Shown here piece by piece: positions 1-64,000 of a stretch of DNA of 64,000 nucleotides. The number at the start of each line of letters is the position of its first letter. The first letter of the stretch is position 1. Made by a program: the position numbers and the translations under genes. The DNA is from a virus. The stretch lies in the IMG/VR virus record IMGVR_UViG_3300045999_011383. One strand, given 5' to 3'. Below the pieces are notes generated by a model, which ran no database searches, was not told where the DNA came from, and worked only from the letters and a program-made list of their open reading frames with translations.

Positions 1-215
1 CCTAAATTTTCTGTTAAAAATTCATCTATTTCTACATATTCAAATTGATTATCTATGGTCAGGGTTAAAGTTTGGGTTGCTGTAGTTTGATTAAGTTGAC
101 TCCTGTTTCCCCTCTCGTCAACCCCACCCTCGAAAATCCGAGAAATAAAACTAGATTCATACTGTACCGCATTATCCCACTTTAACTTTAAAGAACTTGG
201 TGCAACTGCATACAT
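1..215 (-). CDS. hypothetical protein, first 71 codons only (gene runs off the left edge)
   Basis: ATG at 215..213 opens a stop-free reverse frame down to position 1 (MYAVAPSSLKLKWDNAVQYESSF...). It is absent from the ORF track because no stop lies in the window. Confidence 0.35.
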   Translation of the reverse strand, partial: MYAVAPSSLKLKWDNAVQYESSFISRIFEGGVDERGNRSQLNQTTATQTLTLTIDNQFEYVEIDEFLTENL

Positions 216-229
216 ATTTTAATGATAAA

Positions 230-252
230 GCTGTTGGTTATTAGCCAACAGC
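230..252 (-). terminator. hairpin downstream of the 377..886 gene (terminator or 5' UTR structure)
   Basis: GCTGTTGG-7 nt-CCAACAGC stem. On the minus strand it is followed by TTTATCATT. Confidence 0.3.
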
Positions 253-376
253 ACCCTTAATTTATCAGAGTTTGACATCTACAATTATATCACAAAAATC
301 AAACTTTAGCTACAGTTACAACTTCTAATGTTGATATTTAATCATGCCCTCTTGAGACTTGTTCCAAATATCATTT

Positions 377-886
377 TTAATCATCTGTTTCCTGGATGTT
401 TGAAAAGATAACCATTTCTAATTTAAGCTTACCGTCATCATGAACTGTTTTAAATGTCACCTCTTTTTCTTTGGTTTTCCAGCTTCTTCTAACGTATCTT
501 CTAAGCGCTCCTGTGGGAGTAATCGTATCACCCACAGAATTTGTTTTTACCGGAGCATCTTTGTACTTTTTGGTTAAGTATTCCAAATGGGTGCTAACAT
601 CAGTAGACAATAATATTATTTCATTTAATTTATTGCTGTCAAAAATATAGCAAACAACGTAAACAGCGTTATAGCCAGTCCAGTAAGTATTGTAAACCTC
701 TCTGCCTAACTTAAAGTCTTCACCGCAAGTACCTTTCATGATCTCAAGCTTGTTTGGTGCAACTTTAGACACCTGCTCCAGGGTCATTCCCCATTTAGCA
801 CCACCCCATTGAGCTTTTGCCGGGGACGTAGCCATCAATAGTAATGATAATCCAATTCCTAGTGTTTTTAATAACATATTTGTCAC
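377..886 (-). CDS. secreted protein of unknown function
   Basis: 169-aa ORF. N-terminal signal-like segment MTNMLLKTLGIGLSLLLMATSPAKAQ. Confidence 0.6.
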   Translation of the reverse strand: MTNMLLKTLGIGLSLLLMATSPAKAQWGGAKWGMTLEQVSKVAPNKLEIMKGTCGEDFKLGREVYNTYWTGYNAVYVVCYIFDSNKLNEIILLSTDVSTHLEYLTKKYKDAPVKTNSVGDTITPTGALRRYVRRSWKTKEKEVTFKTVHDDGKLKLEMVIFSNIQETDD

Positions 887-946
887 CTGGTTATGTTTGT
901 GCTAAAATCAAAAAATGCCAGGAAAGCAGACCTGGCAAAAAGCGGG

Positions 947-1435
947 CTAAATCTGAAGAAACAAGTTTAATGTGGGAATAGGCACGGGGAGATGAGAGCA
1001 AAAGTCTACCCCGTTTTTCTTTGCCCATCTTCTTAGTGTCCGCACAGATACAGACTTACCTAGCTGTCTCTGTAGCCAGTTCGGTACATCCTTTCCTAGT
1101 ACACCATCAATGCGTACTCCATTTCCCAACGCTTGATCCAATGCTACTTTTGTTGCAGGTTGGTTTAGGCGTGTAATTATTTCTTTTAAACTAATACGGG
1201 ACTGCCAACCAGCAGGGTGTTTGTTCCCTCGCTTTTGCTCACACCGCATATACGCAAGCATGAATAATCGCTGGGCATAAGTCTTGTCAACCATTGGTTC
1301 AGTGCCTTTCGGGTTTTTGCGACCGTCCGGTACTCGACATATACGCTTGTATTTCCGCCAGGTGCGATCGCATATTGCACCATTATAGAGTTCTACACAA
1401 TTAGCCCGTACCCAACGCTCAGGGTATTCATTCAT
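947..1435 (-). CDS. hypothetical protein
   Basis: 162-aa ORF in a co-oriented, tightly packed minus-strand gene string. Basic, with a helix-like SVRTLRRWAKKNGV segment. Confidence 0.5.
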   Translation of the reverse strand: MNEYPERWVRANCVELYNGAICDRTWRKYKRICRVPDGRKNPKGTEPMVDKTYAQRLFMLAYMRCEQKRGNKHPAGWQSRISLKEIITRLNQPATKVALDQALGNGVRIDGVLGKDVPNWLQRQLGKSVSVRTLRRWAKKNGVDFCSHLPVPIPTLNLFLQI

Positions 1436-1661
1436 AAACTACAATTGCCTCCATTAGTTCTTGTAATGTAGTAAAACTGTGAGAATTGCTACGGTATTTC
1501 TCCGCAGTGTCTAGAATTTTCTCAGCTATATATTCGTTTTCGCAAATAATAACCAATGCTTCTAAAACCTTTCTTGCTTGATGATTCTTAAGATCATTGC
1601 ACTCACTATTCAGGTATTGCAACATAGTCAACAATGGAACTTTCCACATACTTACCTCCAC
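1428..1661 (-). CDS. hypothetical protein
   Basis: 77-aa ORF overlapping both neighbours by a few nt (operon packing). Confidence 0.45.
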   Translation of the reverse strand: MEVSMWKVPLLTMLQYLNSECNDLKNHQARKVLEALVIICENEYIAEKILDTAEKYRSNSHSFTTLQELMEAIVVYE

Positions 1662-2137
1662 TCATCAGCCCAAATAAAATCAATACCAGCAGACAAGGCG
1701 CATTGCTGATCATCTCTGTTTACACCTACCATTAAAGCATGGGTTAGTGGTAGGGATGTATAATCCTCAATAAATTGGTGAATCATACCAGGCGCGGGCT
1801 TGCGGTAATTACGCCCAAAAGGTAACTCAACCCAAGCAGTATCACGATGACACCTATAAGCCGTACTTCCATCAAAGGTTGTACAGAAATTAACAGAACT
1901 TAAATTGGGTAACAATTCCATTGTGTAGATTTGTTCCTGAATACAAGATGATAATGTCTTTCTGCGTCCTTGTATTCCCACTTGGTTCGTAATTCCAGTA
2001 ATATCCCAATCCGAGTATTTACTAATGATGTCTGTGACACCTGGTATTAATTCCTGGTCTCGTGGGTTGAGAATAATATTACTTCCTGACTTAGATTGCC
2101 TAATGGCATTTAGGGACAAAAATAATATTTTACTCAT
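1652..2137 (-). CDS. HAD-superfamily phosphatase-like protein, catalytic motifs apparently degenerate
   Basis: HAD-like layout (ITGITNQ, YRKPAPGMI, MVGVNRDD). The DxDxT position reads FLSLNAI and the GDxxxD position reads GVNRDD. Confidence 0.45.
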   Translation of the reverse strand: MSKILFLSLNAIRQSKSGSNIILNPRDQELIPGVTDIISKYSDWDITGITNQVGIQGRRKTLSSCIQEQIYTMELLPNLSSVNFCTTFDGSTAYRCHRDTAWVELPFGRNYRKPAPGMIHQFIEDYTSLPLTHALMVGVNRDDQQCALSAGIDFIWADEWR

Positions 2138-2498
2138 CTTCTTTAGATTTTGTGAAGTTTAATCTTTTTCGTCTGCTGACATTTTTGTAGTGACCAAAAG
2201 ATTTCATCTGGATATCTTGTACTGATACTCCAAACTCAGCAGCCTTCTCTTTTTCGTGAGACTCAACTACTTGCTGTTCCTGTCTCCATAAAGTCGCTAC
2301 GGCCATTTTGATTACGTCCGTTATGTCCATGCCATAGCACGCACCTATTCTTAACACCTTGCGCTTTAACGCACTAGAGATTTTAGCGCGAACTTCCCTG
2401 GGTTCGTCACTAACTACTTTTTTGCCGTTGATCAACCCCCGGTCAGGATGGGTGGCAATATCCTTCTCAATCTCTTCTCTTGTCCGTGGCTTAGTCAT
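2130..2498 (-). CDS. hypothetical protein, possible ribbon-helix-helix DNA binder
   Basis: 122-aa ORF. The segment AKISSALKRKVLRIGACYGMDITDVIKMAVATLW resembles an RHH fold. Confidence 0.45.
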   Translation of the reverse strand: MTKPRTREEIEKDIATHPDRGLINGKKVVSDEPREVRAKISSALKRKVLRIGACYGMDITDVIKMAVATLWRQEQQVVESHEKEKAAEFGVSVQDIQMKSFGHYKNVSRRKRLNFTKSKEDE

Positions 2499-2629
2499 AT
2501 AGAACCTAAAACTATTATTTTCACTAATAGCACACTAATAGAGGAATATGCTATTTTTAAAATTAAAATCCCTCTAATTGTTGAGAGCAATTAGAGGGAT
2601 ATGTCACCCCGCACAGGAGCTAACTAATT

Positions 2630-2875
2630 ATGGCACGAATGAAGCTAATTGAACCAGTTTTACCCCAAAAAGAGGCAAAAGCAGCCGGACTAAATCCCGG
2701 CGATCGCGGCTACCAAAAGTTTTGTATCAACTGGGTTGAGCAAAAAATATCTAAATATTATGAAGGAACTGGGCTACAACCACCTGTAACCGCAACCGTC
2801 CAGAAATGGTTCTACGCCGACGAATTACCGGACTGGGTGGCTGTTTTCCTGCTGAATCTAGCTAAAAATAACTAA
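2630..2875 (+). CDS. hypothetical protein
   Basis: 81-aa ORF opening a plus-strand gene string, divergent from 2130..2498. Confidence 0.45.
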   Translation: MARMKLIEPVLPQKEAKAAGLNPGDRGYQKFCINWVEQKISKYYEGTGLQPPVTATVQKWFYADELPDWVAVFLLNLAKNN

Positions 2876-2986
2876 TCCAAAACCCCTTTAATTGTCAGCA
2901 AATGTGGGAAATCCCACATATCTATTGACGCTCTATTAGAGGGGTTTTATAGTAAGTACATACCGGACATGACCCGGACATGAGAG

Positions 2987-3277
2987 ATGAATCTACCAAA
3001 GATCAGCCGAAAAGAGGCGGGAGTAACTTTAAGCGTAAGCCAAAGACAAATACAGCGATATATCCGGTTTGGATTTGAAGTTTTAGGGGTGTTTGAAAAC
3101 TTTTTTAACGCCCAATCAGAGGAACTAAATGGCTTTCCTCTAACAGAAAAAGAACTTGCCGAACTAACTAAGATACAGCAGTTAATACGTAAGTACAAAA
3201 ACGTAAGAAACAGTCATCAACAAATCAAAAAGGAGTTTGATAGTGAGCAATGCACAAGTGATAATTTTAATCCGTAA
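2987..3277 (+). CDS. small HTH-like DNA-binding protein
   Basis: 96-aa ORF. RKEAGVTLSVSQRQIQRYIRFG looks like a helix-turn-helix. Confidence 0.45.
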   Translation: MNLPKISRKEAGVTLSVSQRQIQRYIRFGFEVLGVFENFFNAQSEELNGFPLTEKELAELTKIQQLIRKYKNVRNSHQQIKKEFDSEQCTSDNFNP

Positions 3278-3378
3278 ACCAGAAGGAGACGGCTATATAG
3301 AGTGGAGAACAGATGCACCGTTAAGCATCTTTACAGCCAAGGCTAAAAAAGAAATCAAACAAAAACTAGGAGTCACCA

Positions 3379-3924
3379 ATGAGCGTATTTAATATTATCA
3401 GAACTTACTTAACTCAAAATATTTCTGATGAAGAATTAGAAGCAAGAGCCATAGCGATCGCTAATGAAGTCGAGTTAGATTTAACCAGTATTTACGACCC
3501 TGAATCTGAAACCTTTAATGAGCCAAACGTCAAATTTATTGCTGAGGAAATTGATAAACAATCCGGGTCAATAGCATTAATTCCTAACAGCAACTCAATT
3601 GATTTAGTGACTGAAAAACCAGGAAAGAAAGCCCGAAATACCAAGAATAAAAGCACCGGGCATAATCCTATTGAGGATTTAAAGCCAGTTATCATACAAT
3701 TAAATCAAACAATATCTTCACGGGCAACAAACATGAAAAATATTGTTGCCAGAAAAGTTGAAGAAAAAGAGAATTCAATTGTAGATGATTTAGTTGGGCT
3801 GACTAACAACATGGAGTCAAATATTGTAGGAAAGTTTACGGCAGAACTCAAGAAGAGGTCGGAAGAAAACAAAAACTTTCTCGAAGAATTTGAGTCAGCT
3901 TTTGACGAGGCATGGGGTAATTAG
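3379..3924 (+). CDS. hypothetical protein
   Basis: 181-aa ORF, acidic and coiled-coil-like. GGAG lies upstream of the ATG. Confidence 0.5.
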   Translation: MSVFNIIRTYLTQNISDEELEARAIAIANEVELDLTSIYDPESETFNEPNVKFIAEEIDKQSGSIALIPNSNSIDLVTEKPGKKARNTKNKSTGHNPIEDLKPVIIQLNQTISSRATNMKNIVARKVEEKENSIVDDLVGLTNNMESNIVGKFTAELKKRSEENKNFLEEFESAFDEAWGN

Positions 3925-4090
3925 TGGCATTATTAGCCCTTCCTATTGGCTGGTAGCGGCCATATTTGCTCAATTGTTCATAGCATCAGGAATAGTAATT
4001 TATGCAGTTTCCCAGCCATCTAGAGACACAGGAGGATATCCAACAACCCCAGAAGAACCCACTAGAACTTACCGTGAAGCCCGGTGGTGA
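3890..4090 (+). CDS. possible small membrane protein
   Basis: 66-aa ORF with one hydrophobic span (YWLVAAIFAQLFIASGIVIYAV). It overlaps 4002..4403 in another frame, so one of the two starts is probably wrong. Confidence 0.3.
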   Translation: MSQLLTRHGVISGIISPSYWLVAAIFAQLFIASGIVIYAVSQPSRDTGGYPTTPEEPTRTYREARW

Positions 4091-4403
4091 GTTTGCAGTC
4101 AAAGGTTCTATTCCTGAAGATATCCTTGACAGGATCATCACGTCATCTGACTATCACAAAGATAAACAGTATCGCGCTGAAGAGCAAAGTCGGCGCGACG
4201 CAAAGTACCACAAAGATCAGCAGTATCGCATTGAACAACAGATTCAGCGCGATGCAACCATAACTAATATTTTCACTATTAGTTTTTTGGGGTTGACCTT
4301 TCTTGTATTAATTCTCTGTGCATATTTAAGTATCAACAAATCAACCAACCAGGAACATCAAAATGTTAGACAACATATTCGGGGGACTTGCGTCCAGCAA
4401 TAA
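4002..4403 (+). CDS. C-terminally membrane-anchored protein with an internal repeat
   Basis: Duplicated YHKD(K/Q)QYR(A/I)E(E/Q)Q..RDA motif, followed by the TM span IFTISFLGLTFLVLILCAYL. Confidence 0.45.
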   Translation: MQFPSHLETQEDIQQPQKNPLELTVKPGGEFAVKGSIPEDILDRIITSSDYHKDKQYRAEEQSRRDAKYHKDQQYRIEQQIQRDATITNIFTISFLGLTFLVLILCAYLSINKSTNQEHQNVRQHIRGTCVQQ

Positions 4404-4803
4404 TAAAACTGATCTAAAAGGAATTGGAACTAATGTCACAAAAATTGGGGACATGGGTAGTTCTTTAGCAAGAATTAAAGAGAGAATGATCCTTCCAGAA
4501 TCAGTTTCCGCCCAACAGGTTTTAAACGAAGCTAAACACACTGGAGAAATAGAAGCCCAATTAGAATTAGCAAGAGACATAGTTACCAGTAGAAGTCAGC
4601 AAATGGATCAGCTACTAAGGCTTCATGAGTTGAATGTTCAGCACACTCAAAAAGTAATGCAAGTTGATGAACGTTTAAGAGGGATTGAAGCTAGTCACGG
4701 TAAAGTTGTATCTAGGTATCAACTAGGCGCAGCAGAAACTCAAGTTAACTTAAACGCCTACGAAACAGTCTATACGGTTCAAGCTACGGAGATATTTTCA
4801 TGA
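4363..4803 (+). CDS. hypothetical coiled-coil protein
   Basis: 146-aa ORF with a 4-nt overlap onto the next gene. Confidence 0.5.
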   Translation: MLDNIFGGLASSNNKTDLKGIGTNVTKIGDMGSSLARIKERMILPESVSAQQVLNEAKHTGEIEAQLELARDIVTSRSQQMDQLLRLHELNVQHTQKVMQVDERLRGIEASHGKVVSRYQLGAAETQVNLNAYETVYTVQATEIFS

Positions 4804-5282
4804 TATTCAAGAGGAATAGTGAAGCCGACGCTACTCTATTCCGATTCTTTAATAAAGTTGGCTGGGGTGTGCTTTTGTACAATGCTTACACCCTGTACCC
4901 ACACTTTTACAACTTATTAAAGAGTGCGGAATATTGGCAAAGAATCTTTGCAAGTGCAGTAACAGTTGCTTTGATTTTGGGGATTGAATTATCTGTAACC
5001 ACGGTTTTATTTGACCCCAAAATATTAGTTAAGATTTTAGAAAAACCTAGAGCAGATAAAGAGGTGAAGCAAATATTTGATGCAGTGTTTTTTGTTGGTA
5101 TAACAGCTTTTTTGCTAATAGCAGCCTACACTTTCTGGACTGATTATCAAATCAATTTAAAACAGTTAGGCAATCCTTCCTTGATGTTTTTAAAGGTTTT
5201 GTGTGGGGTATTTGTTGTTGGTAGTGAATTAGCTTTTGGTTGTGCAAATGTCTTTTATTTAGCAAGCAAAGAGGAAGACTAA
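4800..5282 (+). CDS. multi-pass membrane protein
   Basis: 160 aa with about four hydrophobic spans. Confidence 0.55.
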   Translation: MIFKRNSEADATLFRFFNKVGWGVLLYNAYTLYPHFYNLLKSAEYWQRIFASAVTVALILGIELSVTTVLFDPKILVKILEKPRADKEVKQIFDAVFFVGITAFLLIAAYTFWTDYQINLKQLGNPSLMFLKVLCGVFVVGSELAFGCANVFYLASKEED

Positions 5283-5283
5283 G

Positions 5284-5379
5284 ATGTTAATCCCAGACAT
5301 CACAGGTATAATTACAATACTATTAATTGCACTGTTCTTAGGCATGATTTTGTACTTGCAATATGACATGAGAAGGTAA
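5284..5379 (+). CDS. possible 31-aa single-pass membrane peptide
   Basis: Hand-translated MLIPDITGIITILLIALFLGMILYLQYDMRR. It exactly fills the gap between two membrane-protein genes. Confidence 0.35.
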   Translation: MLIPDITGIITILLIALFLGMILYLQYDMRR

Positions 5380-5382
5380 GTA

Positions 5383-5670
5383 ATGGATAAAGAATTTTAC
5401 GGGGGGTTACTATTCTGTGGTTACGCAACCTTTCAGCTTCTAAGCTTTTTGTTAAAAGCATTTCCTGTTACCACTGGAGGGGCGATCGCACTAATATTTT
5501 TAGGATTATTACTAATAATAATTAGTGGCATTAATAACTGGTTAGGTTTGTACTACAAACATCACGGAATTCTCAATAAAACACAAAACATAGTAGGTTT
5601 TGCACCTATTTACACACTAGGAAGTTTAGCTTTATTTGCAGTCATGGTAGGAATTTATGCAGCATCTTGA
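5383..5670 (+). CDS. membrane protein
   Basis: 95 aa with three hydrophobic spans. Confidence 0.55.
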   Translation: MDKEFYGGLLFCGYATFQLLSFLLKAFPVTTGGAIALIFLGLLLIIISGINNWLGLYYKHHGILNKTQNIVGFAPIYTLGSLALFAVMVGIYAAS

Positions 5671-6166
5671 GAGAATTTTAAAACGACTAGAAACTTTGGC
5701 TTTGGACAACCCTGAACACATTATACTTGATGATTCCTGGTTAGATAATCTATGCGGTAGTTTAGTAGCACAAAAACAAAACTCAAGTCAAAATCAGTAT
5801 CCTCAACTAATAGTAACCGGGGAATTTGGCATTGGTAAATCAAGTTTGATTAAGATGATTCAGGAAAGAACTGGTTTCCACAGAGACGACATTTTGGAAA
5901 GACAAAGCCCACTAATTGCAAAAATTGGACTTACCAAAAAACAGCGAGAAAACATCTCTTTTATTGCAATGGGTACTCGTGTGATGGGGTACTTACTAGG
6001 CAGTCTTAATTACTGGAATATTAATCCAGAATTAGGTGTGCTTTTTGAAGAAGTACGGGATTTACTTGACAACGAATACATTCCTTGTGCATTGGTAATT
6101 CCCACGAATAAAGACCCTTACATAACATTAGCACCTAACCTACCAAAACCTTATGCAGATTCGTGA
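5657..6166 (+). CDS. short P-loop protein, truncated paralogue of the next gene
   Basis: Walker A GEFGIGKSS. Its N- and C-terminal blocks (DDSWLDNLCGS, ALVIPTNKDPYITLAP) match DDFWVDELCES and ALVIPTRGNPFVALIP of the 516-aa protein. Confidence 0.55.
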   Translation: MQHLERILKRLETLALDNPEHIILDDSWLDNLCGSLVAQKQNSSQNQYPQLIVTGEFGIGKSSLIKMIQERTGFHRDDILERQSPLIAKIGLTKKQRENISFIAMGTRVMGYLLGSLNYWNINPELGVLFEEVRDLLDNEYIPCALVIPTNKDPYITLAPNLPKPYADS

Positions 6167-7703
6167 AACCCCTTTTACCAAGGATAGAGACAACTTTCTC
6201 CCATTAATGATGACAGAACGATTATTAATGGGAACGCTGGCAATTACAGCCATAGCAGGTACTTTTTCCCCTGTATTATTTTCCCATCAAAATAACTCGG
6301 TTAAGTTGGTTCAGCAAATATTTGGATTATTCTCAGGTATTTGTTTTACTGGAGAATCTTATCGCAGGAAGCAAAAAGAAAAATTCTACAACTCCATAGA
6401 ACAGGCAAATTTAGCTATTGTCAACAATCAGCTTAAAGGGTCTTTTGCCTTTGAACAGTGTCGAACTCAGATTGATTCTAAGCGGGAATTAGCTTCTTAT
6501 GTCAACTTATTGCCAGAAATAGAACGACCCCGATGGACACAAGAATTTGGGCTACATGGCTTAGTTGAGTTACCGCAGATACAGCAAGCAGTCCTTGAAC
6601 AGCCTAAGCAGTTGCCCGGTTCTCGTAGTATTCCTAACCCAGAGGTTGCCACCATTGACGAACAATCAGTACAAGCAATTATCAATCCTAGCGTAAGACA
6701 ACTACTGCAAGAATTAGCATCTCAGTATCCTGAATATGTGCGGATAGATGATTTCTGGGTTGATGAATTGTGTGAAAGTTCATCTAGACAAAACATGAGC
6801 GATCGCGCCAATCATCACTTTAGTTTTTGGGGAGAAACCCAATCAGGGAAATCAACTTTAGCAGGTGTTTTTATCAATAAGATTGCTGCTAATTCACAAA
6901 GGCCAGCTTATGTGTTTTGTTCAGATCCCAAGAATTACTTAACAGCTTGGTTGTGTAAATTTAGCCGCAAGTTTGATGGGTTTAAAACCAATTTAGATCA
7001 TTGGGTTACTTTTGCCACGAAAGTTATAGATGCACGTCAGGATGAGTTTAAAAACAACCGCAAGGGTGAAGGATTAAGTGAAATATTCTTGGTTCAAGAC
7101 GAGGTTAATGTTGTTTATGGTGAGGGCAAAGGACTACTTGGACAAGTACCAAAAGAAACGGCAATGAACCTTTGCGCTATGTGGAATTATATTATTAATT
7201 TCACCGCAGCCATGAAAATTCACGGCATCTTTATGGGACAAAATCCATTAAGTACCTACACTGGTTTTTCCCGTCCTGCACTTAAAAATATTTGCTTTTT
7301 GGCATTGGGGAAAGTGTCCAATTATGTACTTACTAGAATGCCAGAATTGTTAAATGTCAAAGCAGAAATATCTGATTTGTTTAGTCAAGTGTGTGAACTC
7401 TTAGACAGGGAACAGGTGAGATATGCCCTGGTAATTCCTACTCGTGGTAATCCATTTGTAGCCTTAATTCCGGTATTTGATATTGATGCAATGGAACAGG
7501 TCAACGAACCCCAAGAAACTGCTCCTAAGCAAGACGCAGTTAACTATTACGAAATACTGATTGAATGGATTAAAGAATTAGAGAGATTCCCCACCAACGA
7601 TGAACTAAAAGCAGCCTGGAAACACTTGACCGAACAGGAACTAAATGATAACGGGATTGAGTTACTAGCGTCCAAATTAAAAGAGGAATGGGAAAATGAG
7701 TAA
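6153..7703 (+). CDS. membrane-anchored P-loop NTPase (FtsK/HerA/coupling-protein-like)
   Basis: Two N-terminal hydrophobic spans, Walker A GETQSGKST and Walker-B-like IFLVQDEVN. Confidence 0.55.
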   Translation: MQIRETPFTKDRDNFLPLMMTERLLMGTLAITAIAGTFSPVLFSHQNNSVKLVQQIFGLFSGICFTGESYRRKQKEKFYNSIEQANLAIVNNQLKGSFAFEQCRTQIDSKRELASYVNLLPEIERPRWTQEFGLHGLVELPQIQQAVLEQPKQLPGSRSIPNPEVATIDEQSVQAIINPSVRQLLQELASQYPEYVRIDDFWVDELCESSSRQNMSDRANHHFSFWGETQSGKSTLAGVFINKIAANSQRPAYVFCSDPKNYLTAWLCKFSRKFDGFKTNLDHWVTFATKVIDARQDEFKNNRKGEGLSEIFLVQDEVNVVYGEGKGLLGQVPKETAMNLCAMWNYIINFTAAMKIHGIFMGQNPLSTYTGFSRPALKNICFLALGKVSNYVLTRMPELLNVKAEISDLFSQVCELLDREQVRYALVIPTRGNPFVALIPVFDIDAMEQVNEPQETAPKQDAVNYYEILIEWIKELERFPTNDELKAAWKHLTEQELNDNGIELLASKLKEEWENE

Positions 7704-7899
7704 GAAGTTAGAGGGCTTTATCTTAGGGTCAGAACAGGGATTAATCCATAAGAATACTGGACTTTATGACATTATTTTCACCACCAAAATAAGGGAAGCA
7801 AGACTGTTTAATTCAAGACGTGAAGTTGACACTTTTAAAACATTAAGAGGATTAGATTTGATGCCACTAACTTGTTATCAAATCTGTCAACAAACATAA
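7696..7899 (+). CDS. hypothetical protein
   Basis: 67-aa ORF overlapping the previous stop codon. Confidence 0.45.
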   Translation: MSKKLEGFILGSEQGLIHKNTGLYDIIFTTKIREARLFNSRREVDTFKTLRGLDLMPLTCYQICQQT

Positions 7900-7916
7900 T
7901 GAATACTTTGCTGGCA

Positions 7917-7948
7917 AAAGAGTATATGAGTAATTGTATACTCTTTTT
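7917..7948 (+). terminator. rho-independent terminator
   Basis: AAAGAGTATA-10 nt-TATACTCTTT stem followed by TT. It lies just after the 7899 stop. Confidence 0.5.
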
Positions 7949-8059
7949 AAGCATTAAAAATTATCGTTATTTATGTTTGATTACCTATGCTAATATATTG
8001 TTGTATAATAACAAAAGTTCACTAATTTATTTTTTTAATTTTGGTTTAGAGCGAAGATT

Positions 8060-8878
8060 ATGTTTAGCCCACAGCAAGTATTAGACTACATAAAAACGCG
8101 GGGTGGCGATGTTGAACTAAGGGATTTAAACCACTTTGGCAATAGTTTAATCAAAAGATTAGAAGCAGCAAGATGTATTAAGATAACTGGTAGGGTAGGG
8201 GAACTTAAAGTATCTCTAATTTGCAGTAATTTTGACAGCAAGCAACAGAAAAATATTGAACCCACTGAAACCATTGTTCAACCCCCAAAACACCCTGAGA
8301 AGGCAAAATTAAAAAAGCCTAAAACACCATATAAGCGACTTAAACCCAAAAAAGAAAAAGCCCCAGGGATAAAAACTAAGTGTAAATTGTTAAGAGAATC
8401 AATACTTAATGAAATCAAAAAGTCCAATAAACCCATGTCCACAGAAGACATAAGAACGGCACTAACTTTAAATATGAGTGCAAAAAGGGTTTACTATCAT
8501 TTAAAAAGTCTTGAAAAACAAAATTTAATCACCTCATTTGATTGGCATATTATCTTTTGGGTAAGTATAGAGAAAAAAGACTTATTGAACAAAGCTCCCG
8601 CAATGTATGTACCAAGAGACAGAAACAAAGCCCTTGTTTTAGAAGTTTTAAAAACCGCAGATAAAGCGTTGTCTGTAAAAGATGTTGTTGCATTGTTGTT
8701 CTTTAAATTGTCCGCATATACAGTCAGAAGAATATTGTCAATACTTATTCAGGACGGCATTGCTCAAAGCAATGTTGTTCCTAGTAACAAAGAATTTTAC
8801 TATGCTTGTAACGACAACACAAAAGCAATAATAAGTTTGCAAAAATTAAAAAAAACAAAGTTTTCTCCCCTGAATTAA
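8060..8878 (+). CDS. multi winged-helix DNA-binding protein
   Basis: 272 aa with three wHTH-like segments (for example STEDIRTALTLNMSAKRVYYHLKSLEKQNLITS) and a Lys/Pro-rich linker. Confidence 0.5.
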   Translation: MFSPQQVLDYIKTRGGDVELRDLNHFGNSLIKRLEAARCIKITGRVGELKVSLICSNFDSKQQKNIEPTETIVQPPKHPEKAKLKKPKTPYKRLKPKKEKAPGIKTKCKLLRESILNEIKKSNKPMSTEDIRTALTLNMSAKRVYYHLKSLEKQNLITSFDWHIIFWVSIEKKDLLNKAPAMYVPRDRNKALVLEVLKTADKALSVKDVVALLFFKLSAYTVRRILSILIQDGIAQSNVVPSNKEFYYACNDNTKAIISLQKLKKTKFSPLN

Positions 8879-8964
8879 GTTAAGATCAAAATAGTTTTTG
8901 AACCTACTACTCCCATGTCAAATCAACACTCAAGTGAGTATGTTTCCCACCAAAAAGATGAATT

Positions 8965-9321
8965 ATGCAGTTGGGAACTATGAAAAATACTCAATCAAAA
9001 ATAGACTACAGTAAGCGATACGGAAATCCTAGAAAGTATCGCCAACAATGCGCGATCGCTCACAAGTCAACCCATGGGCTATGCTGTTATTGCATTACTA
9101 GCAAATCAGATGAATTACATCATGCCTACTACGGCAAGGATGTCATAGGAGAATCGGTATTTCCTGTTTGCTTACGTTGTCATCAAACTATCTGTCATGA
9201 CCCCAAGAATTGGATTATAGACCACAAAAATCAATTGTGGAAAAATAGAAACACCACCAAGTTTTTAGAAAGACTAAAATTAGGTTACAGGCTATTATAT
9301 GAAGGCATAAACCTGATATAA
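8965..9321 (+). CDS. HNH/Zn-finger nuclease-like protein
   Basis: CCYC...DELHHAYY...CLRCHQTICHD arrangement of Cys and His residues. Confidence 0.45.
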   Translation: MQLGTMKNTQSKIDYSKRYGNPRKYRQQCAIAHKSTHGLCCYCITSKSDELHHAYYGKDVIGESVFPVCLRCHQTICHDPKNWIIDHKNQLWKNRNTTKFLERLKLGYRLLYEGINLI

Positions 9322-9344
9322 TGTCAATGTGTAATAAGACCCCA

Positions 9345-9376
9345 GGATGGGAAACTGCGCTCCCATCTTTTTTTTA
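9345..9376 (+). terminator. rho-independent terminator
   Basis: GGATGGGA-8 nt-TCCCATC stem followed by a run of 9 T. Confidence 0.6.
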
Positions 9377-9445
9377 TTGCACACATTAATAAAAATAAAT
9401 GGTATAATAAAAAAGTCTTTTGGCTGTTACCCTGTTGTATAACCA

Positions 9446-9470
9446 CTCGCGCCTCCTCCGCGAGTTTTTT
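9446..9470 (+). terminator. rho-independent terminator (ends a possible short transcript)
   Basis: CTCGCG-7 nt-CGCGAG stem followed by TTTTTT. Confidence 0.5.
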
Positions 9471-9500
9471 ATTTTTAAAGTCATCTGGTAGAGGTAATTT

Positions 9501-10307
9501 ATGAAAAAAAATAACTTATTAATACAGTTGATGGTTCTGTCGTTGGTGCTACAAACGGCAATACATTCTGAAACCGGAATTACTAAAAAGGCAATTGCAG
9601 TAAATGAGTCATCTTTGATTAAAGCTCAAGCACCTGTTCCTCAAAAAACAGAAGTCCAGAATAAAGAAGATTACTATGAACTTCGTGATGCACTAAGATC
9701 CCTTGATATCATCAAAGCCTTAATAATTTTTTCTGGATGTATTTTTACAGCCATTGTATCCATGATGGGTGAGGCTTTGGTTAAGCAAGTTATTGAGCAA
9801 ATCAAAAATATTGTTATTGAAGTTGTTGGTAATCAACAGATGTTTAACAACATATCCTCTTCAGAAATTACAGAAATCAATGCAATGATGGAAAGGATTA
9901 GGTATGACTTAAAAGCAGTCAGAATATCTTTGTTTAAATTCCATCTAGACAACCATTCTATATTTTTAGAAGTAGCATCTAGTGGCAAACACTCAATGGC
10001 TAGTCGCCCGCCAATTTCTAGGCATTTTTTTGATAGTGCCATTAAACCTATGATTGATAATAAAATTTCCTACTCTTGCTGCGGTAGTGAAGGTGAGGTT
10101 TGTTCTACTTGGTTAAGCAGTAGAGACACGGGACGTTATGCTATATATTTATTTTATTATAAAGAAAATTTCGCTGGATTTATATTAGTTGAATGGAGTA
10201 AATCTTTCTTTGAAAATTGGTTTTTTAATGAAGACATGGGAAAATGTGAACCACAATTAAAGATGCTATCTGCTATGATCAGTGAAGCAATAAAGGACAA
10301 AAATTAA
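9501..10307 (+). CDS. signal/TM-anchored protein, paralogue of 30082..30813
   Basis: N-terminal signal-like sequence plus a TM span. The C-terminal domain aligns by eye with the 243-aa protein (MERIRYDLKAVRISLFKFH versus MREIRDFTQFNRVSLYFLD). Confidence 0.55.
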   Translation: MKKNNLLIQLMVLSLVLQTAIHSETGITKKAIAVNESSLIKAQAPVPQKTEVQNKEDYYELRDALRSLDIIKALIIFSGCIFTAIVSMMGEALVKQVIEQIKNIVIEVVGNQQMFNNISSSEITEINAMMERIRYDLKAVRISLFKFHLDNHSIFLEVASSGKHSMASRPPISRHFFDSAIKPMIDNKISYSCCGSEGEVCSTWLSSRDTGRYAIYLFYYKENFAGFILVEWSKSFFENWFFNEDMGKCEPQLKMLSAMISEAIKDKN

Positions 10308-10374
10308 ACTGTTGTAAAACCCTGGCAATGCACAATAAATCAATAGTAGAGCGAGCAACTACCAGGGTAAATAT

Positions 10375-11511
10375 TTAATCTCTTATTTGCACAGGCATGG
10401 TTAAATATGTCATTTTTAATCCACTTAACGGAGTAAAAATAACTGGTTGCAACTGATGATTTAAGTGAATTTGAATCTCTGCGGAAGATAACTCTTTAAG
10501 TCCTTCCAAAAGATATTTAACATTAAACCCGACTTCGATATCAGTACCAGAAACTTGGGCTGGTATTGACTCTATAGCACTACCCACATCTTGAGTTTCG
10601 CAGGACAAAATTACTAGTTGATTGTCCCTATCTAAAGACAATTTGACAATATTGTTTTTCTGACTAGCTAACACAGAAATCCGTTCTAAGGTGCTAATAA
10701 ATTGTTTTCTGTCTATTGTTACTTCTCGCTCAAATTGCCTGGGAATTAATTGATTATAAGCAGGATAATGACCTTCTAATGTGCGACTGGTTAATCTTTG
10801 GTTTCCACGCACAAATACTACTTGTACCGGATCTATGTAAATTTCAACCTGTTCAGGAGCAGAACCCTGGCTTAACATTTTTTGCAATTCTCGTAACGCT
10901 TTAGCAGGAATTGTCACCTCTGATTCTTGATCCTCGTCTGACTCACGACTGGTTTCCACTACCGCTAATCTGTGTCCATCGGTAGAGGCAAATTCTATAC
11001 TATCTCGCTTTAAGAAAAAATGCACACCAGTGAGAACCTGTTTAGTCTCATCAGAGCTAGTAGCAAATAAAGTACGTTGCAGTCCCTCGCTAAGTGCCGA
11101 AGCAGAAACCTCAATTGGTTCTACCTCGTGAACTGTTGGCAACTCAGGAAACTCATCAGCATTCATAGCACGGACTTGATAGCGACCGCTTTTAGGTTTT
11201 AAAGTGACGGTAATACCACCGCTTTCTTCTTCAGTGCTACTGATTGTAATGTCACCCTGGGGTAATTTAGAAACAATATCTAAGAGTAGTTTAGAAGGTA
11301 TGGTAATTTCACCACCCTGTAACACCTGAGCATCAAAAGTAGTACAAATGCCTAAACTTAAATCAAAGGAAGTTAATTCCACTTGATCAGTGTCGCTGTT
11401 AGCCTTTAACAAAATATTAGCAAGTACCGGATGAGTTGGGCGTGAAGGAACAGCACGACTAGCCAAAGAAAGATTGGCGTTAAGTTCAGATTGAGAGCAA
11501 ATTAATTTCAT
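10375..11511 (-). CDS. dnaN: DNA polymerase III beta sliding clamp
   Basis: 378 aa. Canonical N-terminus MKLICSQSELNANLSLASRAVPSRPTHPVLANILLKA, and a three-domain length. Confidence 0.9.
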   Translation of the reverse strand: MKLICSQSELNANLSLASRAVPSRPTHPVLANILLKANSDTDQVELTSFDLSLGICTTFDAQVLQGGEITIPSKLLLDIVSKLPQGDITISSTEEESGGITVTLKPKSGRYQVRAMNADEFPELPTVHEVEPIEVSASALSEGLQRTLFATSSDETKQVLTGVHFFLKRDSIEFASTDGHRLAVVETSRESDEDQESEVTIPAKALRELQKMLSQGSAPEQVEIYIDPVQVVFVRGNQRLTSRTLEGHYPAYNQLIPRQFEREVTIDRKQFISTLERISVLASQKNNIVKLSLDRDNQLVILSCETQDVGSAIESIPAQVSGTDIEVGFNVKYLLEGLKELSSAEIQIHLNHQLQPVIFTPLSGLKMTYLTMPVQIRD

Positions 11512-11640
11512 GATCTGTGGGAATGTTACTCGTATTAATACTATATTTAATAATAATATTAATTGATTAGTTTGTCAATAATACTCTCATTTTATGGTAT
11601 TATTTTTATAGAAATTAATAATTAAAATCAGCAAAAAACC

Positions 11641-13086
11641 ATGACCGAAAAACCAGGGGAATATACAGCCAAGTACAAGCCAACTCAATTAATTCAAGGA
11701 ACTGGACAGACTGCATTGATAACAGGATGGACTATCAAAGAAGCAGTCCAAAAACATTTGAGTAACCATGAATATGCAGTTATTGGGCAACTATACTCAC
11801 CCACAAGAGGGATTAACTTAGTGGTTCGGAATCTGCTATTAAATCCTCATGTTAGGTACTTAGTAATTCTCAATGGAACTAAGGAAGACAAAAACGCAGG
11901 TGGCTGTCAATGTTTAGCTGACTTTTTTCGTTATGGTTTCAATAAAGGTATTAGTGATATTGGTAGAAAAACCTGGGTAATTTCTTCTTCTATTACTGGC
12001 TATATTGACATCGAGATTGATATGAATGTTTTAAAAAAATTGCGTGAGTCTGTAGAAATCAAGGAAGTACAATCAATAGCCCAAGCTGTTGAAGCGGTCA
12101 GAGATTATGCAACTAAAAAACCCGTTGCACCTTGGGGAACACCCTTAGAATTTCCCATGAGTACAATTGAATCAAATACCCTACCAGGACCCCTCTATGG
12201 TCACAGAATAGAGGGTAAAACCATTGCGGAAACCTGGGTAAAAATCATCCATAGAATTAAAACAACCGGGGTGATCCGACCCACTAGCCATGATGGAACG
12301 TGGCAGGAATTGATAGATTTAATGGCAATTATTACCAATGAGCCTGATGATTTTTACTTTCCTGAACCCAACTATTTGCCAGTAGATAGAAGTTTTTTAC
12401 AAGAATATATTTCTCAGATATTAGAGGACGCGCCTAGTCAAGAAGGGATAAAATACACCTATGGACAAAGGTTACGTTCCTGGTTTGGTAAAGACCAGGT
12501 TCGACAGGTAATTGAAAAGCTAACCCATGACATTAATTCCGCCAGGGCTGTAATGTCTCTGTGGGATATTAAAGAAGACAACGATGAATCTAATCCCCCC
12601 TGTTTAAATCATATTTGGGTAAGGGTAGTCAGCGGTGAACTGTCTTTAACCGCAACCTTTCGTAGTAATGATATGTTCTCAGCATGGCCAGCCAATGCCA
12701 TGGGTTTAAGGGCTTTACAGAAATATATTTATAGTGCTTTATTGAGTTCCCATCAATCCCTCAAATTAGGTCCATTGATTACCATTAGTCAGAGCGCTCA
12801 TATTTATGATGATTGTTTTGAGAATGTCAGCAAGGTAATCTCATCTCAGTATGGTAAGATTGCCAAAAACCAGGATTACTCTGATCCTGTGGGGAATTTT
12901 ATTATTAGTAATCAAGAGGGTAAAGTCGTGGTTGAGCATACCACCCCTGGTTCAGGAGAGGTGGTTAATTGTTATTCAAATAAGTCCGCTTATAAGGTGT
13001 CACAAGAAATAATGAGAGATTGTCCAGGGTTGCAAAACTCCCATGCTATGTATTTGGGATGGGAGTTGTGCAAGTTAAAGTATTAA
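11641..13086 (+). CDS. thymidylate synthase / dNMP hydroxymethylase family enzyme with about 250-aa N-terminal extension
   Basis: ThyA-type motifs are present: PPCLNHIWV (catalytic Cys), FRSNDMFSAWPANAMGL and SQSAHIYDD. The N-terminal half is unassigned. Confidence 0.7.
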   Translation: MTEKPGEYTAKYKPTQLIQGTGQTALITGWTIKEAVQKHLSNHEYAVIGQLYSPTRGINLVVRNLLLNPHVRYLVILNGTKEDKNAGGCQCLADFFRYGFNKGISDIGRKTWVISSSITGYIDIEIDMNVLKKLRESVEIKEVQSIAQAVEAVRDYATKKPVAPWGTPLEFPMSTIESNTLPGPLYGHRIEGKTIAETWVKIIHRIKTTGVIRPTSHDGTWQELIDLMAIITNEPDDFYFPEPNYLPVDRSFLQEYISQILEDAPSQEGIKYTYGQRLRSWFGKDQVRQVIEKLTHDINSARAVMSLWDIKEDNDESNPPCLNHIWVRVVSGELSLTATFRSNDMFSAWPANAMGLRALQKYIYSALLSSHQSLKLGPLITISQSAHIYDDCFENVSKVISSQYGKIAKNQDYSDPVGNFIISNQEGKVVVEHTTPGSGEVVNCYSNKSAYKVSQEIMRDCPGLQNSHAMYLGWELCKLKY

Positions 13087-13201
13087 ATTGTGCTTTAGCG
13101 TTCTTGTTCTTCTTTCTTTTGTTCTTCCTTGAATGTTCGCCAATCATCGAGAACTTTAAACCATTTTTTCTCCAAACACCAAAAATTTAACTCTCAAAAA
13201 A

Positions 13202-14224
13202 CTAGGAAACCTTGATTTCAGCGATCGCTTCTTCTAAATGTTCCTGAATCACTAATCCCTCTCGCTCTAAAATCGCTCGTTTAGCTGCATCTTGGGCAAC
13301 CCTCACAGCTTGAGCCGCAGAAAAATCTTTCATCTGTTCAATAATTCTTGGCCAGTTGATAGATCCCACTTCAATTGCAGATAGTGTTTCCCTCAGTATA
13401 AATTCTAGTTCTTTTTCTCCCGGTTTGGGTACTGCAATCAGATCATCAAATCTCCTCCATAGGGCAGTATCCAAAGATTTATTCAAATTCGTAGCGGCTA
13501 CCATAAGCCCAGAAGAAGGTTGATATTCATCCAAAATTTGCAAAAATGTATTTACTACTCGCTTAATTTCTCCCACTTCCTGAGAATCTTCTCGTGTCTT
13601 AGCAATTGAGTCACATTCATCTAAAAATAATAAACATGGATTTTTTGCAGCATCCTCAAATACCAGTCTTAAATTACTGGCTGTCTCCCCTAAAAAAGAC
13701 GACACCATTGCATCAAAACGTACTTTTAACAGTGGTAAACCTGTATTCCAGGCTAAACGTTCTGCTCCTAATGTCTTTCCACACCCAGGCGGTCCATAAA
13801 GGAGAATTTTTTGCCGATAACGCAGCCCATGATGAGCTAGTCTATCTCTTGCTGCATACTCGCGCTCAATTCTTTGAAAACGCTTTTCAATTTTTTCAGG
13901 CAATACCATGTAATGACGTAGTTTATCCCTTGGTATGGTCGTTACCAAGGGAAGGTTAAAACGCTTACTGGTTGGTAATTCGCTTAAACCCTGTAAGTTT
14001 TCTCCTGTTGTTTGTGTGGCATTTGCAAGAAAGGAAACAGGTTTGATAGGGTCGGGAGATTGATCTCTGGGTTTCTTTTTAGCAATATTCTCTAACTGGT
14101 CAGCAAGGAGGGTATGCCCTTTACTGCGCTCTTCTTCTATGACCAGATATGCAAGTTTGTCAATCGCTTCTTGGTCTGAACTAGCGATCGCTCTGAAAAA
14201 CCTTTTGAGAATCTCTCCCTTCAT
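13202..14224 (-). CDS. classic-clade AAA+ ATPase
   Basis: Walker A GPPGCGKT, Walker B LLFLDECD, sensor VAATN and the second-region-of-homology motif ALWRRFD. Confidence 0.8.
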   Translation of the reverse strand: MKGEILKRFFRAIASSDQEAIDKLAYLVIEEERSKGHTLLADQLENIAKKKPRDQSPDPIKPVSFLANATQTTGENLQGLSELPTSKRFNLPLVTTIPRDKLRHYMVLPEKIEKRFQRIEREYAARDRLAHHGLRYRQKILLYGPPGCGKTLGAERLAWNTGLPLLKVRFDAMVSSFLGETASNLRLVFEDAAKNPCLLFLDECDSIAKTREDSQEVGEIKRVVNTFLQILDEYQPSSGLMVAATNLNKSLDTALWRRFDDLIAVPKPGEKELEFILRETLSAIEVGSINWPRIIEQMKDFSAAQAVRVAQDAAKRAILEREGLVIQEHLEEAIAEIKVS

Positions 14225-14270
14225 ATTGCCTCTCTCTGCAAAAATAGAAGTTTCTTATGTATGTAGTACA

Positions 14271-14299
14271 ATTATACTCTATAACTCAGTGGATGACAA
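14271..14299 (-). promoter_or_regulatory. sigma70-type promoter for the AAA+ gene
   Basis: On the minus strand: TTGTCA, 17 nt, TATAAT. It lies about 45 nt upstream of the ATG at 14224. Confidence 0.5.
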
Positions 14300-14323
14300 A
14301 TTGTATCATGATCTTGCCTTGCA

Positions 14324-14406
14324 TTGCAACTGGGCTTTGACTTGCAATTAACCCAGTCCCTCAAGGTCGGCTTCTTGCAATTAACCCAGTTCCCCAAGTC
14401 CGGTTT
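14324..14406. repeat. decayed CRISPR repeat remnants
   Basis: TTGCAACTGGGCTT (14324..14337) is the exact reverse complement of repeat positions 22-35. Two 30-bp units CTTGCAATTAACCCAGT(C/T)CC(T/C)CAAG(G/T)(T/C)CGG lie at 14341 and 14374. Confidence 0.55.
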
Positions 14407-15543
14407 GCTTCAACTATCCTCAGTCCCTAAGCCCAGTTGCAAGTGTCAAGGGGTTTATTTTCGAAACCCTTATATTTCCTACGTCGTTTCAACTATCCTC
14501 AGTCCCTAAGCCCAGTTGCAAGTGAAGGACGTGATTCTAATGCAGCAAAGAACATCTGTTTCAACTATCCTCAGTCCCTAAGCCCAGTTGCAAGACACAT
14601 TCTTTATCTTTTAAATATAGCTTATACCATCTGTAGTTTCAACTATCCTCAGTCCCTAAGCCCAGTTGCAAGAACACCTTACCACCTTTAAGGTAAGACG
14701 GCACTTTAGGTTTCAACTATCCTCAGTCCCTAAGCCCAGTTGCAAGACAGAATTGAGAGAACTTTCAAGCCATAAGAGAGTAGCGTTTCAACTATCCTCA
14801 GTCCCTAAGCCCAGTTGCAAGATTTTCAAAAATTTAAAAATGAATCTGGACATGAAGATGTTTCAACTATCCTCAGTCCCTAAGCCCAGTTGCAAGAATG
14901 CACATTAACAAAAAAAAACCATGAAAAACCGTTTCAACTATCCTCAGTCCCTAAGCCCAGTTGCAAGAAAACTTATCAGATACTTAATAAGGCTATAGGT
15001 TAGTTTCAACTATCCTCAGTCCCTAAGCCCAGTTGCAAGCTCCCATTTATACAGCTTACTAGCAGCGCAAATAGTTTCAACTATCCTCAGTCCCTAAGCC
15101 CAGTTGCAAGTCAAAAATCAACAGGAATTGGCCACTACTATTGAAGGATGTTTCAACTATCCTCAGTCCCTAAGCCCAGTTGCAAGATAAAGCCGTCCGG
15201 GGAGGCATGACTAATGAGGATGGTTTCAACTATCCTCAGTCCCTAAGCCCAGTTGCAAGTTGAGACAGTTAAACCCAAGGTACTTTAACCTAGTTTCAAC
15301 TATCCTCAGTCCCTAAGCCCAGTTGCAAGAAAGTATTAAAGAAATGCTCAAACTACCGGCATGTTTCAACTATCCTCAGTCCCTAAGCCCAGTTGCAAGT
15401 TGCTACATTTACCATACTTATGGAAACTGTCAATGTTTCAACTATCCTCAGTCCCTAAGCCCAGTTGCAAGTTACTTTGTAAGACGTTATGTAAGACGGC
15501 GATGGAGTTTCAACTATCCTCAGTCCCTAAGCCCAGTTGCAAG
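14407..15543. CRISPR. CRISPR array with 16 repeats of 37 bp and 15 spacers
   Basis: Repeat GTTTCAACTATCCTCAGTCCCTAAGCCCAGTTGCAAG starts at 14407 (this copy begins GCTT), 14486, 14558, 14636, 14710, 14785, 14860, 14931, 15003, 15074, 15150, 15223, 15293, 15363, 15435 and 15507. The spacers are unique and 33-42 bp long. Confidence 0.95.
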
Positions 15544-15886
15544 TCCCGGCTTTCAAAAGCTTTATAAGTCAAGGGTTTCAAAGGCAATTCTGGCGGACCT
15601 GCTAAAAAATCTCATTTCAGCCGCTTAAATCAGCTTGGGTCTTTAAAAGAAACTGAGCGAAACTCTTGCAATGTCATGGTTCTGGACTTTTGGCGAATGT
15701 CCAGGGTTTTTACCCTAGCTTTGATATGCCAAAAAGATGAGATAGTTGCCAGCCATAGTTCCGGCTGGTCTTTGGGGGTTGTCGCCTTCCCCCTTACTTT
15801 TTAGGGTAAAACCCTTACAAGTCATAAGCTAACATTACATTAGCTACCCGTCCAAACTGCGGTAATTTAATATTAACCTAGTCCTA
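15544..15886 (-). ncRNA. candidate leader / tracrRNA-like structured region (hypothetical)
   Basis: 343 nt with no ORF between the nuclease stop and the array. Hairpins at 15682..15704, 15703..15716, 15749..15768 and 15774..15793. GAGATAGTTG at 15739..15748 resembles the repeat end. Confidence 0.3.
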
Positions 15887-17761
15887 TTACTTTGTCAAGC
15901 GTTTTTTCTTAAATCTTTTAGGCTTTTGATAAACCAGCCTAACATTATGGTATTTGACCTCTCCCAATTCAAAACCACCATTCTGTTTATGATTTCTAGC
16001 AGCATTGGTATCAGCTTGTTGGGCAACGTCAAATAATTTACAGTCAGGGTTTTTACAGACAAATTCATACTGCGATCGCCTTTCCCCTTTCTGTCCGCAA
16101 CAATGGCATATTTGAGAGCTATAATTAGCAGGTGGTTCATGGAAGTTGCCACCTCTATTTTCTATTTTTTGCTTGGTTTTAGCTTTCAAGTCACCTAAAC
16201 ATCTTTGTCTCATAATCCAGTTTAAACCACGTTTAGCAGATGCACCATTGTGAGCATATCCCACACCCTCTGGTAATGCTTTTGGATCTACTTGTTTAAG
16301 TAAGTTGGTAACTTGTGTATCCTCCCAAGATATATGTTCATAAGTGCGAGATAATCTTGTGGATAACTTGTGATTAAAGGCATTAGAGGAATTAGCCCCG
16401 CGTTCGTGTAGACGGCTGATTTTTTGTTGTAACTTAGATTCATTCTTTGTCTTGATTCTAGAGGTCTTGTTGCCTAAGCTTTTCCATTTTTTATCATTAA
16501 TTAATTCAGCGTTGTCTAGACGTGATTGTAATTCCTCAATGTGAATTGAGATCCGCTCCCTAGTAAGGTTAGGAAGGAATAAAGCCCCATGATCTGTAGA
16601 CACTACAGCCTGTACCCCAGGGTCAATACCCGCACTCAGATTTTTACCTTTTAAAACTGATGACTGCTTAATTTGTTGCTCAATGAATTTCAGTTTTGAC
16701 TTGATATCTTGGTACTCTTCACTGTCTTCACCAAACTCTTTTTTTACCTTGGGTAACTTATTTGTTAGTACAGACTTTTCCTCTTGCAATGGGTGAGCAA
16801 CTACAATATTAATGTAGTATCCTGACTGCTGTTTGGTAATCATGTATGTCCGTGGCAAAACCTGAGAAAGATTCAATCTTTTTACCCAGTTTTTGTCAGC
16901 AATAGTGATGGGAGTAAGTCCGGTGACAGTAACTATGTTTTTGTCAATGTCAATCCTGTTAGGCGCACATTGATTATTAGATAAAGTTGCAATCTTGTCT
17001 ACATCTTTTTTGAATTTTGGCTTTCTACTGTTTATCCTTTTAGGATCTAAAAATGCCTTCCAAGATTCCTTAAAAAATGCTAACAGCCCGCCAATATAGT
17101 GGGAAGAAACCTGCAAGTCTGGTAAATTTTGGAATGCTCTTAAAGTATTTAATCCAGTCACGTTGTCAAGTTTTTCCAAAGTAGTCAGTTCCCTACCCTC
17201 ATACTTTCCACTAGGGAATGTGCGGTATTTGTGAGGGACTATTTCTATCCGTTGCCAGGGCTTATCGCCTTTAACTAATTTGTACCCCTTGACGTAAATA
17301 ACGCCTTTTTTGGTATTAACTGGAATATTGATATTTTCATCTCTCTTCCAATAATTCCCGCCTGTGGCTATTTGACAGGATAATCCTTCATAAGCACTAT
17401 TTCCAAGCCTTAATGGCACAGGAATAATGCCTTCCAAGCTAAATGGACTCCATCTGGTAAATATCTCAAATTCTTTCTTGCTAACTAATTCCTGTTCTTT
17501 TTTAGACAGCTTAGGCTTATCCTTGGTGGAATAGTAATCTTTAACTAATTGTTGTTGCTCAGGTTTAAGTTTTTCCAGTTTTTCAGTAGCCTTGGTTAAA
17601 TCTGCACTGCGTTTAGCAGCCCAAGCATACCAATCTACGCAGTGATTGTGTAGTTGGTTGGAAAGTGCTAAATTCCACAGCCATGTTAATTCATCTAAGT
17701 AGCGATCGCACACAGCCGCCTGTTCTGATGAGAGTTTGATTTTAATCTTAATTGTCTTCAT
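15887..17761 (-). CDS. TnpB/Cas12-family RNA-guided-nuclease-like protein (candidate type V effector)
   Basis: 624 aa. RuvC-I AGIDPGV, RuvC-II ISWEDT, Zn finger CHCCG...CKNPDC, RuvC-III QADTNAARN. TnpB-like N-terminus IKIKLSSEQAAVCDRYLDELTWLWNLAL. Confidence 0.85.
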   Translation of the reverse strand: MKTIKIKIKLSSEQAAVCDRYLDELTWLWNLALSNQLHNHCVDWYAWAAKRSADLTKATEKLEKLKPEQQQLVKDYYSTKDKPKLSKKEQELVSKKEFEIFTRWSPFSLEGIIPVPLRLGNSAYEGLSCQIATGGNYWKRDENINIPVNTKKGVIYVKGYKLVKGDKPWQRIEIVPHKYRTFPSGKYEGRELTTLEKLDNVTGLNTLRAFQNLPDLQVSSHYIGGLLAFFKESWKAFLDPKRINSRKPKFKKDVDKIATLSNNQCAPNRIDIDKNIVTVTGLTPITIADKNWVKRLNLSQVLPRTYMITKQQSGYYINIVVAHPLQEEKSVLTNKLPKVKKEFGEDSEEYQDIKSKLKFIEQQIKQSSVLKGKNLSAGIDPGVQAVVSTDHGALFLPNLTRERISIHIEELQSRLDNAELINDKKWKSLGNKTSRIKTKNESKLQQKISRLHERGANSSNAFNHKLSTRLSRTYEHISWEDTQVTNLLKQVDPKALPEGVGYAHNGASAKRGLNWIMRQRCLGDLKAKTKQKIENRGGNFHEPPANYSSQICHCCGQKGERRSQYEFVCKNPDCKLFDVAQQADTNAARNHKQNGGFELGEVKYHNVRLVYQKPKRFKKKRLTK

Positions 17762-18499
17762 GTCCGTCGTCTTCCTGTTGTTTTTGTCAATTGGTGTTGA
17801 TGTAAATAGCTGTTTTGTGCTATATTGTTAGTTGCCGCTCCCCCAAACTAGCGGCTAAGTACCTGGTAATAGAAACGTCGTTATTGGTACTAACCGCGTT
17901 TTTTGGTATTTATTTAGGATAGCACAAATTTGGTAATTTAAAAATATTTTTTATATTAAAAATTAGACATTAACTGATAGTTGCATACACCCCAAATCTT
18001 TACCCCAGTCATGTTTTAACTAATTCCTGCTTTCTTTTGTAAGACAATAATGTCAGACAATGTAAACAATGTAGACAAATAATCTTGTTTGAAAACAGCC
18101 ACAGAACCCGTCATTTTAACCACTGGGTTCTTATTACTTATTGACAATTAGTAGATTAATAAATGTCTGCTGATTAGGCAGACGGTATTGCACAGGTGAC
18201 AACCGAGTTATTAGTATAGCATCATAGCAAGTTATTTATACAACAATTAAACAATTGCAAAATTCCGTATACTTTAGGGTTGGCACTGGAAAACTATAAG
18301 GATATTATAGGGATATAGAGTATCTAAGCGGAATGCCCTTCATAAGAGGATTTGAGAAAAGAACTAACACCACAGATATCTGTTGTTCCTGAGACAAAGG
18401 TGCGCCTGCTGCGCTTAAACACTATTACAGAAAAAACAAATAGACTTTGTTTCAGAATTTATAAAGCAATTTTAAAGCGTACTTATTGCATAAATAAAA

Positions 18500-18532
18500 A
18501 AATACCCACTAAAGCGTGTTAGTGGGTAGTGG
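18500..18532 (-). terminator. terminator hairpin, identical 33-bp copy at 28483..28515
   Basis: ACCCACTAA-6 nt-TTAGTGGGT stem with an A-run on the plus strand (a T-run on the minus strand), downstream of the 18562 gene. Confidence 0.55.
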
Positions 18533-18561
18533 AAATAAGCTACTTCACTGGAATACTTGCA

Positions 18562-18813
18562 TTAAATTAACTCCAGCAAAATTGTTAATGCGGACTGGAT
18601 ACTGTTAATAGCATCTTTGATTAATGCCCGCTTTTGGGTTGCGGGTTTGTTTGGACTAGAAACTAATAACTCATCATTAGCTATTAGTTTCATGAATTTG
18701 GAAATGTTGGGGTCTTCACCCCACAGGCAGCCAAACTCCAAAGCTTTATTCTCTAGCTTGGCTTTGTCTTCCATTGAGATAGAGAGCGTGATGCTCTCTT
18801 GTTTTCTACTCAT
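18562..18813 (-). CDS. hypothetical protein
   Basis: 83-aa ORF with a 4-nt overlap onto the upstream gene. Confidence 0.5.
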   Translation of the reverse strand: MSRKQESITLSISMEDKAKLENKALEFGCLWGEDPNISKFMKLIANDELLVSSPNKPATQKRALIKDAINSIQSALTILLELI

Positions 18814-19319
18814 AGAGAAATATTCCCTTTATTTTCAATCCACCATTTTGCGGACGTGGGAATTTTCTTATTGTTTTTTAGTGCGATCGCAACATCATCT
18901 ATTGCTCTAACTGCTATAGATTTAGCCCATTTAATCTGCTTTTCAGAGCCTTCAAACTTTAGCGACTCTACATAATTAAGAGCATCTTCTCTGTTGCTTT
19001 CTGAGACTGGATCTTCTTCCTCGATCTCATAATCGCACGGAATACTATCTAAATTCTTTAAAACAGCACTGAAAATTATTTCATTTATAGGTACAGAAGA
19101 GAGAATAAAACTCTCTTCTCTGATTACCTCTAGAACTAAATCTTCAGCAATAGATTGATAGGTTTCACCTGGCTCTAACTGGAACTCAGAATTGCTCACT
19201 AAATATTCCACTACCTTTCTAACGGCTTTCTGGCATTCTGGATTTCTAAAATCCACACGAATCATTTGAAGCCCAGAAGTGTCAAATTTATTTAAAAGCC
19301 TTCTTTGTTTGATAGCCAT
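18810..19319 (-). CDS. hypothetical acidic protein
   Basis: 169-aa ORF, divergent from the RAMP operon. Confidence 0.5.
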   Translation of the reverse strand: MAIKQRRLLNKFDTSGLQMIRVDFRNPECQKAVRKVVEYLVSNSEFQLEPGETYQSIAEDLVLEVIREESFILSSVPINEIIFSAVLKNLDSIPCDYEIEEEDPVSESNREDALNYVESLKFEGSEKQIKWAKSIAVRAIDDVAIALKNNKKIPTSAKWWIENKGNISL

Positions 19320-19477
19320 GATACAATACCTTTAAACGATGTTTTACTTAGAGGCTTGGGCTTGCTCCCCTTGCCTCTATATTTATATCATTACACAATA
19401 TTTTATCCTTGTCAATAGCAAAGTGTCCGTATTTTAAATATTTTGTACTGAACTTTTGAAGTTGTAAATTGTACAAC

Positions 19478-19579
19478 ATAAAAAGAAGTAAACGACGTAA
19501 CCGACATCAACTAAAACAGCAACTAAGAAAATTAGATGCGATCGCACTTAAACAAATCCATAGCAGCTTGGGGGGATAA
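19478..19579 (+). pseudogene. start-less fragment related to the N-terminus of the 30825..31118 protein
   Basis: Hand translation IKRSKRRNRHQLKQQLRKLDAIALKQIHSSLGG* versus MKTKRQARRHRHLLKKQLRELDAIAKKQINNNYNLAASSWGG. No ATG, and a stop lies just upstream. Confidence 0.35.
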
Positions 19580-19785
19580 ACCCGACATATCTAAGCTTTT
19601 AAGTAGATAGCCCAACGGGAAATACTGCTTTCTTGTTCTGATAAACCCACCAAAAAACAAAGTCCTTTAATTAAAGAAGCGATCGCGCTTATTCAAAAAG
19701 GATTGTCAATTTTAATAGAATTAATTTAGTTTTTAAAGCGCTCTTGACAGGGCGTTTTTTGTTGTTTAAAAACTTAATTTAATTG

Positions 19786-19815
19786 TTGATTAATTGTTAA
19801 TCAATGTGTTATACT
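19786..19815 (+). promoter_or_regulatory. possible promoter of the RAMP operon
   Basis: TTGATT, 18 nt, then TGT-TATACT (extended -10). It lies about 40 nt upstream of the GTG at 19853. Confidence 0.35.
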
Positions 19816-19852
19816 AAATCAAGATTAAATTACTTTAGTTTGGGAAAGTAAA

Positions 19853-20371
19853 GTGACAACCAATCATTACGGAATGCCACAGACACGAGACAAGTGTTAT
19901 GGCGTGGCTGCTTGTTTAAGTTATTGGGTTTTTAAATGCCGTGACAGGAAACGTAGTCCAGCCATGGGAACTAAAACCTGGACATATTTGGAATCTTCTA
20001 TCAAGAATTGTGCAGAAATATCCACAAATTTAGAAGATTATCTACAAAATCTTTGTGATAAATTGATATCGCAATTAAGACCTGTAGAGCTAACCAAAAT
20101 TATTCAACCAACTCAGAGAATACTGAGAATTAATGAAGATGCAACTGAAATCAAGGAACTACCAATAGATCGAAGTTTGGTTTTTATGGGGTGGCTTGAC
20201 TTGCTTGCCGATATTGAACCCCACGGATTTAGTGAGTGGGACGTAATGGAATTGTTAAGAACAAAAACAGGAGTTATTCAAGTAATTTGTCGTCTGCGAT
20301 TTGAAGAAGATAGAAGTGTGGGGCTTGATGAACCAGAAGAATTTATTGAGGTAGAGGTGACAAATGTTTGA
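19853..20371 (+). CDS. first gene of the RAMP operon, possible small-subunit (Cas11-like) protein
   Basis: 172 aa with a GTG start after GGGAAAG. The 8-nt overlap with the next gene and the size fit, but I saw no diagnostic motif. Confidence 0.3.
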   Translation: MTTNHYGMPQTRDKCYGVAACLSYWVFKCRDRKRSPAMGTKTWTYLESSIKNCAEISTNLEDYLQNLCDKLISQLRPVELTKIIQPTQRILRINEDATEIKELPIDRSLVFMGWLDLLADIEPHGFSEWDVMELLRTKTGVIQVICRLRFEEDRSVGLDEPEEFIEVEVTNV

Positions 20372-21497
20372 TAATTATAATATTTTTGACAGAGAGAAAT
20401 TAACCCTGCATTGCTTAATCACGCTACAGACACCATTGAGCCATATAGGCGAAGTGTCTGGCAATGTTAGCAATCTGAAAACTACTAAGTTATTGGACTT
20501 TGAAGGTAATCCTAGAAGTGTTTTTGTCTATTCTGGTAATGCAATCAGAAACGGTATTTTGCGCCGGGTAGGAGTGGCAGCAGCACTCACGGAATTAGGA
20601 ATTAAGGTAAATCCAGATACTCACCATACAATGTTTGCTGGCGGGCGAATTGATGGGGGGACAGCTTCGGATATGGAACTGGATAAAAAGATCCGGGTCT
20701 TTATGCCTTGGCTATCAGTATTGGGAACAGCCAAACCCATAGGTGTTTTTGGGACTAAAGAAGCCCAGATGGTAGCTGGTAGAAGTAATATTGGCAGTGG
20801 TTATTTAGTCTGCTATGAGTCAGCAGAATACGTTTACAACCAACTCCCAGCAGTTTTACCACCGGAAATACAGCCAACTATGGCCTTATTAATTGAAGCT
20901 AAAACCAGACTTTCTTCCGACCCTTTTGTATCCACAAAATCAGAAGACTTAACTAACTGGAATCAAGCAAAATCAGAATGTTTGCCACTGATCAAAAAAG
21001 CAATGAAAACATGGACTGAATACTTAACAATTGATCAGACAACTCGCAGAGATAGCACTTTAGATCCCAACTTACTCAAATTTCTACCATCAGAAGTACA
21101 AGCACAATTAACAGGTGATGGTAAAACTAAAGAAAAAACTAAATCAGATCAGATGATTGCGTCTGACAGGCTGATCATGCCCGGTGCTAAACTTTATTCT
21201 CGATGGGATCTAACTTGTACTCAAATAGAAGAGGGATGGATATTTGATACTTTACTCAAGTTTTCAGAATCACCTTATATTGGTGGTAAAGGCAATCGTG
21301 GCAATGGCAGGGTTCATCTTGATTTCTGGTTTCAGTCTGACCATGAACGGGGGTTATTGTGTTCTCTGAAAGATGGAATTATGGGAGATAGGTTTCTTAA
21401 TTCCCATCAAAAATATCGGGAATATATCAATCAGTATCAGCAGTTTTTAAGTGAAGCAAAAACATCCAAGGAATTAAGGAAGTTGTTAGGTGAATAA
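20364..21497 (+). CDS. RAMP protein, Cas7/Csf2-like backbone subunit
   Basis: 377 aa. N-terminal LHCLITLQTPLSHIG, then YSGNAIRNGILRR, and a C-terminal glycine-rich loop YIGGKGNRGNGRV typical of RAMPs. Confidence 0.6.
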   Translation: MFDNYNIFDREKLTLHCLITLQTPLSHIGEVSGNVSNLKTTKLLDFEGNPRSVFVYSGNAIRNGILRRVGVAAALTELGIKVNPDTHHTMFAGGRIDGGTASDMELDKKIRVFMPWLSVLGTAKPIGVFGTKEAQMVAGRSNIGSGYLVCYESAEYVYNQLPAVLPPEIQPTMALLIEAKTRLSSDPFVSTKSEDLTNWNQAKSECLPLIKKAMKTWTEYLTIDQTTRRDSTLDPNLLKFLPSEVQAQLTGDGKTKEKTKSDQMIASDRLIMPGAKLYSRWDLTCTQIEEGWIFDTLLKFSESPYIGGKGNRGNGRVHLDFWFQSDHERGLLCSLKDGIMGDRFLNSHQKYREYINQYQQFLSEAKTSKELRKLLGE

Positions 21498-22176
21498 TTT
21501 AAAAGTCACTGCATATTTGTCTACACCGATTGGTGTCTATGACAATTGGAGTCCTTCTTTGGAGGGACTTCTTACCTATAGATTACTAGAAGAAAATAAT
21601 CTATTGTCTCCCAATCCCACCGCAGAGCAAGTAGCAAAGGTTCAGAATTTTTTAGTAAATGAATTACCGCTTAAACAGAATACAATAATGAATGATAAGT
21701 ATTTCTGTGTAAGTTCACCTTGCTATGTGGTTCAAGGTGAGGCTACTGATAAATATCGGAAAAGATGGGACAATCACGAAAATAATCTGAACTGGGGAAA
21801 AAGAAAGCCTAAATTCTTGACGGGTGAAGGTGCAGAAAAGTCCTATGATTTACCGCTATACACTCGTTTAACAAATAGTATTAGTTGGTTTGTAACAGGC
21901 GACAGAACCAAGATTGACGCTCTATTGTCACCTGTTACCCATATTCAGAAAAAACGAAGTTATGGCAATGGTGAAGTTAAGCAATGGCAACTAGAAATAG
22001 TTTATGACGACTATCATTTGTGGCGAGATAATAAACTAATGCGTCCTATGCCCGTGAAGTTAATATCACAAAAAATAGATAATCCTCAAATGATTTGGGG
22101 ATGGAAAAGCCCGTCTTGGTTAGCAGAAAATAAAGAACTTTGTTATATGCCAAAGGACAATGTGATTTATGCTTAG
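21490..22176 (+). CDS. RAMP protein, Cas5/Csf3-like
   Basis: 228 aa. LKVTAYLSTPIGVYDNWSPSLEGLLTYRLL N-terminus and a KKRSYGNGEV glycine loop. Overlaps both neighbouring genes. Confidence 0.5.
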   Translation: MNNLKVTAYLSTPIGVYDNWSPSLEGLLTYRLLEENNLLSPNPTAEQVAKVQNFLVNELPLKQNTIMNDKYFCVSSPCYVVQGEATDKYRKRWDNHENNLNWGKRKPKFLTGEGAEKSYDLPLYTRLTNSISWFVTGDRTKIDALLSPVTHIQKKRSYGNGEVKQWQLEIVYDDYHLWRDNKLMRPMPVKLISQKIDNPQMIWGWKSPSWLAENKELCYMPKDNVIYA

Positions 22177-22915
22177 TAATGGCTCTGGGGTTCAATACCC
22201 TTGGTTGAAAAAGAAAATTACTAAAGCTATTAATTTCATTAATCAGTGGCTAGAACAATGCAACTATCAGGTTTATGCAAGTATTTCCGGTGGTAAAGAT
22301 AGCTTAGTAATGTCTCATTTGATCAGGAAAGTTTACCCTGATTGCCCGTTAGTTTGGGTAAATCAAGGGCTGTTAGCAGAATGGGATGATTGTATTGAAT
22401 TATTGGAATACTTGAAAACTCAAAACTGGAACATTATTGAGCTTTGTCCAGTTCGTGATTTATGGCATTTATACATAGATCACGGAGTTCCGTTAGAGGG
22501 TACGATGGATACAAAAGTAGATAAATTAATCAACCAAAAATTGATTTATGATCCATTGCAAGAATACCAAGAAATCAACAATATCAAAGGGTACGCATGG
22601 GGAATAAGGAAGCAAGAAAGCAAAAACAGAGCATTTTATCTTAACAAGTACGGTGAAGTTCATGAACTAAAAAATGGGTTAATTTGTTGCTCGCCTATTG
22701 CTCACTGGACTACAGAAGAAATATGGCAGTACATAGATATGTACTCACTCAAATACCCAGCAATTTATGACATTAACAAAATGACAGTCAGGAATGGTTG
22801 CCCGATTGGAACTACAGGAGCAAACTGGGGTAGATTAGCTGAATTAAAAAGATATTACCCCAATATTTACAACCAATTTGTTGATAAATTCCCACAAATA
22901 TCGAACTATGTCTAA
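22169..22915 (+). CDS. PAPS-reductase/CysH-like PP-loop protein
   Basis: PP-loop SISGGKDS and WGIRKQESKNR. I saw no C-terminal ECGLH motif (it reads RNGCPIG instead). Confidence 0.8.
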   Translation: MLSNGSGVQYPWLKKKITKAINFINQWLEQCNYQVYASISGGKDSLVMSHLIRKVYPDCPLVWVNQGLLAEWDDCIELLEYLKTQNWNIIELCPVRDLWHLYIDHGVPLEGTMDTKVDKLINQKLIYDPLQEYQEINNIKGYAWGIRKQESKNRAFYLNKYGEVHELKNGLICCSPIAHWTTEEIWQYIDMYSLKYPAIYDINKMTVRNGCPIGTTGANWGRLAELKRYYPNIYNQFVDKFPQISNYV

Positions 22916-23666
22916 TTGCTACCTTTGCGCTAAACCAGCATCAAATCCACTAGAATTATCCAATACTTTCACCATGCACTCATCGGCTAAGTGTCCAGAC
23001 TCTAAGCTGCTGTGCGATCGCTGCTATTCTACAATTTCTGGTAATCAAAAGCAGTTATGGTATTGGAATGAAGGTAAAAATAAGTGGTCAAAACTGTGGG
23101 GACGATCTTTGTCCAGGGTGTACCAAGGCGATACTTTAATAGCACCAATAATTAAAGGCACTCACACTGAAGGCAAAGATACTTTCAGTGTGGTTAGAAA
23201 CTTATTGACGCGGGTAGAAATCAGGGAATATTTATTAAATCCTCCTGAGCCACCGTTCACTATCGCTATAGCAGAATCAGGACAAAAACACATTATCCCA
23301 TGGGCATTAGAAGCGCGTAGCTGTAACTTTTTTCCAATTCAATTTGAGTTAGACACGGTTTATATTGACAACAGATTCAAGGAATCTTTGCAAGTATATG
23401 AACAACTAATGGGATTAGGGTTTAGTAAGTCTGAAATTGATTCAGGAAACTACAGAAGCGATAGATTGATGAAAGTGTTTGATAAATTTTGGGAACTTGA
23501 GGAATCCATAAAAGCCATTAGAGGGACTAGATTAATGGAATTAATAAATTACGTCGCTCAACTACAATCAAGTGCCGTCGTGGCGGAAATAAAGCCAATT
23601 CCTGTAATTCCTGTTTCTCCCACGAGTCCAGACAAATCAAATCCAGTTCAGTTATCGTTGTTTTAG
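22908..23666 (+). CDS. Zn-ribbon protein, Csf1-like large-subunit candidate, with C-terminal clamp-binding motif
   Basis: The ATG at 22908 overlaps the cysH-like stop (ATGTCTAA). N-terminal CYLC...CPDSKLLCDRC. The C-terminus is NPVQLSLF followed by the stop. Confidence 0.45.
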   Translation: MSNCYLCAKPASNPLELSNTFTMHSSAKCPDSKLLCDRCYSTISGNQKQLWYWNEGKNKWSKLWGRSLSRVYQGDTLIAPIIKGTHTEGKDTFSVVRNLLTRVEIREYLLNPPEPPFTIAIAESGQKHIIPWALEARSCNFFPIQFELDTVYIDNRFKESLQVYEQLMGLGFSKSEIDSGNYRSDRLMKVFDKFWELEESIKAIRGTRLMELINYVAQLQSSAVVAEIKPIPVIPVSPTSPDKSNPVQLSLF

Positions 23667-23699
23667 CAAAAACCCTTATAATTCCGATCCGTTAAAAAT

Positions 23700-23774
23700 A
23701 ACGCTGGAGTCTTTAAAATCAACGCTGGAGTCAGCAAAGATAACGCTGGAGTCCTTAAAATTAACATTGGAGTC
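23700..23774. repeat. four 21-bp-phased iterons AAC(G/A)(C/T)TGGAGTC
   Basis: Cores at 23700, 23721, 23742 and 23763. They are followed by the AT-rich tandem AACAATCTTAATT x2 (23805..23830). The same core occurs at 41848..41901. Confidence 0.7.
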
Positions 23775-23854
23775 GTTAATTTTAAGGTTTCATCTATATT
23801 ATTAAACAATCTTAATTAACAATCTTAATTAAGAGTCTCTAGTTTAAGTACAAA

Positions 23855-23886
23855 TAAAAATGCTCACCAAGGTGCATGGTGAGCAT
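23855..23886 (-). terminator. rho-independent terminator after the C5-methyltransferase operon
   Basis: ATGCTCACCA-7 nt-TGGTGAGCAT stem. On the minus strand it is followed by TTTTTATTT. Confidence 0.6.
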
Positions 23887-23930
23887 AATATGTTGAAACC
23901 TACTCAATGCAAGTATAGCAAATTTAACCC

Positions 23931-24920
23931 TTAAATTGCATTTTTAATAGCCTGACAAATTCGTTGCATAAGCAATGGGGGAATGGAATTTCCAATTCCC
24001 CTAACATCAACCGCAGACTTACCCGACCATTTATAAGAATCAGGAAAAGATTGTATTCGTGCTAACGCATGGGTGCTTAAACTCTTGCAAGTATCACCAC
24101 AGACAATATCAATTATTTTAGAGCGATTGCCATTGTGTCCATCGTCACCTAACACTGCACGAATAGTCCAACATGGTTCTAATGGTGTTTTGACCTTGGG
24201 TTTGCCACGGTATCCAATTCGTTCTACTAGTACCATTGAGTCGCCATAGGGTGCTACAGCGTCCTTCTGTCGGGGTGTTATCTGTGATTCAGTGAAGTGG
24301 GGAATCAGATCACAAATCGCTTCATGCCACCCAATCCAGTTTTTCCTAAATAGATTAATTTGCCCATTAATTGCTTTTCCATACTCAGGAATAATGCAAG
24401 GAAAGTCAAACCCATCAGATACGGCAATACTTAAAAACCGTTTTCGGGATTGAGGTACACCGTAATCAGCAGCATTGTAAATACCTTTGCCAATCCGATA
24501 TCCTTTGTCTATTAAAAATGCTTCAAAGTCCAGATAAACCTTTGATTTAGAATAACCGGGGACGTTTTCTAAAACTATAAATTCAGGTTCATATAAGCTG
24601 TAAAATTCATGGGTTGCACTCAATATATTAGCACGAACGCTATCTTTATTGGTAGCCACATTAACCACTGAAAAGTCTTGACAAGGTGGTGAAGTTTGGT
24701 GAACTAAAATATCGCCATTCCGGTCTTTTTTGGTGGGAATATTTAAATTCCTGAAGTTAACTTTGGCAATATCTTCTATTAATACATCCCCACAATTAGT
24801 TTGATAAAGTTCTGCTATTCTAGGATCAAACTCAATAGCAGATATTGGTTTTAATAAAGCAGACATTGCACCTATAGTTGAGCCACCGCATCCTGAAAAA
24901 TGAGTAGAGTAATAAATCAT
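23931..24920 (-). CDS. DNA (cytosine-5) methyltransferase
   Basis: Motif I FSGCGG, IV PPCQDFS, VI LENVPG, VIII QSRKRF, X GNSIPP. Confidence 0.9.
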   Translation of the reverse strand: MIYYSTHFSGCGGSTIGAMSALLKPISAIEFDPRIAELYQTNCGDVLIEDIAKVNFRNLNIPTKKDRNGDILVHQTSPPCQDFSVVNVATNKDSVRANILSATHEFYSLYEPEFIVLENVPGYSKSKVYLDFEAFLIDKGYRIGKGIYNAADYGVPQSRKRFLSIAVSDGFDFPCIIPEYGKAINGQINLFRKNWIGWHEAICDLIPHFTESQITPRQKDAVAPYGDSMVLVERIGYRGKPKVKTPLEPCWTIRAVLGDDGHNGNRSKIIDIVCGDTCKSLSTHALARIQSFPDSYKWSGKSAVDVRGIGNSIPPLLMQRICQAIKNAI

Positions 24921-25180
24921 TTATGTTTCACCTGTATTGCACCTTGAATTATCAAAAATCTCCAATCAATATTGTCCCTAATTCTGTTAGAATTACGCTT
25001 ACACATAAACCAACTTTGAGATAATGTTCCACGCCAAAATATTGTATCTAAAATCATAACAAAATACTCTATGCCCAGAAGTTTTAAATAAAACCCACCG
25101 GGCTTTAAGTTAACCACAAAGATGGTTTGTCCACCTTTTTCTATTACAAAACCTATGTCTTTAGTTCTTTGAATTTTCAT
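24917..25180 (-). CDS. hypothetical protein
   Basis: 87-aa ORF with a 4-nt overlap onto the methyltransferase gene. Confidence 0.45.
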   Translation of the reverse strand: MKIQRTKDIGFVIEKGGQTIFVVNLKPGGFYLKLLGIEYFVMILDTIFWRGTLSQSWFMCKRNSNRIRDNIDWRFLIIQGAIQVKHK

Positions 25181-25201
25181 GTTTTTAGATCAATAAGTAA
25201 G

Positions 25202-25447
25202 CTATAAAACATCATAACAAAATAAATTCCACATCCAAGTTTTGCCATTTTTAACAATTTCTTGGGGTCTATCAATTACTGTATCAAAATTTCTGCCACG
25301 ACAGTTTTTATTGCTTCTCCAGGTTTGCACCATTCTTTGTTCCGAACATTCTCTATCCAAGGATTTCATGCGTCCCCAGCAGCCATCAGCATCCTTAAAA
25401 TAGCTACCACAAATACCAAACATTCGCCCATTTTTTAATGTTATCAT
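25202..25447 (-). CDS. hypothetical Cys/Trp-rich protein
   Basis: 81-aa ORF in the same operon orientation. Confidence 0.4.
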   Translation of the reverse strand: MITLKNGRMFGICGSYFKDADGCWGRMKSLDRECSEQRMVQTWRSNKNCRGRNFDTVIDRPQEIVKNGKTWMWNLFCYDVL

Positions 25448-25548
25448 TTTGCCACTGTACTACTATTGTTAAAAACAACAAAACCGCTAGGTGAGCGGTA
25501 ATGTTGCGGCAGTTCTACGACGACCCCTAGACTGTGTCTATTTAGATT

Positions 25549-26712
25549 TTAGCACATACTTAGTTGGGTTTCATTGTTTGCAAGTGAAGCGCAAATATCG
25601 TACATCTCAGCCCATACGTAATCATCTTTTGCAATTGACGACAAAGGCTGTCCTGCGTATTTTGCTTGCATAGATATTTGAAAATATCTAGTTAACATTT
25701 TTTTGATCAAACTTATCTTGGTTTTCTCGCTTACTTGCAATCTGTAGTCCCCTGTTTCAGTTTTTTCTACAAAAACTCTAAAACCAGAAATTATCGGGAA
25801 AACCAAAGATTGCTGAGTTATCACACAGGTAAGTATTTCATGGTTAGGCAACTTGGTATATTTCCTAGCGTCGTTTCCACTTTTTGTAAACCTTGTTCCT
25901 GTAGCACTAGAATGATGCTGTTCTTCTAGCCTTTTGAATATTTTAGACTGAATATCTATAGCGTCGTGAACTAACGAAAAAAGTTTTTTTGGTACTAAGT
26001 CTCGACGTATAGAATTAGCGGCGTGTATTGAAAGCTTTGGATGCTTCTTTTTGCTGGTATTGGACGGAGAATAACTTGGATCTAGTGCCAAAATAAGACT
26101 GCAAATCCTGGCAATTGTACAGCACCCATCAACATTTGTTGTCTGCACTCCAAATTGTCCTTCGTGATAAATAATTCTGTACTTTTCAAGCTGCGGCTTC
26201 ATCCAGTCATAGTCACCGCTATAATTTGCTAAACTCATTTTTGAGACGGCTTTACTGGTATTTAATGCGATCGCCTTTTCTTTTAATTCAATTTCATCAA
26301 AACCTGAATAGATTATGATGTTTACAAAAACTTGAGAAATATCTATCTCTTTAAAATTAGCAGCCACGCAAAAAGCTAATAGCCGATGACCACCATCTAA
26401 CAATCCATCGGAATCTTTAAACGTCAATCTAATCAAACTTGCAGTAATTTTTGAGCAATCAGCAGCAAGATGAAGTGGTGAACTAATAACCGAAACACCC
26501 TTTTTTAAGGACTCAATTATTGACTCGGTAACAGAGTTTTTTGTCGGTCTTCTTACGTTGGCAGTTAGCGGGATTTTCCATAAAAGATGAGATTCGCTTT
26601 TACCGTTAGCTTCAACTAAATCCTTAAGAGTAGTTGATACATGATACTCTTTTCCCTGTTGAACTGGAAATTCATTTAACGACCGGATGTTTAAACTAAT
26701 AGCGTGTGCCAT
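25549..26712 (-). CDS. DGQHR/ParB-nuclease-fold (DndB/DUF262-like) protein
   Basis: 387 aa. SDGLLDGGHRLLAF resembles the DGQHR/DGQQR motif. The assignment is tentative. Confidence 0.45.
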   Translation of the reverse strand: MAHAISLNIRSLNEFPVQQGKEYHVSTTLKDLVEANGKSESHLLWKIPLTANVRRPTKNSVTESIIESLKKGVSVISSPLHLAADCSKITASLIRLTFKDSDGLLDGGHRLLAFCVAANFKEIDISQVFVNIIIYSGFDEIELKEKAIALNTSKAVSKMSLANYSGDYDWMKPQLEKYRIIYHEGQFGVQTTNVDGCCTIARICSLILALDPSYSPSNTSKKKHPKLSIHAANSIRRDLVPKKLFSLVHDAIDIQSKIFKRLEEQHHSSATGTRFTKSGNDARKYTKLPNHEILTCVITQQSLVFPIISGFRVFVEKTETGDYRLQVSEKTKISLIKKMLTRYFQISMQAKYAGQPLSSIAKDDYVWAEMYDICASLANNETQLSMC

Positions 26713-26821
26713 AATTGGATGGTGGTTTAATTGATTTCACATCAATAAAATATTTTATTGATGTGAATTTACTTATAATAATATCATAAATTAATTTATT
26801 TGTTAAAAAAATAAACGGTTT

Positions 26822-26853
26822 TTAAAATACCCACTAATACGCTTTAGTGGGTA
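26822..26853 (-). terminator. terminator hairpin, variant of the ACCCACTAA family
   Basis: TACCCACTAA-6 nt-TTAGTGGGTA stem with a T-run on the minus strand, after the 26867 stop. Confidence 0.5.
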
Positions 26854-26866
26854 CAAAAGATTCAAG

Positions 26867-27493
26867 CTAAATCTTTTTCAGTGCATCCCAAGGGTCAATC
26901 CCGCATTCCATATAGGTCGTTAATCGAGTTTGACAACGTTCTAATTTGTTTAACGTCTCAAAGTCCGTAAAGTCTCGCTGACCGTTCTCTAATCCAATTT
27001 TAGCTTGCATGAAGGAAACAAATCGGGCATATTCCCAAGGTTCTTTAAATCCGTATTGTTGAAGCTGATTAGTCAATGGGCGGAAATCATGCCTGGTGTT
27101 GAATCTTGCAGTCAACCAACGCTGTCTTTCTTCTGCTTCATGCTTGACCCCAAAGGCATCGCAAAACAACTGATAAAGCGACTGGTTCACCAATATCCGG
27201 GTCATGATCTGGGCTTTCTGATTCCCTTTAAAAGCCAACTCAGCAATCAAGTTTCCAAATACTTCTAGTGGAATAGCATTTATACCTTTAGGGTTAAGTG
27301 ATGTCTTGAGTTTGGCGAACTGGAAACTCTTGTCTAGTAAGCTTTTGATGTCTCTTGATGCTTGGTTTTTGTCGAACTGAAAACAGCTACTTAATTGAGG
27401 AACACCTACGTAATATTCCCCACTTTCGGACATTAATCCTTCAAGAGAAAGATTTTTGCCAAACTTGACTTCTGTTATAATTGCAGTTATCAT
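26867..27493 (-). CDS. hypothetical protein
   Basis: 208-aa ORF. I recognised no motif. Confidence 0.5.
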   Translation of the reverse strand: MITAIITEVKFGKNLSLEGLMSESGEYYVGVPQLSSCFQFDKNQASRDIKSLLDKSFQFAKLKTSLNPKGINAIPLEVFGNLIAELAFKGNQKAQIMTRILVNQSLYQLFCDAFGVKHEAEERQRWLTARFNTRHDFRPLTNQLQQYGFKEPWEYARFVSFMQAKIGLENGQRDFTDFETLNKLERCQTRLTTYMECGIDPWDALKKI

Positions 27494-27545
27494 GGTGATA
27501 TATCTTGATATGAAATACCATAAGCAGCGCTGAAACTTTGCTTAT

Positions 27546-27600
27546 GGTATTTTAATTATAACACTTAATCGCAAATATAACTACAGTTGTTGATATAATA
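27546..27600 (+). repeat. 55-bp promoter-containing direct repeat, copy 1
   Basis: GGTATTTTAATTATAACACTTAATCGCAAATATAACTACAGTTGTTGATATAATAA, containing TGATATAAT (extended -10). It matches 29346..29400 at 52 of 55 positions. Confidence 0.7.
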
Positions 27601-27627
27601 AAAGAATATTTTTATTAAGTACAGGGC

Positions 27628-28482
27628 ATGATTAATCAAGTAATTCATGGTGATTGTTTTGAAGTTTTGAAAACTATTCCTGATGGTTCTATTGACGCTG
27701 TAATCACAGATCCGCCTTACATGACAACTGATTTAAACTTTGATAAAACAGGCTTTGATGTTGACTTATTCTTAAAATTATTATTACCAAAACTTAAAAG
27801 TGATGGACAATTAGCTGCATTTGGGAGTATTGAATTACTTGCTAAGTTTAGCGGTATTTATCCTATTAGATGGTCAGGAATGTGGTTAAAACCGAGAGGA
27901 GTGATGAGAACTCATACAGCCAAGAAACCTATGAGCAAAAGCGAACCTTACTGTATATTTGCTCACCCAAAACATAAAGTATCAAACCTTGTTTATAACA
28001 AAATATTATTGCCAGGAGAGCCTTATGAAAAAAAACAAAAAAATACTGGCTATATTAGAGACGGCAAAAATCAAATAGATAGAGCAAATACTTCTGCATG
28101 GACTAAGGACGGGTATATCTCAAAAAACCTGGGTACAAGACAACAAACAGATGTTATTGAATCTCCGTTCAAAGGCTGCATGAAACATCATGAACGAACC
28201 ATTCACCCCACACAAAAGCCTGTAGCACTGATATCTACATTGGTTCAGTGGATAACCAACCCCGGCGATACAGTCCTTGACCCTTTTGCTGGTAGTGGTA
28301 CAACAGCACTAGCCTGTAAAGAACTCAACAGAAACTATATCTGCATTGAGAAGGAACGGGAATATATTGACATTATTCATCAACGCCTAAACACACCCAT
28401 AGCTGAAAGGGGATTAACTGTAGAGGAACAGGTAGAGATTGAGAAAACTAAGTCACCTTATCAACAGTTGTCATTGTTTTAG
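27628..28482 (+). CDS. beta-class N6A/N4C DNA methyltransferase with C-terminal clamp-binding motif
   Basis: DPPY (VITDPPYM) lies before FxGxG (DPFAGSGTT). The C-terminus is YQQLSLF followed by the stop. Confidence 0.85.
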   Translation: MINQVIHGDCFEVLKTIPDGSIDAVITDPPYMTTDLNFDKTGFDVDLFLKLLLPKLKSDGQLAAFGSIELLAKFSGIYPIRWSGMWLKPRGVMRTHTAKKPMSKSEPYCIFAHPKHKVSNLVYNKILLPGEPYEKKQKNTGYIRDGKNQIDRANTSAWTKDGYISKNLGTRQQTDVIESPFKGCMKHHERTIHPTQKPVALISTLVQWITNPGDTVLDPFAGSGTTALACKELNRNYICIEKEREYIDIIHQRLNTPIAERGLTVEEQVEIEKTKSPYQQLSLF

Positions 28483-28515
28483 AAATACCCACTAAAGCGT
28501 GTTAGTGGGTAGTGG
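28483..28515. terminator. terminator hairpin between convergent genes
   Basis: Identical over 33 bp to 18500..18532. Confidence 0.5.
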
Positions 28516-28526
28516 TAATTTACGGA

Positions 28527-29270
28527 CTATTCAAACACTCTATTAACCCTTCTTCCTGATTCAGAGCATATATTACGGCATTGATTAAAACCATTAGCTG
28601 CATTATCATCTATCTTTTCAGATGCGATCGCTTCTGCTAATCCCACAGCCATTAATTCAACCCTGGAAAGTCCATCTCTGAGTTTGGTAATCCCACGACT
28701 TTGCTTGACCTCTTTGGCTGTTCCCCCAAGCAAGGGTTTGTAAATCTCATTGGTGCAGATTGCATATTCGTGGGGTGCAGTAACACCATGTTCTTTCAGT
28801 GTGTCAGTAAATTGCACCCTGGTTTCTAGTCCTTCTATGCGCTGCTGAATCCACTCTTCAGTATGTCCTTGTTTTTGCCATCCCTTTTTAGCACGTTCCC
28901 TACCGCGCTTATATGCTAACTCTGGGTTTACCTCCTCTTCTATGCGCTCTTTAACCCAATCATAAAACTGAGATTTGAGAGAAGGGGACAAATATCCGGC
29001 ATAATCAATGGCCAATTTCCAGTGAGCTAGTGTTTTACCGTTGCGTCCTCTTGTAACTTTAAAAACATCTGATAATCTGATATTATCTTTTAGTCTTTTG
29101 CTGTCAAGGATTTGATTGATTAGCATATCCGTACTGGGAAGTAATCGCCACTTAGCAGGGGTTTGGCTTTCGGGTCTTCCTGCCATTTCCCATAACTTAG
29201 TAAGATTAATAAAATCCTGATCAATTTCTACAGAAATCCCATTGTGGATAAAAGCTGATATATTAGACAT
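28527..29270 (-). CDS. KilA-N domain protein
   Basis: FIHNGISVEIDQDFINLTKLWEMAGRPESQTPAKWRLLPST fits a KilA-N domain. I prefer the ATG at 29270 to the GTG at 29330 used in the ORF track. Confidence 0.55.
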   Translation of the reverse strand: MSNISAFIHNGISVEIDQDFINLTKLWEMAGRPESQTPAKWRLLPSTDMLINQILDSKRLKDNIRLSDVFKVTRGRNGKTLAHWKLAIDYAGYLSPSLKSQFYDWVKERIEEEVNPELAYKRGRERAKKGWQKQGHTEEWIQQRIEGLETRVQFTDTLKEHGVTAPHEYAICTNEIYKPLLGGTAKEVKQSRGITKLRDGLSRVELMAVGLAEAIASEKIDDNAANGFNQCRNICSESGRRVNRVFE

Positions 29271-29345
29271 GATTAGCCTACTTTGTCTAGGTTGGTTGCC
29301 AGTGATATCGCCGTTGGGAATGCTGACCACATTCTTAACGGTGCT

Positions 29346-29400
29346 GGTATTTTAATTATAACACTTAATCGCAAATATGACTACACTTATTGATATAATA
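29346..29400 (+). repeat. 55-bp direct repeat, copy 2
   Basis: Exactly 1800 bp from copy 1. It is followed by a degenerate copy of the methyltransferase 5' end (ATGGGTAATCAAAGG versus ATGATTAATCAAGTA). Confidence 0.7.
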
Positions 29401-29556
29401 ATCATGTACTTTTATTGATAGCCATGGGTAATCAAAGGACTACAATCCAGGCTGATTAATAACTGAAGATTTAGGTGGTTTTATTCCCCAGTAGATGCTT
29501 TTAAATAATTGACAAAAAAATTCTTCTGCATATTGTTAAGTGATTTTTGTGGCTAG

Positions 29557-29946
29557 TCAATCTTCAATAAATGATAGATAAAACTCGCCTGAGAACTTCC
29601 ATCCATCAATCCTGGAATAGGTATTGCCATAGGAAAAGATATCTTTTTTGAATATTTTAATAAAGCATTTACCATGTTTTTCCTCTTGGTAATCTTCAAT
29701 AAAAACACCATTTAAACCAGCAATTGAAGGGCAAAATCTGACATAAGGAGGAGACATGACAACTGCTAGTTTGGGAGTAGTCAGGGGAGGGCTGGCGCAT
29801 TTGTAAGTTATTACTCCATACTCAGCTAATATATTAATAGCTGTCTCACCCCCAATCAGCCCTACATCTTTTGCCTTTTGTAATGCGTAGTCCCAGTCAA
29901 TCAAAACAGCTACATTGGTGTTTTTGAATGGATTTAAAGTTTTCAT
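29557..29946 (-). CDS. hypothetical protein
   Basis: 129-aa ORF. Confidence 0.45.
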   Translation of the reverse strand: MKTLNPFKNTNVAVLIDWDYALQKAKDVGLIGGETAINILAEYGVITYKCASPPLTTPKLAVVMSPPYVRFCPSIAGLNGVFIEDYQEEKHGKCFIKIFKKDIFSYGNTYSRIDGWKFSGEFYLSFIED

Positions 29947-30081
29947 AGTTTTAGTTTTGGGAATGTTGATACCATTCCTGATGTGCGCTGGTTATCATTG
30001 TAGCACACAGATAGAAAATATGGCTAGATTCTGTTACAATAGATTTGGATGACTTGATTTAGTAGTTAGCGGTCAGGGTCG

Positions 30082-30813
30082 TTGGGAACAACTGGGATAT
30101 TCTTGACGACACTGATTTTATTAAGCAGGTTTTTTATGACAAAAGCCACTCAAGGTCAAGCACAAAGCATTTTTTATTCTACCAACACTCATATATTTGT
30201 TGGTAATTCACTGATGGTTGTGTTGACAGTTTTGTTGGTATACTTAATATATTTATGCCACAGTAAAATTATTCCATCGTTGCAATCGTTGGATAATAAA
30301 GCTTTTAGAAAAAATAATAACAGGCCACGATTATCCCCAGCAGAAGAAGCAAAGGTTAAGGGATACATGAGAGAGATAAGAGATTTTACACAATTTAATC
30401 GCGTATCTCTCTATTTCTTGGATTTACCTTATTTATCCGAAGAATCTGTACAAGCGGAATCTTACACTTTGTGGATAGAAGCATCTAAAAGTATTCCTAT
30501 GCGAAAAGATACTAAATTATCTTTTGCTTATATAAGTGAAGAGCTTAATCGTGCAATACCAGCAAGAGTTAAGTACAGATACTACCAGTACGCTAAAAAT
30601 GGCTTGGTGTGTCAGCAATGGTTAACAGATCGCAAAACAGCAAGTTATACATTCTATATAATTCACAAATTCTCGTTTTTGCTATTAGAAAGAACCTCTG
30701 GCAACATTTTGAATAATCTTTTAAGACACAAAGAAAAAGATGATTACCTTAATCTTTGTGAATCTATTGAGTCTATTATTGCTCCCAAACTCAATCCTAT
30801 TGGTAGGCTGTAG
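30082..30813 (+). CDS. TM-anchored protein, paralogue of 9501..10307
   Basis: TTG start (an internal ATG lies at 30136). It has hydrophobic N-terminal spans and a C-terminal domain similar to the 268-aa protein. Confidence 0.5.
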   Translation: MGTTGIFLTTLILLSRFFMTKATQGQAQSIFYSTNTHIFVGNSLMVVLTVLLVYLIYLCHSKIIPSLQSLDNKAFRKNNNRPRLSPAEEAKVKGYMREIRDFTQFNRVSLYFLDLPYLSEESVQAESYTLWIEASKSIPMRKDTKLSFAYISEELNRAIPARVKYRYYQYAKNGLVCQQWLTDRKTASYTFYIIHKFSFLLLERTSGNILNNLLRHKEKDDYLNLCESIESIIAPKLNPIGRL

Positions 30814-30824
30814 TCATCTGATAA

Positions 30825-31118
30825 TCAACACCAATTTCTTTCTCCTGGGCATTTCTTGACGTTTTTACAAGGTAGTTTATAACCTGATATATGCCCAGCC
30901 CATCTACTATTTTCATCTGCCCAAGTGCAACTAATATCAGCATTCAGCAGGTAGTGTGGTCTGATAGTTATACCACACCCTGGGCAACGATTTCCGCCCC
31001 AAGAACTAGCAGCAAGATTGTAGTTATTATTAATTTGTTTTTTAGCGATCGCGTCCAATTCCCTAAGCTGCTTTTTAAGTAAATGGCGATGTCTGCGGGC
31101 TTGTCTTTTTGTTTTCAT
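30825..31118 (-). CDS. basic, Cys-rich small protein
   Basis: The ATG at 31118 overlaps the upstream stop (TAATG). The protein starts MKTKRQARRHRH and has CPGCG and C-terminal Cys residues. Confidence 0.5.
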   Translation of the reverse strand: MKTKRQARRHRHLLKKQLRELDAIAKKQINNNYNLAASSWGGNRCPGCGITIRPHYLLNADISCTWADENSRWAGHISGYKLPCKNVKKCPGERNWC

Positions 31119-31429
31119 TACACATTGCGATCCAATGACATTACACAATTAAAGCTAGTAGTCAATGTTGCTTTAATGGATCTATCCAAAGATTTGAGAT
31201 AAGCATACATCAAGAAACAAGCAGCGTTAAAGTTCATTCTTGACTCACTAGGAATTGAATAAACAATTTGGCCATTAATTGTCACCAAGCCACGGTAAAC
31301 GTCGTTTGAGCCGCAAATCAGAACACAATGGCGTGCTGTTTGCAACGCAAAATTAACTTGATTGCCATCAACCTTAAAATTGTCCTGGGTGCAGACAAAG
31401 TACCTAGACGCTGTTTCTAACAAGTCCAT
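31118..31429 (-). CDS. hypothetical protein
   Basis: 103-aa ORF, translationally coupled to its neighbours. Confidence 0.5.
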   Translation of the reverse strand: MDLLETASRYFVCTQDNFKVDGNQVNFALQTARHCVLICGSNDVYRGLVTINGQIVYSIPSESRMNFNAACFLMYAYLKSLDRSIKATLTTSFNCVMSLDRNV

Positions 31430-31431
31430 GC

Positions 31432-31653
31432 TTATTCCTCTTGCTTAAATGGCTCATCAAACCCCCACTGATGAGCTAAAAGTTTTTCGTAGCTTAATCT
31501 TTGGATCTCGTGATGCCTAAACAGATTAATCAAAACCTGTTGAGTTTGTTCATGGGACATCTGCCTAACCTGTTGCTCAAATGCAACTATCTTAAATTGT
31601 GAAGCAAGTGGTAATTCTTCAAATTGGCTCATAATAAGATCCCAGACATACAT
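31432..31653 (-). CDS. hypothetical protein
   Basis: 73-aa ORF. Confidence 0.45.
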   Translation of the reverse strand: MYVWDLIMSQFEELPLASQFKIVAFEQQVRQMSHEQTQQVLINLFRHHEIQRLSYEKLLAHQWGFDEPFKQEE

Positions 31654-31882
31654 CTAAAACTTCACCCAACACTTCATCAAAAATTTCCTCTACAGTCGCA
31701 CCCTGTTGAAGTTTACAACCCCAATAATCAACGACAGAATCTAAGTCCTGTGGCGACCAAAGATCAAGGGACGCGAGCTTTTTTCTTAACAGATCCTTTT
31801 GCCAATTAAACCAAAAATTATCAATCATATTTAATTCCCAAACTATTAAACATATTATTACAAATTTCTGATAAAATAGCAA
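31619..31882 (-). CDS. hypothetical protein
   Basis: 87-aa ORF. The true start may be the internal Met at 31828 (MIDNFWFNWQ). Confidence 0.4.
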   Translation of the reverse strand: MLFYQKFVIICLIVWELNMIDNFWFNWQKDLLRKKLASLDLWSPQDLDSVVDYWGCKLQQGATVEEIFDEVLGEVLDVCLGSYYEPI

Positions 31883-31905
31883 GTGAATTTTACGCAGGTG
31901 TCATC

Positions 31906-32451
31906 ATGAAATACGTTAATCACATTAATGCAATCTCTAAAGAAATAAGGTTTAAGCCGTTAAATACGATTGAAATAAAGATAATTGAATCATTGTGTTT
32001 AGGCGGAACGTACCTGGAGATAGCTACGGAAATAAACTACGACCACGGGTACATCGGACAATTAGCCCGTCAGATTTACGGATTGATTGGACAAAAACAC
32101 AAGGTAAAAATCAAAAGAGATAACTTTGTAGCTGTATTAGATTCAGTCATGGGAGGGGAATTAGAGGATGATTTCTATGGCTGTCATGGGATTAATCCTA
32201 AAAGTATTTTTAATGCCAATGTTCTTGAATTTAAGCAAAGCGAGATATTAATTAACGTGACTACTTTTTGGAAATTTGACGCTAAAAATGAATGCTTAGT
32301 TTTAAAGACTAAACACCCAATAGTCTTAAAGTTAAGTGACTTAAAAACCAACCCATTTAACACGATTTTAAATGCAACTAGACAAGAGCAAATGTCAGGA
32401 GATGCGCTACTAGAATTGTTTAAAATCTTGGATAATTATTTCGATAAATAA
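31906..32451 (+). CDS. LuxR/GerE-type HTH protein
   Basis: LNTIEIKIIESLCLGGTYLEIATEINYDHGYIGQLARQIYGLIG. Confidence 0.5.
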   Translation: MKYVNHINAISKEIRFKPLNTIEIKIIESLCLGGTYLEIATEINYDHGYIGQLARQIYGLIGQKHKVKIKRDNFVAVLDSVMGGELEDDFYGCHGINPKSIFNANVLEFKQSEILINVTTFWKFDAKNECLVLKTKHPIVLKLSDLKTNPFNTILNATRQEQMSGDALLELFKILDNYFDK

Positions 32452-32506
32452 CCTATTTATTGATAAAATGATAATGTTTTAAAAAACCTACATCACGGCA
32501 TTTACT

Positions 32507-33058
32507 ATGAGGATAAGTGAGCTTCCAATAGAGACACTACAGATTATTTTGAAAGGGAGAACCTGCGATTTGGTTGATAGACTAAATCTCCCAAGACACA
32601 CAATTGATTACATCAGAAGAACAATTAAGAAGGGGATAGCAAGGGTAGATTATTCAAAGCTAGACATAAATGCTACCCCTCAAAAAATAACAAACAAGGT
32701 CATTGAGGCTCGACCTTGGAGCAGAGAATCAGATAATTTTCTGTTAGAAAAATCAGGCTTAAAAGACTTAAAACACATAGCTCATTTTCTGAGAAGAAGC
32801 CTGGAAGACGTAGAGGCGCGGATGCAATACTTAATAAAAATAGAACAGGAAAAGCATCCAATTGAACAAATACTTGCTAATCACCCCAACCTATTGCCAG
32901 GGCAGATTGAACAGGCTCGAAGCATATACAAGTACAGTCCAGCGGGCGTGGCGGAATATTGCAAGGTAGTGAGTGCTTATAAAAGTCGCCGGGCTGAACT
33001 AAATAAAACTTTTTCCAAGGAAAGTTGGGAACAATTACGAAAGAAATTACAAAGGTAG
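32507..33058 (+). CDS. hypothetical protein
   Basis: 183-aa ORF. Confidence 0.5.
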   Translation: MRISELPIETLQIILKGRTCDLVDRLNLPRHTIDYIRRTIKKGIARVDYSKLDINATPQKITNKVIEARPWSRESDNFLLEKSGLKDLKHIAHFLRRSLEDVEARMQYLIKIEQEKHPIEQILANHPNLLPGQIEQARSIYKYSPAGVAEYCKVVSAYKSRRAELNKTFSKESWEQLRKKLQR

Positions 33059-33290
33059 TGACGAGTCAAAAGCCTTATCCTGACTAGGTTTTAGCGGTAG
33101 TGACGGGAAATGCTAACCTACATCCCTATATATAGGATCATTTTCCTTCCTTGGGGTGTTGGTGGGGGGGGGACGGGAATGGGAAGGGATGTGACTCTAA
33201 AAATCCTTTCTTTTACGCAATAAGACCTTAGTTCTCCCGTCACTATCCTTAAAACCCTTACAGAGAAAGACTTTTGACCCGTCACCGCTT
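33054..33290. repeat. about 65-bp imperfect inverted repeat around a G-rich core
   Basis: The arms at 33054..33118 and 33225..33290 each carry two (T)AGTGACG(A/G)G sites 42 bp apart. The core contains GGGGTGTTGGTGGGGGGGGGACGGGAATGGGAAGGG. Confidence 0.55.
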
Positions 33291-33382
33291 CTAACATTTG
33301 ACCTGCCACAGTTGAGTGAAGGATGACTCAAAAATATTTTTAAGCAAGTTTAGTGTATATATAAAATTATTTATTTTCGGTG

Positions 33383-33411
33383 TTGACGGTTGTTTCTTTA
33401 TGCTTTATTAT
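33383..33411 (+). promoter_or_regulatory. sigma70-type promoter
   Basis: TTGACG, 17 nt, TATTAT. It lies 30 nt upstream of the ATG at 33441. Confidence 0.5.
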
Positions 33412-33440
33412 AGAAATACAACGCAACGGGTAAACACAAA

Positions 33441-33959
33441 ATGACTAAGCTAACATTTGGAAAACACAAAAATGAAGATATTGCTAACGTTCCCACAGAG
33501 TATCTAGAGTGGGGAAAGTCAAAGCTAGACTCTCCTAAGTGGAGAGAAGCTTTTGCTTCAGAGATCAAAAGAAGGCGGGATGAAGAAAAAGAGAAAAAAG
33601 CTTACATTAAGGCTAATATTAATACACAAGAGGTTTTAAACCTCTTATACGAAGAGGCGGAAAAAGAACTCTTCCTTGGCGATGATGAAGATGAAGTTAT
33701 GAGAATAACATCCAAGGATGTACAGCGTTTATTCACGGAAAAAGTTAACCGCGTAAAAGCGGAAATAGAACTGGAAAAATTAGATGCTCAGTTTTGCTCC
33801 AAATGGGGCATTACGGAAAAGCAGTTAAATCTAATACATGACTTATCCTTTCATGATGAGTTGACCCCCAACAGATTTTCTACCACTGAAAAATATGAGT
33901 CTGCTTGCGAGTATCTACAGGCACGGGAAGACCTGCTAGGAATTATGTGGAGTTTGTAA
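33441..33959 (+). CDS. hypothetical protein (DUF3820-like N-terminus)
   Basis: MTKLTFGKHKNEDIANVPTEYLEWG matches, from memory, the FGK(Y/H)KG..PxxYLxW pattern. Confidence 0.45.
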   Translation: MTKLTFGKHKNEDIANVPTEYLEWGKSKLDSPKWREAFASEIKRRRDEEKEKKAYIKANINTQEVLNLLYEEAEKELFLGDDEDEVMRITSKDVQRLFTEKVNRVKAEIELEKLDAQFCSKWGITEKQLNLIHDLSFHDELTPNRFSTTEKYESACEYLQAREDLLGIMWSL

Positions 33960-34048
33960 AAAGTTCCACATAATTTAATTACTAGCAAATAAGCCAGTTC
34001 CTAGCTGGTTTATGACACAGAAATCAGCTAAAAAATGGATAGACAACC

Positions 34049-34552
34049 GTGCAATTTAAGTCGTTAACATATAAAGCAGTTCATGCCTACACAAGTTACA
34101 ACAAGCTTTCAATTACAGAAGCAGATAGGATAGCTTCTGTAAATTTCAATGATATCCCTGATGTCATTGAGACAGACTTAGGCAATATCTATATTGCCGA
34201 TGATGTCTATATAATAGACGCTTGCGAAAACCCAGGAAAGACCTGGAATCACAACAAAAAAAGTGATTGGTACACGCACGTACCAACCGGGGTTAAAGTA
34301 AAAAAAGAGAGTAAAAAGTCCCCTAACTACAACAAACCCAACGGAGAAGGGGTTTGTGAGACAACCCTAACGGTCAAAATTCCGTTACCCTCCAAGAGAG
34401 GGCAGAACCCCAACTCTCATCATAATCGGACCAAGACGGGAAATATCTCCCGTAGCATCAGATTATCCGCAGAGGAATGGGAACTCCTGGGACTACTGGG
34501 AAATGGCAGTCACTCCCAGGGAATCAGAAACATCTTAAATTCCCGCAACTAA
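34049..34552 (+). CDS. hypothetical protein
   Basis: 167-aa ORF with a possible RHH-like C-terminus. Confidence 0.45.
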   Translation: MQFKSLTYKAVHAYTSYNKLSITEADRIASVNFNDIPDVIETDLGNIYIADDVYIIDACENPGKTWNHNKKSDWYTHVPTGVKVKKESKKSPNYNKPNGEGVCETTLTVKIPLPSKRGQNPNSHHNRTKTGNISRSIRLSAEEWELLGLLGNGSHSQGIRNILNSRN

Positions 34553-34559
34553 CTCAAAA

Positions 34560-34589
34560 CCCTGTAAGTCAATTACAGGGTTTTATTTT
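34560..34589 (+). terminator. rho-independent terminator
   Basis: CCCTGTAA-5 nt-TTACAGGG stem followed by TTTTATTTT. Confidence 0.65.
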
Positions 34590-34597
34590 GTCCTTAA

Positions 34598-34789
34598 TCA
34601 ATCGTGCCGTTGACAAGTTTTTAACGCAAATGCGTTGTTTCAGCCGCGTTTCTAGCAGTGTCAATCGTGCCGAATAATGATTCTACCATTATCAATCGTG
34701 CCGTTTGTTCCTGGGGATTTTAAGAAGGGTAGCGTGAACCTATTGCTGTACAAGGGTTTTAGCCAGTGACAAGTGAACGGCACGATTGA
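34598..34789. promoter_or_regulatory. cluster of four TCAATCGTGCCG 12-mers (3 direct, 1 inverted)
   Basis: Exact copies at 34598, 34661 and 34692 on the plus strand and 34778..34789 on the minus strand, within a non-coding stretch. Confidence 0.5.
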
Positions 34790-34841
34790 ATCATGAAATC
34801 AAAAGTGCCTGTTTTTGGGGTTTTTGAGTTCTTATTCCCAT

Positions 34842-34878
34842 AAAAAACGCGATCGCTCAACAGAAAAGCGATCGCGTT
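34842..34878 (-). terminator. rho-independent terminator built from two HIP1 sites
   Basis: AACGCGATCGCT-9 nt-AGCGATCGCGTT stem of 12 bp. On the minus strand it is followed by TTTTTT. It lies downstream of the 35021 stop. Confidence 0.65.
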
Positions 34879-35020
34879 AAAGGTGTTTTCAGAAGGTACT
34901 ACTAGTATAGCAAATTAGTTCAGTGGTTGCCCAGTCAGTTCTTTGTGGTATGCTATATATGAGGTGAACGCTGACTTCATGTCATGTGCTTAAACAACTT
35001 TTGTTTGTTTAAGCCTAGCC

Positions 35021-35686
35021 TCATGGCTTATGAATTAATGTTGACGCTGAACAATCTTTCCCTAATTTAATATCAAAGATAGCGTCGTAGCATTGCCGAC
35101 CGCTGTTCATGACTGGTTTTCCGTTCTTAAACTGCGGAACACCTTGGATTGTTTTTTGGCACTTACTCATAGGAATACCTTCCTTAAGGTAATCCACTCT
35201 ATCCGCGATCGGATAGATGTGACGAATATGTGCGTTCAAAGATTCCCAAGCTTTAGCTCTTCCTTGAGAGCAATTCCAATCCAGTGGCATTAGAAATAGT
35301 AGTCGGGAATTGGGGCTATTATTAAGTAGTTCCAAGGATTTAGCAACTGCTTCAACACACAGAGAAAAAGGCGGGTTAGTGATGATAAGGTCGCATCCCC
35401 ATATAGAGACATCCTTAAAAAAATCACCATTTACCCATGTAGCTGACTTGGCTTTTTCTTTCCCTTGCAAGAATCGGGAATACTTGATTTCTATACATTC
35501 TATTGAGCGATCGCTCGGTAGGTATTTAGCTATCTGCCCAGAACCAGCAAAGGGTTCTAGTATTTGTTTGTCCGTGGGTAAGACCAGTCTAGACATAGCG
35601 ACAGCAAGCCAGTCAGGTGTCTCATAGTCGTCGTTTGTGAAGTCACTCGTGGTGACTTGTTCTTGAAAAAGTGCTAATTGGTTCAT
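35021..35686 (-). CDS. N6-adenine DNA methyltransferase with N-terminal clamp-binding-like motif
   Basis: Motif I EPFAGSG lies before motif IV ITNPPFS. The protein starts MNQLALFQ. Confidence 0.8.
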   Translation of the reverse strand: MNQLALFQEQVTTSDFTNDDYETPDWLAVAMSRLVLPTDKQILEPFAGSGQIAKYLPSDRSIECIEIKYSRFLQGKEKAKSATWVNGDFFKDVSIWGCDLIITNPPFSLCVEAVAKSLELLNNSPNSRLLFLMPLDWNCSQGRAKAWESLNAHIRHIYPIADRVDYLKEGIPMSKCQKTIQGVPQFKNGKPVMNSGRQCYDAIFDIKLGKDCSASTLIHKP

Positions 35687-35825
35687 AGTAAAAAAAGCAG
35701 TTTAATGACGTGCTTAGGTCAAAAGTTATTTATTAAAGTCCACTCAAAAAACTCAATCTTGAGTGTTACAGGCTGCCTAAGCAGCTTGTATTCAAAGGCG
35801 GATCATGAGAGATCCGCGTTTTCAA

Positions 35826-36056
35826 CTAAAAAACATCAACTACAGGATTACCCCTGCCCCAGCGGGCTGACCAGGAAAGCCCCGACCAAGTAGTGACACG
35901 GGTAATTTTCCCGTTCTCTACTTTAATACTTGCTTGCTCTGTGGGTATTTCCCCAAAGTGAAATACGTCACTCTCAGGAAACTCAGTCCCTATCAAGGTA
36001 CGAAGTGCTTCAGCACTCTTCCAGTTAGCAATTATGAATTGTTTAATATCGTCCAT
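35826..36056 (-). CDS. hypothetical protein
   Basis: ATG at 36056 preceded by AGGAGA. The ORF-track GTG start at 36167 would translate through the intergenic repeat. Confidence 0.5.
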   Translation of the reverse strand: MDDIKQFIIANWKSAEALRTLIGTEFPESDVFHFGEIPTEQASIKVENGKITRVTTWSGLSWSARWGRGNPVVDVF

Positions 36057-36079
36057 GTCTGTCTCCTGTGGGGTGTAAT

Positions 36080-36149
36080 GTAAATTTGGCTTCCCACTAC
36101 TACCAAGGGGTAGTTTCGGACGGTAGCCAGCCGTCCTCGTCAGGTGGGG
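36080..36149 (-). repeat. 70-bp intergenic repeat, copy A
   Basis: GTAAATTTGGCTTCCCACTACTACCAAGGGGTAGTTTCGGACGGTAGCCAGCCGTCCTCGTCAGGTGGGG, about 90 percent identical to 36497..36567. Confidence 0.7.
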
Positions 36150-36150
36150 A

Positions 36151-36387
36151 TTAAAAGTGTTTAACACCCCTTCTTTTTCTGACTTTTTCTACATCGCTGT
36201 AGAAAGACTCTCTAGCATCAAAACTAACACGATTACTGCGGGCAAAAGCCGCAGCTTTTGCAGGACAGTTGAAGAAGTGAAAAGAACAACAGCGTTCCTT
36301 GTTTGCGTCAAGGTACTCAATTTGGATCTCCCAAAATTTTTGCTCTGGAGTTTTGTCCAAGTAGCTCGGTCTTTCTAATGCTTTCAT
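36151..36387 (-). CDS. hypothetical protein
   Basis: 78-aa ORF. Confidence 0.5.
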   Translation of the reverse strand: MKALERPSYLDKTPEQKFWEIQIEYLDANKERCCSFHFFNCPAKAAAFARSNRVSFDARESFYSDVEKVRKRRGVKHF

Positions 36388-36496
36388 GATTGTCTCCCTG
36401 TTGTTCTTTGATATTTCTATCTTATTCTATAAAGAAACAATTGTCAATACTGAAATTAGAATTATTTTATTTGACAAGTGTTTTTATTATAGTGGG

Positions 36497-36567
36497 GTAA
36501 ATTTGGCTTCCCACTACTACCAGGGTGGTAGTTTCGTCCGGTAGCCAGCCGTCCTCGTCAGGCGGGG
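36497..36567 (-). repeat. 70-bp intergenic repeat, copy B
   Basis: Lies immediately after the stop of the 409-aa gene. Confidence 0.7.
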
Positions 36568-37797
36568 TTAGGCTGTTTGCAGCCACTTCTCGAAAGACTT
36601 GATTGGGAAGCCTTTCTTCTGTTGAAGAATTTTGTACTCTTGATATTGCTCTTTTTGAGCAGCAAGCAGTTCACCTACTCGCTTGCGTTCAGCTAACAGG
36701 CTGTTTATGTGGTTCATGACTACATCCCGGTTTGAACCCAAAGATTTAGATTCGCGGGTACGTTCAGCCAACCCACGAGTACGGTCTTCGCATTGCTGCC
36801 ACGCTGTTCCGTCTTGGCTATCCCACCAGAAAGAGTAGATGTAATCATCGCCAACCCAGAAACGATTAACACTACCCTTGGAATCAACTTCTTTTTGAAA
36901 CCAATCAGGCATGGGTGTAGCCAGTTTAGCAGCTTCTTCAGCTGCTATTTTTGCCAGTCTATCCTGCTCCCAACGAGCGCGGATAGACTCTATCTTGAAT
37001 ACTAAGTCTGCAAAAGAAAGATTTTCGCGCTTACAATAGTCGCGCACATACCCTTGCATTGATGCAAGGATTTGTTCTTCAGTGTTAATCCGAAGAAGAT
37101 CAACCTTTTCTTCACACCACAGAGTACGCCCATCTGCATGGGCGTACTCCCAGACGGTATAGTAGGTTTTATCTGAGTAGATGTCCCCTGAAAAACTTAG
37201 GGACTGATTGTAAGTTGATTTAGTTTTTTCCTTTCCTGTGGGAACAAAGGTTTCCCCCCAGTATTTTCTGGGGAGGTTATGGCAGTAGATGTCTACTGCC
37301 GCTTCAAGTGACTTTTGATTAAACATAGCGCACGGTGCGGCGCTATGATGATACTTATGCCAGTCGTCTAAACAGGTCAAACCTGCTTGGATTTCTTTTA
37401 GCAGAGGATCAGTGGTTAGTGTTTCCTGGACTTCATCCCAGGAGACACATTGCCACAGTCTGTCAGAATCGCTATCAATATCGCCATAGATAGCGACTTC
37501 TAAGTCGTACCAATCCAAATCTTCTGGATTGGTGTCTACTTGAATAATGTCTATTAATCCAGAGGTGTTTAGAACTCCATTTAAGATTACAGCTAATTTT
37601 TTTTGAATTTCAGGATGAAGTTCTGTAACGTTAATTTTAAACATTTTTGTCTCCTCTTGTACCTGTTCCTGTTCCTCTAATTGAGCGTCAATACTGATTA
37701 ACTCATCTACCCAGCGGTAGATGTTTTGCTGACCTCTCCCGACGCGGGAGATCAAATTTACTAGCACTTCTCTTCTTTTTAGCAAGTCCATGTCCAT
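36568..37797 (-). CDS. hypothetical protein
   Basis: 409-aa ORF. GGAGGG lies upstream of the ATG. Confidence 0.55.
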   Translation of the reverse strand: MDMDLLKRREVLVNLISRVGRGQQNIYRWVDELISIDAQLEEQEQVQEETKMFKINVTELHPEIQKKLAVILNGVLNTSGLIDIIQVDTNPEDLDWYDLEVAIYGDIDSDSDRLWQCVSWDEVQETLTTDPLLKEIQAGLTCLDDWHKYHHSAAPCAMFNQKSLEAAVDIYCHNLPRKYWGETFVPTGKEKTKSTYNQSLSFSGDIYSDKTYYTVWEYAHADGRTLWCEEKVDLLRINTEEQILASMQGYVRDYCKRENLSFADLVFKIESIRARWEQDRLAKIAAEEAAKLATPMPDWFQKEVDSKGSVNRFWVGDDYIYSFWWDSQDGTAWQQCEDRTRGLAERTRESKSLGSNRDVVMNHINSLLAERKRVGELLAAQKEQYQEYKILQQKKGFPIKSFEKWLQTA

Positions 37798-37829
37798 AAC
37801 CCTCCCGCGTCGTCTGTTTCTATATTTCC

Positions 37830-37858
37830 ATTATGTATGGATAGAATTATTTTGTCAA
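37830..37858 (-). promoter_or_regulatory. near-consensus sigma70 promoter overlapping the stop codon of the upstream small gene
   Basis: On the minus strand: TTGACA, 17 nt, CATAAT. The TGA stop of 37855..38061 lies inside the -35 hexamer. Confidence 0.55.
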
Positions 37859-38061
37859 GTCTTTTCCAAAACTTTTTTTTCGCTTTCCAGAAAAGCAGCC
37901 ATACCCCTTGCTACGTCTGGGTTTCGGGCGAGCCTCTCAATTAGCTCACCAAAGGCTATACATAAATGGTCGGCATAGCATTGATATACACATTTAGCTG
38001 TCGGGGTAAGCCTAAGCGTAAGTTTTGCCTTGTTTTTAGCGTAGTCTGATTGTCGTGCCAT
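37855..38061 (-). CDS. small regulator-like protein, member of a 3-copy family
   Basis: 68 aa. ARNPDVARGMAAFLESEKKVLEKT aligns with the 44082 and 41056 proteins. Confidence 0.55.
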   Translation of the reverse strand: MARQSDYAKNKAKLTLRLTPTAKCVYQCYADHLCIAFGELIERLARNPDVARGMAAFLESEKKVLEKT

Positions 38062-38069
38062 AGTCTTCC

Positions 38070-38387
38070 TTAATTGTTGGTGTCCATCAATTCTATCATT
38101 ACATTATCTTGCTTACTGCTCAAATATTCAGCATACTTGGCAGTTGTTAAAGAGATTAAGCGTTGCTGCTCTATGAGTGGTAGTCCCAAGACCAAATATT
38201 GATCCAACTCAAAACCAGGACGGCAGCCCAAAGCCAAGCATAACTCTATGTATTTCTCTAATCCTGGAGATACCTTACCTGACTGCCATTCACTAAGCGT
38301 GCCTTGAGACACGCCGGATAACTTTGCGGCTTTATTTGTGCTTTGAGCGCGTTTGCATATACTAGTAATCAATGCGCCTAAGTTCAT
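38070..38387 (-). CDS. XRE/Cro-C1-type HTH regulator
   Basis: AAKLSGVSQGTLSEWQSGKVSPGLEKYIELCLALG. Confidence 0.7.
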   Translation of the reverse strand: MNLGALITSICKRAQSTNKAAKLSGVSQGTLSEWQSGKVSPGLEKYIELCLALGCRPGFELDQYLVLGLPLIEQQRLISLTTAKYAEYLSSKQDNVMIELMDTNN

Positions 38388-38995
38388 AACAACCTGATGT
38401 AGAAATCATCTCCACTGGCAATATCTATGAAGTTGTAGATATCCAGTACGCTACCAGTATTGTCCTCAAAGAGTTCAGTATCAGCGATCGCTTCTAAGGT
38501 ATTGAAACTAGGAATAACCCGACCACTTTCAATAGTCCAAATGGTTCTAGAAATCAAGGAAAAATCTTGAGAAGAACACATATCTGCTAATACTTGCTTA
38601 GTGATTCCCCTCTTTTCCCTAGTGGATTTAATCAATCCCCCTAGTCTGTACAACCCGTCCCTGACCCATCTTTTTCTTTGCTTGGGTACGGGAAAATCAG
38701 CGTAAGGTGTTTGGCTAATAATATCTATGCACTCATAAATGCCTAAGAGCCTACCTGAATCATCACGAAGTAAACCTGATGCTGCTATGGCTTCTATTAG
38801 GTTATACGCAGGACAAGTTTTCCCTTGTTCCATCTGCTTTAGCGCGGTGTAACTAACCGCAAAAAACTTGTCAGAACATATCTGCGAGAAGTACCGCAGA
38901 CTCATTTTTGCATCCTGGCGAGAACGTTTGACCATTGCTCCCAGTTTGGCCATTCCCTCTTTTGTCCATTTTTTTCTGTACCCTGTTCTGTTCAT
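38384..38995 (-). CDS. tandem double-HTH repressor-like protein
   Basis: Two XRE-like halves (SYTALKQMEQGKTCPAYNLIEAIAASGLL and ISRTIWTIESGRVIPSFNTLEAIADTELF). Confidence 0.6.
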   Translation of the reverse strand: MNRTGYRKKWTKEGMAKLGAMVKRSRQDAKMSLRYFSQICSDKFFAVSYTALKQMEQGKTCPAYNLIEAIAASGLLRDDSGRLLGIYECIDIISQTPYADFPVPKQRKRWVRDGLYRLGGLIKSTREKRGITKQVLADMCSSQDFSLISRTIWTIESGRVIPSFNTLEAIADTELFEDNTGSVLDIYNFIDIASGDDFYIRLL

Positions 38996-39052
38996 AATTT
39001 TTACCGTTCACATATTCACACAAAAATATCATAAATTTTTGTAATTCTCTTA

Positions 39053-39092
39053 TGTATCACAAGATATTATGGTATTATGATATCGTGATACA
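39053..39092. promoter_or_regulatory. operator-like inverted repeat in the divergent switch region
   Basis: TGTATCAC, 24 nt, GTGATACA. The spacer carries two TATTAT boxes. It lies 14 nt upstream of the ATG at 39106. Confidence 0.5.
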
Positions 39093-39105
39093 CGAATAAG
39101 GAGAA

Positions 39106-39297
39106 ATGAATTTAATAAAAATCAAAGCTAGAGACAAACGACAGATTAGGATTGACCCTAAGTTGCACCAAAGAATTAAGATTTTAGCCGCAGAACATCA
39201 CACTGAAATAGGTTTGTTGGCTGAAGAATTAATTCTTTTAGGCATAAAAAGTTTGAAAGATGAAAGTACAGGACATGATCAAAAATCATCGTGGTAG
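39106..39297 (+). CDS. ribbon-helix-helix (CopG/Arc-like) protein
   Basis: RQIRIDPKLHQRIKILAAEHHTEIGLLAEELILLGI. Confidence 0.5.
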   Translation: MNLIKIKARDKRQIRIDPKLHQRIKILAAEHHTEIGLLAEELILLGIKSLKDESTGHDQKSSW

Positions 39298-39637
39298 TGG
39301 TCGTTTAGAAGCTTACGCAATGGCTTTCTCAGAAGAGGTTAGTCAATGGTTTCAGGTTGGTTTAAAGTTCTTTGAAAGCGATCGCACTATAGCTAAGATT
39401 GAGTATCTTGATTCAGTAGTAGAGCCAACAATAGAGTTTGATTGTCAAGAGTTGCTTGAAGAATATCCATTGTCTGTTGCCAGCAATAACTACAACGGAA
39501 AAACCATTATTATTCAATTTCCGTATATATGGATTATAAAGCCAAGTGATTCAATTTTTTGGAGTAGTGAAATGGGAAAAAAAGATGCTCAATTCATATT
39601 AAGAAAAACAGGTCGCATTAAGTCAGTATCTAACTAA
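39260..39637 (+). CDS. hypothetical protein
   Basis: 125-aa ORF. The start is uncertain because it overlaps the previous gene. Confidence 0.4.
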   Translation: MKVQDMIKNHRGSGRLEAYAMAFSEEVSQWFQVGLKFFESDRTIAKIEYLDSVVEPTIEFDCQELLEEYPLSVASNNYNGKTIIIQFPYIWIIKPSDSIFWSSEMGKKDAQFILRKTGRIKSVSN

Positions 39638-39889
39638 ATGATACCACCATTAAGATTGCCACCAAAGGATTTTGCTGTACTACCGCGCCCAACTAATCCC
39701 CAACCTTGGGAACGGATATCAAAGCCAGCTTATTGGTTTGGAGACAGGCTAAGAACAAATCTAGGATGGGGGATATGTTCAGGGGTCAAGCGTATAAGTA
39801 CAGGGGATTGGCTTTACTACATTGATCTAGACGACACCTTTTGTCCACATCCGTTTGCAGAATCAGAAATTAAGGAGAAATTAAAATGA
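39638..39889 (+). CDS. hypothetical protein
   Basis: 83-aa ORF that abuts its neighbours. Confidence 0.45.
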   Translation: MIPPLRLPPKDFAVLPRPTNPQPWERISKPAYWFGDRLRTNLGWGICSGVKRISTGDWLYYIDLDDTFCPHPFAESEIKEKLK

Positions 39890-40410
39890 GACAAATTACC
39901 AAAATCAAAGCAAAAAGAAACGATGATACAGAAATGGTGGCAATTACTTACGCCATTTTTAATGAAGATGGTGAGGAGCAAAAAACCGTGACTGTACGTA
40001 GCAAAGAAGAAGCGTCGGACAGTTTTTATCAGGCACTAGACAGCCTAAGAAGCGTTTTGATAGATGCAGTGGGATTAGATGCTGATATTTGGAAAGAAGG
40101 ATTAGTTACTGATTTTGCAATCAAAGATAAAGAGGATTTGGTAAGTCTTGGCATTGGCGGAAAGTGTGAGATACAAGGCAGATTTGTCACTGTTTCCACT
40201 AAAGATGTATTGATTGAGAAATCTGCTTATGAACACAAGATTGTGTCTGCGGTACTAGTTGAAGCTTCTGAATATTTAGATGGTGAACGCAATGGCTGGA
40301 AACAGTCCTCTTTATTCACAATGGAAAACCCAGGCAATAGTGATGAAGACGAAGATGAAGGCGGTGAAGCAGAAGAAGAAAAAGTGGCGGAACTAGCTAT
40401 TGGTTTTTAA
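39886..40410 (+). CDS. hypothetical protein with a strongly acidic tail
   Basis: The C-terminus is WKQSSLFTMENPGNSDEDEDEGGEAEEEKVAELAIGF. Confidence 0.5.
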   Translation: MRQITKIKAKRNDDTEMVAITYAIFNEDGEEQKTVTVRSKEEASDSFYQALDSLRSVLIDAVGLDADIWKEGLVTDFAIKDKEDLVSLGIGGKCEIQGRFVTVSTKDVLIEKSAYEHKIVSAVLVEASEYLDGERNGWKQSSLFTMENPGNSDEDEDEGGEAEEEKVAELAIGF

Positions 40411-40494
40411 TTTCTGCATAAAAAAACTCCGTTGTTTAACGGAGTTTAACGGGATAAACAAAAGGTGCTTACACTTATTATCTTATCAAAAAAA

Positions 40495-40701
40495 ATGGAA
40501 CAAACAACAATCAAAGAAAGTGATTACAAAGTAGGGGATAAAGTTGAGTACAAACACCCTAGCAATGGGTGGCTGAAAGGTATTTTTATTGGTTTCCATA
40601 CCCCAGGATTAGCCCCTCCGGGGTGTAGATGGAGTTTTATAGAGATTCGTATCAACGGGAAAATACACAAGGCTTATTCTTTAAATCAGATTAGAAAATG
40701 A
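40495..40701 (+). CDS. hypothetical protein
   Basis: First ATG (MEQTTIKESDYKVGD) within the 40465 ORF. Confidence 0.45.
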   Translation: MEQTTIKESDYKVGDKVEYKHPSNGWLKGIFIGFHTPGLAPPGCRWSFIEIRINGKIHKAYSLNQIRK

Positions 40702-40925
40702 AAAGCTGTTTAAATTGTACCCTGTCAGGGTTTGTCATCGAGAAGCATGGCGAAATTTACACCTACGAAGGCGACTGCAACGATACTTATTTCCCTCTCA
40801 CGGAAATAATCAAAGTCCTAAAGTGTAAAAAAGATGATAAGCAAGAATTAAAAGATGAGCTAGAACCAATATTTGCAAAAGTCGGAAGCAAGTGCAGGTT
40901 TTACGATCCTGTATCCCAACAATAA
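40698..40925 (+). CDS. hypothetical Cys-containing protein
   Basis: 75-aa ORF with a 4-nt overlap. Confidence 0.45.
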   Translation: MKSCLNCTLSGFVIEKHGEIYTYEGDCNDTYFPLTEIIKVLKCKKDDKQELKDELEPIFAKVGSKCRFYDPVSQQ

Positions 40926-40933
40926 AAGCTAGT

Positions 40934-40960
40934 AGCCACCTAAGCAGGTGGCTTTTGTTT
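40934..40960 (+). terminator. rho-independent terminator
   Basis: AGCCACCT-4 nt-AGGTGGCT stem followed by TTTTGTTT. Confidence 0.65.
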
Positions 40961-41055
40961 GCTCATTTTTACTTAGTATATAAAAATCTTTTATGGTACT
41001 ATTCCCAAGTTACTAGCGATTAAGTTATTATAGTTTTGTTGAAACTCAAAAAATT

Positions 41056-41244
41056 ATGGCAAACAAAAACGCTGTGCCACCTAAATCGGCACAATTTAAA
41101 CCCGGATGGAAATCAGGTAAAACCAAAGCTATTAAAGTTCCAATAGCTTTGGAGAAGGAAATTAGAGCGATCGCTCTAATACTGGACGGAAACCCGGAAA
41201 GCTTCCAAAAAATACTAGAATTTGCCAAAACACTGGCAAAGTAG
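41056..41244 (+). CDS. small regulator-like protein, divergent member of the 3-copy family
   Basis: 62 aa. KVPIALEKEIRAIALILDGNPESFQKILEFAKT. Confidence 0.45.
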   Translation: MANKNAVPPKSAQFKPGWKSGKTKAIKVPIALEKEIRAIALILDGNPESFQKILEFAKTLAK

Positions 41245-41250
41245 TATAAT
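41222..41250 (+). promoter_or_regulatory. sigma70-type promoter overlapping the stop of 41056..41244
   Basis: TTGCCA, 17 nt, TATAAT. The TAG stop lies inside the spacer. Confidence 0.55.
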
Positions 41251-41330
41251 ATATAAAAAGCCACCGCACTGTTGTCAGCAGCACGATGGCAGCCCCTACT
41301 CACGTCTTTATAACTAGGAGCATCTTAATC

Positions 41331-41387
41331 ATGAATCATCTTTTGGTTTTTGTCAATAAACTGTTGCACGCCCGTGGAGGTGTGTAA
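41331..41387 (+). CDS. possible 18-codon leader ORF coupled to the initiator gene
   Basis: MNHLLVFVNKLLHARGGV. Its TAA overlaps the initiator ATG (TAATG), and AGGAG lies upstream. Confidence 0.3.
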   Translation: MNHLLVFVNKLLHARGGV

Positions 41388-42562
41388 TGGGAAAACACTT
41401 AATAAGACACTACGGACGGTATATTTATCGTCATGAAGATTATCAGGCGATTTGTCAAGGGGATGACTGCGCCGCACAAGTTCTTAGTTTATTTGAGTTC
41501 TGGACCAGTTGCCGAATAGAAGAGATTCGGCGTGTACAAAGCTACAACGATCAAAACAAGAAAAATACTTCTCTTGTTTTGCAAGTACCAACGATGTGGT
41601 TGTACGAAACCACTGAAGATATAAGCATAGGCATATTAAATGCCTATGGCGACTCGTCCATAAGGAAGTCAGTTAAAAAGCTTCTTGACTGGGGGTTTCT
41701 TGATTCAAGAAATTCTAAGCACAATTTTGATCGAACTAAAGAATACAGATTTAACACTGATGTGATTCAATCAGCACTAGATCAGTGGAACAATCAAAAT
41801 CAAGATGTAAACGCTGAAAGCATTGATAAATCCGATCCGTTAAAAACAACGTTGGAGTCGGTGAAAAAAACGTTGGAGTCGGTGAAAAAAACGTCGGAGT
41901 CGGTGATTTTAGAGGATGATCTATATTCTTCTAACATTCAAATTAAACAATCAGATTTAACAGCAGGGGTGAAAAGACCAGAAGTAGAAAATCAACTTGT
42001 GGATTTAAACCCAAACCACTCTAGAACTTTTGATTTAAAAGGAAGTCTTTCCCATAACCCGATAACCCCTCCAGAGGGTCAATTTGCGCCCGCCGCCCCG
42101 GCGCGTCTTGACAAAGCGAATATTACTGAACCATTTGGAAGGCCGCGCAAGACGGCTAAAGAAATAGCCTGGGAATGGCTACCAGATGGACCGTGGAAGA
42201 AAGAAGGGCAACTGGATAATGAGTTCTGGCAATGGCTCGCGTTGCAGTGGATGTCGCAGTTTGGCACTGATATCCATCAGGCGAGGGCTAACGTCTACAG
42301 CCACTTCAAAAAGGACACTAACAACCTAGAAATCCGATGGAAGGAATATTCCATCAAAACCAAAAAAGAGGTGGCTGTAACACCCCTTCCTGAAATTGTA
42401 TTAACGTGGCTGCCTATGCAGCATCAGGTCGTATGGGAACAGTACATCAACTGCAAGAGCCTAGAAGAATTTTATAGCAAGCGCAGTTGGAATCAAGCGT
42501 ATTTGGAGTACGCATTAATCAATCAAGCCAACTTTGATTGGTCTAAACATTTATCTGCATAA
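41387..42562 (+). CDS. replication initiator (lambda O-like logic: iterons inside the gene)
   Basis: 391 aa with a wHTH-like N-terminal half. It contains 3 phased iterons that encode TLESVKK repeats, and it lies directly upstream of dnaB. Confidence 0.55.
   Translation: MGKHLIRHYGRYIYRHEDYQAICQGDDCAAQVLSLFEFWTSCRIEEIRRVQSYNDQNKKNTSLVLQVPTMWLYETTEDISIGILNAYGDSSIRKSVKKLLDWGFLDSRNSKHNFDRTKEYRFNTDVIQSALDQWNNQNQDVNAESIDKSDPLKTTLESVKKTLESVKKTSESVILEDDLYSSNIQIKQSDLTAGVKRPEVENQLVDLNPNHSRTFDLKGSLSHNPITPPEGQFAPAAPARLDKANITEPFGRPRKTAKEIAWEWLPDGPWKKEGQLDNEFWQWLALQWMSQFGTDIHQARANVYSHFKKDTNNLEIRWKEYSIKTKKEVAVTPLPEIVLTWLPMQHQVVWEQYINCKSLEEFYSKRSWNQAYLEYALINQANFDWSKHLSA
41848..41901. repeat. three 21-bp-phased iterons AACG(T)(T/C)GGAGTC inside the initiator gene
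   Basis: Cores at 41848, 41869 and 41890. The flanking CCGATCCGTTAAAAA also precedes the 23700 cluster. Confidence 0.7.
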
Positions 42563-42582
42563 CAATACCCAGGTCAACTACC

Positions 42583-43920
42583 ATGTTTACTCAAGAAACT
42601 TTAGTACCGCCTCAAAGCATTGAGGCTGAAGAAGCTATTTTAGGCGGAATCTTACTAGATCCCGAAGCGATCGCGCGAGTATCTGATCTCTTACCCTCTG
42701 AAGGGTTCTATGTTGATGCACACGCAGTCATTTATAAGGCTGCTTTACACCTTCATGCTCAACACAAACCTACAGATTTATTGTCTATGGCTAATTACTT
42801 AGCCGATAATGAACAACTAACAAGAGTTGGCGGTAGAAATAAATTAGCCACTTTAATAGACCGTACCGTTTCGGCTGTTAATATTGACGCTTTAGCAGGG
42901 TTGGTTGTGGAAAAATACCAGCGACGACAGCTAATTAAGACCCTTAATGAGTCATTAAGAATAGCATGGGATGCTTCTTTGTCTGTCCATGAAGCCGTTG
43001 AAGAGTGTCAACGGAAGATTCTGGACATAAGCACTACCGAAGCAAAGTCAGAATTAGTCCATATCAGCAGTGCCGTTACTTCTTTGTACACAGAGAAGTA
43101 TGAAATCCAAAAAGGGGAACGACCCGCCCCTATCAAGACGGGATTTTATGATCTGGACAACCGATTAGGAGGGTTGCATAAAAAATTACTTTACATCTTG
43201 GCTGGGAGGCCAAGCATGGGTAAAACCGCTTGTGCTATGGCGATCGCCTGGCACGTTGCTAACTCTTTAAAGGAAAATGTTTTTGTATTTTCCCTGGAAA
43301 CATCTAAGGAAGATTTAGCGGTTAGGTTAGCCGCTAAGATCACCCGAACCTGTCTGAACCAGTTCGTAAAAAACCAACTCACTCAAAACGAGTGGAATGA
43401 GTTTTTCAATTTAACTCAGTCGCAAATATTGGCTGATTCAAGGCTGTTTGTTTGTGACAATTTCAGTATTTCTCCTATGGAAATGAGAAATACAATTAGG
43501 CAAAAAAGAGCCAGGACTGGGGACGTGGGACTGATTGTGGTTGATCACCTCACCCTGCTTGCTAGGAATGACAAGTCCAATGGCAGGGACTTTCGGATCA
43601 AAGTTGGCGACACCAGCCGAATGCTCAAGGAATTAGCGGGAGAACTTAATTGTCCGGTGCTGGCTTTGTCTCAATTGAATCGAGCCACTGAAAGCCGGAC
43701 AGACAAGAGGCCTACCATGGGTGACTTATCCGAAAGCGGGAACATTGAGCAAGATGCAGACGCTATCACGATGATCTATCGTGATGAATACTACAATAAA
43801 GAAACCACAGACGTAGGTGTAGCTGAATTGATTACCACAAAGGCACGTAACGCCGAAACGGGAACAGACAGGTTGCTGTTTGATGGCCAGTATTCAGAGT
43901 TTAAGAACTTAGCTTACTAG
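42583..43920 (+). CDS. dnaB: replicative DNA helicase
   Basis: N-terminal PPQSIEAEEAILGGILLDPEA, Walker A GRPSMGKT, Walker B IVVDHL, and LSQLNR. Confidence 0.9.
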   Translation: MFTQETLVPPQSIEAEEAILGGILLDPEAIARVSDLLPSEGFYVDAHAVIYKAALHLHAQHKPTDLLSMANYLADNEQLTRVGGRNKLATLIDRTVSAVNIDALAGLVVEKYQRRQLIKTLNESLRIAWDASLSVHEAVEECQRKILDISTTEAKSELVHISSAVTSLYTEKYEIQKGERPAPIKTGFYDLDNRLGGLHKKLLYILAGRPSMGKTACAMAIAWHVANSLKENVFVFSLETSKEDLAVRLAAKITRTCLNQFVKNQLTQNEWNEFFNLTQSQILADSRLFVCDNFSISPMEMRNTIRQKRARTGDVGLIVVDHLTLLARNDKSNGRDFRIKVGDTSRMLKELAGELNCPVLALSQLNRATESRTDKRPTMGDLSESGNIEQDADAITMIYRDEYYNKETTDVGVAELITTKARNAETGTDRLLFDGQYSEFKNLAY

Positions 43921-43948
43921 TACATCAATAAAAGTAAATAATTACCAA

Positions 43949-43980
43949 TTACCCACTTTGGTATAAGTGGGTAATTTTAT
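43949..43980 (+). terminator. rho-independent terminator
   Basis: TTACCCACTT-6 nt-AAGTGGGTAA stem followed by TTTTATTT. Confidence 0.65.
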
Positions 43981-44081
43981 TTGTACATCTATAAACATAT
44001 TTTTATTCCTATAGGCATTTAACATTTGATTTTATCATGCTAGATTGATTGTATCCATACACAATCACAAAGCGAGAATTT

Positions 44082-44288
44082 ATGAGCGGAAAGCCAAAAT
44101 ACGGTGAGGTCAAGATTCCTAAGCAAATCATGATTACTAATGACGCTAAACAAATCTATCGTGCTTATGCACGCTCTATAGGCACTAACAACAATGACTT
44201 AATTGAGCAAATGGCGCGAAACCCTGATGTATTAAGGGGTTTAGCCGATTTTGTGGAAAACAGAAAAAAGTTTTCCAAAACCACTTGA
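44082..44288 (+). CDS. small regulator-like protein, member of the 3-copy family
   Basis: The first ATG (MSGKPKYGE) gives 68 aa, the same length as 37855..38061. ARNPDVLRGLADFVENRKKFSKTT. Confidence 0.55.
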   Translation: MSGKPKYGEVKIPKQIMITNDAKQIYRAYARSIGTNNNDLIEQMARNPDVLRGLADFVENRKKFSKTT

Positions 44289-44313
44289 CACTTCCATCTT
44301 GTAATGATATTAT
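44285..44313 (+). promoter_or_regulatory. consensus-like sigma70 promoter overlapping the stop codon
   Basis: TTGACA, 17 nt, TATTAT. The TGA stop of 44082..44288 lies inside the -35 hexamer. Confidence 0.55.
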
Positions 44314-44396
44314 AGATATATAAACAAAAACGACCGCCCCTCCGACCAAGAAGTAAGCAGCCGTTTTGTTAGTCCCATACACAGGAATAACTTATC

Positions 44397-45203
44397 ATGA
44401 CACATCCAAAGTATTCTGTCAAGTTTTTACTCAAGAAAGGAATTAGCTACTGTAAGATGGTAGCTAAAGATTTAGGTGTCATCCCAGAGGGTGACAAAAG
44501 ACAATCGTTCACCTGGGCTGATGCCATAGTCAGTCACCAGGCTAATTTACAGCCTGAAAAAGTTGAAAAACAGCAGGTTGTTATTGAATACATCAAAGGT
44601 TTGACAACCTGCGACTTGGCAGCGTATGTCGTCAAAGATTTGGATGGAAACATCATAAGAGACGATTTCCGCACTTACGCAGCCGCAGAGCGATGGGCTG
44701 CTAGTAGATTTGAAGTCATAGACCGAGAGACTTTTGTCCAGCAAAAGATTATTGATCTTCTTGAAAATCAAATTCAAGAAACAAAAGAAAAGATAATAAT
44801 TCATGAAATAGACTTCGGTTACGCTGAAGTCCGCAGAGGACAAGACGTTGTGGCCACTATTAGCCATAACTTTGACAATGGTAGCTGGGAAGTCCAGTTA
44901 AAAGGGCGATTTGAAAGCTTTTTGACTTACGCAGAGGCGGAAGCCTTTGCAATTAATTACATAGATGAGCGGGGTAGTGGTAGGGTTATGCCGCTAAAAA
45001 AAGAACCAAATTATACCCTCGAAGATCAGCAGATCAGTGATCCGCTCGGTGAGCGCTACACCGTTCGCCTTAAAGGACATTTAGCCGGGAATATCTGGCT
45101 TGACATTAATAAGGGATGGACATTGGGTAGTAGTCACTACTACCCAGAGCCTTTGGCGGCTGCCAAAGCACTAGCAAAACTAACAAGAAAGGAATTAGTG
45201 TGA
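44397..45203 (+). CDS. hypothetical protein
   Basis: 268-aa ORF. Confidence 0.5.
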   Translation: MTHPKYSVKFLLKKGISYCKMVAKDLGVIPEGDKRQSFTWADAIVSHQANLQPEKVEKQQVVIEYIKGLTTCDLAAYVVKDLDGNIIRDDFRTYAAAERWAASRFEVIDRETFVQQKIIDLLENQIQETKEKIIIHEIDFGYAEVRRGQDVVATISHNFDNGSWEVQLKGRFESFLTYAEAEAFAINYIDERGSGRVMPLKKEPNYTLEDQQISDPLGERYTVRLKGHLAGNIWLDINKGWTLGSSHYYPEPLAAAKALAKLTRKELV

Positions 45204-45367
45204 TGATAACAAAAACGAGGGCTTATCAAGAAGCTCTGCAAAATGCAGGAATAAATGAAAATTTAGCCCGTAATGCAGCCGTCGTGCTACGCGTTGACGA
45301 GTTTGGAAAACCCCGTACAGAGAGGGGTCAAAGGGTTATAGACAAACTACACAACAGTGCTAAATGA
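45203..45367 (+). CDS. possible 54-aa protein
   Basis: Its ATG overlaps the upstream TGA (TGATG). Hand-translated MITKTRAYQEALQNAGINENLARNAAVVLRVDEFGKPRTERGQRVIDKLHNSAK. Confidence 0.4.
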   Translation: MITKTRAYQEALQNAGINENLARNAAVVLRVDEFGKPRTERGQRVIDKLHNSAK

Positions 45368-45594
45368 GATTATTCAACTTATGTGATGAGACTTTTGTTC
45401 TCATCATAAAAACAGTGAAACTACTGGGAATAGTGGTATACTATCCAGTAGTTCTAAGCTCCAAAGAACCCTTTCTTTACGAGCAATATCAGAGGACAAA
45501 AGACTCTGATTACCTTCCTTTTTAATCCGAAGGCTGGGTGCGATGCCTTTATATCCGCACACTTGAAACAATTAAAGGACTAATCAAGGAACAC

Positions 45595-46737
45595 ATGGCT
45601 ACACTATTGGAACAATTCAAAGATCACACTATTGCATCAACTCAAATACCTTATTGTCAAATAATTTCCCCGCCCAACCTGGTTGCGGGCAAACTCTCTA
45701 AATGGGAGAATTTAATAGGCGAAATAGGCTTTTTTATTAAAGCCACAGAAGCTGAAAAAGCTGGATTTATGCCAGATGATACTTGGCAGCCCTACGAAGC
45801 TTCCCTGGGGTCTGGGACTGAAGTTGGTTTTATCACGCAGTCTCCAAAGTTTGCCATTATTCATAAGTCAAACCGAGAAATTCAATATCGTCCATCAAAA
45901 GACGATAGATACACCTTCGTAGGTTTGGCCTGGGAAAATGGCGCAGAAACGCCATTACTAGCAACCGCCAAAGCAGACAAAAACCACTATAAAGTGGTTG
46001 TTAGGCATCTTGTGCTTTTTTTAGGCAAAGATGATAAACCTCTGCACACCAGTCCAATTCAATACACTGCAAAAGGGGCGTTTGCTGCGTCTTTATATGC
46101 AGAAACAAAAGACCTTTATGAAAAGGTAGGCAAAACTTATTTTGCCAGACTTAAAATGGCTGGTAAGCCTTGTTCAGGTGGATTACTGTCGCCTTTCGCC
46201 TTGGCTTTTGTTAAAATTAATATGGAAATCGGATTCCAGCGCAACCATGAAAAAGAATCTCCGTTTTGCATACCTGTAGGGATAAAAATCCCTACAGTAG
46301 AGAACATTGGGATCTCGACGGAGTTTTACCGGAAAGCCGGAAATAGAAAAATTGTGTTTACTGGAGTCCCATTAGAGGACGTACTGTTGTCAATGTCCTC
46401 TGAAGCAGGAAAAGTAATAGCTCAGTGGTATTCTGAGCATCAATCATTTTCCAAGCCACGCAAAGAAATTCAAGTTTTTGAAGGCTGTGTTGAGTTTTCT
46501 CAAATATTAAAAAACGACTCAACAGGGGTTTTAGCCCTTTCCAAAGAAAACAAAAAATTTAATATTCCTGAAAATCTAGCCCACATTGCCATGGGCGGAA
46601 AGTGGGAAGTTATGGGGACCGTTGATGGTGATACAGTTATCGTCAAAACCGCAGAAGCGTTTGACGATGGTTACAGCCCTTTTGTTAAATCAGAATTTGC
46701 TGATGAATCAACGGCAGAAGATGATTACGGATTTTAG
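45595..46737 (+). CDS. hypothetical protein
   Basis: The first ATG follows AAGGA (MATLLEQFKD). The ORF-track start at 45538 is non-ATG. Confidence 0.55.
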   Translation: MATLLEQFKDHTIASTQIPYCQIISPPNLVAGKLSKWENLIGEIGFFIKATEAEKAGFMPDDTWQPYEASLGSGTEVGFITQSPKFAIIHKSNREIQYRPSKDDRYTFVGLAWENGAETPLLATAKADKNHYKVVVRHLVLFLGKDDKPLHTSPIQYTAKGAFAASLYAETKDLYEKVGKTYFARLKMAGKPCSGGLLSPFALAFVKINMEIGFQRNHEKESPFCIPVGIKIPTVENIGISTEFYRKAGNRKIVFTGVPLEDVLLSMSSEAGKVIAQWYSEHQSFSKPRKEIQVFEGCVEFSQILKNDSTGVLALSKENKKFNIPENLAHIAMGGKWEVMGTVDGDTVIVKTAEAFDDGYSPFVKSEFADESTAEDDYGF

Positions 46738-46808
46738 TTAAATTTAAATCATGTGATTGCACCCCAACGCGATCGCATGATTGGTAAAAAATGCAAGAAA
46801 GGAACAAG

Positions 46809-47021
46809 ATGAAAATATACCGACTTGACGAAAGCGTACCCAAGCCCGATTGGTGGCGCGAAGAAGACAACCTGAATGGGAGTAACCCAAAGAAAAAGAT
46901 ATGGGTTGAAGAAGCCGTCATGATTTTCGGGCAAATAGTTTACACCGAAAAATATAAATTGATATCCCGAAAAGAATGGAAGCGAAATGAAAAACATCGC
47001 CAACATAAAAACAGGTATTGA
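46809..47021 (+). CDS. hypothetical basic protein
   Basis: The MKIYRLDE start follows AAGGA. The plus strand fits the surrounding operon. Two overlapping minus-strand ORFs are rejected. Confidence 0.4.
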   Translation: MKIYRLDESVPKPDWWREEDNLNGSNPKKKIWVEEAVMIFGQIVYTEKYKLISRKEWKRNEKHRQHKNRY

Positions 47022-47051
47022 ATAGGGAAACAAAGCTTAAATTAATCATGC

Positions 47052-47108
47052 GATCGCGTGATTGGTAAAGAGGGAAAAACAGTGATCGCTCTTTTGTTGG
47101 GCGATCGC
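47052..47108 (+). repeat. 57-bp HIP1-containing intergenic repeat, copy 1
   Basis: GATCGCGTGATTGGTAAAGAGGGAAAAACAGTGATCGCTCTTTTGTTGGGCGATCGC, matching 48214..48270 at 55 of 57 positions. Confidence 0.7.
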
Positions 47109-47128
47109 ACTACCAGGAGAAAGCAAAA

Positions 47129-47395
47129 ATGATTGACATTGAAGAATTAATTTCATTTGACAATTACAAAACAGTGGGATATTACACTAGATCCCATGCA
47201 GACAAAAACTTTTTCTTAGAAGCTTTACTGAAGGAAAATGATTTCAACAAAGAGCCGGAGGTAAGTGATGTCAAACATGAATACTGGAAAATTGATGAGG
47301 AAATAGACGATGATTTAAAAGAATATTATTCTTTATCAGAGGAAGAAGATCCTCACTCATTCCCAATCACTGTGATTTATTTAGATCACCACTAG
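47129..47395 (+). CDS. small, highly acidic protein
   Basis: 88 aa, rich in Asp and Glu (EIDDDLKEYYSLSEEEDPH). Confidence 0.5.
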   Translation: MIDIEELISFDNYKTVGYYTRSHADKNFFLEALLKENDFNKEPEVSDVKHEYWKIDEEIDDDLKEYYSLSEEEDPHSFPITVIYLDHH

Positions 47396-47468
47396 TAAAA
47401 CTGAAAAGCAGAGACAACTATGGCTAGTACAAAAACAGGTATTGAATGAACAGGATTGGAGATTGAAC

Positions 47469-47831
47469 ATGAACATTGACTTAATAGAGCAAACCATTAA
47501 ATCGAGTCTGAGTTTTTACAGCACGGTCTTGAGTCCTGAGTTCGCCTCAAATAGCCAAGACCCTAATCATTCAATAAAGTTAAACTTGGTTAGAGAAGCT
47601 TTAGCCCTAAAAGCTGAAGCTGAATCTGAAAATATTGCTTGGGAAACAGCAGTGTTGATGATGGATGTTTACAAGGCAAGAAAGACTTATTCCAGAAGCG
47701 ATGAAGACGATTTTTTATTCAGTCTTCTGATGCTGAAGATGGGAAACGAACTGGGAATAAGTGTGGTATTAAGTTTTGCCCCTAACGTTATTTCGATTGC
47801 CAAACTATACAATAATAAGGAGTTGTACTAA
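47469..47831 (+). CDS. hypothetical protein
   Basis: First ATG (MNIDLIEQ) after GGAG. The ORF track starts at a TTG at 47442. Confidence 0.45.
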   Translation: MNIDLIEQTIKSSLSFYSTVLSPEFASNSQDPNHSIKLNLVREALALKAEAESENIAWETAVLMMDVYKARKTYSRSDEDDFLFSLLMLKMGNELGISVVLSFAPNVISIAKLYNNKELY

Positions 47832-48175
47832 TGTACAATTTACAGGACATTCCGCATTACGAACGCTCAGTGCTTTATCATATCATTAAAATAAGTTTAA
47901 ATGAGCAAATAGTATTAATGGATAAAGAGGCAACTTCAGAAAGATGGAATTTCATAAAACTCCATTATCAAGTTTTGGAGAAATTAACTGACATCACCTC
48001 TCCGTTAATGGTTGTTCAAGAGGAACTGGATTTCATGGTATTTATCGGGCGAATACTGGTGAACACTAGCTCACCAGTATTAGAGCAAAATAGACGATTA
48101 GTGTCTATGTTTGTTACGAAATGGACTTCTCGTGACTGGCTTCAAAGCCAAGCGAAAAAAGCATTTAGTGTATAA
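47831..48175 (+). CDS. hypothetical protein
   Basis: 114-aa ORF. Its ATG overlaps the previous stop (TAATG). Confidence 0.5.
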   Translation: MYNLQDIPHYERSVLYHIIKISLNEQIVLMDKEATSERWNFIKLHYQVLEKLTDITSPLMVVQEELDFMVFIGRILVNTSSPVLEQNRRLVSMFVTKWTSRDWLQSQAKKAFSV

Positions 48176-48213
48176 GAGACAAAACTTAAAATGATTATGC
48201 GATCGCACAACGT

Positions 48214-48270
48214 GATCGCGTGATTAGTAAAGAGGAAAAAACAGTGATCGCTCTTTTGTTGGGCGATCGC
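48214..48270 (+). repeat. 57-bp HIP1-containing intergenic repeat, copy 2
   Basis: See copy 1. A partial third copy (GCGATCGCATGATTGGTAAA) lies at about 46762..46785. Confidence 0.7.
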
Positions 48271-48292
48271 GCTCACAGCAACCAAGGAAAGA

Positions 48293-48487
48293 ATGCAGTA
48301 TATTGGATACCTTTTGATTGGCGATGAAAAAATAAAAGTTGTTGTTAAGCAAGGGAAGGCGTATCGCTCTTTAAAAATTAGACAATCTGGAGCAGACGGT
48401 GATTTTTTAGCTAATGAAAGTGATCAGTTTTCTAATTATCCCTCTCTGATCAGGGAGCTAAAAATGGGAAGGCAGATTTCAGTTTAA
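48293..48487 (+). CDS. hypothetical protein
   Basis: 64-aa ORF. Confidence 0.4.
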   Translation: MQYIGYLLIGDEKIKVVVKQGKAYRSLKIRQSGADGDFLANESDQFSNYPSLIRELKMGRQISV

Positions 48488-48508
48488 AAATAAGTTAACA
48501 GAGGTAAT

Positions 48509-49267
48509 ATGGCTAGTGTAAATACAGGCATTGAATGGACAGATAAAACCTGGAATCCTACCACAGGTTGCGACAAAGTTAGCCCAGGTTGCTTACATTG
48601 TTACGCAGAGACTTTAACTAACCGATTCCCCAAATCTTTTCCTTATGGATTTGATTTAACGCTATATCCAGAAAGACTGAAAGAGCCTTTAAAATGGCGT
48701 ACTCCCAGTAGAATCTTTGTTAATAGCATGAGTGACTTATTCCACAAAAAAGTACCCTTAGATTTTATTCAAGAGGTCTTTAAAGTCATTCAGGCTACCC
48801 CTCACCATGTCTATCAAATATTAACAAAAAGACCGGAGCGATTAGTTGAATTATCACCACATCTAGAGTTTCATAAAAATATCTGGTTAGGTGTATCAGT
48901 GGAAAATCAAAGTTATGTTTCTCGTATTGACTTACTGCGTCAAGTACCAGCAAATGTGCGGTTTCTGTCTTGTGAGCCATTGCTAGGTTCATTAAACCTT
49001 GACCTCACAGGCATTGATTGGGTCATTGTTGGTGGGGAATCTGGACAAAAACACCGTCCGATGAAAATTGAATGGGCTGAAAGTATCCGTGATCAATGTC
49101 AAAAAGCAAAAGTAGCATTTTTCTTTAAACAAGTTGGTGGTAAAACTCCTAAGTCTGGAGGTAGTCTTTTAAGCGGACAATTGTTACAGCAAATGCCCGC
49201 TGCTTGGGAAAAACACCAAGCTACTGCTTGGCTTAAACAGCCTAAGCAAGTTGCTTTGTTTAACTAG
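48509..49267 (+). CDS. phage Gp37/Gp68-family (DUF5131-like) protein
   Basis: Signature N-terminus GIEWTDKTWNPTTGCDKVSPGCLHCYAE. The C-terminus is KQVALFN. Confidence 0.75.
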   Translation: MASVNTGIEWTDKTWNPTTGCDKVSPGCLHCYAETLTNRFPKSFPYGFDLTLYPERLKEPLKWRTPSRIFVNSMSDLFHKKVPLDFIQEVFKVIQATPHHVYQILTKRPERLVELSPHLEFHKNIWLGVSVENQSYVSRIDLLRQVPANVRFLSCEPLLGSLNLDLTGIDWVIVGGESGQKHRPMKIEWAESIRDQCQKAKVAFFFKQVGGKTPKSGGSLLSGQLLQQMPAAWEKHQATAWLKQPKQVALFN

Positions 49268-49325
49268 TTCAAAAGGGTAGGTAGCCGCCAAGCAAAACCT
49301 ACCCTATATCACACAGGAAGTGACC

Positions 49326-49454
49326 ATGAAAAAATACCAAATTCTATTGCTGTTAATAGCAACTTTAACAATTTTTAACATTGCCAGTCCTGTACCGGCA
49401 GCCCGTGACGATCAGACGGGTGAGTGCATTAAAAAAGGTAAGTGTAAAGACTAA
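49326..49454 (+). CDS. 42-aa secreted peptide candidate
   Basis: AGGAAG lies 7 nt upstream. MKKYQILLLLIATLTIFNIASPVPAARDDQTGECIKKGKCKD, followed by a strong terminator. Confidence 0.5.
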   Translation: MKKYQILLLLIATLTIFNIASPVPAARDDQTGECIKKGKCKD

Positions 49455-49460
49455 TACAAA

Positions 49461-49486
49461 ACCCGCTAGTAGTAGCGGGTTTTTTT
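49461..49486. terminator. bidirectional rho-independent terminator
   Basis: ACCCGCTA-4 nt-TAGCGGGT stem followed by TTTTTT, with an A-rich stretch upstream. It lies between convergent genes. Confidence 0.75.
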
Positions 49487-49495
49487 AATGATTAA

Positions 49496-49990
49496 TTACG
49501 GATTAGCGATCGCACTAATTTGATGTATGCGTTTTACTAGTAGTCCGTTGTCTATTTCCGCTTGCTGTTTTTCCAGTTCTAATGCGTTTAGTTGCTCGCT
49601 CAATTGTTTTAGCTGTAGTAGGGATTGTCCATACTTGTCCTGAGTTTCAAGTAAGTCTGTCTGTAATTTTTCCTTCTCAGATTGCAGTTCATTAATCTGC
49701 GTTTGTAGTTGCAGATTGTGTTTGAAGCTGATGATTCCCCTTACTTCATCTAAGCTGCAATCATAATTAGGGACTACCCAAGATTCAATAGGAAGAAAAG
49801 CACCATCACGAGATAAAGAGTAGTCCACCAAAAATACCCTGTCTTGAGGTGTGGGTGGCAATTCAATGGTAATTTGCCCTTCATTAATTTCATAGGTATT
49901 AATGCCCGCCGTTACCCCAAGAAATGGAATATTTGGCTTGAGTCTAACAAAGCCTCGCTGAATATCTAATGACCCTGATATTTTGACCAT
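49496..49990 (-). CDS. tail-module protein with a C-terminal coiled coil
   Basis: 164-aa ORF, last gene of the minus-strand structural string. Confidence 0.5.
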   Translation of the reverse strand: MVKISGSLDIQRGFVRLKPNIPFLGVTAGINTYEINEGQITIELPPTPQDRVFLVDYSLSRDGAFLPIESWVVPNYDCSLDEVRGIISFKHNLQLQTQINELQSEKEKLQTDLLETQDKYGQSLLQLKQLSEQLNALELEKQQAEIDNGLLVKRIHQISAIANP

Positions 49991-49991
49991 C

Positions 49992-50624
49992 TTAACCTCT
50001 TATCCTTGCAACTGCGGGGAAACCACCAAATTTAAGTGTGTGTCCATGATACTGCTTACACATCTCTAAATCCTTGCGACAGGCTCTTTTGTCCGGTGTC
50101 GTTGTTTGTCCAAAGATATCAAAATGTACATTAGTGGGTGCTTGGCAATCACCATCACTCAAAGTGTACTGACATCTTTTAGAGTAAGTCCGGGCTGGTA
50201 GCTTTTTCCTTTCTAGGGAATAGGGAGAAAGGGCAAAGCTGAATTGATTTTGATACTCACCTGTATACTGAGATATCTCTAGTAGGAGCGGAAAAAACTG
50301 ACTACTATCTGCTGTGGGTTGTCCGTCTAAAAACATTGGTAATGTTTGTTTAACAATGACTTCAGCCTTAATAACTTCGTGAGCATCAATAATGTCGCCT
50401 ACTAATCCAGAAATATCGGATACAATCAAGGAAGTACGCGCCTCAACGCTTTCCCCACTTCTACCAAAGCTCCCTAGTTGACAGGGGTAGCCTTGGTAGA
50501 AAACACCGCCAAAGGATACCGAGCCATAATTGCAGATTTTAATATCAAAGTCATTGGTTTTGATTTGAATTAAATCAATTAAAACCTCAGAATCTAATGA
50601 TTGGTTGGCTGCTATTAATGTCAT
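49992..50624 (-). CDS. minor tail protein L-like
   Basis: 210 aa with a C-terminal four-Cys cluster (CQYTLSDGDC...CRKDLEMC) and an FGGFP ending, as I recall for lambda gpL-type proteins. Confidence 0.5.
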   Translation of the reverse strand: MTLIAANQSLDSEVLIDLIQIKTNDFDIKICNYGSVSFGGVFYQGYPCQLGSFGRSGESVEARTSLIVSDISGLVGDIIDAHEVIKAEVIVKQTLPMFLDGQPTADSSQFFPLLLEISQYTGEYQNQFSFALSPYSLERKKLPARTYSKRCQYTLSDGDCQAPTNVHFDIFGQTTTPDKRACRKDLEMCKQYHGHTLKFGGFPAVARIRG

Positions 50625-51061
50625 GATTGCGATTTTAAATCCTCAATCTCGTGGACATAAACAACATCAAAACCTGCTAATTCTACGTCACTTGTTTCTA
50701 TAAAAGGTTGATAATTTGGGTCGGGTTCAGTGCGTTGCAATAAGGCAAAAATAGCATTAAAAGTTTCTTCTGAAATTAACTCACCTTCTTTCAAGATCGC
50801 AAGATTTGTTAATGCAAAATCAATTGATCTACTTTGGATTGATTCTACAAATCTTTCGTAGGTTTTTGTTTCTACAACTTTTATTGTATTCTCGTCAATC
50901 CCAATTTTAATTATGTCTTCCAGTGTGGGAACTATTGGTATTTGCTCCTGTGGTTTAGGGTTGGGAATTAACTTTTTTTCATTCAATTTTCCAGTTAGTT
51001 CCCTGGCGGATAATTCAGGAAATTGTGCAATTTGAGAAAGTAGCCATTGTTGTTTTGTCAT
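50621..51061 (-). CDS. hypothetical tail-module protein
   Basis: 146-aa ORF with a 4-nt overlap. Confidence 0.45.
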   Translation of the reverse strand: MTKQQWLLSQIAQFPELSARELTGKLNEKKLIPNPKPQEQIPIVPTLEDIIKIGIDENTIKVVETKTYERFVESIQSRSIDFALTNLAILKEGELISEETFNAIFALLQRTEPDPNYQPFIETSDVELAGFDVVYVHEIEDLKSQS

Positions 51062-51073
51062 AGTTTTAAATTT

Positions 51074-51826
51074 TTAAATATATGGGGGTGAGAATTTAAA
51101 AGGATGGTTGTTTGCTAAGTTGTCGGCTGTACCCCACCTCCAAGCGAAGTAGCCCTCAATCTGCTGGCGGCTTGCAGTGGAGAGGGCAGACCTGATTAGC
51201 AAAAGTTCCGAAATGTTTGCGTCAAGAAATTGGGGGAACCAAGACCTCCTCCCAATTTCTATTGTGCTGTCAATATTAGTGTTTATGATGTTTGGAGTCG
51301 CCGTTGTTTGCTGCAACAAAGTCCCATTTCTGTGTGCTTGTCTAATTCCAGCATCAAAAGTGTAGTTCTGTATATCCGCGCTGGAAGTATAAGGGATATT
51401 AACTGGAGCAGTATTATTGATCCAAAAGGCTCCGCCCGACTCGATGCTAAATTGTGAACCGTTGTTACCGGCGGTATTGATTAGAGTCCCGGAAGTACCT
51501 CTTATGACGGTTGATACTGTCAAACCACTCAGTCCAGAAATTAAACCGCTCCACCCCGAAGAAGACAAAAAATCATCCAAACCATCAAACGATAGGGATG
51601 GCTTTCCGTTTAGTCCATCAGGTGTGTATGTCGGCTGATTTGCTTTGGTTGCTTGTGTTGCGTGCCTGTTATTTCCTGATATATCGCTCCACTGAGAAGC
51701 CGTTGTACCATCAAGAATTACGCTACCTGACTCCATTGTGCTAAACCATGCAGCAATATTAATTCCTGGTATTTTGTCAGGAGTCAATAGCCTTCTCGTT
51801 ATCACAATCAATTTACTATTTCTCAT
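51074..51826 (-). CDS. LamG/concanavalin-like domain tail fibre-associated protein
   Basis: WSDISGNNRHATQATKANQPTY...GKPSLSFDGLDDFL. The ATG at 51826 lies 1 nt after the upstream stop. Confidence 0.5.
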   Translation of the reverse strand: MRNSKLIVITRRLLTPDKIPGINIAAWFSTMESGSVILDGTTASQWSDISGNNRHATQATKANQPTYTPDGLNGKPSLSFDGLDDFLSSSGWSGLISGLSGLTVSTVIRGTSGTLINTAGNNGSQFSIESGGAFWINNTAPVNIPYTSSADIQNYTFDAGIRQAHRNGTLLQQTTATPNIINTNIDSTIEIGRRSWFPQFLDANISELLLIRSALSTASRQQIEGYFAWRWGTADNLANNHPFKFSPPYI

Positions 51827-51827
51827 A

Positions 51828-52682
51828 TTATGCCAAGAAAGAATTGATAGTGATTGTACCTGTTTCTGCACTGCTTGTGGGTGTAAATGCGTTTGGAGTT
51901 ACTGCGTATGCCCACAAAGAAGTGCTATTTGCGGCTAATTTAACCTGCCTGTTGATGTTTGATGCCATAGCAAAAAAGCTACCACCACCTCTCATCGTTG
52001 CAATTGATAAGGTAATTCCATCTTCAGTTAAGTGAAAGTCTCTATCAGCAGATGCACCATTAAAAACAAGATTGTCAGCGATCGCGGATGGAGGTGAAGC
52101 ACTGTATAAATAAATTACAAGGCTAGTCATCCCGCTGGGAGGCGTGGAAGTATTGAACATTATTTTTATATTATTAATAAAAATATTACCCCCACTAGAA
52201 CCAACATTTGACAGTTCGATTATTGAGCCATATACGTCATTAGCTGTATAAGCAGTTGCTCCCGATGGTCTTTGAATAGTTGCGGTACTAGCAAATCCAG
52301 TTCCGTTGCTTAATGCCCTAGAGATAGCAGACAGCCATCCCAGGATACCTCCCCCACCCGCGGGCATGGTTGCATCAGTGATTTGAGTACCAAAACTAAT
52401 TTGATTCGTTACGTCTACTGGTAATCTGTTATTTATCGGTGAAGGTAATCTGTCGGTAATTGTTTTCCAAATAGCTGATACCCACCCCAGGATACCTCCC
52501 CCACCCGCGGGCATGGTTGCATCGGTGATTTGAGTACCAAAGTCTACAGTAGTAGTACCACCTCCCCCTGTACCACCACCCTCTACTTGAACGATGGGAA
52601 TATAAGGAGAATCAGGCGTACCTTCTCCTGTGGCCTTGACATATTCCGCCGTTCCTCTTACTCCTAAAATAGGCTGATTCAT
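51828..52682 (-). CDS. tail fibre/receptor-binding candidate with an internal 49-codon duplication
   Basis: FGTQITDATMPAGGGGILGW occurs twice (DNA copies at 52339..52394 and 52486..52541, 55 of 56 identical). The N- and C-termini are paralogous to 54192..54779. Confidence 0.55.
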   Translation of the reverse strand: MNQPILGVRGTAEYVKATGEGTPDSPYIPIVQVEGGGTGGGGTTTVDFGTQITDATMPAGGGGILGWVSAIWKTITDRLPSPINNRLPVDVTNQISFGTQITDATMPAGGGGILGWLSAISRALSNGTGFASTATIQRPSGATAYTANDVYGSIIELSNVGSSGGNIFINNIKIMFNTSTPPSGMTSLVIYLYSASPPSAIADNLVFNGASADRDFHLTEDGITLSIATMRGGGSFFAMASNINRQVKLAANSTSLWAYAVTPNAFTPTSSAETGTITINSFLA

Positions 52683-52729
52683 TGCTTTATTTTACAAGAA
52701 TATTGGTTCAATGTTAGCACAAAATCATA

Positions 52730-53656
52730 TTAATTTGCTACTCTCATTAATATGTAATCTCCTGTTAGATCCTGTGCATTAGTGTTACCTAATCTACCAA
52801 CTACAACACAATGAATTACGCCATGGTTTTTGTATGCTGATGTGGCATTAGCCATATTTAAAGATACAATATCCCCTAATTGAGGGGCTGGTTCAGTGCC
52901 GTCAACTTTCCATTTAAAAACATTAGGAATATAGCCTAGCGGGACTGTATTTAAAGTTGGTCGCCTAAGATATAATTCAACCTCGCTTTGGGTGGCTGTA
53001 CCGTTAATTTTTGTGTGAGCATAATTAGCGATCGCCCCTGTAGTTGCCACCAAAAGATTGTCTACTAAAGTTCCTGCTGAACACTGATTTTGGAGTAACG
53101 AATTAGAAAATCCCTCAGATGCTCTGCCAGTATAAAAACAATAGGAATTAAGTGGAAAAGCAAAATCTGAATTACTCAAAACTCCATTACTAAAAAAGTA
53201 ATAATTAAGTGCATTTTTAAATATAAAAATGCTAAAAGATGAATTGTTTGCAACCATCCAACAAATTATTTGAGAATTTGTTGACGGGTTCATCAGAGCC
53301 GTACTACCATAAACCCTGGTTAAATTTTCGTGAAATATAACAGATGCTGCATCCGGCGGATCAAAGCCTATCGAACGCATAAGAAAAATAAATCTAGTTG
53401 TATTTGGGTTAACAATACCAGGCCAAGAATTGAAGCCAGGTGTGGTTATAGTTCCAGCAAGGGTTTCTTGAGTAATATTTGGCCTCCAATCAATTCTAAA
53501 AAAGAAGTTAGAAGCATCAAAAAAAGTCCCATTAGCTCTATCATTAGAACCCAGTGCTTGCCTGATACAAGTTAATATTTCAGCCCAGTTAATAGGCGTA
53601 GTCCCAAATTTACTACCTATATAATAATTTCCAAAGGCATCATTAAAAATAGTCAT
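52730..53656 (-). CDS. hypothetical tail-module protein
   Basis: 308-aa ORF. Confidence 0.5.
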   Translation of the reverse strand: MTIFNDAFGNYYIGSKFGTTPINWAEILTCIRQALGSNDRANGTFFDASNFFFRIDWRPNITQETLAGTITTPGFNSWPGIVNPNTTRFIFLMRSIGFDPPDAASVIFHENLTRVYGSTALMNPSTNSQIICWMVANNSSFSIFIFKNALNYYFFSNGVLSNSDFAFPLNSYCFYTGRASEGFSNSLLQNQCSAGTLVDNLLVATTGAIANYAHTKINGTATQSEVELYLRRPTLNTVPLGYIPNVFKWKVDGTEPAPQLGDIVSLNMANATSAYKNHGVIHCVVVGRLGNTNAQDLTGDYILMRVAN

Positions 53657-54186
53657 GATAAAGCCCCTTTGCTTTGCTCTTCAAAGCTTAATGATTGTAT
53701 TAAGGTAAGTGTATTTTTGTTTTGTTCTTCAAAATTTAGTAAACTAACTTGCTGGGATATAAATATTTTTTGTTCTGTAAAGGTTGCGGTTATTTCCCAT
53801 AAGTTAGCTCCTTGATTTGTGGCACTCCATTTATCACAGATAAAATCTTTATACCCAAAAGCATCACTAGGTCGCCATTGAAATCTAGCAAAACCCCCGT
53901 ACTGTTTGAATGTAGATACAATCTCATCTTTTAAGATTGTACTTAAATCGGGAATTGCTATTTCATAAGTTGCTCTCACAGAATCAGGGTTAATTACTGT
54001 TTGGCTGTAATTGTCTCCTAATTTAGTAGTCTGCTGAAATATTGTTTTGCTACCAGAATAACTCCATTTTATAGGTGGTAAACTCAAGATAGGTGCATTG
54101 GAACTGGGTGGCGGAAAAAATGTTGTACCACTTATTGCACCCTTGCTTTGTTGCTCAAACTCTAGCGCGGCTATTGGATTAATCAT
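53653..54186 (-). CDS. minor tail protein M-like
   Basis: LGDNYSQTV...TYEIAIPDLS...FKQYGGFARFQWRP...FICDKWS...WEITATFTEQ parallels lambda gpM (FGDGYSQ...HGGWKSFLWTP...CAKWS...EFEQ, from memory). Confidence 0.6.
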   Translation of the reverse strand: MINPIAALEFEQQSKGAISGTTFFPPPSSNAPILSLPPIKWSYSGSKTIFQQTTKLGDNYSQTVINPDSVRATYEIAIPDLSTILKDEIVSTFKQYGGFARFQWRPSDAFGYKDFICDKWSATNQGANLWEITATFTEQKIFISQQVSLLNFEEQNKNTLTLIQSLSFEEQSKGALS

Positions 54187-54191
54187 GTTGA

Positions 54192-54779
54192 CTACTTAGC
54201 GTATAATCGAACTATAAAACTACTACTAGCATTATGACTAAAGGCAGATAAACTTACCAAGTATCCCCATAGAGACGTACTGGCATTGGACAACTTAAAC
54301 ATTGAATTAATCAAGATTGTTTCAGTTACAACTGTTCCCCCGCCCCTGGCTAAGTTTGCAGTTAAGGCAATTCCATTTAATGTTAACAAGGATGCTCTGT
54401 TGTTGGTAGGAACACTAAATAATTCATTGTTAGCAAATGTGGTTGCAGGACTAGAATTGAATAAGTACAGCGCAAAATCGCTCATACCAGTGGGTAGGGT
54501 TGCTAAGTCAAAGACAATGCTCACACTAGTTAATTCAATGATCCCCCCACTATTTCCAATATTAGGAATTTGGAATAAGTTGCCATAAACTTTGTTAATA
54601 TCATAAGCTGTTGTTGTGGCTGGTTTAGTGACAGTAACCTCAGAAAAATATTTAGGATTACTGACAACTAAGTTATTAGCAACTGTAAATGCTGGTATGT
54701 AAGGCGTGGCTAAACTGCCATCGCCATCTGCCTCTCTGTACTGTGTGTTTCCATTTGGACCAATATAAGGCTGTGCCAT
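54192..54779 (-). CDS. tail fibre/receptor-binding paralogue
   Basis: 195 aa that aligns by eye with both ends of the 284-aa protein (SLWGYLVSLSAF versus SLWAYAVTPNAF). Confidence 0.5.
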   Translation of the reverse strand: MAQPYIGPNGNTQYREADGDGSLATPYIPAFTVANNLVVSNPKYFSEVTVTKPATTTAYDINKVYGNLFQIPNIGNSGGIIELTSVSIVFDLATLPTGMSDFALYLFNSSPATTFANNELFSVPTNNRASLLTLNGIALTANLARGGGTVVTETILINSMFKLSNASTSLWGYLVSLSAFSHNASSSFIVRLYAK

Positions 54780-57265
54780 TAAAATTCTCCTGCAAAGAAT
54801 GAGTTGTTTTTGTTATTAAAAGAAGAGACTAACTTAGCACCAAGATTATTAGCTTGAATAAAGATACTAACCTTGTTATTTGTGGTTACAGCCGCTATTC
54901 TGACAATATAATCGCCAATGGTTAAATTGTCCCATCTAGCTGAAAGTTCCGCTGTTTCTAATATGCTATTCCATTCAGATCCTTCACTTTTTTTGTATTG
55001 TATTCTGTAGTTTTTGATGTAAGGTTCTTCTATCAATCTTACACTATTAATACTTCCTGTGACTGGACTTGGTGCGGAATTTGAAACAGTAAAACTAAAT
55101 TGAGTATTACTGATCTTTGTAATAATAAATCTGCTGTTGTAAGCTGATTGATCCGCTCCACTAATTTGAATTAAATCATTGGTTTGATAGTTGTGATTGG
55201 CTGTTGTGGTCGCGATCGCACTACCATTAAAAACAGTCAGACTGGAAACACTAAGCTTAGTTCCAAAATCTTCCCTATAAGGTCGTTGCCATGAAGCTAG
55301 TAAAGAATAAGTATCAATATTATTGATGCTAATTTTTATTAGCTCTACAGAAAAATTATTAGGTGGTGCAACTTCTGTCGGTAGTGGGTTTTGATTGATA
55401 TCTTTGGGTATCTTGATTCCTGTTTCTACTTGGGTAAAAAAATCTTCACTGTAGGTTTTTGCGGTTACTTCAAACAAGGATCTATTTTCAGAATCAGGTG
55501 CTACATCTGTGATCCTATATAGCTTTACCCTGCTAATTTCATCTACTATCTGCCATGGTGAGTGAACAATCGGTAATGTGGTCAATGGTGTACTGAGATT
55601 AATTTCCGTGAAAGTTCCTGCGGGGTTAGCGATCGCTCTCTCAATTACGGATTCATCAGGAAGGGTTAAATAAATCTTTTTTCCTGTATTTGCAGTCAGT
55701 GTGATAGGTGCGTCTAAAGTAATTTTATTGGCTGTGACCGCAGACACCAATCCCCCAACTCTGACTTTGTTCCTAGCGGTATCAGATACTTGAATCACAT
55801 CACCGGGTTGAAAAAACATAGCCCGCGCCCTAATCTTGCAGGTCAAGGTAATGACGTTAGGTAAAGAGCTTAAAATAGTCCTGCGTCCTGATCTAATAGC
55901 AGCGGCTCGCCTAGTTTCTCCTAATAGTGCATATTCTTCCGTTTGATATCCATACCTATCAATAGAAGCTGGTTCTTCAACAATCTCTGGGACTAACTCC
56001 CAGTCCTCAATAGTTGACTGATAAGATACCTTGGCTACAGTAGTTACAGTATTGAGTTCCCTGGTTTGATAAACAAATTTTCCTTCCTCTACATCTGCGT
56101 TAGTCAGTATTTTTGGTAAGGCACTCATTGGGCGCTCCTGCCAAAAGCTGATTTGTGAGCCATTCCAATAAGGCTTTGCGTACATTGTGGAACAAACAGC
56201 CCGCACCATTTCTAACACCGATTCCTGCCCGCCAGAACCCAGGATGGTGTTAAATAAAAACCTTCTTTCCGTTCCTCCGCCGCCGTCAGAAACAAATTGG
56301 TTGTTGTACACACTGCATTGATAGAGTGCAAATTTATCAATGTAAGATTCCGGTATACCTAATCTAAATCTGGGGTTAGTCAGTAAATAGTAAACAATCC
56401 AGGCGGGATCTGCGGTTGCTTTAGTGGGTGTGTACAGCGTTCCATTCCAGCCGCCATTAAAGTCTGTCCCCCTGTCGGTTGCGTTGATGGTTGCATTGCT
56501 GGGTATTTTGCAATCCTTGATGCCTTTAACCTTTACCCAAACTTCTGGAGTTGACTGGAAGGTTTTAGCGGGGAATCCCAGTGCCAGTAGCGCAGTATTT
56601 GAGTATAAAACCTGGTCTTCAGTTATTTCCGTGTAATCAGCCCATTTTACAACTACGGTTTCTTTATCTTCTCTGTCATCAGGGTTAGGCGGCTCTACTG
56701 GACCAGTTTTTTTGACTCTAACTTCAAAATAATCCTTGCTAGAATCAACAGGAAATATAAATTCAAAGGTCACAAAATCTGGATAGCGGACAATCATGCA
56801 CTTAGAAATTCGGTCAACAAAAACACCGTTAACTCCTTCCTTAATGGCAACGCTAAAACAAATATCTGTTTTTAATCTGTCACCACTTTTGTTAACAAAT
56901 TCCGCTAAAAAACTAAGTCTAATTTTGATTTTGTTAATGTCAGCATTTGTAATGCTTCTGGTTATTCCAACTCCATCATTTTTGACGACTAAATTAACTG
57001 GGTTGACATTGTACGTGCCACTAAAGTTAAAACTTCCATTCATTGAAGACATCCACGGCAGCACCGGATTTTTCCCCCCGTTGCTACTGTCTATGTTTAC
57101 ATCCTTAAAATTGGGACTGCCGTTATTGTTAATATAGGGGGTTTTATCAAAATAGACATCCTTAGCTGATTCAATGCCTTCTATTTCACCTTCACAAATT
57201 CCTAACAATAACTTAACAGTATCATCAGTAGTTCCGGTAATAGGATCAATAATTGGTTTAGACAT
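54779..57265 (-). CDS. host-specificity / central tail fibre protein J-like
   Basis: 828 aa, positioned after the K and I homologues. The size and layout are typical of gpJ-type tip proteins. Confidence 0.7.
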   Translation of the reverse strand: MSKPIIDPITGTTDDTVKLLLGICEGEIEGIESAKDVYFDKTPYINNNGSPNFKDVNIDSSNGGKNPVLPWMSSMNGSFNFSGTYNVNPVNLVVKNDGVGITRSITNADINKIKIRLSFLAEFVNKSGDRLKTDICFSVAIKEGVNGVFVDRISKCMIVRYPDFVTFEFIFPVDSSKDYFEVRVKKTGPVEPPNPDDREDKETVVVKWADYTEITEDQVLYSNTALLALGFPAKTFQSTPEVWVKVKGIKDCKIPSNATINATDRGTDFNGGWNGTLYTPTKATADPAWIVYYLLTNPRFRLGIPESYIDKFALYQCSVYNNQFVSDGGGGTERRFLFNTILGSGGQESVLEMVRAVCSTMYAKPYWNGSQISFWQERPMSALPKILTNADVEEGKFVYQTRELNTVTTVAKVSYQSTIEDWELVPEIVEEPASIDRYGYQTEEYALLGETRRAAAIRSGRRTILSSLPNVITLTCKIRARAMFFQPGDVIQVSDTARNKVRVGGLVSAVTANKITLDAPITLTANTGKKIYLTLPDESVIERAIANPAGTFTEINLSTPLTTLPIVHSPWQIVDEISRVKLYRITDVAPDSENRSLFEVTAKTYSEDFFTQVETGIKIPKDINQNPLPTEVAPPNNFSVELIKISINNIDTYSLLASWQRPYREDFGTKLSVSSLTVFNGSAIATTTANHNYQTNDLIQISGADQSAYNSRFIITKISNTQFSFTVSNSAPSPVTGSINSVRLIEEPYIKNYRIQYKKSEGSEWNSILETAELSARWDNLTIGDYIVRIAAVTTNNKVSIFIQANNLGAKLVSSFNNKNNSFFAGEF

Positions 57266-57270
57266 AATAT

Positions 57271-58242
57271 TTATGGATAAACTTGAGATTGTACCAAAAT
57301 CGTTAGCTGCTTATAGTGCATTTTAGCTAGACTGATGAAATTTGAGTAATAATCTAATTCCTCTTCACTATAGCCATCTGGATTGCAATATAGCTTTGTA
57401 TCACCAATATTAAATGGACTCGTTGTAACAAATTTTGTGGGAAAATTTATGCCATCTTCCTGATAAGGATCATAGTAAGAAATAAATGGTTTGTTACCAG
57501 AAAACCGCACTAGTTGTAATATTTCTCCAGTCGGAATAGTGGATTTTAACGTTGTAGTTTTCACAGTAAAGGTAACTACATGGCTTGGATCTGGATAATT
57601 TGTGCTATCTTCCTCATAATCTTCTATCAGCAAAACTGGACATTTGGCATAATCCGCGTAGTCCTGTTCTTTGGTTGCTGGATCGGAAAACGGAAAAGTT
57701 GGTGAACTAATTTCCTGTGACAATACTTGAAAGTTTTTTACCAGTACGTCACCAAAAACCAGTGGTATAGGTGTTCCTTCTTTGGTATTGTAGCCTGATG
57801 CTTGAAAGAAGGTTGATCTAGCTTCTTCATTTTTCTTAGGATTGCCGTTAATCAAAGAACTAAGCAGCGATGTAGCACCGCTTAATATCAAAGATATGCC
57901 TAGCCCGGTTGCTGCTCCTGTAGCTACCAGTGCAATACCAATACCAATCATGGCGATACTGGTTAAGGTGCGTCCTGAACTTTCAATTACTGGGGTAATT
58001 TCTACTACGCATCCGGTAACAGGCAGTACAACAGATGGGGAATCTTCTATGATATAGCGTTCCCAATTGTTGCCCTTCACTACCATTGTGTAGTGCCACT
58101 CAGATCCTAATACGTAGTGCCTAAAGTCAGGGAAATTACAGCACAGAAAATTAACAACCTCTTGGGGTGTATTTAGTTCCCCTTTTATTTCCGGTGCAAA
58201 TTCAACACCTAAGATCCCATTTAACTTTATTGTTGTTAGCAT
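57271..58242 (-). CDS. tail assembly protein I-like
   Basis: 323 aa, between the K-like and J-like genes, with a central Gly/Ala-rich hydrophobic segment. Confidence 0.5.
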   Translation of the reverse strand: MLTTIKLNGILGVEFAPEIKGELNTPQEVVNFLCCNFPDFRHYVLGSEWHYTMVVKGNNWERYIIEDSPSVVLPVTGCVVEITPVIESSGRTLTSIAMIGIGIALVATGAATGLGISLILSGATSLLSSLINGNPKKNEEARSTFFQASGYNTKEGTPIPLVFGDVLVKNFQVLSQEISSPTFPFSDPATKEQDYADYAKCPVLLIEDYEEDSTNYPDPSHVVTFTVKTTTLKSTIPTGEILQLVRFSGNKPFISYYDPYQEDGINFPTKFVTTSPFNIGDTKLYCNPDGYSEEELDYYSNFISLAKMHYKQLTILVQSQVYP

Positions 58243-59012
58243 AAGCGTTTTAATCGGTAGTGAGCCACAGTTCTTTGCCTTAGATATCTTCCATAAGGTT
58301 CAATCTTGCTACAGGATTGTGGAGACATTGAGTGTAAGATTAGATTCTGTTCTGCATCAACTAATACTGCGGCGTGATTTGGTTCTGTTCCATCTCTAAG
58401 CGCGATCGCAAAGATGTCATGTTGCTTAATTTTCATGCCTGGTGGCATAAGCATTAATTCTCTATTAACATCAAGTGGACACTTATAGTTTTTACTGGGA
58501 AAATTGTCAGTATTAGTTCGAGTAAATTCCCCAAGGTCAACCCCAAGTACGCCTAAGCAATACCTTCTGACTATTGAGAAACAATCAGAACGTCCCCACT
58601 GAAAGGGTATGTTTTGATAAAATTCTGTTTGTTTAGGATTAAGTTGTGTATATTTAAGCGGAAACGGGTTAGGGTTGTTAGGTTCGTAGTAGTCCCAAGC
58701 GTCTGAGTGTGGATGATACAAGATGATAGGTTTTTGAGTTTGGTGACTCATCTCAATATCAGTATGGGTGAAGTGATTGGGATGGGAATCTAAGTGAGTA
58801 TGCCAAAATGCCTTGACATTATCATAGCTAAATTTTGACAAGTCCCTATGATCTATCCTGCTATTATTTACCGGATCTGGATGCACGTTTTTCAGTGCAA
58901 CAACACTGGTTTTTAGCAAGCCACCTAGCACCAATCCACAGGACTCAATTTGAATATCAGCCTGGGAATTAAGGATATTTTTAATTTGTTCTTTGATTAA
59001 ATTATTAATCAT
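58236..59012 (-). CDS. tail tip protein K-like (JAB/MPN plus NlpC/P60)
   Basis: JAMM-like HTHLDSHPNHFTHTD, then the NlpC/P60-like GRSDCFSIVRRY with downstream His residues. Confidence 0.7.
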   Translation of the reverse strand: MINNLIKEQIKNILNSQADIQIESCGLVLGGLLKTSVVALKNVHPDPVNNSRIDHRDLSKFSYDNVKAFWHTHLDSHPNHFTHTDIEMSHQTQKPIILYHPHSDAWDYYEPNNPNPFPLKYTQLNPKQTEFYQNIPFQWGRSDCFSIVRRYCLGVLGVDLGEFTRTNTDNFPSKNYKCPLDVNRELMLMPPGMKIKQHDIFAIALRDGTEPNHAAVLVDAEQNLILHSMSPQSCSKIEPYGRYLRQRTVAHYRLKRLC

Positions 59013-59083
59013 CTTTGATCGGAAAAAGTCGGATTTTACTTATTAGATATGATAGCATATCTAATATTAATTAATAAAAAAAT

Positions 59084-60994
59084 ATGCTAAACACAACATT
59101 ATTATCACCCGCAGTTCAGGCACTTGTTTCCACTTGGATTGGGGTAATTAGACAATCTGATCAGAACCCAGTAGATAAATATGCAGAAATGCTTAAAGAG
59201 TCCCCTGTGGCTTCAGCAGCTAACGATCTGCGGACACTTTTGGGTGTTTCAATGATGGGAAAGTATCAGCACTTTGATGAGAATATTCAGGAATTTGTAT
59301 TAACTTCCATCAACAGAATGGATGGGAGTTGGTCAAACGTGATTGCTGAAATCCTAACCTTTGTTCCCTTTGGTAGGTCGTTCTCAGAAGTCAGTTATGC
59401 CATTAAAAAACGCAAAGCTTATTTGGATAAAATCAGAACCATTGACCCTCGCTACTATTGGTTTGAAGGCTATTCTGGCAACATCAAGCAAGTCCACTAT
59501 TTAAAAAATGTTGATATTTATATTCCCTATGAGAATGGCATTCATTTAATTAATCAGCCATACCTAGCATTGGGTGGCGATCCCTATGGAGTAGCAACCT
59601 GTCGTAAAGCTTACCCCTTCTGGCAATTAACTAAAATCATCAATGCCTGTTTAGCAATCATTAGTGAAACCCAGGGTAAGATGCTGGTTGGTAAAACAGA
59701 CACAGCAAATAATTCGGCGGTTATGATTAACCCGGATACAGGTTCACCCTACTTAGATCCTGTGACGGGAGAGCCTAAGCTGTATAACCAAGGTTACGTA
59801 ATGTCTAAAAATCTTGCTGAAAGCAGGACTAATGCTTTTGCAGTAATTGATATTGCCGATGAGATATTTGCGGTTGCCAACGAAACCAATGGTGATTTTT
59901 GGATTAATATACTTAGTTACTTAGAGTCCATGATTATGCTATCGTGGCTAGTGCCTAAAACTGTTACAGGTATGGGCATGAGTGGTAGTGGTGACAGTAA
60001 TCTCAACTCTGGTCACAGAAATATCTTAGAACTGGTAATCAAGTCACAGATGGAATTAGTGGGAGACACCTTAATTGAAAAGGTGATCCGTCCCATGATT
60101 GAATTTAACTTTGGTGAGCAAAAAGACTACGGTATTTTCCCCGTCAAAACTCAAGACAATGAAGACGCGATCGCTCTTTTAAGTGTTGTCAATAATTGCG
60201 TGACCAGTGGTACTTTCAGCGGCGAGGATTTAGCAGTAGTTAACCGGATGAGGGAACTAGCAGGAATTGTTCCTTTAGAGTCACTAGAAACCAGTGTAGA
60301 CACAGAGGAGAACGTAGCTGAAAAAAAGTATAGTTCCTGGGCAACTAAGTCTGCCCAGGAATCAAACAGCTTTTACTGGAATGCTAATAGCCAACAATAC
60401 CACTATGCAAACGGCAATAAGAAAGGGCAATTTGTCAGAGAGAAGGATGTAGTCAGAATTACAAAGAAAGCCATAGAATACGAATTACAGGCAGGCAACA
60501 AAATCACTAAAGATTTGCTATCAGGTAAAATTAATGTCAGTACGTGGGAACAGAAGACAGCCCAATCCATCAGGAATTTAGCCATCTACCAATACTCATT
60601 AGGTATAGGTGGCATCAAACAAATGGATTGGCGAGACCATGCCGAAATAAGTGGTAAGGTAAACTTGCAATACCAATATCTGCGTGGTTTTTCCCGTGAC
60701 ATCATCCAGGGTAATCTGTCAGAAGCGCAGATACTAGCTAGGGTGCAGATGTACTACAACAAAACCAGACACTTCTATGAAGATGGCAGGCTAGAAGGTC
60801 ACGCAAGAAATGGGTTCTTGTGGGAAAGAAGGGTTTTAGCAGCTTTCCATAGTTGCGATGATTGTGTGCGTTATAGTGGTGTAGGTTGGGTAAAGATTGG
60901 AACGTTGCCCAACCCAGGAGAAAATTGTCAATGTCGGGCAAATTGCAAATGCGTCAAATACTACTCAAAATCACCAATTTTACCCAGTCTCTAG
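59084..60994 (+). CDS. portal-like protein fused to a MuF/SPP1-gp7-like head-morphogenesis domain
   Basis: 636 aa. The N-terminal ~400 aa look portal-like by general appearance only. The C-terminus, CDDCVRYSG...ENCQCRANCKC, resembles the MuF HxNCRC ending. Confidence 0.45.
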   Translation: MLNTTLLSPAVQALVSTWIGVIRQSDQNPVDKYAEMLKESPVASAANDLRTLLGVSMMGKYQHFDENIQEFVLTSINRMDGSWSNVIAEILTFVPFGRSFSEVSYAIKKRKAYLDKIRTIDPRYYWFEGYSGNIKQVHYLKNVDIYIPYENGIHLINQPYLALGGDPYGVATCRKAYPFWQLTKIINACLAIISETQGKMLVGKTDTANNSAVMINPDTGSPYLDPVTGEPKLYNQGYVMSKNLAESRTNAFAVIDIADEIFAVANETNGDFWINILSYLESMIMLSWLVPKTVTGMGMSGSGDSNLNSGHRNILELVIKSQMELVGDTLIEKVIRPMIEFNFGEQKDYGIFPVKTQDNEDAIALLSVVNNCVTSGTFSGEDLAVVNRMRELAGIVPLESLETSVDTEENVAEKKYSSWATKSAQESNSFYWNANSQQYHYANGNKKGQFVREKDVVRITKKAIEYELQAGNKITKDLLSGKINVSTWEQKTAQSIRNLAIYQYSLGIGGIKQMDWRDHAEISGKVNLQYQYLRGFSRDIIQGNLSEAQILARVQMYYNKTRHFYEDGRLEGHARNGFLWERRVLAAFHSCDDCVRYSGVGWVKIGTLPNPGENCQCRANCKCVKYYSKSPILPSL

Positions 60995-60996
60995 AT

Positions 60997-61176
60997 ATGA
61001 AAGAAGATTTAATACCATTAACACTAGGCTTATTCAGTGCATTGATTGTAGTTACGGTTCTTGTGACACCAAACACAAACGACAGTAAAGTCAACGGTGC
61101 ATACAACGTGGCACTGGCATTAGGATCAGGAGCAGCAGGGATGGCAGCCCCCAGAGGAGGTAAGAAAAGTGACTAA
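60997..61176 (+). CDS. small membrane protein
   Basis: The ATG lies 3 nt after the portal stop (MKEDLIPLTLGLFSALIVVTVLV). Confidence 0.4.
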   Translation: MKEDLIPLTLGLFSALIVVTVLVTPNTNDSKVNGAYNVALALGSGAAGMAAPRGGKKSD

Positions 61177-61324
61177 CTTTAAACCTAATTTTGAAGAATT
61201 GCCACCTTTAGAGGAGCTAATAGAAACACTCAAGATTAATGAGAGCGTAGTTCAGGAAGTAATTACAGAGTTTGTTCAGAACCCCCCGATTCCTGAATTA
61301 GCAAATCTACCCTTAGCGGAATAA
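61169..61324 (+). CDS. possible 51-aa protein
   Basis: A GTG overlaps the previous stop. Hand-translated VTNFKPNFEELPPLEELIETLKINESVVQEVITEFVQNPPIPELANLPLAE. Confidence 0.3.
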   Translation: MTNFKPNFEELPPLEELIETLKINESVVQEVITEFVQNPPIPELANLPLAE

Positions 61325-61330
61325 ACACAG

Positions 61331-61352
61331 AAGCGGGATTTACCCGCTTTTT
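61331..61352. terminator. bidirectional terminator between convergent genes
   Basis: AAGCGGG-5 nt-CCCGCTT stem followed by TTTTT. Confidence 0.7.
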
Positions 61353-61353
61353 A

Positions 61354-64000
61354 TTACCGCTTATAAGGATTACCTCTACTGATAGAACCACCGGGTCTTA
61401 ATTCCCTGCGAATACCATCGCTCACAAGTGCCTGTACAGTCTGTGACAACCTGTTAGAATCAACCTCTGAATCATTGCCACTTACGGATACACTGACAGG
61501 GACATTAACGGTAGTAGTATTGCCAATCCTTGAGGCCATCTCACCTTTACCACCACCGACTATACCACCATCAGCAAAACCAGTAATACCAGATTGCAAT
61601 CTATTCCAAACAGCCGTTTCCCTGTGATTAAGAATACGCTCACCTTCAGAAGCTACTATCAAGTGGGGTGTCTTACCAGTGAGAGAGCGTTCTTTGTTCA
61701 TTGCTCCCACAATCCCCCCGTTAGCAAAATTCTGGATTTTACCCAGGGTATCTTTATCAATCATGCCACCCTTAGCAAATCCTGATAGAGTGGCTGTACC
61801 AAAATCACTGGCCACAAAAGTAGAAGGATCTACAAAATCCATGCCAGTGGGAACAAAAGAGTTAATACCTCCTAAGTTCATTAGCCCAAAAGACATATCA
61901 CCTCCCATGCCGGCAAAATCAGAAATATCAGACGTATTCCCCTTGTCCTTACCTTCCCCGCCTTCCTTCTGTCTAGCGGTGTTTGCTGCATCTTGAAGTG
62001 CGTAGGCAGCTTTTTCTAATTCGTGAGCAGATTTAGACAATAGTTGAACAGACACGGCTGCTTGTTGTAGTTGCAATGCTGCTGCGCTTAACCCCTGGGT
62101 TGGTGGTTGTATCCAACTAAAGAGCGCATTAGTCATGTACTTGGATGCAATTTCAGCTAAACTATCAAGGATACTATTAGCTATTCCTTTCCAAAGCTTA
62201 TCCAGTGAATCAGCCCAACTATCTCCTTCTTTGTTCCAAATAAATTCTTTAAAGGCACTCTTAAAGCCACCTGTGAAAGACTTGAGAACTTGGCTAAACT
62301 CTGAATATTGAATCTTAATAGCTTCTGATTTTAATGCCATTTCCGCATCTAAATTTTCTCTAAGCGCGATCGCATTTTCATTGCTGATTTTCATATTTTC
62401 AACATCTTGTTCTAGTTGCATCTTCTTCTGTGCGTACTCATGGCTTAAATTAATTTGGGCTATCTGCTTATCAATTCTTTCCCCAGCCAGGTCAAGTCCT
62501 AGTGCCTTAGCAATATTACCTTTACTCTCTAATACAGTTTTAGCGGAATCAGATACTTTGATCCTAGTATCTAATTCTGTTTTTTGATTTTGTAGTTCAC
62601 CCTTGCGAGTATCGCGCTCAGATTGTTTTCTAATTGCACCTAACTCAAGTCCACTGTTTACTTTGAGAGCATCTATGCGTTGTTGCCTTTGTTCTGCGGT
62701 GAGTTTAGTATTGTTTTGGGTGTCAAGGATTTCTCTATTAAGTCTGTTTAATGCACTTTCCTGTTCCAGGGTAGCCCGCTTAGAAATATTAGCAACATCT
62801 ACCATGCCATCTGCGGCTGTGGCTGCAAACATCTTTGCCTGTAAATCTAAGTTTTTAATACCAACATCCTCAATCAAGATTTTGACATCTAAAGCATTTA
62901 TTTCTCGTTCAATTTGTTTGGCTAAATTGTCAGTATTGTACTGCATATCAACTTTTTCCATCCCTAATTTATAGGTTGTTTCAATCGCCTTTCTTCTGCG
63001 CTCAAAGTCCTCTTTAGTCATTGATCCCCGCTTAGTTCTCTGTTGCTCTAGTAATTCATTCTCAGATTTTAGTTTTTGATTTTGTAAACTAGCGATCGCT
63101 ACTACCCGCTCCATTGATGGTATCTGCAATATATCTTTATTTAATGGGAACGATTTTTCTTTTTGTTTAAGCAACTCTAATTGACTTTGCAGTACGCCTA
63201 TATCAATACCAAGATTGTCAGACATACGAGTGTTTTGTGATATTTTTTGCCTAAAAATAAAATCATCTTTAAGCCGTTGTAGGATCATAGGCTTGTTTTT
63301 TATCAGGGCATTTAATTGGTTTTGGGCTGACTGGGCTTCTTTGGTATTGGAACTTTGCAAAGCACTATAGAGTTTTTGCAGTTCTTTCCCGTCCGTTTTT
63401 ATGCCAAGTGATTGAAGTCGCTTAACCAAAGTGTTAATTTCTTCTCCAGACAGATTGGGCATTCGAGATGCGCGAACAATCTTTCTGAGACTATTACTTT
63501 CTTCATCTATCCTGAGTGATTCCTCTGCGTATGCTAAATCAAATTTTTTCTGTTCAGTAGCAGCAGGGTCACTATCAAGAAGTATCTTCCTAGTAGTTAG
63601 TTCACGTCGTCGTCTACGTAGGTCTGTATCATCTTTTTTGTTTTCAGTCTCTATTCTTAATTTTCTCAGATCCGTTAGTGCTTTGATTATGGCAGCCCTC
63701 TCCTGTTCCTTTGAGAGTCTAATTTGTTCCTTTGTTAACTGTGTCTTTGTCTGTGCATTAGCAGTGGGTGCTTGAGGGATAAGTTGTTGTTGTGTTTTGG
63801 AATCAAGTTTTTCCCCTCTTATCTGTTTTTCTGTTAGTTTTCTAGCAGTGTCTTGAGGGGTTTCTGTTGGTTTTTCTTCTCTCTTTCGTGCTTCTTCTCT
63901 CTTTCGTGCTTCTTCTCTCTTTCGTGCTTCTTCTCTCTTTCGTGCTTCTTCTCTCTTTCGTGCTTCTTCTCTCTTTCGTGCTTCTTCTCTCTTTCGTGCT
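61354..64000 (-). CDS. tail tape measure protein, 5' end outside the window
   Basis: I translated 63463..64000 by hand in the frame of the 702-aa ORF and found no stop and no Met, so the gene is at least 882 codons. It has long coiled-coil content, a Gly-rich C-terminal part, and sits before the tail-tip genes. Confidence 0.7.
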   Translation of the reverse strand, partial: ARKREEARKREEARKREEARKREEARKREEARKREEARKREEKPTETPQDTARKLTEKQIRGEKLDSKTQQQLIPQAPTANAQTKTQLTKEQIRLSKEQERAAIIKALTDLRKLRIETENKKDDTDLRRRRRELTTRKILLDSDPAATEQKKFDLAYAEESLRIDEESNSLRKIVRASRMPNLSGEEINTLVKRLQSLGIKTDGKELQKLYSALQSSNTKEAQSAQNQLNALIKNKPMILQRLKDDFIFRQKISQNTRMSDNLGIDIGVLQSQLELLKQKEKSFPLNKDILQIPSMERVVAIASLQNQKLKSENELLEQQRTKRGSMTKEDFERRRKAIETTYKLGMEKVDMQYNTDNLAKQIEREINALDVKILIEDVGIKNLDLQAKMFAATAADGMVDVANISKRATLEQESALNRLNREILDTQNNTKLTAEQRQQRIDALKVNSGLELGAIRKQSERDTRKGELQNQKTELDTRIKVSDSAKTVLESKGNIAKALGLDLAGERIDKQIAQINLSHEYAQKKMQLEQDVENMKISNENAIALRENLDAEMALKSEAIKIQYSEFSQVLKSFTGGFKSAFKEFIWNKEGDSWADSLDKLWKGIANSILDSLAEIASKYMTNALFSWIQPPTQGLSAAALQLQQAAVSVQLLSKSAHELEKAAYALQDAANTARQKEGGEGKDKGNTSDISDFAGMGGDMSFGLMNLGGINSFVPTGMDFVDPSTFVASDFGTATLSGFAKGGMIDKDTLGKIQNFANGGIVGAMNKERSLTGKTPHLIVASEGERILNHRETAVWNRLQSGITGFADGGIVGGGKGEMASRIGNTTTVNVPVSVSVSGNDSEVDSNRLSQTVQALVSDGIRRELRPGGSISRGNPYKR
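63873..64000 (-). repeat. perfect 18-bp tandem repeat, at least 7 copies, encoding (ARKREE)n in the tape measure gene
   Basis: CTTCTTCTCTCTTTCGTG units start at 63873 (1 mismatch), 63891, 63909, 63927, 63945, 63963 and 63981, and continue to the window edge. Confidence 0.9.

Follow-up and report, generated by a model that had tools for sequence, protein, structure and literature searches.

A putative sliding-clamp-binding motif at the C-terminus of Csf1 in a cyanophage-borne type IV-B CRISPR-Cas module

Type IV-B is the most enigmatic of the CRISPR-Cas subtypes. In the published descriptions, it is depicted with neither array nor nuclease nor helicase, its ribonucleoprotein (RNP) binds heterogeneous RNA, and the substrate of its CysH-like partner is not known (PMC7038947; PMC8175902). 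To which site in the cell could such a complex be directed? This question is raised by a module encoded in a viral DNA of 64,000 nucleotides, the whole of which is hereafter called the window, where the last subunit of the complex, Csf1, ends in the pentapeptide QLSLF. An earlier note on this DNA had regarded this ending as a canonical clamp-binding motif that would, if functional, recruit the RNP to sliding clamps, and the analysis reported here considers the module, the motif, its distribution among homologues and the partner that it could address.

The window is part of a tailed cyanophage or prophage, with phage-type genes that include a tail protein J-like gene, a Mu-type portal, DnaB and a DnaD-like initiator. 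The module comprises five genes in the order cas11-csf2-csf3-cysH-csf1, csf1 coming last, and each successive pair overlaps by 8 nt, so that the five genes are considered a translationally coupled operon (Table 1). This set, i.e. cas11, csf2, csf3 and csf1 accompanied by a cysH-like gene, is the one described for type IV-B in the reference accounts (PMC7038947; PMC8175902). Pfam gave no match to the four Csf/Cas11 genes, which were identified by PADLOC and NCBIfam. The immediate neighbours of the operon are Dcm, an AIPR-like ORF, an N6/N4 methyltransferase and KilA-N, and neither a DinG/RecD helicase, nor Cas6/Csf5, nor a nuclease was found among the operon genes or these neighbours. Regarding relatives, nucleotide searches with the operon returned no match in the PLSDB plasmids or the INPHARED phages; at the protein level, tblastn with Csf1 gave none in the phage collection and, in the plasmid collection, only a tail-less copy from Gloeobacter together with a weak Thermococcus match. 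Relatives are encoded in 121 IMG/VR viral contigs, and the IV-B modules homologous to this one, with tailed as well as tail-less Csf1, sit in phage-like contigs.

Table 1. Coordinates in the window of the type IV-B operon, of the parts of csf1 and of the two other genes relevant to the clamp-binding reading.
Feature	Coordinates	Strand	Evidence
Phage beta sliding clamp DnaN, candidate docking partner beside the host clamp	10375..11511	-	Three Pfam DNA_pol3_beta domains; PDB
cas11-like small subunit, first gene of the operon	19853..20371	+	PADLOC typeIV_Cas11 2.5e-06
csf2 (Cas7-like backbone subunit)	20364..21497	+	PADLOC Csf2_0_IV 9.1e-35; NCBIfam cas7_csf2 4.5e-07
csf3 (Cas5-like)	21490..22176	+	PADLOC Csf3_0_IV 2.5e-40; NCBIfam cas5_csf3 2.7e-09
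cysH-like PAPS-reductase-family gene, type IV-B signature accessory	22169..22915	+	Pfam PAPS_reduct 6.1e-18; NCBIfam cysH-type
csf1, globular core (aa 1-218) with Cys4 zinc ribbon CxxC...CxxC	22908..23561	+	PADLOC; AF2; Foldseek
csf1, Pro-rich disordered linker (aa 219-247)	23562..23648	+	AF2 pLDDT 40-54; beyond profile
csf1, C-terminal QLSLF pentapeptide, putative beta-clamp-binding motif	23649..23663	+	Sequence; TAG 23664-23666
N6/N4 DNA methyltransferase ending in QLSLF	27628..28482	+	Pfam N6_N4_Mtase 2.6e-31

The reading frame of csf1 occupies 22908-23666 on the plus strand; the longest version of the ORF spans 22878-23666 (262 aa), and the ATG at 22908 was retained as start because the identical database protein, P0001, has 252 aa. 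The protein had been called Csf1-like and assigned to a type IV-B-like module, an identity borne out by the PADLOC model Csf1_0_IV (1.6e-21) and the NCBIfam csf1 model, by the flanking Cas11, Csf2, Csf3 and CysH-like genes, and by structure, as the two top Foldseek matches of the predicted model are Csf1 from type IV-A (7xg1_A and 8rc3_G, probability 1.00, TM about 0.5). The cysteines C4, C7, C36 and C39, forming an N-terminal Cys4 zinc ribbon, are invariant or nearly so among the homologues. In the AlphaFold2 (AF2) model, built with 91 homologues, the mean pLDDT is 88.8 and the core (residues ~1-220) exceeds 90, in contrast to the last ~30 residues, where pLDDT falls to 40-54 and secondary structure is absent; likewise, the PADLOC profile ends around residue 227 of the 262-aa ORF, covering the core and leaving the tail beyond it. 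The pentapeptide thus occupies the extreme terminus of a region predicted to be flexible, as the last 5 residues of the protein. It is encoded by CAGTTATCGTTGTTT at 23649-23663 and the TAG stop follows at once at 23664-23666, exactly where the earlier note had placed the end of its Zn-ribbon protein.

As for the sequence of this tip, QLSLF equals the published consensus of bacterial clamp clients, QL(S/D)LF, which is located C-terminally, so the designation as a canonical clamp-binding motif was justified; matches to this consensus are nonetheless degenerate and hard to call by sequence alone (PMC9690074). Throughout the window, which holds 281 ORFs of at least 40 aa, QL[SDGE]LF occurs anywhere in the protein only in the Csf1 and methyltransferase ORFs, and a third real gene, of the DUF5131 family (48509-49267), has a motif-like ending, QVALFN.

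A survey of Csf1 C-termini, which had been proposed as a check, proved positive, the motif being found in roughly 30-50% of the close, distant and viral homologues. A match as short as a pentapeptide could arise by coincidence, or persist as a non-functional remnant, through codon or composition bias or shared ancestry, all the more as many of the close homologues are from related phages. The counts argue otherwise. The strict motif lies in the last 12 residues of 38 of 117 close homologues, against a mean of 0.75 and a maximum of 4 in 200 tail shuffles, many of these sequences coming from related phages, with the consequence that they do not count as independent events. Considering all comparisons, shuffled tails yield 0.4-0.75 occurrences where 22-38 are observed; the motif appears in less than 1% of internal 12-residue windows taken from these proteins, and neighbouring ORFs end in it in 8 of 1,640 cases (0.5%). 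In 53 of 71 cases, the motif is the very C-terminus. The close-homologue variants are QLSLF, QLALF, QLTLF, QMALF, QLCLF, QLALW and QLSIW, in some cases with a single G or S after them. Across the allowed substitutions, Q is fixed, the second residue is L or M, the fourth L or I and the fifth F, W or L.

The contrast between this tip and the segment bearing it is equally marked. About 40 of the 120 closest Csf1 homologues have an extension of 20-35 residues, rich in Pro, Glu, Val and Lys, which can hardly be aligned from one lineage to another. The linker is hypervariable, 21-54 aa long, with P at 17%, E at 11%, V at 11% and K at 9%. While the linkers differ, the motif is kept in 38 of the 39 tails that reach 15 residues or more past the core. 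Fixed terminal residues behind unalignable linkers are hardly what bias or descent would leave; whenever the tail exists, its tip is under selection, as read from these sequences. The occurrence of the motif exceeds chance, with an enrichment of about 50-fold over shuffled tails, and coincidence, already contradicted by these data, is an extremely improbable account of it.

The same ending is found well outside the close relatives. A profile search over 1.84 billion representatives returned 904 Csf1 relatives, and among the best 149 of these, 35 of the 123 full-length sequences end in Qxx[LMI][FW], for 0.5 expected, in a set made of representatives at 50% identity whose members may belong to IV-B or to other type IV systems. 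The motif-bearing distant Csf1 include clearly non-cyanobacterial, GC-rich sequences. Three examples can be given with their genetic context, namely a Prochlorotrichaceae Csf1 whose tail ends in GQLLLF inside a type IV gene set, a Polynucleobacter Csf1 ending in GQLSLF in a Csf3-CysH-Csf3-Csf1 set, and a Saccharibacteria Csf1 ending in RQLGLFGI with csf2, csf3 and cas6 alongside. In IMG/VR viral contigs, at least 31 of 80 Csf1 have the motif, over a GC content of 0.32-0.70, and further viral Csf1 end in heptapeptides of the EQLALDLF type. When all ORFs of at least 120 aa in the 80 viral loci are considered, the strict C-terminal motif is present in 34 of 1,720, of which 26 are Csf1 and 4 are methyltransferases.

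The tail is on the other hand far from general. It is absent from about 50-65% of the Csf1 homologues, some of which are >80% identical to the phage Csf1, and for this reason the core function of type IV-B cannot depend on it. On a neighbour-joining tree, 13 or more gains or losses are needed to account for its presence, from which it follows that the tail is dispensable and labile. The tail is hence an accessory rather than a universal feature of Csf1. In the tail-less loci, no other Csf subunit was found to carry the motif.

Conservation of this kind shows selection on the motif, not the identity of its partner. Hydrophobic C-termini can serve as degradation or docking signals, and the pentapeptide could be functional with another partner, be it a Csf subunit, the CysH-like enzyme, a phage protein, a protease or its adaptor (the motif being then a degron), or a PDZ-type reader. 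Such alternatives fit poorly with several features of the distribution: an intra-complex peg is unlikely to have been lost at least 13 times, the substitutions allowed in Csf1 are those of the clamp motif, and the motif spans Csf1 loci with GC contents of 0.32 to 0.70 in different phyla. Besides, an unrelated family of DNA methyltransferases ends in the same pentapeptide.

This second occurrence had been pointed out in the earlier note, which described the same ending, with nearly the same DNA, on a methyltransferase of the window. The gene indeed closes with CAGTTGTCATTGTTT at 28465-28479 and TAG at 28480-28482, i.e. QLSLF and its stop at 28465-28482, and a motif of the same type ends 70 of 120 homologues of the methyltransferase, some of them after unrelated linkers. 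Their endings include QLALF, QLKLF, QMNLF, QLELF, QLNLF and QMSLF, and a methyltransferase fragment on a related phage contig ends in KQLSLFG. The likeness in DNA of the two QLSLF-coding stretches was also considered as a possible sign of recombination and set aside, the upstream linkers being unrelated and shared codon usage being sufficient to explain it. Csf1 and the methyltransferase are unrelated families that share the pentapeptide alone across many host lineages and phyla, which argues for a partner that every bacterium has and that matters to enzymes acting on DNA. On these sequence grounds, the beta clamp is the obvious candidate, and a partner other than the clamp appears unlikely.

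A candidate clamp is encoded in the window itself. The phage DnaN is full-length and matched beta clamps in the PDB down to 6.4e-54. Its alignment with the E. coli clamp shows identity at L155, T172, G174, H175, R176, L177, P242, N320, Y323, M362 and P363, positions that form the peptide-binding cleft in the complexes of E. coli beta with peptides from Pol IV and Pol II. By retaining the TDGHRL and MP cleft residues, the phage has a clamp with a canonical hydrophobic cleft on hand, and the host clamp is presumably canonical as well. A fusion of DnaN with the Csf1 tail, modelled with single-sequence AF2 without alignment, collapsed (mean pLDDT 30) and weighs neither for nor against docking. In related loci, the 10-kb flanks, which are short for this purpose, contained no DnaN except for one weak match.

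The presence of such a clamp also bears on another reading, in which clamp binding would serve interference. Abundant motif proteins of the phage, Csf1 and the methyltransferase, would fill the cleft of the host clamp and displace polymerases and repair factors, leading to shut-off or takeover of host replication in the manner of SocB, a clamp-binding toxin that acts through the usual motif (PMC9690074). A phage that itself encodes DnaN, DnaB and an initiator-like protein could afford to poison the host clamp, and the motif is carried by several of its proteins. The phage clamp however retains the same cleft and would be blocked too; what is more, each protein displays a single pentapeptide of ordinary consensus and has evident nucleic-acid functions of its own, and the tail also occurs in bacterial MAG contigs (Polynucleobacter, Prochlorotrichaceae and Saccharibacteria), which are short and either chromosomal or mobile. 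Poisoning of the host clamp is thus rather improbable. Taking these elements together, the Csf1 tail is probably a clamp-binding tether, a putative function in which the clamp would be a docking site.

Two repeat arrays lie in the vicinity of the operon. A CRISPR array of 16 repeats (16 x 37-nt) at 14407-15543, 4.3 kb upstream of the operon, adjoins a gene for a 624-aa TnpB/V-U2-like protein, a pairing also published for the V-U2 locus of cyanophage vB_AphaS-CL131 and on account of which the array was left unassigned to Csf. It most likely belongs to the V-U2 gene, though it may be used by the Csf complex; inside or beside the csf operon, no CRISPR array was found. One spacer of the array matches CL131 and two related viral contigs. 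The repeat was also envisaged as a mimic of a host repeat and this idea was dropped, as no exact match was found among the GTDB species representatives. Directly after the csf1 stop comes an iteron array with a 21-bp period, a duplicate of one located within the DnaD-like initiator gene. Related loci have no such array behind csf1, and it is therefore treated as belonging to the phage rather than to the Csf system. Rfam and tRNA scans of the whole window were empty.

How the putative tether would operate can be outlined as follows. The QLSLF tip, at the end of a disordered Pro-rich tether of ~30 residues, would bind the hydrophobic cleft of a bacterial beta clamp, either that of the host, the phage DnaN or both, and the tail would thereby hold Csf1, the Cas8-like large subunit, on clamps loaded on DNA. 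The Csf2/Csf3/Cas11 ribonucleoprotein and the CysH-like enzyme would be held there too via Csf1, since Csf1 is the large subunit in type IV-A structures and, in the IV-B study, was purified together with the complex. In this way the complex would accumulate at replication forks and on newly replicated DNA. The methyltransferase would use the same device, presumably for methylating phage DNA as it is synthesised, in the way Dnmt1 works through PCNA in eukaryotes. The neighbourhood of the operon, where Dcm, the methyltransferase with the clamp motif and the CysH-like PP-loop enzyme are gathered, suggests a role for the Csf complex in modifying or marking replicating DNA. As a more speculative and, on balance, doubtful extension, the tail-bearing third to half of type IV-B, if not all of it, would be replication-coupled: the Csf RNP on clamps would deliver the CysH-like PP-loop enzyme to newly made DNA or to fork RNA and there alter or mark nucleic acid, or prevent rival elements from replicating.

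The earlier note knew of no description of a link between type IV and the clamp, and in the openly available full-text literature no report of it was found for Csf1 or type IV-B. In a survey paper and a review on type IV (PMC7038947; PMC8175902), a keyword search retrieved no passage on a Csf1-clamp link, the sole match to 'clamp' being an author name in the references, and the published IV-B complex is studied without reference to clamps. The motif class is well known; Csf1, as identified by its sequence, would be a new client of it, though a prior description is possible. A putative clamp handle on the large subunit would provide the first positional clue to type IV-B function, namely clamp-loaded replicating DNA, and would make the question of this function directly testable. 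If the clamp reading is true, the bacterial clamp interactome would gain a CRISPR-type RNP as well as a family of DNA methyltransferases from phages and bacteria, the latter as a bacterial counterpart of Dnmt1-PCNA. If the replication-coupled reading is true as well, this mode of action would be without precedent among CRISPR-Cas effectors and would account for type IV-B needing neither nuclease nor helicase.

Among known systems, the closest resemblance is to the canonical clamp clients, i.e. Pol II, IV and V, MutS, MutL, Hda and NucS/EndoMS, whose QL[SD]LF-type tails present the same consensus pentapeptide at the terminus of a flexible tail, and where, likewise, the motif is kept as the tether drifts, on proteins acting on DNA. 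The difference lies in the nature of the protein, Csf1 being a Cas8-like subunit of a CRISPR-type ribonucleoprotein, here recognised from sequence. We know of no class of clamp clients formed by Cas8-like subunits of CRISPR RNPs. In Tn7, as reportedly established by Parks, Peters and colleagues in 2009, TnsE binds the beta clamp and steers transposition to replicating (conjugating) DNA, and is a mobile-element protein that finds actively replicating DNA through a clamp interaction, as is proposed here for Csf1. TnsE however belongs to no RNP and carries its motif internally, whereas the Csf complex would itself bear the handle, with no linked transposase. CRISPR-associated Tn7-like transposons likewise employ a Cascade-type complex in the alternative role of target selector.

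In phage T4, the gp45 clamp works with gp33/gp55, and in phage Mu, MuC works with the beta clamp (PMC12867686 for MuC). These are phage regulatory proteins with clamp-binding peptides that couple an activity to replicating phage DNA, as is proposed here; they are transcription factors, whereas the clients here would be a CRISPR-type complex and a methyltransferase. Dnmt1-PCNA offers the parallel of a DNA methyltransferase equipped with the peptide that docks on the sliding clamp in its own domain of life, with the difference that it is eukaryotic, uses a PIP box and is demonstrated experimentally, the phage methyltransferase case being deduced from sequence (PMC9690074). Lastly, the type IV-B systems already known, e.g. 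that of Mycobacterium sp. JS623, have the same genes and lack Cas6, helicase and nuclease (PMC7937560; PMC8175902), from which the present one differs in being borne by a cyanophage, in having a V-U2-adjacent array 4.3 kb away and in the clamp-motif tail of its Csf1.

Beside the CRISPR array (Table), whose repeat has no exact match among the GTDB species representatives, lies a TnpB/Cas12-like gene, and the type IV-B operon follows 4.3 kb downstream of the array. A putative type V-U2 locus has been published for the Aphanizomenon cyanophage vB_AphaS-CL131 (PMC6293099), and its layout, i.e. an array beside a TnpB-like gene, is the same as in the phage studied here, in which V-U2 and type IV-B therefore occur together, as a locus and a module respectively. 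Regarding the spacers, none matches the window itself; spacer 2 (14523-14557) matches the TnpB-like gene annotated as 'transposase' in vB_AphaS-CL131 at 31/34 positions, as well as the related IMG/VR contigs L022 (33/35) and L023 (29/30), where Csf1 is 86-88% identical to that of the window. These matches of spacer 2 suggest phage-against-phage targeting.

Coordinates and main characteristics of the features discussed in the window
Feature	Position	Strand	Characteristics
Beta sliding clamp DnaN	10375-11511	-	Peptide-binding cleft conserved
Degenerate repeats of the CRISPR array	14341-14400		
CRISPR array	14407-15543		16 identical 37-nt repeats GTTTCAACTATCCTCAGTCCCTAAGCCCAGTTGCAAG; spacers of 33-42 nt
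TnpB/Cas12-like ORF	15887-17761	-	624 aa; adjoins the CRISPR array
Iteron block after the csf1 stop	23684-23774		Four copies of AACGCTGGAGTC, 21-bp spacing
387-aa ORF	25549-26712	-	Located between the genes of the Dcm methylase and of the methyltransferase bearing the clamp motif
N6/N4 DNA methyltransferase	27628-28482	+	C-terminus QQLSLF
Second iteron block	41830-41901		Three copies (AACGTTGGAGTC, AACGTCGGAGTC); 80% identical to the post-csf1 block
DUF5131 (phage Gp37/Gp68 family) protein	48509-49267	+	C-terminus QVALFN

Besides Csf1, the methyltransferase bears a clamp-type C-terminal motif, which is found in 70 of its 120 homologues (Dolichospermum, Microcystis and others), including enzymes of about 450 aa with different N-terminal parts; in the literature searched, a clamp motif is not described for any methyltransferase of bacteria or phages. 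Judging from its last residues, the DUF5131 protein is possibly a third clamp-motif protein of this phage. The phage encodes its own DnaN, the closest phage relatives of which are the clamps of Nodularia phages (38% identity), and no DNA polymerase gene was found within the window.

A plasmid-borne relative of the type IV-B module is present in Gloeobacter morelensis (pGMOR1, 72458-83153), where a Cas6/Cmx6 is annotated, a cupin gene separates cysH from csf1, and Csf1, annotated as a hypothetical protein only, is devoid of the C-terminal extension bearing the clamp motif; close to this module, the plasmid also encodes Dcm and a further PAPS reductase. In the window, the 387-aa ORF next to the Dcm methylase shows a weak match to the Pfam AIPR (abortive-infection) family in the precomputed annotation of the identical contig L001, and no match in Pfam, PHROGs or PADLOC when searched here. 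The window closes (63874-64000) with 7.1 copies of an 18-nt unit, TTCTTCTCTCTTTCGTGC, which form a perfect tandem repeat that is cut off by the last nucleotide.

Iterons occur in two blocks. In the one located immediately behind the csf1 stop, the fourth copy reads AACATTGGAGTC and CCGATCCGTTAAAAA stands ahead of the copies; downstream of csf1 in related loci, iterons are absent. The second block resides within the ORF of a DnaD-like helicase loader (41387-42562), immediately upstream of DnaB. This arrangement is like that of lambda O, where the origin lies within the initiator gene, and besides this lambda-O-like set the phage harbours an extra one beside the type IV-B module.
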